Origin: Halomicronema hongdechloris C2206
Lineage (GTDB): Bacteria > Cyanobacteriota > Cyanobacteriia > Phormidesmidales > Phormidesmidaceae
DNA: 32,000 nucleotides
Reading direction: 5' to 3'
NCBI RefSeq assembly: GCF_002075285.3
Contig: NZ_CP021983.2
Span: forward strand, 2,250,001 to 2,282,000
In this document: positions 1 through 32,000 of the stretch, piece by piece
Position numbering within the stretch: position 1 is the first letter of the stretch
Layout: each line of letters starts with the position of its first letter
Position numbers and translations under genes: made by a program
Notes under the pieces: model-generated
What the model was told of the DNA's origin: nothing
The model's input: the letters and a program-made list of their open reading frames with translations, nothing else
Databases searched by the model: none

Positions 1-180
1 CGCTGTGCCCATAAACTTGGCATCCCGATTCGGGGTACCCTGGGTCTGGTGCTCGCCGCTAAGCAGCAAGGCCACATTCCCGCAGCCAAACCCGTGATCC
101 TCAAGCTTCGCGAAACGGGCATGTATTTGAGCGATCGGGTCATCAACAAAGCCCTCGCCCTAGTGGAGGAAACCCTATGA
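1..180 (+). CDS. DUF3368-domain (PIN-like) protein, C-terminal fragment entering from the left edge
   Basis: Frame 1 is open from base 1 to TGA at 178-180. The translation ...KLGIPIRGTLGLVLAAKQQGHIPAAKPVILKLRETGMYLSDRVINKALALVEETL resembles the C-terminal block of DUF3368 proteins as I remember them. Confidence 0.55.
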   Translation, partial: RCAHKLGIPIRGTLGLVLAAKQQGHIPAAKPVILKLRETGMYLSDRVINKALALVEETL

Positions 181-489
181 GCCTCCCTTCCTGGCATCGG
201 CTGAAGCCAATTAGTCGGGATAGAAGGAGAAACCTTGGGAACAGTGGGTAGCCGCAATCAAGTAGACTTTTTTCCCTAACAGCTCATGCAAGATGGTGAG
301 ACATTAAGCTTGGTCGAGAAACTGATCCGCGAATTAGGCGGTTCAGATTGCAAATTTAAGCGTGCCGTCATTGTCGCGATCGCCGATTCTAATGCCCAGA
401 TGCAGGTAAACCTGTCAAAGAAGCGATTCAGCAACAGCTACTGCAGATGCGTGGGCGCCGTGAAAAACGCACACTATCCCTAGAAAACG

Positions 490-684
490 CTATGGAAGCG
501 CTGAGCTTGCCGTCTGATTCAGATATTCCTCCCGAATCATGACGAAGACATTAGCCAGCTCTCGCTGGGCAACCTCAGGGGTTTGCCCCCAGGCATGACA
601 GCCGGGAATGGCGGGAACATAAGCCACAAAGGTGCCGTTATCGTCTGGCTGCAACACGATAGTGTCATCAGGGTGCGATCGCAT
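490..684 (-). CDS. hicB: HicB-family antitoxin-like protein
   Basis: 64-aa ORF with the motif FVAYVPAIPGCHAWGQTPEVAQRELANVF, typical of the HicB/UPF0150 fold (xPxLPGCxxxGxTxEEA). No hicA ORF is adjacent. Confidence 0.6.
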   Translation of the reverse strand: MRSHPDDTIVLQPDDNGTFVAYVPAIPGCHAWGQTPEVAQRELANVFVMIREEYLNQTASSALP

Positions 685-792
685 CTCTACTACGTAACTG
701 GATTCCAGATAGCGGGCTTAGCATAAAGCTTTTCTGGCAGGCATCGCGATCAAGATTCTAGAGGACACCAGCGCTGAACCAGGGCTATGTGC

Positions 793-1137
793 TCAGGACG
801 CAGTTCGCTCATAGAGGATTTTCCCGTCACGCAGGGCAGGCCGCAGGATGGTGCCAACCAGCTGCCCGTACACCTCGATATCTTCAGGCGTAGTCACTAC
901 AATATCCTTGCTGACAGGCAAATCAGCCAAAACCTGGCCAATCTCAACGGCCTTTCGTCGTTTGCTGGTCACAGTTGGCATAACCACCAGCAGATCGATA
1001 TCACTATCAGCCGTTGCCTCACCTCTGGCATAGGAGCCAAACAGAATGATTTTGAGGGGCTGAAACCGCTCAACGATGCGATTGATCATAACGTTGAGCC
1101 AATGGGCTACAGATAGATCCGGTGCAATCTTGCTCAT
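793..1137 (-). CDS. Nucleotidyltransferase-domain protein (MNT/minimal NTase type)
   Basis: Motif LFGSYARGEATADSDIDLLVV (GS...DxD of pol-beta NTases). I prefer the ATG at 1137 (MSKIAPDL...) over the track start at 1191. No HEPN partner ORF was found. Confidence 0.75.
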   Translation of the reverse strand: MSKIAPDLSVAHWLNVMINRIVERFQPLKIILFGSYARGEATADSDIDLLVVMPTVTSKRRKAVEIGQVLADLPVSKDIVVTTPEDIEVYGQLVGTILRPALRDGKILYERTAS

Positions 1138-1348
1138 GTGAGGGTAGGAACCGTGAAGAATGGGTCCCAGCATCCTAGGGACCTTTTTCAATCAGTGTGC
1201 TGTCATTCTAGGTCATTCGCCCGCCAGCAAATAAGGCTCTTAAGGGGACACGACTGAGCATGACAACCAGAGATAGATGGCAGGCAATCGCCCTATTCCA
1301 CCCAGCCACCTCTCCTAAAATAGAAGCAGCCGACCCATTCATCTTCCC

Positions 1349-1921
1349 ATGGTCAATACCACCACCCAACCACTCACCTTTGAGGAGTATCTGACCTATA
1401 GTGACGGCAGCGATAACCGCTATGAGCTGGTGGATGGACAGTTAGTACTAATGAATCCACCCCGCACAGAACACTTGCTGATCACCAAATTCTTAGAAAA
1501 GCAATTCGATACTGAAATTCAGCGTCTCAGCTTGTCCTGGGTGACTTTTCGGGAGGCGGGGGTTAGAACTGGATTCAATAAATCTCGCCTCACCGATCTC
1601 TGTATCGTGACGAGAGAACAAGCCAGAGAGCTACTAGGACAGTCCGCCGTATTTCAAACGGCTCCGCAACTCATCGTCGAAGTGGTGAGCCCTGACTCGA
1701 TCACCCGCGACTACCGCTATAAACGATCAGAATATGCCGCTTTGGAAGTGCCTGAGTATTGGATTGTTGATCCGCTAGAAGCCAAAGTAACCTTGCTACG
1801 GTGGGAAGAAGGTCTCTACGAAGAAACTGTTTTTACAGGTGAGCAGGCAATCACCTCCCCCAACCTCCCCGGACTGCATCTAAACGTCACCCAGGTATTA
1901 GACGCTAGCACCCTTTCCTAA
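1349..1921 (+). CDS. Uma2-family (DUF820) endonuclease
   Basis: 190 aa with RYELVDGQLVLMNPPRTEHLLI... and ...PQLIVEVVSPDS...EYWIVDP, the restriction-endonuclease-like core common in cyanobacteria. Confidence 0.8.
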   Translation: MVNTTTQPLTFEEYLTYSDGSDNRYELVDGQLVLMNPPRTEHLLITKFLEKQFDTEIQRLSLSWVTFREAGVRTGFNKSRLTDLCIVTREQARELLGQSAVFQTAPQLIVEVVSPDSITRDYRYKRSEYAALEVPEYWIVDPLEAKVTLLRWEEGLYEETVFTGEQAITSPNLPGLHLNVTQVLDASTLS

Positions 1922-2287
1922 GCCTTCTACCCTTGATCTTTCACCCTTCCCCCCTTACCTATAAAGGAAAATCACTCTCCATCCGGTTGGTCTTCCGTGA
2001 ATTGCTCGATCGCACTCGCTAATCCCTCTGAATGTGGCAGAAATAACGCCTCGATTGACTAGCGCGGAAAGGCTTCATTTATCAGGATTGCCCTTTCTAC
2101 CTGCTGCTTCGCACGGGCTTCGACCTACGCGTGGGGACAGCCCTATTGCCCTCTTACTTCTGCCTTGGTGTACTAGCTTCAAAAACGCTGTACCTGGATT
2201 CCAGGCCGCGCGGCGCTTGCTCGGGATGACATGAAGCCTATACCAAGGATGATGGTTAGAGACAATATGGGCAATCAACACGCTAAA

Positions 2288-4318
2288 TTATTCTGGCATA
2301 ACTATCAACCGGGCCGGATCGAGGCAGATGTACCAGGGAAAGGGACTATGGCGCAGGCGGTCCCATTTCTCGCGGTAGACCTCGGCCTGCAGATGATAGT
2401 CGTGGGGGCCGCTTGGTTGCCCGTGTAGCTTCAAGTAGAGGGTGACTCGGTGCTGGGTCTCGGTCAGTATGGCCAGCCAACTGGGAAACGTGTTGGGTTG
2501 CTCTCCGGGGAAAACAAACTGAATATGGTGGGCCCGCAGTCCGACATAGGCGAGATCGGCGGGAATCGGGGCCTGTACGGCGAGCTGGCAGGTCCAGTCG
2601 ATGGCCTCGATATGGGTGTCATCCACCCGGCGGGCCCGGGAGAAGTTCTTACACTCGCTCACCTTGGCCACTTCGATGCTGGGCGGCCTTTGGAAGATGG
2701 CTTCCTTGGTACCATTGGCCAAGATGCGACCGTTGGCCAGCACCAATAGGTTGGTGCAGATGCGATAGGCTTCTTCTAGCTTGTGGGTGATAAATAGAGT
2801 GATGCCCCGGTATTCGGACAGCACCTCAACCAGCAGCTTTTCGACGTGGCTGCGCAGATAGGTGTCGAGGGCCGAGAGGGGTTCATCCAGCAGCAGCATG
2901 TCCGGTTGAATGGCCAAAGCCCGGGCCAAGGCCACTCGCTGTTGTTGGCCCCCCGAGAGCTGGTGGGGATAGCGATCACCTAACCCCGAAAGGTCCATCA
3001 TGTCCAGATATTGCACCACGTCTGCCGCCCGTTGTGGTTTAGGAATCGCGGCCATGCCAAAGGCGATGTTTTGGGCCACGGTCAGGTGGGGAAACAGGGC
3101 ATAGTTCTGGAAGACGATGCCGACGTTGCGATCGCAACTGGGCAGATTAATCCGCTTATGGGAGTCAAACAGCACGCGGCCATTCAGGACGATCCGTCCT
3201 TGGCTCGGCGTATCTAACCCGGCAATGCACCTTAGGGTCATGGTTTTCCCGGAGCCGGACGCCCCTAAGAGCCCCAGAGGTTGCTGGTCTGTCCGGAACT
3301 GCAGGTCGAGATCAAATCCAGGCACCTGCCTTTCAATCTGTACGACCAACTCAGCAGCCTGAGGCTGAGTTGGGGAGTTAGATGACGGAGTTGTCATCGT
3401 CTGGGGGGCTGGGAATGCCTCTACCGCCAGCTGGGGTAGACCTGGCTCGCGAGCAGCAGTGTCCACCGGAACTCTTCCCCTGCCATTGGGGCTCCTCGAT
3501 CGAGCTAATGCCCGAGTCGTCTGGGCAGAGGGATGCCCCAGTCGCCGCCGTTGCTGCGTCAACACCGCCGGAATCAAACCAAACTGATTAACCTTAAGGG
3601 TGCCGAAGTAGATCCAGTTAAATAGCCGTTGGGCACCAGCCTGGGGCAAGACGGTTCTGGGTAAAGCATTGCGGCTGCCCTGATGGATGCCAGTGATCAC
3701 CACCAGGGAAATCAACACCATCAACACCACCCAGGCCAGGGCAACACCCATGCGCCCCGCCTCAGCGGCAAAGAAGATGGCAATGGGAATGGTCTGGGTC
3801 ACCCCAGAAATGCTGCCCCCCACCATCAGGGTGGCCCCGAATTCTCCCAGGGCCCGGGCAAAGGCCAGAATCATCCCCGCCAGGATACCGGGCCAAACCA
3901 ATGGCAGCAGAATTTGCCAGAAGATTCGCCAGTCCGAGGCCCCTAATGTACGGGCCGAACTGATCAGGGTAGAATCCAACTGCTCTAGGGCACTGAGGAC
4001 AGTCTTATAGACTAATGGGAAGGCCACCACCGTGGCCGCCATCACCGCGGCAGTCCAGGTGAAGATGGGGGATACTCCCAGATAGTTGAGCGCTTGGCCG
4101 ATGGGGCTGTTCTTGCCCAACAGCAGCAACAGCAAAAACCCCACCACTGTCGGCGGCAACACCAGGGGCAACGTGAGCACACCATCAATCAGCCCTCGGG
4201 CTCTGCCGCGATAGCTCAGCATCCAACCGGCCGCCAAGATGCCCAGACAAGTGGCCAGCACCGTAGCGACGGAAGCCGTTTTCAAGGAAATCCACAAGGG
4301 GGTGAGATCGTCGGGCAT
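2288..4318 (-). CDS. modBC: Fused molybdate ABC transporter permease plus ATP-binding protein (ModB-ModC)
   Basis: The N-terminal half has multiple TM segments and the permease loop ARTLGASDWRIFWQILLPL. The C-terminal half has Walker A GASGSGKT, signature LSGGQQQRVALARAL, Walker B LLLDEP and a TOBE/Mop-like tail. It lies directly downstream of modA. Confidence 0.9.
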   Translation of the reverse strand: MPDDLTPLWISLKTASVATVLATCLGILAAGWMLSYRGRARGLIDGVLTLPLVLPPTVVGFLLLLLLGKNSPIGQALNYLGVSPIFTWTAAVMAATVVAFPLVYKTVLSALEQLDSTLISSARTLGASDWRIFWQILLPLVWPGILAGMILAFARALGEFGATLMVGGSISGVTQTIPIAIFFAAEAGRMGVALAWVVLMVLISLVVITGIHQGSRNALPRTVLPQAGAQRLFNWIYFGTLKVNQFGLIPAVLTQQRRRLGHPSAQTTRALARSRSPNGRGRVPVDTAAREPGLPQLAVEAFPAPQTMTTPSSNSPTQPQAAELVVQIERQVPGFDLDLQFRTDQQPLGLLGASGSGKTMTLRCIAGLDTPSQGRIVLNGRVLFDSHKRINLPSCDRNVGIVFQNYALFPHLTVAQNIAFGMAAIPKPQRAADVVQYLDMMDLSGLGDRYPHQLSGGQQQRVALARALAIQPDMLLLDEPLSALDTYLRSHVEKLLVEVLSEYRGITLFITHKLEEAYRICTNLLVLANGRILANGTKEAIFQRPPSIEVAKVSECKNFSRARRVDDTHIEAIDWTCQLAVQAPIPADLAYVGLRAHHIQFVFPGEQPNTFPSWLAILTETQHRVTLYLKLHGQPSGPHDYHLQAEVYREKWDRLRHSPFPWYICLDPARLIVMPE

Positions 4319-4414
4319 AGGACAGGTGAGTGGACGTAGCGTGGGTAGTGATGCTCGAATCTGGGTCAGCCATGCTTGGCCAGGAAGAGACTCACAGGGG
4401 AGCGATTGTGGTCG

Positions 4415-5230
4415 CTAATTGACTGGGGTAAAGCCATACTCTTCGAAAATGGCGGTGGCGGTGTCGCTGACCAGAAACTCGACCAAGGCCTGGGCCGCTT
4501 CCGCATGGGCACTATCGGCCACTACCCCAATCGAATAGACGATGGGAGAGTGGCTATCAGCCGGGGCCGTTGCCACTACCCGCACCCGATCTGCAACGGT
4601 GGCGTCGGTGGCATAGACCACTCCGGCGTCGACATTGCCGGTCTCCACATAGGCCAGCACCTGGCGCACATCTTTGCCAAACACCAGTTTCGGCTGCAGG
4701 ACATCAAACATATTTATGGAGATCAAGACTTCTCTGGCGTAGCGGCCCGCCGGCACGCTGGCGGGCTCACCAATGGACAGTCTGCCGACCTTATCGGTGG
4801 TTATGTCCCGAAAGCCGGTGACATCGTCCTTGCCTTGGGGCACGATCAAGACCAAGGAATTTAAGAGTAGGTCTCGACGAGACCCCTCCAGGAGTTGCTC
4901 CTGGGCCTCCAAATCGTCCATCCATTTCTGGGAGGCGGAGAGAAAGACATCGGCGGGAGCTCCCTGGGTGATTTGCTGGGCTAGGGAGCCAGATGAGCCG
5001 AAGTTATAGGTAATGGAGACCTGGGGCGCTTCCGCCTCGTAGGCGATCTGTACCGCCTTCATGGCATCCTGGACGCTGGCGGCCACGGAAATGGTAAGGT
5101 CAACTGCTTCATCCGCACCGGCCATATTTGTCGCGGATGTAGTCGCGGATGGGGCGGAACTGCAGCTGCTGATGCCGAGGCAGCCTAGCCAGATCCCGGC
5201 CACTGTGGTCACAAACGCTCGTCTATGCAT
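4415..5230 (-). CDS. modA: Molybdate ABC transporter substrate-binding protein
   Basis: ITYNFGSSGSLAQQITQGAPADVFLSAS is a ModA-type motif. I prefer the start at ATG 5230 (MHRRAFVTTVAGIWLGCLGISSC, a signal/lipobox-like N-terminus) over the track start at 5374. Confidence 0.85.
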   Translation of the reverse strand: MHRRAFVTTVAGIWLGCLGISSCSSAPSATTSATNMAGADEAVDLTISVAASVQDAMKAVQIAYEAEAPQVSITYNFGSSGSLAQQITQGAPADVFLSASQKWMDDLEAQEQLLEGSRRDLLLNSLVLIVPQGKDDVTGFRDITTDKVGRLSIGEPASVPAGRYAREVLISINMFDVLQPKLVFGKDVRQVLAYVETGNVDAGVVYATDATVADRVRVVATAPADSHSPIVYSIGVVADSAHAEAAQALVEFLVSDTATAIFEEYGFTPVN

Positions 5231-5286
5231 AGTACGCTGAGTCCTGAGGATAGAGGCCGAGTTGATAAGCCAGCTCCCGGGCGATG

Positions 5287-5321
5287 AAAACAAGACATCT
5301 GGCAGCATCCGGGTTGTCTTG
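5287..5321 (-). terminator. Candidate intrinsic terminator after the SH3b/PG-binding gene
   Basis: On the minus strand, CAAGACA (5315-5321, reverse complement) pairs with TGTCTTG (5291-5297, reverse complement). This 7-bp stem has a 17-nt loop and is followed by UUUU (5287-5290). The large loop makes it weak. Confidence 0.3.
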
Positions 5322-5355
5322 ATATTGGGGCTGCCCCAAGCCCTGCGCATTAGCC

Positions 5356-6582
5356 CTACAGCGGCTCCACCCACATAGAAAACACCCAGCCGCCGTCGGC
5401 TAACTCTACCCAGTTCTCTTCCGTGCGTCCGGTTACTTCGACTACCGTGTCACTGGGGACAGTGCGCAACACTCGAAATTGGGTACCAGGTCCCTCCAGC
5501 ACCAGGGCATCACTGCCGTCATCGGTCATGATGCGGCGCTGCTCTGTCTGGTCAGAGTCTCCCGGGCTCGGAGTTTCTGTCGCCGTTGGGCTCGAGGTTG
5601 GGGTCGGACTCGTGGTGGGCTCAGGGCTCGGAGTCTCCGTGGGAGAAGGGCTCGGTTCAGGGGTCTCTGGGGGAGAGGGGCTGGGGCTGGGAGCGGGAGA
5701 GTCTGTAGGGGAGGGGCTTGGTGTCGGACTAGGGGCTGGAGAGGATGTGGTAAAGCCACTGGCCTCTGCCAGAGCCTGACGGGTTTCGGGACCAGCAATA
5801 CCATCAATGGTGAGGCCATTCAGTCGTTGAAAGGTGGCCACCGCGGCTCGCGTGGTGTCGTCATAACGCCCCGTGACGGCGGCGTTACTGGGCCAATAAT
5901 TGAGCTGCTGCAGCTGGCGCTGCAGATCGATAATCTCGGTCTGGCTCAGGTTCGGTGTCGGAGCCGTTGCCTCATCAGGAGGCTCTTGTGGCTGCTGGGC
6001 GGGCGGTGTCTCTGGTTGTACTGATGATGGGTCTCGACGGATCAAGTTGCTAGCTGCCCAGGTGCCATCGCTGAGCTCTACCCAGCCGTCACGGCGGCGA
6101 CCGGTCAGATCTACCGGAGCATTGCGTCGTAATACCCGAGCCACACCATAACGGCGGCCCGGTCCCCAGCGTACATTCAGCCCGTAGCCCGCCGGTGTAT
6201 CGACATAGGCCATGGTGCGATCGCTAACTGGCACCACCTGAATCAGATTGCCAGCCACCCAGCCCCCGTTCTCTAGTTCAGCCCAGCCGTTGGCACTGTA
6301 GCGCCCAGTAATATCAATGGCGTCTCGTGGTTTGAGCACCCCTTGCCAGCTGTAGTCGGTGCCCGGTCCTTGGCGCACATTCAGCCGGTAGCCCCCGGCG
6401 GCCACATAGGCTGGCCTGGCTGCCGCCGTCTGGGCTAGGGCCGTCAGGGTCAGGGTCAGGGCCAGAGGACCGACCCAGGCTAAAGGTAAAGGCCGCAGAG
6501 CCGCCTGCTCAGAGCCCCCATCAGGCGGATCATCAGGCACGTCATACGATTGCCACAGGTGTAGAGGGGCCAGCATGTCCAT
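5356..6582 (-). CDS. Secreted protein with bacterial SH3 repeats and a PG_binding_1 peptidoglycan-binding domain
   Basis: Three SH3b-like repeats ([11 protein letters not shown]...GWAEL..GGWVA; [11 protein letters not shown]...[12 protein letters not shown]; [11 protein letters not shown]...[11 protein letters not shown]). PG-binding motif [11 protein letters not shown]...[34 protein letters not shown]. Pro/Ser/Thr linker. I prefer the start at ATG 6582, preceded by AGGAGA. Confidence 0.75.
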
Positions 6583-6592
6583 GGCCAGTCTC

Positions 6593-6805
6593 CTAGGGTT
6601 GGGGGGGTGGGCTAATGTCGTCGCTGTTGCCACGCACGGGGGGCAGCTTCTCGACCAATCCCATTTCAAAGGCAATGTCTGGCAACTCTCCGGCTAAATA
6701 TTTGCCGGGTTCAAACAACCGCCCCGGGGTAAAGCAGACTTGCCGCAGTTCCACCACTTCGCTGCTGAGGAACATGGCGCGGGATAACCGCCGTTCTAAG
6801 GCCAT
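6593..6805 (-). CDS. Small hypothetical protein (70 aa) between raf1 and the SH3b gene
   Basis: ATG at 6805 is preceded by AGGAGA about 10 nt upstream. The ORF is tightly packed between the raf1 stop (6827) and the next start (6582). I recognise no family. Confidence 0.5.
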
Positions 6806-6826
6806 AGCACTCGTGATCTCCTAATG

Positions 6827-7906
6827 TTACTCTTCAATCTGCCATAACTCTTTGGTGTAGCTGTCGTCCAAGATGCGTTTAGGGCGCACCACCAAAATTA
6901 GCCGCCCTAAGAGCTTCACCGTTGGTGTCTCGGCAAACCAGCGAATCACCACCTGGCCATCTTGGTCGGCAGCGAAGTAAGCCTGGCCATCCCAGCCCCG
7001 TTGACGTCGATCGATGATGACTAGGACCGTCTCCTGGGGGGTATCGGCGGACACATTGGGGAGCTGATTGAAGCCGGCTAGTAGGGCCACGGGATCTTCT
7101 GCCTGCAAGATTACCTGCCAACCAGGCACAGCCACCCAGGCCCCAGTACCACTGAAACTAACTAGCCCAAAGGGTTCCTCGGCCAGGGTAACGGGCACTG
7201 CCTTGAGATCCTCCACTCCCAGGGGCAACGGACCGGCCACGGGGATAATGCGGGGGAGTTCGGTTTCGTTTTCTAAGCGAAAGACCGGCAAGCTAGGGGC
7301 AGTCTGGGCCTTTACCACCGTGAAGTCGCTTAGGAGAGATTCGATCAAGCGGCGGGCTTGGTCACTGTGGACAAAGCGCAGAGCCTGGGCAATCAACCGC
7401 GAACGGGCCTGCAGATCACTTTGTTGTCGGGCCAGGTTCCAGTAGTGATAGGCAACGGCATCACCAGGGTCGTCGCTGAACCCGGCCGGGGGGTCTTGGC
7501 GATAGGAGAATTCTTTGACGGGTTTGACCACCTCTTTGACTTGTTCTGAGGTTAGCCCCTGACGCAGGATCAGACGGGCGACCTTGACCCGATCCGTCTG
7601 AGATAGGACTCGCAGTTCGTAGAGGCTATCGCTGCCCCGCTGCTGAAAATGCGATCGCACCGCCTCATCCACCCCCGCTGCCACCATGGAGTCATACACT
7701 TGGGTCGCCACACTGATCTGATTTTGATGGATCGGCTCGAAGCCAGTCGCTTCGAAGATCTGCTGGGGCGTCAATCCCGACTTTTGCAGGGCCTGACAGG
7801 TCTGCCCCCAATCTACCCAACTGCCTTCTTTACGTCGCAGTTGGGCCAGCAGAGTAGCCACCTCGGCATCTGACAATTTAGGGTCTGGAGAGGGCGCTGG
7901 GGCCAT
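6827..7906 (-). CDS. raf1: RuBisCO accumulation factor 1
   Basis: 359 aa. The N-terminal block LRRKEGSWVDWGQTCQALQKSGLTPQQIFEATGFEPIHQNQISVATQVY and the overall length match cyanobacterial Raf1 as I remember it. Confidence 0.85.
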   Translation of the reverse strand: MAPAPSPDPKLSDAEVATLLAQLRRKEGSWVDWGQTCQALQKSGLTPQQIFEATGFEPIHQNQISVATQVYDSMVAAGVDEAVRSHFQQRGSDSLYELRVLSQTDRVKVARLILRQGLTSEQVKEVVKPVKEFSYRQDPPAGFSDDPGDAVAYHYWNLARQQSDLQARSRLIAQALRFVHSDQARRLIESLLSDFTVVKAQTAPSLPVFRLENETELPRIIPVAGPLPLGVEDLKAVPVTLAEEPFGLVSFSGTGAWVAVPGWQVILQAEDPVALLAGFNQLPNVSADTPQETVLVIIDRRQRGWDGQAYFAADQDGQVVIRWFAETPTVKLLGRLILVVRPKRILDDSYTKELWQIEE

Positions 7907-8182
7907 GGTGAATTCCTGATTTCCTCGATGCTGGAGTAAACGGAGCCAGTTGTGGGCAGATAGCCCCTGAGATGGGCCAGAGACCGATCGCCGATAACAT
8001 TAGCTTACCGACCCAGGCAACAATAGGCTCCACGGTGATCATGCCAGAGAAAGTTAGCAAAAGTGCTTGACGTTAACCCAATTTACTTAGAATATGAATA
8101 ACGCGCCAATAGCGAGTCCGGTTTGGCATCGGCATACTTGCCATAGAGTGTGTCGAATCGGAAATTGGATAACGCTGGAAAC

Positions 8183-8255
8183 GGGGCTATAGCTCAGCTG
8201 GTAGAGCACCTCAATGGCATTGAGGGGGTCAGCGGTTCGAGTCCGCTTAGCTCCA
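8183..8255 (+). tRNA. tRNA-Ala (anticodon GGC)
   Basis: 73-nt cloverleaf GGGGCTATAGCTCAGCTGGTAGAGCACCTCAATGGCATTGAGGGGGTCAGCGGTTCGAGTCCGCTTAGCTCCA. Anticodon stem CCTCA/TGAGG with loop ATGGCAT. G3:U70 Ala identity pair. T-loop GGTTCGAGTCC. CCA is not encoded. Confidence 0.95.
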
Positions 8256-8415
8256 TTGAATGAATTTAGCCTGCAACACCGACACCGTCCCCCCATCACT
8301 GACTCGCTGCCGCTGGCTGGCACGTGAGGCAGATCTCGGCTGGGGACATCTGGGACACCATGGGGCTGATTCAAGCAATAAACAGGGTCTTTTTTGTATC
8401 CTAGACCAATTCACC

Positions 8416-9423
8416 CTAAGCGGTCGGCCCCAACCGTTCCGCCATTGCCAACCGACTGCCGTTGACAAAATCCCATCCCGCCTGGGCTCGCTTACCACTG
8501 GGTTTCACCTCTGCCAGCAATAGCCAGCCGTCGCCTGTCTGCACCACAGGGCCATAGCCCTTGAGCAGGCCAATGATCTCCCCCGGTGGGGCCTTGTCGG
8601 TTGAGCGCAAGGCCGCCACCGCCTGGGGTAAGCTCTGCCATGGCTCTGGTAGCTGCGGCCAATAGTCTGCTCCCAGAGGCACTGTCCCCATCACCTTTAG
8701 GGGCTGCCCCCGCAAACCGGTGACACTATTGGGGTAAAAGCCCCGCACCTGGTTGTGCAAGGCCAGGGCCGGACGGCGCCAGTCCAGAACGTAGTCTTCC
8801 TTCTGAATCAAGGGAGCATAGGTGGCCTGGGCCTCGTCTTGAGCCGTCAGCGGCACTGTCTCAGCCTGCAGGCGCTGCAAGGTCTGCTGCAGGAGATCGG
8901 CACTGAGCTCGGCCAGGGTCTTGGCCAGATCCAAGGCATTATCTAGTAACCCAATGGGAACGCTGGCCTTCAGCATCATCGCCCCCGTATCCATGCCAGC
9001 ATCCATGGCCATGGTAGTTACCCCTGTCTCCGTCTCACCGTGGTAGAGACACCACTGGATCGGAGCCGCGCCTCGATAGGCAGGCAAGAGAGAGCCATGG
9101 GCATTGATCGCCCCCAGGCGCGGCATATCCAAGATCTCTGGGGAGAGGATCTGGCCATAGGCCACCACCACGAAGGCATCGGCGGCCACCGCCCGCAGTT
9201 GCGCCAGAACGCCGACATCCCGCTTGATGCGACGGGGCTGCCACACCGGCAGGGCTGCCTCCAGAGCCACTTGCTTCACCGGCGATGGCAACTGGCCACT
9301 GCCCCGCCCCCGCCGCTTATCGGGCTGGGTGACCACAGCGGCCACCTCAACGGTGGGATCTTCCAGTAATTGCACCAGACTGGGCCCGGCGTAGGTAGGC
9401 GTGCCGAAGAAGACAATGCGCAC
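8416..9423 (-). CDS. fmt: Methionyl-tRNA formyltransferase
   Basis: MRIVFFGTP... N-terminus, PDKRRGRG, and the HGSLLPAYRGAAPIQW formyltransferase motif; 335 aa. Confidence 0.95.
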   Translation of the reverse strand: MRIVFFGTPTYAGPSLVQLLEDPTVEVAAVVTQPDKRRGRGSGQLPSPVKQVALEAALPVWQPRRIKRDVGVLAQLRAVAADAFVVVAYGQILSPEILDMPRLGAINAHGSLLPAYRGAAPIQWCLYHGETETGVTTMAMDAGMDTGAMMLKASVPIGLLDNALDLAKTLAELSADLLQQTLQRLQAETVPLTAQDEAQATYAPLIQKEDYVLDWRRPALALHNQVRGFYPNSVTGLRGQPLKVMGTVPLGADYWPQLPEPWQSLPQAVAALRSTDKAPPGEIIGLLKGYGPVVQTGDGWLLLAEVKPSGKRAQAGWDFVNGSRLAMAERLGPTA

Positions 9424-9449
9424 GCGATGAACCCTCCGATATCCCTAGC

Positions 9450-10450
9450 CTAGGGTAATAGAATGGCGATCTCGACTCGGCGGTTGCGCTGTTGGCCCAA
9501 CTCATCTGCCGCTGCCACTAGGGGTTGGCTGTGGCCGTAACCGACGGCCACCCAATGGTAGTCCTGGCCCAGGCGCTCGGTGAAGTAGCTGCGAATGGCC
9601 ATGGCTTGTTGAAAGGTCAGTTGCCGACTTTCCTCAGCGGACAGGGTGTCGTCGGTATGGCTGCCGATCAAGATCGTAGCCCCTTGATAGCGGCTCAAGT
9701 CTGGCAGGATGGTATCGAGCAGGGGGCGGGCATTGGGTTGTAGGGTAGCCTGGTCAATGGCAAAGAGTAGGTCGGCGGGCAGGGTGACTCGGTAGGTAGC
9801 CAAGCGAAACAGGGGGTCCTGCGCTTGGGGAGAAGCGACAGTAGGGGCAGATGTTTCAGAGGTAGGAGTAGGAGCAGCCGTATCTGCTTCGGTGTCAGGG
9901 GGATTCAACTGCTGTTGCAGCGACCGCAGTCGCATCTCCAAGGGAGCCCGGGAAGGGGATTGACCCAATTGCTCTTCCAAGTCGGAGAGCCGATTCTTCA
10001 TGGCATCCAATTCATCCACCAGGGCAGTGAGGTCATCCTCTAGGCTCTGCCGTTGCTGGGGGGTCAGCTCCAGGGCAGCCGGAGGCGTTGCCGTCGGGGT
10101 GGGGACGGTTGTCGGTAAGCCCACTGGCGTATTGGTATTTAGATCCCCTTGCCACCATTGGGGCAACTGCCGCAGCCGCCGTAGAGTGCGATGCCCCTGC
10201 CGTAGGGCGACTTCCTGCAGGGGCGGTTCTGGGGTCCGGGCCGGGTAGATCTGGGCGACCACCAACCCCCCAAGAGCCAGGCGGCACTGATCCCCACCCC
10301 CAATAGCAGTAAGCGGGCAATCAGCACCCAAAGGCCGTAGGCTAGGGCAGTGATGCCAGCCCGCTGCTGAGGCGGAGATACTTGGGCTTGATCGCCAACA
10401 GCATCTGCCGCGGAAGACTCGGGTTGAGTAGGGAAATCAGGCTCAGCCAT
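9450..10450 (-). pseudogene. OmpA/MotB-domain envelope protein with its reading frame interrupted at a C6/G6 run
   Basis: The C-terminal OmpA-like domain (LFAIDQATLQPNARPLL...IGSHTDD...QRNRRVEIAILLP) and a coiled-coil lie in ORF 9450..10331. The N-terminus and its only TM helix (MAEPDFP...GITALAYGLWVLIARLLLLGVGISAAWLLGG) lie in ORF 10139..10471, in another frame. The two frames meet at CCCCCC 10266-10271. Confidence 0.7.
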
Positions 10451-10480
10451 GCCAGATTCGATAGGGTGCACGTTTAGGGG

Positions 10481-11851
10481 TTATTCGCTGGGCCAGCCAT
10501 CCCAGGGACTGACCTGTAATTCGCCATTAGCAGTAAACACCACCCGGAAATCTGCTTGGGGAGTAGAGGAGGTGACGGGATCTGCCGCGTCCTTTAACTC
10601 CGGGAGCGGGGTTTGCACTAAGGCCGCTGCTGCCGCTTGGTCTACGGCTTCGTAGCCGACTAGGGTGCCGTCCTCGCTGAGACGGACTCGATAGGCTAGG
10701 TCCTGGTCTAGATCCCCAGAGTCCCAGCTGGCCTGCATCTGGTCATACAGGTCGCGATTGAGGCGGCGAATGTCTGGGCCGGTGGTGATTGGGGTGGTAA
10801 TGGTGTCTGATAGGACGGCTGGGGTGGTGGCAGCCGTGTCCTCCAGAGGGCTGGCGCTGACGTCGCCGTTGGGTAAGAAGGTGATGCGGAACAGGGCGAC
10901 GGGCTCATCAATGGGCTCGTCACCTTCCACAGGCACATAGGTCAGATCAGGTAAGGGAGTATCGTCGCCTCGATCCACCGCTAGTTGGTTCTCGTATTTG
11001 TAGCCTAGGATATCTCCGGCAGCCGAGACCGAGACACGAAAGATCAGGGCATCCGAGAGATCTTCCGGGGGAGCCCAGGCAGCCGTCAGCTGTTCCACTA
11101 GGGATTCTCTTAGGGTCGCCAGGGTCTCTGGATCGGTGATTGGCTGGCTGGTGGTAAGGGGATCACTATCGCTACTGTCACTAGGGGGATCCCCGTTGCT
11201 GGCCTCCTCATTGGTGCCATCAGGCGTCGCGGTGGGAGAGGTTGCTTCCGTCTGCTCCCTAGAGCGGCTGGGTTCGAACTCGGGGGGGGGCACAAAGAAT
11301 AGAGCGACGGCGGCGGCAGCAAAGGCTGAGGCCCCGATCATGGCTGGAGCCAAGCGCTTTGTCGCCGGTTCCGGCGGTTTTACCCGTCGTCGAGAAATGG
11401 GCTGCAGGTCTAGGCTCAGATCGGGCAGGGTTTGGGTATCGGCCTGTAACTGATCGACCGCTTCCATCAGGTCGAAGAATTGTACCGTCGAGAGCTGAAT
11501 GTCCCGAGGAGGTTTAGCCGTGTCGTCTGTGGCCTCGGGGTCGGGATGCGATCGCACAATCAGATGATGATAAGGTCCCTCTCCCGGCTTCAGCTCCACC
11601 AAGGAAGGCGCCTCACCGGGACGCGGCGGCACCAACACATCACTGAGCATGGTTTGGCCGTAGCGGTTCACCGCCTTCACCAACGCCTCTAAGAACTCCC
11701 GGCCGCCGGTTAACGGTTCTGGCACTCCGGCCAGGTGGCACTCCGCATTGATCACTGCCGACAATAGGGCAGCCTCTCCCCCCTGCTCTAGGCTCAGCCC
11801 TTCTACGATCAAATTACAATTGGGCAAGGTATACCGGCGCTTTAAGGTCAT
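10481..11851 (-). CDS. DUF4335-domain protein (cyanobacterial, unknown function)
   Basis: The N-terminus MTLKRRYTLPNCNLIVEGLS matches the DUF4335 start as I remember it. There is a central TM segment (MIGASAFAAAAVALFFV) and an acidic low-complexity region. Its ATG overlaps the upstream stop (ATGA at 11848-11851). Confidence 0.7.
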   Translation of the reverse strand: MTLKRRYTLPNCNLIVEGLSLEQGGEAALLSAVINAECHLAGVPEPLTGGREFLEALVKAVNRYGQTMLSDVLVPPRPGEAPSLVELKPGEGPYHHLIVRSHPDPEATDDTAKPPRDIQLSTVQFFDLMEAVDQLQADTQTLPDLSLDLQPISRRRVKPPEPATKRLAPAMIGASAFAAAAVALFFVPPPEFEPSRSREQTEATSPTATPDGTNEEASNGDPPSDSSDSDPLTTSQPITDPETLATLRESLVEQLTAAWAPPEDLSDALIFRVSVSAAGDILGYKYENQLAVDRGDDTPLPDLTYVPVEGDEPIDEPVALFRITFLPNGDVSASPLEDTAATTPAVLSDTITTPITTGPDIRRLNRDLYDQMQASWDSGDLDQDLAYRVRLSEDGTLVGYEAVDQAAAAALVQTPLPELKDAADPVTSSTPQADFRVVFTANGELQVSPWDGWPSE

Positions 11852-12456
11852 ACCACCTCCCCATCAAAGAGACTGCTCCAGAGCCGTTGAGTTCCCCGAG
11901 CTCCCGTGCAGAGCAGTAATTTCGCCAGCATAGTCAACGCTAAATCATCCAACTTCGCATCCGTACTGTAGGCTAGCACCCCGGCTCGCCGCGGGTTCAT
12001 GCGCGCCCTAAAATGGGCCCGAAACCGGCTGAGGTAATCGGCCAAGCGAAAATGATGATCCAACGAGAGTTGCTTGTCACTAAGCTGTTGATAGCCCAGC
12101 AAGAGCTGTCGAATCAACACCGTGAGGCGCCGGGCCAGATGCCCGATAATAATCACTAAAGCCTTAGCTTCGGCCAGACTCAGGGGTCGGCGTTGACTAT
12201 ACCGTCGCATCGGATTGGTGCTGCGCAACAACCACAGATGCACCCGCCCCTTAATCAAGCTCTGCAACTCCAATTGCTCCGCCGTCGTCAGCATTGCCCC
12301 AGACCCACCCAGGTCCAGCGCTTCGATGCTCAGCAGCAACAGATCAATCTGCACCCGAGTCCGCCGGGGACAGATGTTATGACCCGGCAACCGTGGATCG
12401 GGAAGAGAATCGATGAGAAATGGTGTTGATTCTGCAGGTGGACTATCGACTTGCAT
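11848..12456 (-). CDS. DUF3038-domain protein (cyanobacterial, unknown function)
   Basis: 202 aa with IDLLLLSIEALDLGGSGAMLTTAEQLELQSLIKGRVHLWLLRSTNPMRR. Recognised from memory as DUF3038, which usually neighbours DUF4335. Confidence 0.6.
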   Translation of the reverse strand: MQVDSPPAESTPFLIDSLPDPRLPGHNICPRRTRVQIDLLLLSIEALDLGGSGAMLTTAEQLELQSLIKGRVHLWLLRSTNPMRRYSQRRPLSLAEAKALVIIIGHLARRLTVLIRQLLLGYQQLSDKQLSLDHHFRLADYLSRFRAHFRARMNPRRAGVLAYSTDAKLDDLALTMLAKLLLCTGARGTQRLWSSLFDGEVV

Positions 12457-12518
12457 ACCCTCGGGAAGTGCTACAGCACATACTATTACGTTTAGAAAAT
12501 CTAGGACCCTCAGGAAAA

Positions 12519-12791
12519 CTACGTTAGCAGAATTCGTCGATTATCCCCGGCATCCGGCAGAAATGGCCAGGAATATCTGGCTAAATGACCGACCCAATAC
12601 CCTTGTTGAATATAGGTGCTGTAGTAGCCAGCCTCCTCTTGGTGAATGGTCACCTGGCTATCGCCCCTGACCTGCCCCGCTGGCTGCACCCGCAGCCGGG
12701 CCACGCCCGAGAGGTCTTCTGTTTCAATGCCATAGCAATATTGGCCAAGATGCCAAGGCTGAGCCAGCATAACCAACGCGGCGATAGACAA
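12519..12791 (-). CDS. Small hypothetical protein, start uncertain
   Basis: 90-aa ORF from a TTG. An ATG at 12841-12843, one nt after the pgm stop, opens a different frame (MSPVLFLLF...). A 1-nt indel in the C/T-rich run 12810-12830 would join that frame to this ORF and give a signal-anchor-like N-terminus. Weak call. Confidence 0.3.
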   Translation of the reverse strand: MSIAALVMLAQPWHLGQYCYGIETEDLSGVARLRVQPAGQVRGDSQVTIHQEEAGYYSTYIQQGYWVGHLARYSWPFLPDAGDNRRILLT

Positions 12792-12844
12792 GAGTGCATA
12801 GACGATAGGCCTCCCGGAAGAGAAGAAAGAGCACAGGAGACATT

Positions 12845-15324
<2,480 letters not shown>

Positions 15325-15340
15325 GGCACAGATTCTCAGC

Positions 15341-15388
15341 GAGGAGATATGTGAGGAGATATGTGAGGAGATATGTGAGGAGATATGT
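15341..15388. repeat. Perfect tandem repeat, GAGGAGATATGT x4
   Basis: Four exact 12-nt units at 15341-15352, 15353-15364, 15365-15376 and 15377-15388. They sit 17-64 nt upstream of the minus-strand start at 15324. Confidence 0.95.
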
Positions 15389-15625
15389 AAGGGGTACCAC
15401 TGAAGCTGAGAGAATGGCAAATTTAGTCTGGGGGAGCCGATACCCGAAAGGTGCGATCGCATCAGCCAGTAATCGCCGCCATTGAGGCATTGCCAGCAGT
15501 TTAACGACTCTAGGAATAGCGTCTATAGCCGATATAGCCTGGACCAAAGTCATCAGAGCCACGGGAAAAGGCCAGAGGTGGGGGGAAGGCTAAACAATTT
15601 GGGACAATGTAAACATTTTCTATCC

Positions 15626-16924
15626 ATGGCTATGGATCAGACAGCCCCGACTGGGAAGCGATGGCTAGCTTGGCTGCCAAAGTTGAAGCGAGAGGTTTGG
15701 ATTTTAGCGGCAGGGCAACTGCTGCTGTTTATCGGCCAGGGGTTCACCCTGGTCTATGCCTCTATCTTTTTCGTCAATGAGCTGGGCTTTTCCCCCACCC
15801 AGGTGGGACTGGCCCTCGGCAGCGGCGGCGTGTCTGGCACCCTGGGACGATTTTGGTCGGGCAATGCCATCGACTCGCCCCGCTTGGGACGACGGGGCAC
15901 GTTGCTGCTGGCGGCGGTGGTGGCGGCCCTCGGCAGCTTCTCGTTAGCCTTCGCCACCACCTTTCCATTACTAGTGGGCGGCAACCTATTACTGGGGTTG
16001 GGCATCAGCTTCTACTGGCCTGCCACCCTGGCGGTGACCACCGACCTGACCCCCCCGGAGCATCGCAAAGAAGCCATGGCCCTGACTCGGCTGGCGGATA
16101 ATCTGGGCTTGGGTCTGGGGGCGTTGCTGGCGGGGCAATATATCGCCCTGGCCGGGGACTACCGACTGCTGTTCATCTGCAAAGGGCTGGCCTATTTACT
16201 CTTTGGGGTGGTGGTGCTGGTGGCGATTGCCGAAACGGTGCAGCCCCAAGCCGAGCGTCGCAATGTGCTACGGAACTGGTGGCAAGCCTTGCAGGATCGT
16301 CGCCTGATCACCTACCTGATGGCCAACCTATTTTTCACCACCTATGCCGCTCAACTGAGTAGTACCTTGCCCCTGTATTTGGCTAACTTCGTCCCCGGCG
16401 GCAATACGGAGACGGGCTTCTCGGAGCAATTGATCAGCTATTTCTTCGTCTGGCATGCCCTGCTGAAAATTCTGCTGCAGCTGCCGATTACCCGGTGGCT
16501 ACGGGATATCCCCCACCCCACATTGCTGCTAGCCGCTTTGGGGCTGTGGAGTGTGAGCTTTTTCTTGATCTGGTTGATCGGCATACTGTCGGTCCACGCC
16601 CTGATGGTGGCGCTGATGGCCTTTACCTGTGTGGCCATGGCTGAAATTCTCTACGCCCCCTCGGCCTCGGCCCTGGTGGGGGACATGGCGCCTGTTGATC
16701 TGAGAGGCATCTATTTTTCCCTGGAGTCGCAGTGTTGGGCCATTGGCTTTCTGGTGGGACCTGCAATGGGGGGCTGGGCGCTGGATCATCCCTCACTGTT
16801 GGGCACGAATGTTTGGTTAGTGTTGGTCTCTAGCGCCGCCATTGCCGGCATGCTTCTGCTACGGCTGCAGGGGCAGTTAGCTGGTCGTGACGTGGAAGAA
16901 CCGGCCGATGTATCGGCTGGATAA
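15626..16924 (+). CDS. MFS transporter
   Basis: About 12 predicted TM segments. Motif GRFWSGNAIDSPRLGRRGT in the loop 2-3 position. I prefer the start at ATG 15626 (MAMDQT...). Confidence 0.85.
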   Translation: MAMDQTAPTGKRWLAWLPKLKREVWILAAGQLLLFIGQGFTLVYASIFFVNELGFSPTQVGLALGSGGVSGTLGRFWSGNAIDSPRLGRRGTLLLAAVVAALGSFSLAFATTFPLLVGGNLLLGLGISFYWPATLAVTTDLTPPEHRKEAMALTRLADNLGLGLGALLAGQYIALAGDYRLLFICKGLAYLLFGVVVLVAIAETVQPQAERRNVLRNWWQALQDRRLITYLMANLFFTTYAAQLSSTLPLYLANFVPGGNTETGFSEQLISYFFVWHALLKILLQLPITRWLRDIPHPTLLLAALGLWSVSFFLIWLIGILSVHALMVALMAFTCVAMAEILYAPSASALVGDMAPVDLRGIYFSLESQCWAIGFLVGPAMGGWALDHPSLLGTNVWLVLVSSAAIAGMLLLRLQGQLAGRDVEEPADVSAG

Positions 16925-16950
16925 CAGTGGTAGAAGGCAGAAAGGCCATC

Positions 16951-17068
16951 GCCCCTTCGCCGATGCGACGCGCTCTAGCGCACTGATCGACATTCCCTCC
17001 CACGGGGTCCGGGGGAAGCGAAATTCCCCCGGGCGAGCTCCCTGACTGGTGAGATTAAGTGCGGTCTT
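16951..17068 (+). repeat. Unclassified hairpin-rich non-coding element, copy A, 5' module
   Basis: Aligns to 25287-25468 (copy B), except for a 56-nt hairpin that only B carries. Contains an 11-bp perfect hairpin at 17007-17034 with loop GCGAAA. Ends in GTGCGGTCTT, as in B. Confidence 0.7.
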
Positions 17069-17769
17069 GTCGTGATCTACCGCCATTAACCAACATCCCT
17101 TAGGGATCGGGGAAATTTCAGAGTAAACCACTACTACAAACGAAGCCGGCAAAGGCCGACTATCCTGATCTTTACAGGCACGGCCTCTAGCCGCCAGCAA
17201 TGAGATTTTTGTCGATCAATCAGGCTAGATTAGAGGGTATTGGCAACAAATTGACCGATAAGAAAGCACCCCAATCTCTAATAAGAAAACCAGGGTGCCT
17301 TCTAGACTTAAAGGAGCAAGAGTACGCTCTGAAGTGGACTATTTGCAGCACTCAGACTAGTCGCTGAGGGACCTCCTCAAAGTGTTGATGTTGTTTGGAG
17401 ATGCTTCAACACCGTCGTTTAGGGCTGTTGCGTCTCTGGGCATCTATCGCATTGCTCCCTTAGAGTTTAGTGGAGGAAATATCAACAACTAAGTAGAGTG
17501 CTGCTGATCTTGACGAGATAGTTTCAGCCGTTGAGTCGATAACGAACCTCCTCTTTAAGGTGGACTGAACTATTCGAATCGAGGGAATATTTATTCACCT
17601 CTTAGTTATTAGGCTACTCCTGTAACCAGGAAATGTCCATGCATGATACTAAAGTTTATCTCTGGGTTAAGCATGGCTCTCAATCCCCTTCTGGCAAGCG
17701 ACTGTCCCTACGATCGGACAGGGCAGGATGCCGATGGTCAGGACCCATCGCTCTGGAAATGGCTCCCTA
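17069..17769 (+). other. About 0.7-kb A/T-richer, stop-saturated insert separating the two modules of copy A
   Basis: Absent from copy B, where GTGCGGTCTT is followed directly by AGAGGAC. Stops occur in all six frames. Contains local hairpins (AGAG-UACG-CUCU at 17319-17330) and a long-range helix (17518-17527 with 17565-17573). Confidence 0.7.
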
Positions 17770-17887
17770 AGAGGACATTTGGAAACTCGGCTGAAAGGCC
17801 TGTAAGGTAGGCATTTTAGAGTGTATGGCCCTGCTGGCCAGAAACCAGTCTGGAGAAAGGTTGCAGGGTACTTTCCAAACATCCTCT
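17770..17887 (+). repeat. Unclassified hairpin-rich non-coding element, copy A, 3' module
   Basis: 118 nt, aligning without gaps to 25469-25586 with 102/118 identical by hand count. Closed by the helix AGAGGACATTTGGAAA...TTTCCAAACATCCTCT. Confidence 0.75.
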
Positions 17888-18048
17888 AACGGTGATGCCC
17901 GACCTGTCGGGGTAGCCTGTGGCTGGCGGCAAAGTTGTTTAAGATCGAGGGGGCCATTTTCTGATGTTGGCTCCGTCGTGCAGTAATCCCTTCTAGGTAG
18001 GTCATTCTGAGAATTCGTCACCTATTTCCCCACCAGTCTCTCAAGTCC

Positions 18049-19471
18049 TTGGCCGCTACCCTCCATCGCCTGCAACAGGCTCCCGTTCTGCATCCCCATT
18101 TCCCCCTGTCCCCCCAGCGCCTGCCGATATTTTATGGCTGGGTGATTTTGGTGGTCACGACTATCGGGATTCTCATGAGCATTCCGGGGCAAACGGCGGG
18201 GGTGAGTGTGTTTACCGATCCGCTGCTGGCGGCAACGGGGCTGTCGCGGCTGTCGCTGAGCAATGCCTATCTGATCGGCACCCTGACCAGTGGCTTTCTG
18301 CTGCCGTTTGGCGGCGTCGTGATCGATCGCTTTGGCGCCCGCTTGGTGGTGATTGCATCGTCTCTGTGGTTAGCGCTGACGCTGGTGTATTTGAGTGTGA
18401 GTGATCGCCTGGCCCAATGGCTCAGCACCCTCTTTGCCCTGGAGTCGTCCCTGCCCATAGCCTTTGGGCTACTGTGTCTGGGTTTCGTGAGCCTGCGGTT
18501 TAGTGGGCAGGGCATGTTGACCCTGGTGAGTCGCACCACCTTGGGCAAGTGGTTTGATCGGCGGCGGGGGATGGCCTCGGGCACCTCTGGGATTTTTGTC
18601 TCCTTTGGGTTTTCGGCGGCGCCGCTGTTGCTCAGCTTCTTCATTGATGGCTTGGGCTGGCGGGGGGCCTGGCTAGCCCTGGCAGCCTTGGTGGGGCTAG
18701 GCATGGGCAGCCTGGGCTGGTTGTGTTATCGGGATAATCCGGAAGAGTGTGGTTTGGTGATGGGATGCCGTGGCTCGCCACCCGATGTCTTGACGCCGTC
18801 AGCTGCTGCTACCCCCGCGAATACCGGTGACACCAAACCGGCTGCCCAGCCAGATCAGCGGTATTTTGGCCCCCCGCGAGACTTTACCCGCAGCGACGCA
18901 TTGAAGACGCTGGCCTTTTGGGCGGTCACCTTCGCCCTGGCGACGCAGGCCCTGACCATCACCGCGCATCACCTTTCACATTGTCGATATTGGCGCCGCC
19001 GCCGGGTTGCCGCAGAAACAAACCGTGGCGCTGTTTTTACCCATCGGCATCATCGCCACAGCCACCGGGTACCTGATTGGGATTTTGTCGGACCGCGCTC
19101 GCCTGAAGCTGCTCTTCATCGGCATGATGATCTTTGAGGCCATCGGCATCGCGAGCATGGCTCACTTGGATATCGAGCCGTTGCGACTGGTGGCCATTGC
19201 GGGGCTGGGGGTGAGTGGCGGCTGCTTTGGTACCCTCTCGACGGTGACCATGCCCCGCTATTTTGGTCGGCAACATCTCGGTGCGATCGCAGGGGTAGAA
19301 ATGATGACCCTGGTAATTGCCAGCGCCATCGGGCCTTCTCTGCTGGCCCTGTTTAATAACTGGTTTGGCAGTTATCAGCTGGGGCTCTATCTCTGTGCGG
19401 GGTTGCCGTTGGCGGTGAATGGGTTGCTGATTCCCTCGGGTAATCCTCAGCGGCAACCTCGGGAATCCTGA
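18049..19471 (+). pseudogene. MFS transporter (oxalate/formate-antiporter-like), frameshifted near 18964-18967
   Basis: ORF 18049..19137 reads as a good MFS sequence up to ...ALATQALTIT and then becomes junk. ORF 19007..19471, whose frame is open from 18956, continues with ITFHIVDIGAAAGLPQKQTVALFLPIG... and six more TM segments. One extra base in ACCGCGCATC explains the break. Confidence 0.75.
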
Positions 19472-19636
19472 GAACTGTTCCATGTGACCTGCAGCATGTC
19501 GTTGCCGCCCCGCTGCAATTTATAATTTATAGGCCATGGGGGGCGCTGCAGCTGATAGCCCTCAGCCGTCAAGGTGGTCCATATCGCATCCAGATGGTGG
19601 GAGGGACGGCTGCCCAGTTCCAATATGACTGCCCAG

Positions 19637-20407
19637 TTACTGGGAGACAACCGGGTTAACTATCGCCTGTTGCGGTTGCTGCACCAGCACCCCCGGTTCG
19701 ATCTGGATGGGTACGATGTCGAGGATATCCACTTGGGCGCAGTATTTCAGGTCGGTGTCGTTGTTGAGTCGCAACAGCCGCTGCCCGTGGTTAGCATAGT
19801 GCATGAGCTCTAAAAGGCGATCTTGCCAATGCAGATAGAGGCTGACGGCGGCAACGGCAGCATCGTTGCCAGCCAGATCCTTGCAGTTAGCTTGGGTGGC
19901 TGCCATCATTCCATGCAGAATTGCCCCGGCACAGACCGTATCCTCTAGAGAGTAGCTGCCTTCCCAGCCAGACCCCACCAGCCAGACGGTATGGGGACGC
20001 TGACGCTCTAGAAAGGTAACCACCGCTTGGCGGGTGGTGAGGGCAGCCGTGATCACCATGGGGGCATGTTGAATCCGCTGCAGGCAACGGGTGCCGTTGG
20101 TGGTGCTCATGAACAGGCGGCGTCCAGCGGAGTGAGCCGGCGAGTGATCGAGGGGGGAGTTGCCCAAATCACAGCCATCGACCCGGGCCCCCCCCCGCTC
20201 GCCGGCCCGCAGCCGTTTATCGGCGGGCCAGTGTTCACTCACATGCATTAACTCATTGATGTCGCTGAAGACCTGAATCGCCTCGGCGCCAGCGTCTAGG
20301 GCCGCCGCCATGGTGGAGGTGGCGCGCAATACGTCGATTGCGATCGCACAGTCCGGCGTGGCATCATCCGGAACTTCCTCAGGGGTATGAAAGACAGATA
20401 GCTTCAC
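19637..20407 (-). CDS. comB: 2-phosphosulfolactate phosphatase family protein
   Basis: Motifs [15 protein letters not shown] and DGCDLGNSP match the ComB family. I prefer the GTG at 20407 ([11 protein letters not shown]) over the track's TTG at 20449; the start remains uncertain. Confidence 0.75.
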
Positions 20408-20667
20408 AGGTGGGAAGATGTATGACTCTAAAGGACAGCGGGTTGCCAAGTTCCCATTCTATAGTGTCGACTAGACCGCATTGGGCATCCGACTTCAATC
20501 AACTTCCCAAATCTAAGACTATCCGGCCTCACCCATGGCAAGAGCACCCCTTAGCCACGATTAGCCTACTGGTTGCACAGAGGTTAAAGGCGGCGCCTAC
20601 CACTGGCGAGAGCAACCATCTCAGGAGTTGAGGGGGCTGTGCGTCCCGATGGAGACAGGTACCCCAT

Positions 20668-21171
20668 TCAACCATTCTCCGAGGCCGGTTGATGCAACAG
20701 AGGCATCAAATACGCGCCTAATCCCAAGCCCGCAATCAGGCCAAACAGAGTCATGGCGCCATGGTGCACCCCCCACCAGTCAAAGCCCTGCATAGCCAGC
20801 TCCAGGGGATAGGCCAGACAGAGAATAAACGTCAGCACGAAACCCAAGAGCCCGTACTGTTCCAACCAGTAGGTCCCTTGGCCCCGGGTGCGATGGTAGA
20901 GCCATCGCATGATGCCTAGCCCCAGCACGGTGCCATAGCACCGCATACAGACTGCCATGATGTGGGGAGCCGCCAGGGGGACGCCGAGTTCCGGCTGGGG
21001 ACAGACATGCTCTCCCATGGTGTAGATAATATTGGCGATGTCAGTCAGCAATGGCCATGCCGATGCCGCTAGAAACGGAGCGGCGATGGGCCCTGATATC
21101 AGGGCGGCCAGCCCAATATCCCCGAGTAGGCTGCGCCAATTCAGCGATGGCCTCGATCTGGTGCCTTGCAT
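20668..21171 (-). CDS. DUF2085-domain membrane protein
   Basis: GEHVCPQ...MAVCMRCYGTVLG motif plus four TM segments. Start is either ATG 21171 (MQGTRS...) or the track start at 21264. Confidence 0.65.
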   Translation of the reverse strand: MQGTRSRPSLNWRSLLGDIGLAALISGPIAAPFLAASAWPLLTDIANIIYTMGEHVCPQPELGVPLAAPHIMAVCMRCYGTVLGLGIMRWLYHRTRGQGTYWLEQYGLLGFVLTFILCLAYPLELAMQGFDWWGVHHGAMTLFGLIAGLGLGAYLMPLLHQPASENG

Positions 21172-21281
21172 GGGTGACGTCTCTCCTGGTCGATGTTCTT
21201 TGCTCCTCACCGATTGTAACGGCTCCCCCGGGCTGCGACTGGTAGAGTAGGGGCGGTACTGCAATTGAGGACGACAGGGCC

Positions 21282-22333
21282 TTGAGACGATGGCGACGCT
21301 GGCAACGGCGGATCGGCCGGTTTTTGAAACGGGAGAACCTAGACCGACTGCTATTGCTGACGGTGGTCCTAATTGGGCTGAGTTCTGTGGGCCTGGCCTG
21401 GGCAGAACCGCAGCTATCCCTGACCGATAGCCTCTGGTGGAGCATCGTCACCCTAACCACCGTGGGCTATGGCGATATCGCCCCTAGCACTGTCGTCGGC
21501 CGCTTGATTGCCGTAGTCAACATGGTGATTGGCATTGGCATTTTGGCTGCCTTAAGTGCCACCCTGGCTAGCATTCTGGTGAACCGCAAGCTCAAGGAGG
21601 AGTTGGGCATGAGTGCCTACGACGTGGCTGACCACATCATTCTGTGCGAGTGGAACCATCGGGCGGCAGTGATTCTACGGGAGTTGCGGGCGGATAGCAA
21701 AACCTGGCAGACGCCCATCGTGCTGATTGCTACCCTGGAGCGGAAACCGGTGGATGATGACAATTTGTTCTTCGTGCGGGGAAAAGTCTCAGATGAGACC
21801 CTGCGACAGGCTAACTTAGCCCGGGCCAGCACGGTGATTATTCTCGGGGATGACCAGCTGGAGGATACAGCCCGAGATGCCAAGGTGGTGCTGTCGACCC
21901 TGACGGTGGAAAGCATCAACCCTAGCGCTTATACCATCGTGGAGCTGGTGGATCAGGCCCATGTGATTACCTGCCAGCGGGCCAGGGCCAATGAAATTAT
22001 TGTCAGCAGCGATATCAGCAGTAAGCTGATGTCCCAGGCGGCTCTGAACCATGGCATTACCAAGGTGGTCTCAGAGATGCTGAGTTTTCAGGTGGGGCAT
22101 CAGCTCTACAAGATTCCCATGCCCAAATCTCGGGTGGGCTGCTCCTTTGTGGAGGTGCTGACCTACATGAAGGCACACCTACCAGAGTCTGGTGGTGGCG
22201 GTGCAGAAGGGGGCGGAAGGGGAGGGTGGTGTCTAACCCGCCGGCGAACTATCCCCTGGAGGCCGATGACTACTTGATCGTCTTAGCTCAGGATCATCCC
22301 ATTCCCCTAGAACGGGTACACCAGGGGAGTTAA
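21282..22333 (+). pseudogene. Potassium channel with RCK/TrkA domains; C-terminus disrupted by two +1 indels
   Basis: Selectivity filter TLTTVGYGD and RCK N-domain IILCEWNHRAAVILREL. After ...YMKAH, the sensible sequence continues in the +1 frame (TYQSLVVAVQKGAEGE) and then in the +2 frame (VVSNPPANYPLEADDYLIVLAQDHPIP, stop at 22331-22333). Confidence 0.75.
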
Positions 22334-24208
22334 CAGTACGGTGACGCTCCAAAACAGCAGGTTCAGGGGAATGCCCACCCGCATGAAGTCGGAGAATTTA
22401 TAGCCGCCAGGGCCGTAGACCATCAGGTTGGTCTGGTAGCCGATGGGGGTGGAGAAACTGGCGGAGGCACCGATCATGATGGCGATGACGAAGGGCATGG
22501 GGCTCACCCCCAGGGTCTGGGAGACGGCCAGGGCAATGGGAAATACCACCGCCGCCGCCGCATTATTGGTGATGATTTCGGTCATCAGGGTGGTGATGCC
22601 ATAGACCACGGCTAGGGCCAGCCAGGGATTGTCCCCGGCGATGCCGATGAAGGTGGATGCGATCGCACCGGCCGCCCCCGTCACCTCCAGGGCTTTCCCC
22701 AGCCCCAAGGCCGCCCCGATGACCAGCAGCACCTGCCATTCGATGCTGCGCAAGGCCCGCTCCGCTGAGCAGCAGCGCAGCGCCACCATGAGAATAGCCG
22801 CCAACGCCGCCGCATTCAGCATGCTCATCCAGCCGACACTGGCCAAGACCACCATGGCAATCAAGATAGCCAGCGCCAAAGGAGCCTGGTCATGGCGTAG
22901 AGGTTCCGAATTGGGCACCTCGCTGACCAGATAAAAATCCCGCGACACCCGCTGTTGCTCCAAGAACGAGGAGTGGGCTTCTAATAGCAGAGTATCTCCC
23001 GCCATCAGGGTAATATCCCCCAACTTCCCCGGCAGTCGCTCCCCATTGCGGGCCACGGCCAGCACCACCGCGTTGTAGCGACTGCGGAATTGCCCCTCCC
23101 GGATGGTCATCCCCACCAGCGGACAGGTATTGGACACCACCGCCTCGATCAGGCTGCGCTCGGTGCGGGGGCTATCCAGCTTAAATACCTGATCGGTGGC
23201 CGGTTTCAGTCCCCTGAGCCGCTGCAAATCGACGATGGAATCCACCATGCCCACAAACACCAACTGGTCATGCTCCTGCAGCACCTCCCGAGGAGTCACC
23301 GCCGTTAAAATCTGACTGCCGCGGGCAATCTCCATCAAGAATAGTCCCGGCAAGTGACGTAGCCCCGCCTGCTCAATGGTTTTTCCCGCCAGGGGACTGC
23401 CCGGTTCCACCACCATTTCCACGGTATATTGGCGTGGATCATCGGCATCGCCCAGCACCGACTTGCGCTGCGGCAGTAGCCAACGATGGCTTAGCAGCAG
23501 ATAGCCCACCCCGGCTACGGCGCAAGGCAAACTGACCCGGGTAATATCAAACAACCCCAACCCCGGATGATCGGTAGCGGCAATCAACATGCCATTCACC
23601 ACCAGGTTGGTACTGGTGCCAATCAGGCTGCAGGTCCCGCCAAAGATGGCCGCATAGCTGAGGGGAATCATCAACTTCGACGGACTGATTCTGAGTTTGC
23701 GGCACCAATCATTCACTACCGGCACAAACATGGCCACGACAGGGGTGTTGTTGAGAAAGACACTGAGCCCCATCACCGGCAACATCAACCGGGTCATGGC
23801 CGAGGGCAATCCCTTGGGTAGGCCCAAGACCTGCTGGGAAATCCAAGCCAGCCCCCCGGTCTGTTGCAGCCCCGTGACCACGACGTAGAGCACCCCTACT
23901 GTCACCATGCCAGGGTTACTAAACCCTTCTAGGGCCTGTTCGGTGTCTAGCACCCCACTCACCATTAGCAGCCCCAATCCCCCCAAGAAAATCATCTCCG
24001 GCGGATAGGCCGTCAGCATCGTCAGCAGAAAGGTGAGGACCGTCACCCCGACGGCTAGCCCCGCCTGCCAGGGCCAGCCCGCCAGGGTAGACAAGAGGCC
24101 AGGGCTAGACCAGACCAGGCCGGCCCCACAGAGGCCCATCACAAACCAGAGGAGGGCTTGGCCCCACCCCCAAGTCCAACGGTGCCGGTGATATTGCCAA
24201 AGCTGCAT
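22307..24208 (-). CDS. SLC13/DASS-family permease with two internal TrkA-C (RCK_C) domains
   Basis: 633 aa with TM-rich ends. Two central RCK_C-like repeats: VEMVVEPGSPLAGKTIEQAGLRH...DQLVFVG and IEAVVSNTCPLVGMTIREGQFRSRYNAVVLAVARNGE...GDTLLLE. Confidence 0.85.
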   Translation of the reverse strand: MQLWQYHRHRWTWGWGQALLWFVMGLCGAGLVWSSPGLLSTLAGWPWQAGLAVGVTVLTFLLTMLTAYPPEMIFLGGLGLLMVSGVLDTEQALEGFSNPGMVTVGVLYVVVTGLQQTGGLAWISQQVLGLPKGLPSAMTRLMLPVMGLSVFLNNTPVVAMFVPVVNDWCRKLRISPSKLMIPLSYAAIFGGTCSLIGTSTNLVVNGMLIAATDHPGLGLFDITRVSLPCAVAGVGYLLLSHRWLLPQRKSVLGDADDPRQYTVEMVVEPGSPLAGKTIEQAGLRHLPGLFLMEIARGSQILTAVTPREVLQEHDQLVFVGMVDSIVDLQRLRGLKPATDQVFKLDSPRTERSLIEAVVSNTCPLVGMTIREGQFRSRYNAVVLAVARNGERLPGKLGDITLMAGDTLLLEAHSSFLEQQRVSRDFYLVSEVPNSEPLRHDQAPLALAILIAMVVLASVGWMSMLNAAALAAILMVALRCCSAERALRSIEWQVLLVIGAALGLGKALEVTGAAGAIASTFIGIAGDNPWLALAVVYGITTLMTEIITNNAAAAVVFPIALAVSQTLGVSPMPFVIAIMIGASASFSTPIGYQTNLMVYGPGGYKFSDFMRVGIPLNLLFWSVTVLLTPLVYPF

Positions 24209-24436
24209 AGTCGTTTCTCAAACGGCATTGCCAAACATCATGGCCGATTCTCAATGCATTTCTATTACAGCTGGATCAAGATTGAAATGTTTTTTGATGA
24301 AGTTTTGGCTGATTGCCAGGGTCAATTACAGAAGTCGAGGGGATGGGGAGTTGAGTTCCCTTAGCCATAGGATGACGTCTAGGTCCTACAATGAGCCCAG
24401 GAGAGCTTAGCTTCCCATCCCTGTCAGTAGGCTCTG

Positions 24437-25105
24437 TTGACCCATCCGGTGCTATCCCGTCGCAGTCTGAGTCGTCTCAAGTTCATTGCCCTTGGACTCC
24501 TGATTGTCCTGGCAATTTGGCTGATTAACCACTACGGCATGGCCCAGATCCGAGCCCAGGTGGACCAGCTGGGGATGTGGAGTCCCTTAGCTATTTTCTG
24601 TTTGCGGTTCACCAGTGTGGTGGTTCCGGCTTTGCCGGGGACAGCCTATTCTGTGCTCTCCGGTGGTCTATTGGGCTTCAGCCAGGGGTTAGCTGTCATT
24701 TGCCTGGCGGATCTGCTATCTTGCTGCCTGAGTTTTTGCCTGTCGCGACGCTACGGTCGTCAACTGGTGCAACGCCTGGTGGGAGAGCGCCTCATGACTC
24801 GGGTCGATACCCTGAGTCAGCGACACCTAGAACGCAATTTCTTCCTCATGACCGGCTTTTTAATGACCGGCTTTTTCGATTTCGTCTGCTACGGGGTTGG
24901 GTTAACGAAAGCGCCCTGGCTGAAATTTGCTCCGGCCCTGGTGCTGAGTATTGCCATCTCTAACCCGCCGATTGTGGCCCTGGGAGCCGGGATCTTAGAA
25001 GGGGGCAAACTGCTACTGGGATTTGCCCTACTCGGCATCTTTGGTCTGGCCATTGTAACGGGGCTGGTGCAGCGTTATCGAGTCACGGATGCACCTGAGC
25101 CCTGA
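24437..25105 (+). CDS. TVP38/TMEM64 (VTT/DedA-like) family membrane protein
   Basis: VPALPGTAYSVLSGGLLGFSQGLAVICLADLLSCCLSFCLSRRYGRQLV matches the VTT-domain core. TTG start as given by the ORF track. Confidence 0.75.
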   Translation: MTHPVLSRRSLSRLKFIALGLLIVLAIWLINHYGMAQIRAQVDQLGMWSPLAIFCLRFTSVVVPALPGTAYSVLSGGLLGFSQGLAVICLADLLSCCLSFCLSRRYGRQLVQRLVGERLMTRVDTLSQRHLERNFFLMTGFLMTGFFDFVCYGVGLTKAPWLKFAPALVLSIAISNPPIVALGAGILEGGKLLLGFALLGIFGLAIVTGLVQRYRVTDAPEP

Positions 25106-25111
25106 GGGGTG

Positions 25112-25160
25112 GAGTGGAGAGTGACGAGTGGAGAGTGACGAGTGGAGAGTGACGAGTGGA
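25112..25160. repeat. Tandem repeat, GAGTGGAGAGTGAC x3.5
   Basis: Exact 14-nt units at 25112-25125, 25126-25139 and 25140-25153, plus a partial GAGTGGA at 25154-25160. Starts 7 nt after the stop at 25105. Confidence 0.95.
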
Positions 25161-25168
25161 TGGGTAAT

Positions 25169-25184
25169 GGGGTGATGGGGTGAT
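25169..25184. repeat. Tandem repeat, GGGGTGAT x2
   Basis: Exact 8-nt units at 25169-25176 and 25177-25184. Confidence 0.85.
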
Positions 25185-25190
25185 GAGAAG

Positions 25191-25218
25191 TTTTGAATTT
25201 TGAATTTTGAATTTTGAA
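25191..25218. repeat. Heptanucleotide tandem repeat, TTTTGAA x4 (STRR-like)
   Basis: Exact 7-nt units at 25191-25197, 25198-25204, 25205-25211 and 25212-25218, followed by a degenerate GTTTTAG. Confidence 0.95.
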
Positions 25219-25286
25219 GTTTTAGGGTTTGAGTGAGGGCATGCCAGGCTCTTACTCTCATCATGGGTTGAGCAAAAGGGAAACAA

Positions 25287-25586
25287 GCCCCTCACTTCCT
25301 TGCCGATGCAACGCGATCCATCACTACTCACCGATATGCCCTTCCGCGGGGTCCAGGGCGGTAGTTCGACTGCGCTCACCACAAGTGGAACGCCCTGGTC
25401 GTAGGGGTCCGGGGAAAGCGAAATTTCCCCGGGCAAGCTCTCTGGCCTGGGAAACTAAGTGCGGTCTTAGAGGACATTTGAAAACTCGGCTGAAAGTCCT
25501 GCCGGGTAAGCGTTTTAGAGCGTACGACTCTGTTGGCCAGAATCCAGTCTGGAGCAAGGTCGCAGGGTACTTTCCAAATATCCTCT
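25287..25586 (+). repeat. Unclassified hairpin-rich non-coding element, copy B (uninterrupted)
   Basis: Homologous to 16951-17068 plus 17770-17887. Hairpins at 25353-25398 (8-bp stem CCAGGGCG/CGCCCTGG) and 25407-25434 (11-bp stem, loop GCGAAA). The 3' module 25469-25586 is closed by a 15-16 bp helix. Confidence 0.75.
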
Positions 25587-25708
25587 TACCGAGGTCTACC
25601 ATTGCCTTGCCGATATGACAAAATCCACAACGGCTAGTCGACAGTCCTTCCGCAGGATGCAGGCTGACGGAAAAGCGAAGTGCAGAGAGGGGAGGAGCGC
25701 AGTTGCGA

Positions 25709-26413
25709 CTACTGGCCGAAGGCACCGAGGCCGTAGTAACAATAAGGAGCGGCGCAGTTCGGCATAATCACATTGATGGTGAAGGGGCCATCCCATTGGG
25801 GAGTGACTTCCACAATGGGCATAGCATCTGTCTCCGTATCCGAGTCAATTAAGTTGCCGTTCTCATCATAGAGTTCTAGGTCCATATCGCCACAATCACT
25901 GTCACAGACGCCGATGATGCCATAGGAAACGCCACCGCGCAGATCCAGGGTGATTGGTTCTTGGGTGTTGTCTGCCAGTTGGCCTAGGTAGGGTTCATGG
26001 GTGAGATCAAAGCCATTTAGGCCGGCCTGCTCGCTGACGGCAACCAACTGCTGGCCCACCTGAGCTCGGAAGGCCTGATCGGGATCGGTTGCGGATGCTG
26101 ATGTCGGTTCTGGGGTAGGGGGATTACTGATGGGGGTCGGTGCTGGAGTTGGGGGGTCAGGTCCTTCAGTGGATTCGGTGGCATCGGTGGTCGAATCCTC
26201 GGTGGGAGTACTCTCCTCGCTGGTGTCTACAGGGGAAACCTCGCTGAGGCCAATGCCCATCAGAATAATAAAGATTCCCATGCCGATGGAGGCGGCGCGG
26301 GGGATGGTTCCAATTTTGGGAATGGAGATATCTCTAATAGATAGCCCACCGCCCCACAGGCCCGTGGACAGTAAGATAGCTCCGAAAATGAAGGCGACGA
26401 TATCGATGCTCAT
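25709..26413 (-). CDS. Membrane-anchored hypothetical protein with acidic/Pro-rich linker and Cys-containing beta-rich C-terminal domain
   Basis: Start at ATG 26413 (MSIDIVAFIFGAILL...). Two N-terminal TM helices, a linker (TSEESTPTEDSTTDATESTEGPDPPTPAPTP), and a C-terminal segment ITLDLRGGVSYGIIGVCDSDCGDMDLELYDENGNLIDSD reminiscent of pre-peptidase C-terminal-type domains. Confidence 0.6.
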   Translation of the reverse strand: MSIDIVAFIFGAILLSTGLWGGGLSIRDISIPKIGTIPRAASIGMGIFIILMGIGLSEVSPVDTSEESTPTEDSTTDATESTEGPDPPTPAPTPISNPPTPEPTSASATDPDQAFRAQVGQQLVAVSEQAGLNGFDLTHEPYLGQLADNTQEPITLDLRGGVSYGIIGVCDSDCGDMDLELYDENGNLIDSDTETDAMPIVEVTPQWDGPFTINVIMPNCAAPYCYYGLGAFGQ

Positions 26414-26647
26414 AATGTCCTCTTGATGGCTGATGGTGTACGTAGCGTTTGCCAGCCAGGTGAGCAATAGCTAGATCGGTCAACGGCTAGATTAAGGGGC
26501 TGACTAGCTGGCCATCGCACAGCATGTTGTGGCGATAGCTATCGGTCGGCTTGCATGGGCGATGCTCCTATAGAGAATACTTCATGACCATCAGCCCTGA
26601 TTCCGTAAATATCCGGTAGTCGTCGGTTTGCAGCTAGGAAAACTCAG

Positions 26648-27816
26648 TCAGGGGCTATCTGGGGCGTAGCGCTGGGCCAGGGCCAAGGCATTCTGTCGAT
26701 GTTGGGCAGCTAGTTCCTTGGGGGTCAAAATCTGGGCCAAGTGCATGAAGCGATTGACCCAATGGCTGAATTCTCGCAAGGATCGCGGTGGCAGTTGCAC
26801 CGAGAAATCGACATGGGGGTCCCCCTGGGTGTGCCCTCTTCTGAGGCGCTGACTGGGGTGACGACGTTCTCCTTCTAGGATGAATTCAGCTACCGGATGG
26901 AAGAAGCGCACCTTTACCGAGACCAGTTTGCCCTGGCCCGAACGTTCTTGTTGTTGCTCTTCTGAGGTGCCTAGGTAGAGCCCCCACCCCTGCTTTAATA
27001 ATTGGTGGGCTACTTCTAGGCGTTGAGTTTGTGCCTGCAGACTGCGGCACTCATAGTCCAAGGCTGTAACCTGCTCACTGAGGCGATCGACCCGGGCGAT
27101 CTCTAAATGCTGATTGTGCAGATGCTCATAGAGGAGATACCAGGCGGTGTCAGCGTAGATCAGCTGCAGGGGATAGACGGTGAGGTGGCCTGTGCCCATG
27201 CTGCCGTAGGGGTCGCGATGACGCATTAACTCTAGGGATTGGCCGGTTGCGATCGCACGTTCCACAACATCTAGGGCATGAAATAGGGTGCGGCGATAGT
27301 GCCCCTTGGCCATCATCTCATCAGGGTCGGTGTAGACGATGGTGCGGCTAAGGTGAGTGCGCACCGGGTAGAATAGCTGGCCCTGGAGTTCTAGATTCAG
27401 GCCTCGCAGGCGGCGTTCTAGGGTGCTGTAGAGTTTGCGGATACGTGGGTCGCCTTGGTGTTGGGCTTGGCTGGCCAGGGCTTGCAGGGCGGCGCGCAGT
27501 TCGTCGCTGGTGAAGACGCCGCTGCCTAAATAGTAACCCCAGCGATACATGCGCTGTTCTAGGATGCCGTAGCGGCGCAGGGTTTTGAGATCTTTGCGAA
27601 TGGTGTGGACTGAGTAGTCAGGCAAGATAATGCCAAGCCATTGAGCCGTCTGTTGCATTGTTTGCACGATGGCGGCGGCGGCGTCATGGTCGCCGGGGGT
27701 GTGATCATCGGGGTCGGGGGCCCCACGCCGGGGTGGCGCACCAGGGTGGCAATCAACACCATCAGCCGCTCGAGCGCGGACGGTTCTGTGTAGGAGCTTG
27801 GCGGAGTGTTGCCCAT
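26648..27816 (-). pseudogene. WYL-domain transcriptional regulator (HTH-WYL-WCX), frameshifted near its N-terminus
   Basis: WYL core HLTVYPLQLIYADTAWYLLYEH and HTH-like TIRKDLKTLRRYGILEQ lie in ORF 26648..27832. The conserved-looking N-terminus SALERLMVLIATLVRHPGVG lies in ORF 27559..27816, in another frame. The frames meet at GGGGG/CCCC 27716-27724. Divergent from the cas10 operon. Confidence 0.75.
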
Positions 27817-27881
27817 TATGGCTGCATGTCAATTAAAAGAAAATATTCCTGATGGCTGGCCTGGCCTGTAGAAGCTCTAAT

Positions 27882-27933
27882 ATATCAGCGCTTTAGATGA
27901 CGATCGGCATTTGTGAAGATATCAGCCTTTAAG
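27882..27933. promoter_or_regulatory. Candidate operator pair in the WYL / cas10 divergent intergenic region
   Basis: ATATCAGCGCTTTAG (27882-27896) and ATATCAGCCTTTAAG (27919-27933) share an exact 8-mer plus CTTTA, 37 nt apart. A TAATAT -10-like hexamer lies at 27879-27884. No experimental support. Confidence 0.2.
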
Positions 27934-27998
27934 AGCGCCTCTCGATGGTCCCTTGTTAAATTGGGCGCTAACTCAGGCACTTTCCGAGGATAGGTACT

Positions 27999-28097
27999 GT
28001 GTCAACAGCATTCTGGCAAGCCAAGATCTGGGGTTTGTTGCATGATCCTGCCTTAAGGAACTCGCATCATGTCTCCCAGCAAGAGGTGATGGCATGA
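27999..28097 (+). CDS. 32-codon micro-ORF encoding a Cas10/Cmr2 N-terminal HD-motif remnant
   Basis: The GTG-initiated ORF translates to VSTAFWQAKIWGLLHDPALRNSHHVSQQEVMA. WQAK..LLHDP..K is the HD-motif start of Cmr2 proteins (compare P. furiosus ...YLHDPPDKAL). Its stop overlaps the cas10 ATG (ATGA at 28094-28097). Confidence 0.45.
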   Translation: MSTAFWQAKIWGLLHDPALRNSHHVSQQEVMA

Positions 28098-29650
28098 CTG
28101 AGACAATCTACACGGCCATCAGCTTCGCCCCAGTTCAAGGATTCATTGAAAAATCGCGTAAGTTGCGAGATCTCTATGGAGCCTCAGGACTGCTGTCTTA
28201 TCTAGCTAAACAACTGGTTGAAGCTAAACCCGAGAATTGCAGCGTCATTTCTCCGGCATCAGTTAATTTGCAGCAGGGCATGCCTAATCGCATCTTGATT
28301 CGCGGCGATTACCCTCGCAATTTAGCCCAGCAAACCTTGCTGCAATCCTGGCAAAAAATCTTAGACGACTCTCGTAATTGGGTTGAAAGGCGTTTGCAGT
28401 CAACCTTTCCCCCTGACAGCTATCACTGGCAAGAGGTGTGGGATAAATGGGGACGCTATCACTGGGAGGTGTTTTGGGGCCATGGCAATTCTATTCAAGC
28501 TGCCATGGATGACTTGGAAACTCGAAAATTACGTCGGGATTGGGTCGCCGTAAACTGGGTCGGTGAAAGCTCTAGCCTATCTGGGGTGGATGCCATTGCC
28601 TGGCCAGGCCTGGGAGCATTCAATTCTGATCCGGGGTGGCCGATTGCAACTGCTGAAAAGCAGCAGCTTGATAGCTTTTATCAAGTGCTAGATAAATCTC
28701 TCAGCCACCCTGGTACCGGTGAAGACGACACGACAGGGCGATTTTTAGCCTCCAATGAACGCCTGAGCGTGCCTGAGTTGGTTAAACGCCTAGTCACTTG
28801 GCCGCAACTCGCTAAAAAGCTAGGCATTACTGAACTGGAATCCGGCTTTACCGATATCCATCGCAACACTCGTGATGGCAAGGGGCAGTGGACCGGCTGG
28901 TTCATGGGGGATGGCGATAAAGTAGGCGATCACCTCAAGGAAATTGCCAAGTCTGGAGATCAGGCTATTGCCGACTTTAGTCAGGCCATGCGGCAGTGGG
29001 GAAAAACCTTTAGCCAGTCTATGCCTAAGCAGAAGGGGCGCGTCATTTATGCCGGTGGGGACGACTTCCTGGGAGTACTCTATGGCCAATCTCCCGATCA
29101 CCCATTAGCCCCCAAAGCAGCCTTGGAGTGGTTGATGGGATTGAACGCCCAATGGCAACAACATGGCTATGACCTCACCGTAAGTGTCGGGTTTGTTTGG
29201 GTTTCTCCACATGTGCCCCAACGAGATGTGCTACAACATTGCCGCCAAGCCCAAAAACGCTCTAAACGGCTTGGGCGTGATCGAGTCACGATTCGAATTG
29301 TGTTCAATAGCGGCCAGTCGGTGCAATGGACCTGCCGCTGGCAAGATTTAGGCGTATTGACAGGATATTGCGATCGCAACGGCAAGCGCTGGGACGAAAC
29401 CCCTAACTGGGTACATCTCCTCACCGACTGGCAACACTTGAAAGCCCGCCATGCCATTCCCGTCAAAGCCAGCGAAGAGCACATCGACCAGCAAATTGCC
29501 ATCGAGTTTTTCGAGATTTACTTTCCCGGTTATAAGCAGTACCTGCTGAATCATAGCCAAGACATTTTAGGCAATGATGATAACCCCAGGGCCATGATCG
29601 ATTGGATTGAAGGGGCAATTCAAGTGGGCTGGTATCTAGGCTCAGCCTAA
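28094..29650 (+). CDS. cas10: Type III CRISPR Cas10/Cmr2 large subunit, short form lacking the HD domain
   Basis: 518 aa. Starts at the palm-1 entry motif YTAISFAPVQGFIEKSRKLRDLYGASGLLSYL. Has GWFMGDGDKVG and the cyclase motif VIYAGGDDFLG (GGDD at 29054-29065). Followed by cmr3- and cmr4-like genes. Confidence 0.85.
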   Translation: MTETIYTAISFAPVQGFIEKSRKLRDLYGASGLLSYLAKQLVEAKPENCSVISPASVNLQQGMPNRILIRGDYPRNLAQQTLLQSWQKILDDSRNWVERRLQSTFPPDSYHWQEVWDKWGRYHWEVFWGHGNSIQAAMDDLETRKLRRDWVAVNWVGESSSLSGVDAIAWPGLGAFNSDPGWPIATAEKQQLDSFYQVLDKSLSHPGTGEDDTTGRFLASNERLSVPELVKRLVTWPQLAKKLGITELESGFTDIHRNTRDGKGQWTGWFMGDGDKVGDHLKEIAKSGDQAIADFSQAMRQWGKTFSQSMPKQKGRVIYAGGDDFLGVLYGQSPDHPLAPKAALEWLMGLNAQWQQHGYDLTVSVGFVWVSPHVPQRDVLQHCRQAQKRSKRLGRDRVTIRIVFNSGQSVQWTCRWQDLGVLTGYCDRNGKRWDETPNWVHLLTDWQHLKARHAIPVKASEEHIDQQIAIEFFEIYFPGYKQYLLNHSQDILGNDDNPRAMIDWIEGAIQVGWYLGSA

Positions 29651-29689
29651 TCGGTCTGTGACAGCATCTCTCATTTATCCGAAATCGTT

Positions 29690-30760
29690 ATGTTTACTCA
29701 CCTGATTACCATTTCTCCATTGGGGTTTCTCTACGGCAGTGCCGGGGCCTTCCTAACCCCTGAGAATCTGGTAGGGCTAGCGGGGACTAAATTTCCCCCC
29801 GATGCCTCTACCCTCGCTGGGCTCATCTTTAGTGCATTAAAAACTGGACACCTAGAGGCTGAAAATCTGACTCAGGACCAGTTGCGAGAGCAGCTATTTG
29901 TGGCAGGTCCCTTCTGGGCCAATGTCAGCGACCCCCACAATTTCTACATTCCAGTTCCCCGCCATAAGATTCTGGGCGACAAGGACACAGATCAATGGGA
30001 AATTCGCAACTACCACTGGTGGCGCGACGAAACTACCCATCCAGATATAGAAGCAGACTATCACTGGCAGCGCATCGATACCTGGGACTACTCTCCAGAT
30101 GAAATCAAGGCAAACCAGGCCGCCGCTAAAGATGTCTGGACCCATGTGCCCATGCTGCATCCCAGCCTCAAATCTGATGAACGCCATGTCCGCGACGAGA
30201 ATGGCTTGTTTTTAGAAAACGCCGTGCAAATGCAGCCCAATCAATGGGACGGCGGCTATGACGAAACTTGCCTGGTGTATTTATCCACCATTGCCCTCAA
30301 GCCAGGGTGGTATCGCTTTGGAGGAGAAAGTCATCTGGTTGAAATCTCGAGCCATGAACTGGATGAGACCAGCCCCATCGTGGAGTTGTTGCAACGCCCC
30401 ATTGAGGATTCCTTTGCTCTGATCGGGCCTGGCATATGGGGCTCCAACCATCTCTCGCTGCGCTATCCCAGGCACTCAGACTTTTCTGAACGACGTCCCA
30501 TGATGCTGACCGATCGCCCCAATCCCTATCGCTATCGCCTGGGTAGCCAATCTGGGGAGTATCAAACCGGCCCCATGCGCAAAGCCGGACGCCTAAGCCG
30601 GGGACGCTACGCAGTCCCTACGGGTACGGTCTATGTCTTCAAAGACCCTCTGGGTAAATCCTGGTGGGATTGGCCAGAGGACTGGTTTCCCAAAGAAGGC
30701 TTTCCCCTAAAACACTTGGGCTGCAATCTCAGCCTACCCGTTGAAATTTCTAGGAGTTAA
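29690..30760 (+). CDS. cmr3: Type III-B Cmr3-like RAMP subunit
   Basis: 356 aa directly after cas10. The N-terminal block ISPLGFLYGSAGAFLTPENLVGLAGTKFPPDASTLAGLI resembles the Cmr3 start (F..G..F....S.FPP.PST.AG). Position in the operon agrees. Confidence 0.7.
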   Translation: MFTHLITISPLGFLYGSAGAFLTPENLVGLAGTKFPPDASTLAGLIFSALKTGHLEAENLTQDQLREQLFVAGPFWANVSDPHNFYIPVPRHKILGDKDTDQWEIRNYHWWRDETTHPDIEADYHWQRIDTWDYSPDEIKANQAAAKDVWTHVPMLHPSLKSDERHVRDENGLFLENAVQMQPNQWDGGYDETCLVYLSTIALKPGWYRFGGESHLVEISSHELDETSPIVELLQRPIEDSFALIGPGIWGSNHLSLRYPRHSDFSERRPMMLTDRPNPYRYRLGSQSGEYQTGPMRKAGRLSRGRYAVPTGTVYVFKDPLGKSWWDWPEDWFPKEGFPLKHLGCNLSLPVEISRS

Positions 30761-30764
30761 CGTC

Positions 30765-31595
30765 ATGTATGCAAAGGCCTACGGCATTATCGAAACCCTA
30801 GCCCCCCTGCATGTTGGGGCCAGCGCTGGGGAGGAAAGTGGTAACCTGAATCTCATTTTTCGCGATCAATTTACGCAGACTGGCATCATTCCTGGTAGTT
30901 CCATTCGCGGCCGGTTCCGAGCTGATATGCGCTCAGGATCAGAAGATGAGAACACCTGGTATGGCCATGAAGCCATTGAAGGACGGGAAGACGGTGGCAC
31001 TACAGAAGCCATCGTTAAGTTTGAGCATGCCTCGCTGGTATGGCTGCCGGTTTTTTGTCCTGGGCAACCCATCGTCTGGATCACATGTCCCTACTTGCTG
31101 AAGCGCTATGGGCGAATCAGGCAGATAGAGGCTGAAATACCAGATCCCTACACGGCTCCTAGGGGCTTGCCAGGTCGTCAAGTAGACACTACCAAGAAAG
31201 TTCTATTCTTTAACCTTGGCTTTTTAGAAATCGAGCGCGAAGCGGATCTATCTGCCTGGGTGCCCAATAAAGAGGGAACAGATAAAAAGCTGATCGATCC
31301 TAACTTAACCGTTGTCGTTGCAGATGGTGATATTGCCATGTTGCACGATATGGCCCTCTACCGCCAAAGTCGGGTCAAACTCGTGGATGACATGAAGAAG
31401 GTTGATACTGAAAAAGGTGCGTTCTTTAACGTAGAAGCCCTGCCAGAAGGTAGTATCTTGATTTTCCCCATTGCCCTTAAACAAACCGGCTGGCAACCTT
31501 TTGAAGCGGGAGAGAAGACTGAAGAACTCTACTTTGGCGGCCTAGAATCCGTGGGTTTTGGTCGCTGCCAAGTCACGATTGGAGGTAAGTATTAA
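30765..31595 (+). CDS. cmr4: Cmr4-like RAMP backbone subunit
   Basis: ATG at 30765, 8 nt after TAGGAG and 4 nt after the cmr3 stop. Motifs LAPLHVGASAG...IIPGSSIRGRFR and C-terminal GGLESVGFGRCQV (RAMP G-rich loop). Confidence 0.75.
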   Translation: MYAKAYGIIETLAPLHVGASAGEESGNLNLIFRDQFTQTGIIPGSSIRGRFRADMRSGSEDENTWYGHEAIEGREDGGTTEAIVKFEHASLVWLPVFCPGQPIVWITCPYLLKRYGRIRQIEAEIPDPYTAPRGLPGRQVDTTKKVLFFNLGFLEIEREADLSAWVPNKEGTDKKLIDPNLTVVVADGDIAMLHDMALYRQSRVKLVDDMKKVDTEKGAFFNVEALPEGSILIFPIALKQTGWQPFEAGEKTEELYFGGLESVGFGRCQVTIGGKY

Positions 31596-31597
31596 TC

Positions 31598-32000
31598 ATG
31601 GCCTGGAATTCCTATGGCTTAGACCGAGAAGCCCAACAACTCGTCTTATCTGCTCGACGGCGGGATGAAGCTCTGCCAAAAGCTGAGCGTTCCAAGAAGG
31701 CATCCCTCAATCAAGGGCACAAAATGCGTATGGCCATCCCCTATGGCTTAGAGCGTTTCTGGGGTGAACATCTGCGACTGCAAGAGAAAGAGCGAAATAA
31801 ATCGATCTACTGGAAAGAAACCTGGGATGCCTTTGTGCGAGTGATGGATATCGCTGGAATCGAAATTCCCAACGATGATGTCAGCTATTCAGACACCAGC
31901 GGCATCCAAAGCATGTCCGAAAGGCTTTGGGAATTAGACCTTAAAAAGCAGCGTGTAGCCCTAGCCGTACTCACACAACTCTGTGATGCGCTGGTGTGGT
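31598..32000 (+). CDS. Hypothetical helical protein in the cmr5 (small-subunit) position; partial, runs off the right edge
   Basis: ATG at 31598, 2 nt after the cmr4 stop. The frame is open to the window end (MAWNSYGLDREAQQLVLSARRRDEALPK...RVALAVLTQLCDALVW). It is not in the ORF track because it has no stop. It does not resemble the canonical Cmr5 I remember. Confidence 0.55.
   Translation, partial: MAWNSYGLDREAQQLVLSARRRDEALPKAERSKKASLNQGHKMRMAIPYGLERFWGEHLRLQEKERNKSIYWKETWDAFVRVMDIAGIEIPNDDVSYSDTSGIQSMSERLWELDLKKQRVALAVLTQLCDALVW

Follow-up and report, generated by a model that had tools for sequence, protein, structure and literature searches.

Repeats in two intergenic regions of Halomicronema hongdechloris

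The window analyzed here, a stretch of 32,000 nucleotides from the genome of Halomicronema hongdechloris C2206 (NZ_CP021983.2, 2250001 to 2282000), contains two intergenic regions in which the same hairpin-bearing sequences recur. Copy A lies 3' of a gene for an MFS transporter and copy B lies 3' of a gene for a TVP38/VTT protein, in both cases on the same strand as that gene, which agrees with the placement behind membrane-protein genes given in a preliminary description of this DNA. That description treated the 300 nt of copy B as a single uninterrupted element made of a 5' module and a 3' module; here the 5' module is named E5 and the 3' module is named the MITE. For comparison we used a sister species, represented by several JGI metagenome contigs (L002, L003, L039, L040, and L041), in which TVP38 is 81 to 82% identical at the protein level and the MFS ortholog is 89% identical. 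The features of the two intergenic regions are as follows.

16954 to 17081, plus strand: E5 copy A, 128 nt, from CCTTCGCCGATGCGACGCG to GTGCGGTCTTGTCGTGATCTACC, without hairpin a; covariance model score of 139.6 bits
17007 to 17034, plus strand: hairpin b of E5 copy A, with an 11-bp stem and the loop GCGAAA
17082 to 17767: non-coding stretch, richer in A+T, that separates E5 copy A from MITE copy A and is absent from L041
17768 to 17770: left target-site duplication TAA of MITE copy A, the same trinucleotide standing at 17887-17889
17771 to 17886, plus strand: MITE copy A, 116 nt, with inverted repeats GAGGACATTTGGAAA and TTTCCAAACATCCTC
17887 to 17889: right target-site duplication TAA of MITE copy A
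17890 to 17910: 21-nt tail, CGGTGATGCCCGACCTGTCGG, the end of a block of about 950 nt that is missing in the sister species
25106 to 25230: short tandem repeats (GAGTGGAGAGTGAC three times, GGGGTGAT, and TTTTGAA four times), located between the TVP38 stop codon and E5 copy B
25298 to 25469, plus strand: 5' part of E5 copy B, ending in TTA (25467-25469), the MITE insertion point; 163 bits
25353 to 25398, plus strand: optional hairpin a of E5, CCAGGGCG ... CGCCCTGG, found in copy B and the sister copy and not in copy A
25407 to 25434, plus strand: hairpin b of E5 copy B
25470 to 25585, plus strand: MITE copy B, 116 nt, within the 3' strand of the E5 closing helix
25586 to 25588: right target-site duplication TTA of MITE copy B, the left TTA being 25467-25469
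25589 to 25600, plus strand: 3' part of E5 copy B, CCGAGGTCTACC, which aligns with GTCGTGATCTACC in copy A and ATCGAGGTCTAC in L002
25605 to 25672, plus strand: degenerate partial tandem E5 abutting copy B, with a local alignment above shuffles and a weak covariance model score

The recurrence of these sequences at two loci of the window, as first described, is real and far beyond chance. The 3' module aligns without gaps at 85% identity between 17767-17890 and 25466-25589 (blastn E = 5e-37), and within it the earlier hand count of 102 identical positions out of 118 proved to be exact, with 12 of the 16 differences being transitions. The 5' module aligns in two blocks, of which the first pairs 17004-17068 with 25404-25468 at 85% identity (blastn E = 7.5e-16) and the second pairs 16954-17014 with 25298-25358 at 77%; copy B exceeds copy A by a hairpin of about 46 nt (25353-25398). 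The idea that the 118-nt pair is the template and variable repeat of a diversity-generating retroelement was dropped, since most of the differences are transitions of every kind, with no adenine specificity.

The two modules also occur apart from each other. Contig L002 of the sister species carries E5 alone at 2309-2468, with the MITE about 7 kb away on the opposite strand (minus strand, 9550-9806, upstream of the TVP38 gene), and two further metagenome contigs, L042 and L043, contain the MITE and no E5. Because the modules are separate on these three contigs and elsewhere in the same genome, the 300 nt do not make up one element, contrary to the preliminary description. Nor is copy B uninterrupted, as had been supposed: it is in copy B that E5 is split by the MITE and resumes on its 3' side at 25589-25600, while in copy A the two merely adjoin, separated by 686 nt. 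The E5 of L002 continues beyond the end originally assigned to the 5' module with ...GATTAAGCGTCGTCTCATCGAGGTCTAC; past the same point, copy A continues with ...GATTAAGTGCGGTCTTGTCGTGATCTACC, and copy B continues with ...ACTAAGTGCGGTCTTA, followed by the 3' module and then CCGAGGTCTACC. Removal of the MITE and one TTA from copy B in silico left a sequence that aligns end to end with both E5 copy A and the L002 copy. The resumption of E5 sequence after the 3' module in copy B identifies the 3' module as an insertion within E5.

The 300-nt stretch very probably represents two unrelated non-autonomous repeats, a MITE and an older E5, that share two intergenic regions by chance. Small selfish repeats, nested in copy B and adjacent in copy A, are the best explanation of the pair; one MITE would have landed within E5 in copy B, and another would have landed 686 nt downstream of a different E5 in copy A. 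In both window copies, the MITE follows closely on the 3' side of an E5 and has the same orientation relative to it, which is unexplained if the two repeats are fully independent, and this shared arrangement may stem from permissive intergenic sites or from a preference of the transposase. The explanation is an ordinary one, and the pair implies no new mechanism; it does illustrate that a MITE nested in another repeat can mimic a two-module structured RNA.

Anatomy and mobility of the MITE

At the level of anatomy, the nature of the 3' module is settled: it is a MITE of 116 nt, below the size of about 300 bp taken as the limit for such elements, and every copy is bounded by the 15-bp terminal inverted repeat GAGGAYRTTTGRAAA. 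Four inverted-repeat sites of the GAGGAYRTTTGRAAA type are present in the window, against 0.22 expected by chance, and they lie at 17771-17785 and 17872-17886 in copy A and at 25470-25484 and 25571-25585 in copy B. Perfect 3-bp direct repeats of the form TNA flank the MITE at six independent loci in two species.

TAA (in MITE orientation): window copy A
TTA: window copy B
TCA: L002 (the same locus as in L039 and L040)
TCA: L042
TCA: L043
TGA: copy in the same genome near 2.079 Mb (PMC6416890, Additional file 1)

Since these flanking trinucleotides are direct and not inverted, they are target duplications and no part of the inverted repeats. An alignment of five MITE copies gave the same boundaries, with similarity beginning and ending exactly at the trinucleotides and with unrelated flanks. 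Of the possibilities raised in the preliminary description, it is thus the mobile-element relic that holds for the 3' module, which has both inverted repeats and target duplications.

The MITE bears signs of recent movement. The copies of L002 and L042 are identical at 116 of 116 positions and occupy different loci, and MITE copy A is missing from the orthologous sister-species site on L041. Window copies A and B share 100 of 116 positions. The third H. hongdechloris copy (at about 2,079,400) is closer to copy B (110/116) and is situated at the edge of a region labelled IS5-ssgr-IS903 by ISsaga (PMC6416890, Additional file 1). The loci seen number three in H. hongdechloris and three in the sister species, so that the picture of an ordinary MITE applies as far as clean inverted repeats and duplications are concerned, but with six copies and not the dozens that had been imagined for such an element. 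L042 and L043, whose MITEs are uninterrupted, were located through a protein search (with neither a profile nor a word index) in which the query was a spurious 133-aa ORF. The relatives of this ORF in the protein library, P0241 and P0242, are themselves ORFs read across other MITE copies; a third library match, P0243, was set aside as an unrelated repetitive protein. As a marker of recent mobility, the MITE could aid strain typing and genome assembly of chlorophyll f-producing cyanobacteria.

The helix reported to close the 3' module exists and coincides with the 15-bp inverted repeats, although the single mismatch per copy that was ascribed to it has to be corrected, as each window copy has two mismatches between its repeats (C.A plus A.C). 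Neither strand of the MITE folds better than the other (z = -3.1 and -3.3), as expected of inverted repeats. The covariation attributed to this module did not stand: there is one compensatory pair, and 88 to 106 of 500 shuffles reach the observed values, which is background. Because the closing helix is formed by the inverted repeats and covariation is at background, the 3' module gives no RNA signal. Inverted repeats can mimic a closing helix, and an occasional double transition can mimic covariation.

Two other small elements were observed in the sister species. On L002 (9647-9778), and also on L039 and L040, a 132-nt element is nested inside the MITE; its inverted repeats are GTGATTTGCAAA and TTTGCAAATTAGC, and CTGAGAG flanks it as a 7-bp duplication. 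The L039 variant has a 16-nt internal deletion, and no copy was found in the window. L041 contains a diverged relative of the MITE at 5907-6013, with 72% identity over 86 nt and with longer inverted repeats (GAAATCTGCTCAGAG...); here TCA/TGA belongs to the inverted repeat, and there is no duplication. The latter element adjoins a 285-aa gene that is absent from the window. This gene was considered as the parent transposase and was rejected because it has no Pfam domain.

Family assignment of the MITE

Members of the IS1031 subgroup of the IS5 family prefer the target 5'-TNA-3' and make only 3-bp repeats (PMC12016507). An exclusive 3-bp repeat at TNA was found for six of six MITE copies. Both MITE termini read GAGGA..., and ends starting with GAG presumably fit the IS1031 subgroup according to the ISfinder criterion. 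From the target duplication and the GAG termini, we infer an IS5-family element, of the IS1031 type or closely related to it, as the source of the transposase. The MITE, which has no gene of its own, would be a miniature DNA transposon of the cut-and-paste type; its DDE transposase, supplied in trans, would recognize the GAGGAYRTTTGRAAA inverted repeats, insert the MITE at TNA, and duplicate those 3 bp. IS5-family elements were recorded in the H. hongdechloris genome by ISsaga (PMC6416890, supplement), and the subgroups listed there are ISL2, IS5, and IS903, with IS1031 absent from the list (PMC6416890). No autonomous IS or full-length parent with matching inverted repeats was found in the fetched loci. 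A longer element suggested by a MITE-like left repeat at 17230-17246 was dismissed as a chance match, with 76% identity over 17 nt and with differing flanking trinucleotides.

In common with IS1031-derived MITEs, the element described here is small, lacks an ORF, has inverted repeats that start with GAG, and has a 3-bp TNA duplication. The Tourist MITEs of the PIF/Harbinger superfamily, which duplicate TWA, are eukaryotic analogues. Among cyanobacteria, we compared Nezha of Anabaena and Nostoc, MaeMITE of Microcystis, and the Anabaena MITEs, which are intergenic elements of 130 to 435 bp with inverted repeats, flanking direct repeats, and stable predicted folds, and for which filled and empty sites are known between close relatives (PMC3184786). 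The MITE of H. hongdechloris differs from them in host lineage (Halomicronema) and in sequence, and it is likened to them by description only. The Halomicronema mobilome gains a second small repeat besides this MITE family, which is of the IS5 type and unnamed; the gain is mainly one for annotation.

Orthologous sites in the sister species

Both window copies of E5 are absent from the orthologous sites of the sister species. The intergenic region downstream of TVP38 is 103 nt long there, and the region between the two MFS genes comprises 261 nt in L041 versus 1124 nt in the window, with similarity resuming between window positions 17907-18044 and L041 positions 11341-11478 (85.5%). Since the shared region resumes only at about 17907 to 17911, E5 copy A, the A+T-richer segment, MITE copy A, and the 21-nt tail are all lineage specific; the E5 junction could not be placed exactly, as the empty L041 site has diverged too far.

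The sequence between E5 copy A and MITE copy A differs in composition from its surroundings, with 47% G+C in 17069-17769 versus 57% for the window. The segment 17082-17767 contains no long ORF and gave no match in the Rfam, plasmid, and fetched-locus searches. A decayed transposase within these 686 nt was considered and rejected, because a six-frame Pfam scan of 16950-17910 returned no credible family.

Anatomy of E5

E5 is extragenic and hairpin bearing, has an optional hairpin module, and was seen as three full copies and one partial copy. The full copies measure 128 nt (copy A), 184 nt (copy B), and 160 nt (L002, 2309-2468). In the RNAalifold consensus of the three, a predicted long-range closing helix pairs CGATGCGACGC with GYGYSGTCT...CG, and the loop of hairpin a is longer in copy B than in the sister copy. 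Hairpin b is the 11-bp hairpin with the loop GCGAAA noted in the preliminary description, and both the hairpin and its compensatory A-T/G-C change are real. Terminal inverted repeats are absent from E5, a target duplication is not visible, no hairpin is conserved near its left end, and no intrinsic terminator was found.

The third copy suspected at 25605 stands only in part. The stretch from 25605 onward gives a weak, partial, collinear match to the first 70 nt or so of E5; its local alignment to the sister copy scores 28, with a maximum of 23 in 500 shuffles, and 4 of 500 shuffles reach the score obtained against copy B; the covariance model, on the other hand, assigns this stretch only 8.5 bits (E = 0.71). 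With the three-copy covariance model, the window and the fetched loci (267 kb) yielded no further full E5, and about 100 kb of this searched DNA belongs to H. hongdechloris and related contigs.

E5 is most likely an older selfish intergenic repeat of the REP/ERIC kind, possibly cotranscribed with the gene upstream of it. ERIC, REP/BIME, and BOX repeats are, like E5, extragenic, often located 3' of genes, and imperfectly palindromic, and they are likewise modular, with optional inserts and no obvious transposase of their own. E5 differs from them in being known from only three to four copies and in having an unrelated sequence, and it is known here from sequence alone.

Alternative readings

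It is possible, although we consider it somewhat unlikely, that E5 acts at the RNA level, as a 3'-UTR element or a small RNA, borne by a mobile repeat or descended from one, that would adopt the closing helix and the hairpins as its fold. One example, equally tentative and drawn by analogy with REP, ERIC, and BIME sequences, is that it might shield the upstream mRNA from 3' exonucleases. All three E5 copies and the partial copy have the orientation of the upstream gene. Across the three copies, hairpin b has three compensatory pairs and 97.8% of its cells are paired, wobble pairs favor the plus strand (8 G-U cells versus 2 A.C cells), and the sister copy folds with a z score of -2.3. However, the covariation comes from three sequences only and is matched by 28 of 500 shuffles, palindromes can persist by maintenance at the DNA level, and the plus-strand fold of copy A reaches a z score of just -1.4. 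The lack of an intrinsic terminator and the absence of E5 from the orthologous sites also speak against a function in RNA, as does copy B, which tolerates a MITE within the closing helix.

E5 could instead be a non-autonomous element of an IS200/IS605-like or IS110-like type, which has no inverted repeats or duplication and chooses specific targets, but this we judge to be unlikely. The ends of E5, with neither inverted repeats nor a visible duplication, are consistent with such an origin, and subterminal hairpins are present. The motif CCATYG occurs 0 to 5 nt upstream of E5 in three of four left flanks, which in this small sample is suggestive of target choice by E5. Against this, there are only four copies, the flank of copy B lacks the motif, the left end has no conserved hairpin, no Y1 or DEDD transposase is found nearby among the larger ORFs scanned, and the junction is not fixed by the diverged empty site of L041.

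Still less probable is that E5 represents an undescribed structured RNA on a mobile repeat, either a 3'-UTR stabilizer or an orphan guide- or bridge-type RNA. In that case, the closing helix and hairpin would be kept for RNA function and not for transposition, and the guide- or bridge-type option would imply as the partner of E5 a transposon family that has no inverted repeats and no target duplications.

There is very little room for the reading that one structured non-coding RNA gene accounts for the whole stretch of about 300 nt and exists as two copies, of which an insertion has split one. Hairpins are present, each module has one compensatory pair, and both copies lie in the same orientation behind a gene. 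Yet the modules are found apart from each other, target duplications flank the 3' module at each of six loci, neither copy is conserved at the orthologous site, and in copy B the MITE would break the closing helix. For the whole element, folding z scores are unremarkable on both strands (plus, -1.5; minus, -1.3), and Rfam gave no match. At gathering thresholds, Rfam 15 detected in the window only a tRNA-Ala at 8183-8255, and permissive scans of both strands of 25100-25800 and 16900-18100 (E <= 10) returned chance-level matches only. HEARO, cobalamin, RNase P, and group II families, which the preliminary description had singled out for comparison, were not among these matches at either locus.

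The proposal that the 3' module is the right end of an IS200/IS605-type (PATE) element with an orphan omega/HEARO-like guide scaffold has almost no probability left, since its sole support is a non-coding, hairpin-rich stretch, IS200/IS605 elements, which insert 3' of a fixed tetra- or pentanucleotide, have neither terminal inverted repeats nor a target duplication while the 3' module has both (with duplications of the form TNA), which excludes such a right end, and HEARO and omega RNAs (of IscB, IsrB, and TnpB), which like the 3' module are non-coding, structured, and tied to mobile elements, are matched here neither by a covariance model (no HEARO match at E <= 10) nor by a nuclease gene nearby, as no TnpA, TnpB, IscB, or IsrB domain was detected by Pfam in 20 of the larger ORFs of the window and in the three ORFs that cross the elements.

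Coding potential and database searches

The region has no credible ORF, as the preliminary description had stated: the three ORFs that cross it (129, 133, and 84 aa) have no Pfam match, and a six-frame concatenated translation of both elements found no match in an index of 5.8 billion proteins. A scan of the genome collection with GGCCAGAANCCAGTCTGGAG yielded one chance match, in a Lachnospiraceae contig, and did not return the copies of the window itself. A metagenome scan with the E5 pattern GCCGATGCRACGCGN{20,40}GGGGTCC yielded 31 loci, all of which are chance matches according to blastn and the covariance model; the collection behind these 31 loci excludes the sister-species contig that would be expected to match. 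Scans of viral contigs returned nothing relevant, and blastn of copy B against plasmids and phages gave no match.

Neighboring sequence

The tandem repeats at 25106-25230 are outside both elements. Tandem repeats of this kind number 722 genome-wide in H. hongdechloris (PMC6416890). Purine-rich repeats were also observed after stop codons in the sister species, both upstream of the L002 E5 and at the empty site.

Two overlapping ORFs, 18049-19137 and 19007-19471, divide the second MFS gene (18049-19471) between them, and both match MFS_1; the L041 ortholog of this gene (11579-12883) is a single intact gene of 434 aa. The split gene is either a frameshifted pseudogene or the result of a sequencing error. 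ARAGORN predicted a tRNA-Cys of 98 nt at 5874-5971, inside a 439-aa peptidoglycan-binding/SH3 gene; Rfam does not confirm this call, which is probably a false positive.

At 26648-31595, type III-B CRISPR genes, encoding Cmr2/Cas10, Cmr3, and a RAMP protein, come after a gene for a WYL/WCX-domain regulator. This region is syntenic with the sister contigs, of which L002 has a truncated Cmr2 gene and, after it, a gene for an IS3-type (rve) transposase.

Follow-up and report, generated by a model that had tools for sequence, protein, structure and literature searches.

A cas10-cmr3-cmr4 operon of Halomicronema hongdechloris as the probable 5′ third of a cyanobacterial type III-B variant CRISPR-Cas locus

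Does the cas10-cmr3-cmr4 operon at the end of this DNA constitute a self-contained type III module, or is it a piece of something larger? The window (the whole stretch analysed, 32,000 nt of Halomicronema hongdechloris C2206, contig NZ_CP021983.2, positions 2,250,001 to 2,282,000) has no CRISPR-like repeats anywhere across its 32 kb and, between 25.7 and 32 kb, no cas6, cas1, cas2 or CARF effector gene. The first-pass annotation had noted these absences and read the operon as an array-less, adaptation-less and effector-less module possibly using crRNAs made elsewhere, while also placing the rest of the operon beyond the window. The latter proved right. Extension downstream (segment L001, G000:C1:2278000-2297999, in which an L001 coordinate plus 27999 gives the window-equivalent coordinate) recovers the remainder of cmr5, a fused cmr6/cmr1-like RAMP, effectors and arrays: cmr5, cmr6, two Csx1 genes, cas1-cas2 and two arrays all lie within 16.5 kb of the window end, on the same strand as the operon, and the parts absent from the window begin 1.9 kb beyond it. 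Hence the absences hold inside the window, but all of them except that of cas6 end with it, and the view of the operon as an orphan without arrays is an artefact of the window stopping partway through the locus. We put at roughly 80% the probability that the window operon makes up the 5′ third of a complete, ~20-kb CRISPR-Cas locus of a cyanobacterial type III-B variant, whose lineage (“clade A”) is sister to the III-Bv system CRISPR3 of Synechocystis. The full order is a WYL regulator on the minus strand, an HD-less cas10, cmr3, cmr4, cmr5, the fused RAMP and csx1, followed distally by a toxin-antitoxin insert, a second CARF-HEPN gene, a 4-repeat array, cas1-cas2 and a 25-repeat array; mutS2 begins at L001 18950.

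The components of a type III-B effector are assembled in a single operon. The large subunit gene cas10/cmr2 (28094-29650, plus strand) encodes 518 amino acids that match PADLOC Cas10b (PDLC02051, E 2.6e-204), with two Pfam domains, Cmr2_N (residues 7-48) and Cas10-Cmr2_palm2 (residues 269-398). Profile matches confirm the order cas10-cmr3-cmr4 as first annotated, with cmr3 at 29690-30760 on the plus strand (Pfam Cas_Cmr3 E 1.3e-6; PADLOC Cmr3 E 3e-12) and the backbone subunit gene cmr4 at 30765-31595, also on the plus strand (TIGR02580; PADLOC Cmr4), the ATG at 30765 being its likely start and the longest ORF opening at a TTG at 30741. The fourth ORF, previously labelled unknown, is the small subunit gene cmr5: it runs on the plus strand from 31598 to the window end at 32000, which cuts it, and the full gene (L001 3599-4051, 150 aa) improves the match to PADLOC PDLC01476 from E 1e-55 to E 5.3e-61. 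Next comes a 581-aa fused cmr6/cmr1-like RAMP (L001 3984-5729, plus strand; PDLC01212, E 3.4e-224), homologous to Synechocystis Sll7085 over both RAMP domains and of a large type carried by 75 of the 301 cyanobacterial genomes sampled. An AF2 model of it (pLDDT 67, pTM 0.69) matches Cmr6, Cmr1 and fused Cas7 chains, and a profile search of the locus ORFs finds no stand-alone cmr1, a Cmr1-like fold being fused into the large Cmr6; with moderate model confidence, then, the Cmr1-Cmr6 fusion that marks III-Bv is present here. With arrays associated (4 repeats 9.3 kb and 25 repeats 12.7 kb past the window end), profile typing gives an ordinary, III-Bv-like cyanobacterial III-B variant, not an orphan one. 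Such typing, together with downstream arrays and CARF effectors, is what the first-pass annotation had expected to see if its own reading were wrong; only the cas6 that it also named is absent.

The assignment to a sister lineage comes from Cas10. Its GGDD motif (residues 321-324, 29054-29065) stands exactly where it had been placed, and the GDGD motif is confirmed at residues 272-275 (28907-28918), both within the palm2 match, so that by sequence the cyclase motifs are intact. No HD domain is found on the protein, also as claimed earlier: it opens at the Cmr2_N/palm-1 entry motif, its first residue being equivalent to residue 218 of Synechocystis Sll7090. All the Cas10 relatives examined begin at the same motif and lack an HD domain, so the loss is lineage-wide. 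The best sequence match in the PDB, Cas10/Cmr2 of the HD-less Cmr complex 9ARW (E 2.8e-10; our comparison with this solved structure covers Cas10/Cmr2 and Cmr4), likewise starts at the palm-1 entry motif without an HD domain. A Cas10 of the Sll7090 type (some 1000 aa long, its N-terminus carrying an HD-motif domain) was not found at the locus. Because Cas10 has 518 aa and a 32-codon relic is all that the locus retains of the Sll7090-type N-terminus, the locus is placed in a sister lineage and not as a strict III-Bv orthologue.

That relic adds a new detail to the locus. The position 27999, from which the first-pass annotation had counted the operon, is not the start of cas10; it opens a separate 32-codon micro-ORF (27999-28097, plus strand) in another frame, whose TGA overlaps the ATG of cas10. 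Its N-terminus shares 16 of 20 residues with Sll7090, and a six-frame search of the whole genome with the Sll7090 N-terminus recovers it at E 1.1e-5. The motif FWQAKIWGLLHDPAL of the micro-ORF is kept in 7 Cas10 N-termini of clade B, the III-Bv group to which Sll7090 belongs. At the DNA level, 27996-28049 is 83% identical to the start of a clade-B cas10 (genome G007), collinear with the WYL gene, and the match stops before 28094; no such micro-ORF was found upstream of cas10 in 10 clade-A relatives. These matches identify the micro-ORF, at the level of sequence, as what is left of the start of an HD-bearing cas10 of the Sll7090 type, and it would thus mark a swap in which an HD-bearing effector cassette of III-Bv type was replaced by the HD-less one, with the join just after approximately codon 30 of the old cas10.

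The distal part of the locus supplies the adaptation genes and the arrays. The 4-repeat array (L001 13346-13597) precedes cas1 (L001 15252-16244, plus strand; Pfam E 1.4e-85), cas2 (L001 16249-16527, plus strand) and the 25-repeat array (L001 16712-18527); none of the spacers matches any known phage. The 36-nt repeat agrees with the published Synechocystis CRISPR3 repeat (PMC3575380, Table 1) at 31 of 36 positions, with one compensatory pair change, and is predicted to fold in the same way, as a stem of nt 2-18 followed by a single-stranded AU-rich tail ...ATTGA(A/T)TGGAAAC. With ATTGAATGGAAAC at its end, the repeat is arranged as in III-Bv, a stem-loop on the 5′ side and then an AU-rich single-stranded tail. 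The one component truly missing is cas6, since no locus ORF matches the Cas6 profile, and its absence is a published defining trait of III-Bv, along with the Cmr1-Cmr6 fusion and maturation by RNase E (PMC6546367, PMC12464536). The array would be transcribed from the leader after cas2 and, given the lack of cas6 in the locus and the III-Bv layout of the repeat, host RNase E, whose gene rne is present in the genome, would most likely cut the repeats into crRNAs with a 13-14-nt 5′ handle, as experiments have established for Synechocystis.

Between the effectors and the arrays the DNA is full of repeats and spurious ORFs besides the toxin-antitoxin insert; a DUF433/DUF5615 pair (L001 8323-9013, plus strand) falls between csx1 and the second CARF-HEPN gene, and a DUF3368 PIN-like gene (L001 10544-10996, minus strand) follows the latter. 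The effector genes csx1 (L001 5860-7353) and the second one (L001 9037-10473), both on the plus strand, encode CARF-HEPN proteins with profile E values of 3e-139 and 1e-200, each with an R-N-x-x-x-H motif, and together with the Cas10 cyclase motifs they give the locus the sequence traits of cOA signalling. No csx18 was found. Divergent from cas10 is the WYL-WCX transcription regulator (26648-27832, minus strand; Pfam WYL and WCX), which matches the PADLOC WYL/Csx1 profile at E 1.7e-47 and whose HTH (approximately residues 60-110) and WYL (186-253) regions stand too close together to enclose a CARF domain. A frameshift seems to affect the 5′ end of the gene near 27703-27748: the 58% identity to the WYL protein upstream of the Leptolyngbya boryana pLBX cas10 comes in two HSPs in different frames, and alignment with the G007 homologue shows a 1-nt gap at a G5C4 run.

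What such a system would do depends also on Cmr4. The canonical catalytic Asp lies in the loop after beta-1 (D26 in Cmr4 of P. furiosus, D32/33 in Csm3), and at that position Cmr4 here has no Asp or Glu, the motif being GNLNL (about 30837-30851). A profile of the family aligns with P. furiosus Cmr4 from end to end (E 2e-28); in profile alignments to 4RDP, 4W8W and 4WNZ the catalytic Asp is an insertion relative to the family, and in those to 9ARW and Csm3 it falls opposite an Asn. All 9 clade-A relatives with a recovered N-terminus share GNLNL, the canonical Asp is absent also from 6 clade-B sequences, including Synechocystis Sll7087, and 9ARW, in contrast, keeps it (GNVDL). We infer that the canonical cleavage Asp has been lost, and with no HD nuclease in Cas10 either, the output probably runs mainly through the signalling arm: binding of a complementary transcript would turn on the cyclase site (GDGD and GGDD), and the cyclic oligoadenylate produced would then activate the two Csx1 CARF-HEPN RNases. 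The earlier suggestion of immunity by signalling, not by a Cas10 DNase, is in this measure supported, by a lineage without HD, intact cyclase motifs, a Cmr4 without the Asp and two adjacent HEPN RNases.

Other readings deserve weighing. An orphan module, binding RNA or signalling only and served by crRNAs from other loci, is what the window by itself displays, and the complex could also draw on three further arrays elsewhere in the genome that share the 18-nt repeat tail; the same-strand genes and arrays just downstream, and the same layout kept in L. boryana, leave this reading hardly credible. Maturation of the crRNAs in trans by Cas6d, instead of RNase E, is unlikely. PF01881 has no match genome-wide and PF10040 matches only at 2.819 Mb, 0.54 Mb away, where a type I-D system encodes Cas6d; that Cas6d is intact (PADLOC E 3.6e-120), and a 6-repeat satellite array of the III-B repeat family lies 5.7 kb from the I-D cas2. 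However, beside the I-D system stands a 15-repeat array of its own, whose repeat is of quite another sequence and ends in ACTGAAAC, and the stem of the repeat considered here ends 18 nt from its 3′ end, as against the 8-nt handle left by typical Cas6 substrates. Moreover, in Synechocystis the CRISPR3 crRNAs are unaffected by knock-outs of all three cas6 genes (PMC3575380) and RNase E cleaves the homologous repeat (PMC12464536).

More serious, though still doubtful, is the notion that target RNA is cleaved after all, through an acidic residue of Cmr4 other than the canonical one (e.g. two conserved Glu of that loop, where a nearby Glu could substitute for the Asp) or through the fused Cmr6/1, which would make this a normal dual-output III-B system minus the HD DNase. 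The N-terminal loop of Cmr4 is identical in 9 clade-A sequences and Glu23 is invariant in both clades, and conservation as extreme as this speaks for a site with a function; in interference assays Synechocystis CRISPR3, with a Cmr4 also lacking the Asp, is active (PMC6546367). Against this, the alignments to three solved Cmr4 families and Csm3 put no Asp or Glu at or beside the catalytic column, and interference in vivo is possible without target cleavage if signalling is intact. Finally, the locus could be partly decaying, since the WYL gene looks frameshifted and the effector-array stretch is full of debris. That it is a remnant which has lost immunity is improbable: the relic of a former cas10, the mobile inserts and remains of repeats that separate csx1 from the arrays, the homopolymer-length variants in 3 of the 25 repeats and the lack of csx18 point that way, but none of the eleven cas and csx ORFs is truncated or broken and their profile scores are strong, all 27 spacers are unique, and the homopolymer indels look like assembly noise, since they also pepper an array at 0.82 Mb.

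The reference for subtype III-Bv is CRISPR3 on pSYSA of Synechocystis sp. PCC 6803 (Scholz 2013, PMC3575380; Behler 2018 via PMC6546367 and PMC12464536). The two loci share the repeat family, stem and 13-nt handle sequence type, a Cas1 (55% identical), cas1-cas2 directly upstream of an array, the lack of cas6, the large fused Cmr6/Cmr1 RAMP, and a Cmr4 (31% identical) without the canonical Asp. Sll7090, in contrast, has 979 aa with an N-terminal domain of ~217 aa and is barely alignable with the 518-aa Cas10; and the present locus lacks csx18 and the peptidase gene, has its genes all on one strand, carries two Csx1 effectors and a WYL regulator, and keeps upstream the relic of an Sll7090-type cas10 start. 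Because its Cas10 bears only marginal similarity to Sll7090, the prototype for III-Bv, findings from Synechocystis may transfer incompletely. A second counterpart is the clade-A locus of Leptolyngbya boryana IAM M-101 on pLBX (NZ_AP014640.1, 437.8-454 kb), where PGAP annotates type III-B Cas10/Cmr2, Cmr3 and Cmr4. It has the same order, from a minus-strand WYL gene through cas10, cmr3, cmr4, cmr5, cmr6 and csx1 to cas1-cas2 and an array, the same repeat tail and family, and 37-60% identity in every subunit (54% for Cmr3, 48% for Cmr5, whose gene occupies the corresponding position). In L. boryana csx18 is retained and there is one csx1, whereas the locus described here has in addition the second CARF-HEPN gene, the toxin-antitoxin insert, the mini-array and the clade-B cas10 relic.

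The effector operon does not end where the window does. Within the window, the ORF listing and profile searches place cas10/cmr2 (28094-29650, 518 aa; PADLOC Cas10b PDLC02051, E 2.6e-204; Pfam Cmr2_N at residues 7-48 and palm2 at 269-398), cmr3 (29690-30760) and cmr4 (30741-31595, with homologues pointing to the ATG at 30765 as the real start) in the order read by the first-pass annotation, all co-directional with a fourth ORF. That ORF, entered there as an unknown gene, is cmr5, which begins at 31598 and runs past the window end (PDLC01476, E 1e-55 truncated and 5e-61 at full length). The Cas10 cyclase motifs lie at 28907-28918 (GDGD) and 29054-29065 (GGDD), the latter exactly where it had been placed, and a general repeat scan of all 32 kb found no CRISPR array, as had also been claimed. 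On the minus strand at 25709-26467 is a 252-aa protein with no family match, in which a Pro/Thr-rich linker joins an N-terminal hydrophobic helix pair to a C-terminal domain containing Cys; nothing ties it to the CRISPR locus.

We examined the downstream 20 kb (L001, contig positions 2278000-2297999; adding 27999 to an L001 coordinate gives its window equivalent), where the genes listed here share one strand except for a DUF3368 gene. There cmr5 is completed at 150 aa on the same strand as cas10, and then come a 581-aa Cmr6 (PDLC01212, E 3e-224), a Csx1 CARF-HEPN protein (E 3e-139), a DUF433/DUF5615 toxin-antitoxin-like pair (L001 8323-9013), a second CARF-HEPN protein (E 1e-200), the opposite-strand DUF3368 PIN-like gene (L001 10544-10996, PADLOC PDC-S70), a 4-repeat array (contig positions 2291346-2291597), cas1 (Pfam E 1.4e-85) with cas2 next to it, and the main array of 25 repeats with spacers of 34-47 nt, all unique; mutS2, after that array, marks the locus boundary. 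An R-N-x-x-x-H motif is present in each of the two CARF-HEPN proteins. The spacers matched no known phage record and nothing elsewhere in the genome itself. With cmr5, Cmr6, two CARF-HEPN genes, cas1-cas2 and two arrays downstream, the proposal of an orphan module falls: the apparent orphan is an artefact of the window edge. It had been said in advance that a standard array, cas6, a canonical effector and ordinary III-B typing immediately downstream would tell against that proposal, and all of these are present except cas6.

Cas6 profiles matched no ORF of the locus. PF01881 has zero matches genome-wide, and the only PF10040 match, at 2.819 Mb, is Cas6d and belongs to a complete type I-D system with its own adjacent array and a different repeat, ending ACTGAAAC. 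We weighed an ORF of 239 aa (L001 11376-12095) as a candidate divergent cas6 and another of 186 aa (L001 7538-8098) as a candidate accessory gene, but neither matches Pfam, NCBIfam or PADLOC; both were rejected because of their odd Arg/Ser/Pro-rich composition and their position in repeat debris, and are probably spurious. By eye, a stretch of about 60 residues is common to the ORF fragments at L001 7538-8098 and 14087-14338; it is probably repetitive, or else what is left of a transposase gene read from the antisense strand. Nearby, L001 14490-14726 may be a fragment of a Uma2-family endonuclease gene.

The lack of cas6 and of a stand-alone cmr1 is a known subtype trait. The III-Bv variant, whose prototype is the CRISPR3 locus on Synechocystis 6803 plasmid pSYSA, has a Cmr1-Cmr6 fusion and the lack of Cas6 as its defining features, and its repeats are cut by RNase E to leave handles of 13-14 nt (PMC6546367, PMC12464536). 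RNase E is encoded in this genome. The locus repeat (L001:16712-16747) is identical to that of CRISPR3 (PMC3575380, Table 1) at 31 of 36 positions and shows a compensatory stem change; its predicted fold is likewise a stem at nt 2-18 followed by a single-stranded tail, the layout described in PMC12464536. The locus Cas1 shares 55% identity with that of CRISPR3, and the Synechocystis fusion protein Sll7085 aligns with the 581-aa Cmr6 over two RAMP domains. An AF2 model of this Cmr6 built from a 19-sequence alignment (pTM 0.69; a single-sequence run, at pLDDT 33, was unusable) finds Cmr6 chains, Cmr1 chains and the fused Cas7 of III-D/III-E complexes as structural matches. Thus, given the definition of III-Bv and the fused Cmr6, there is no anomaly to explain.

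Its Cas10 does set the locus apart from the Synechocystis type. Like this protein, all 10 relatives of its own lineage (clade A) lack the HD domain and begin at the palm-1 entry motif, which makes HD loss a lineage-wide trait. The Synechocystis-type lineage (clade B), by contrast, has HD-bearing Cas10 proteins, and the start of one such gene is still legible here. Position 27999, taken in the first-pass annotation as the start of the operon, in fact opens a 32-codon ORF on the plus strand (27999-28097), out of frame with cas10 and with a stop codon that shares bases with the ATG of that gene. Sixteen of the first 20 residues of this micro-ORF are identical to the N-terminus of Sll7090, the Synechocystis Cas10, with a GTG start in both, and a six-frame search of the genome with that N-terminus returns the micro-ORF at E 1.1e-5. 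Its motif FWQAKIWGLLHDPAL is kept in seven clade-B Cas10 proteins and was not found ahead of cas10 in the other clade-A loci; against the PDB the micro-ORF, being too short, gave no match at E up to 10. Moreover, when the clade-B locus of a related genome of the same family (G007) is aligned with the window, similarity covers the WYL regulator gene (26648-27832, minus strand; 74% over 846 nt), retains the spacing of about 225 nt, continues through 27996-28049 at 83% and ends about 45 nt short of the HD-less cas10. On these comparisons the micro-ORF is a recombination scar of a former clade-B cas10 start, and an HD-bearing III-Bv-type effector cassette was swapped for an HD-less one just past about codon 30 of the old gene.

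Simpler histories do not account for this arrangement. A simple internal deletion is excluded, since beyond the N-terminal match this Cas10 and Sll7090 barely align. Nor is it necessary to invoke a 1-nt error that split the micro-ORF from cas10, because clade-B homology continues for about 28 codons in the micro-ORF's own frame. The fragmented clade-B cas10 of G007 was considered as an intermediate and dismissed as merely a frameshifted full-length gene; its frameshift (L045, a stretch of that genome, 1037-2928) comes after about 45 codons, close to the position of the cassette junction in this genome. The micro-ORF, a clean scar, is direct evidence that HD-bearing and HD-less type III-B lineages exchange modules: complete Cmr effector cassettes change hands, while the WYL regulator, the promoter and the start of cas10 in front of them are conserved.

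The regulator itself reads in two frames around 27703-27748: its Leptolyngbya boryana homologue matches it in two separate HSPs, and alignment with the G007 DNA opens a 1-nt gap in a run of GGGGGCCCC. Either the gene is truly frameshifted or the assembly contains a homopolymer error there. The PADLOC profile it matches is named "CARF+WYL C", but we do not claim it as a CARF protein, since its HTH, WYL and WCX layout leaves no space for a CARF domain. A single homopolymer base is all that separates from consensus 3 of the 25 repeats of the main array (L001 17317, 17469 and 18414) and at least 7 of 25 in a paralogous array at 0.82 Mb (L038, 18075-19973), which suggests unpolished assembly indels in repetitive DNA. 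Such errors bear on every frameshift call in this genome.

The idea that immunity here depends on signalling gains partial support from the lost HD domain, the intact cyclase motifs, the two HEPN effectors and, as an alignment-based argument, Cmr4. A Cmr4 profile built from 16 sequences aligns end to end with P. furiosus Cmr4 (E 2e-28), and the catalytic Asp shows up as an insertion relative to the cyanobacterial family; alignments with Csm3 and with the Cmr4 of 9ARW, a solved HD-less Cmr complex, set that Asp opposite the Asn of GNLNL, which is invariant in the nine clade-A relatives with a recovered N-terminus. Clade-B Cmr4 proteins (6/6, including Synechocystis Sll7087) likewise have no acidic residue at the catalytic position. 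The canonical cleavage residue thus appears to be missing in both lineages. We found no paper on its absence there, and a study of Microcystis names Cmr4 catalysis as a matter for further work. Tentatively, at a probability of about 0.3, the Cmr complexes of both clades, having lost this Asp, would bind target RNA without cutting it and act as pure sensors, with signal duration set by host RNases or ring nucleases and not by target self-cleavage; in clade A, which also lacks the HD DNase, cOA-activated Csx1 would be the sole output, and clades A and B would be able to trade effector cassettes under one WYL-controlled promoter, as the relic of cas10 shows. If true, non-cutting sensors would parallel crRNA maturation in these lineages, which likewise relies on the host, through RNase E and RNase J. 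As the Asp is also absent from CRISPR3, target-RNA cleavage can be tested in an existing, tractable model organism.

The same chromosome holds a second clade-A HD-less cas10-to-cmr6 cassette (814-821 kb) with its own 25-repeat array and a different repeat, a further large-Cmr6 copy with an internal TAG (806 kb) and a third type III locus with an HD-bearing 1099-aa cas10 frame (717-722 kb). The repeat tail of the present locus recurs in two further satellite arrays, at 2828010-2828405 and 3044330-3045227. Together with the one ahead of cas1 (4, 6 and 13 repeats in positional order), they have in common a 35-nt repeat variant, the same 18-nt tail and conserved flanks, with 21-nt tandem repeats upstream and runs of the heptamers GAAGGAT and CTGCCTT downstream; the main array is followed by the same trailer. 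The satellites look like duplicated or mobile array cassettes.

The large Cmr6 occurs in 75 of 301 sampled cyanobacterial genomes (49 of 144 genera); in a tblastn search of plasmids with this Cas10, pSYSA was not among the matches. The locus is a further member of a known, common and already annotated cyanobacterial III-B variant family, and the main value of the analysis is one of correction. Its counterpart on L. boryana plasmid pLBX, already typed III-B by PGAP, has a WYL gene on the minus strand, cas10 (542 aa), cmr3-cmr4-cmr5-cmr6 and csx1, then csx18-cas1-cas2 and an array, at 37-60% identity to the locus described here and with the same repeat tail.
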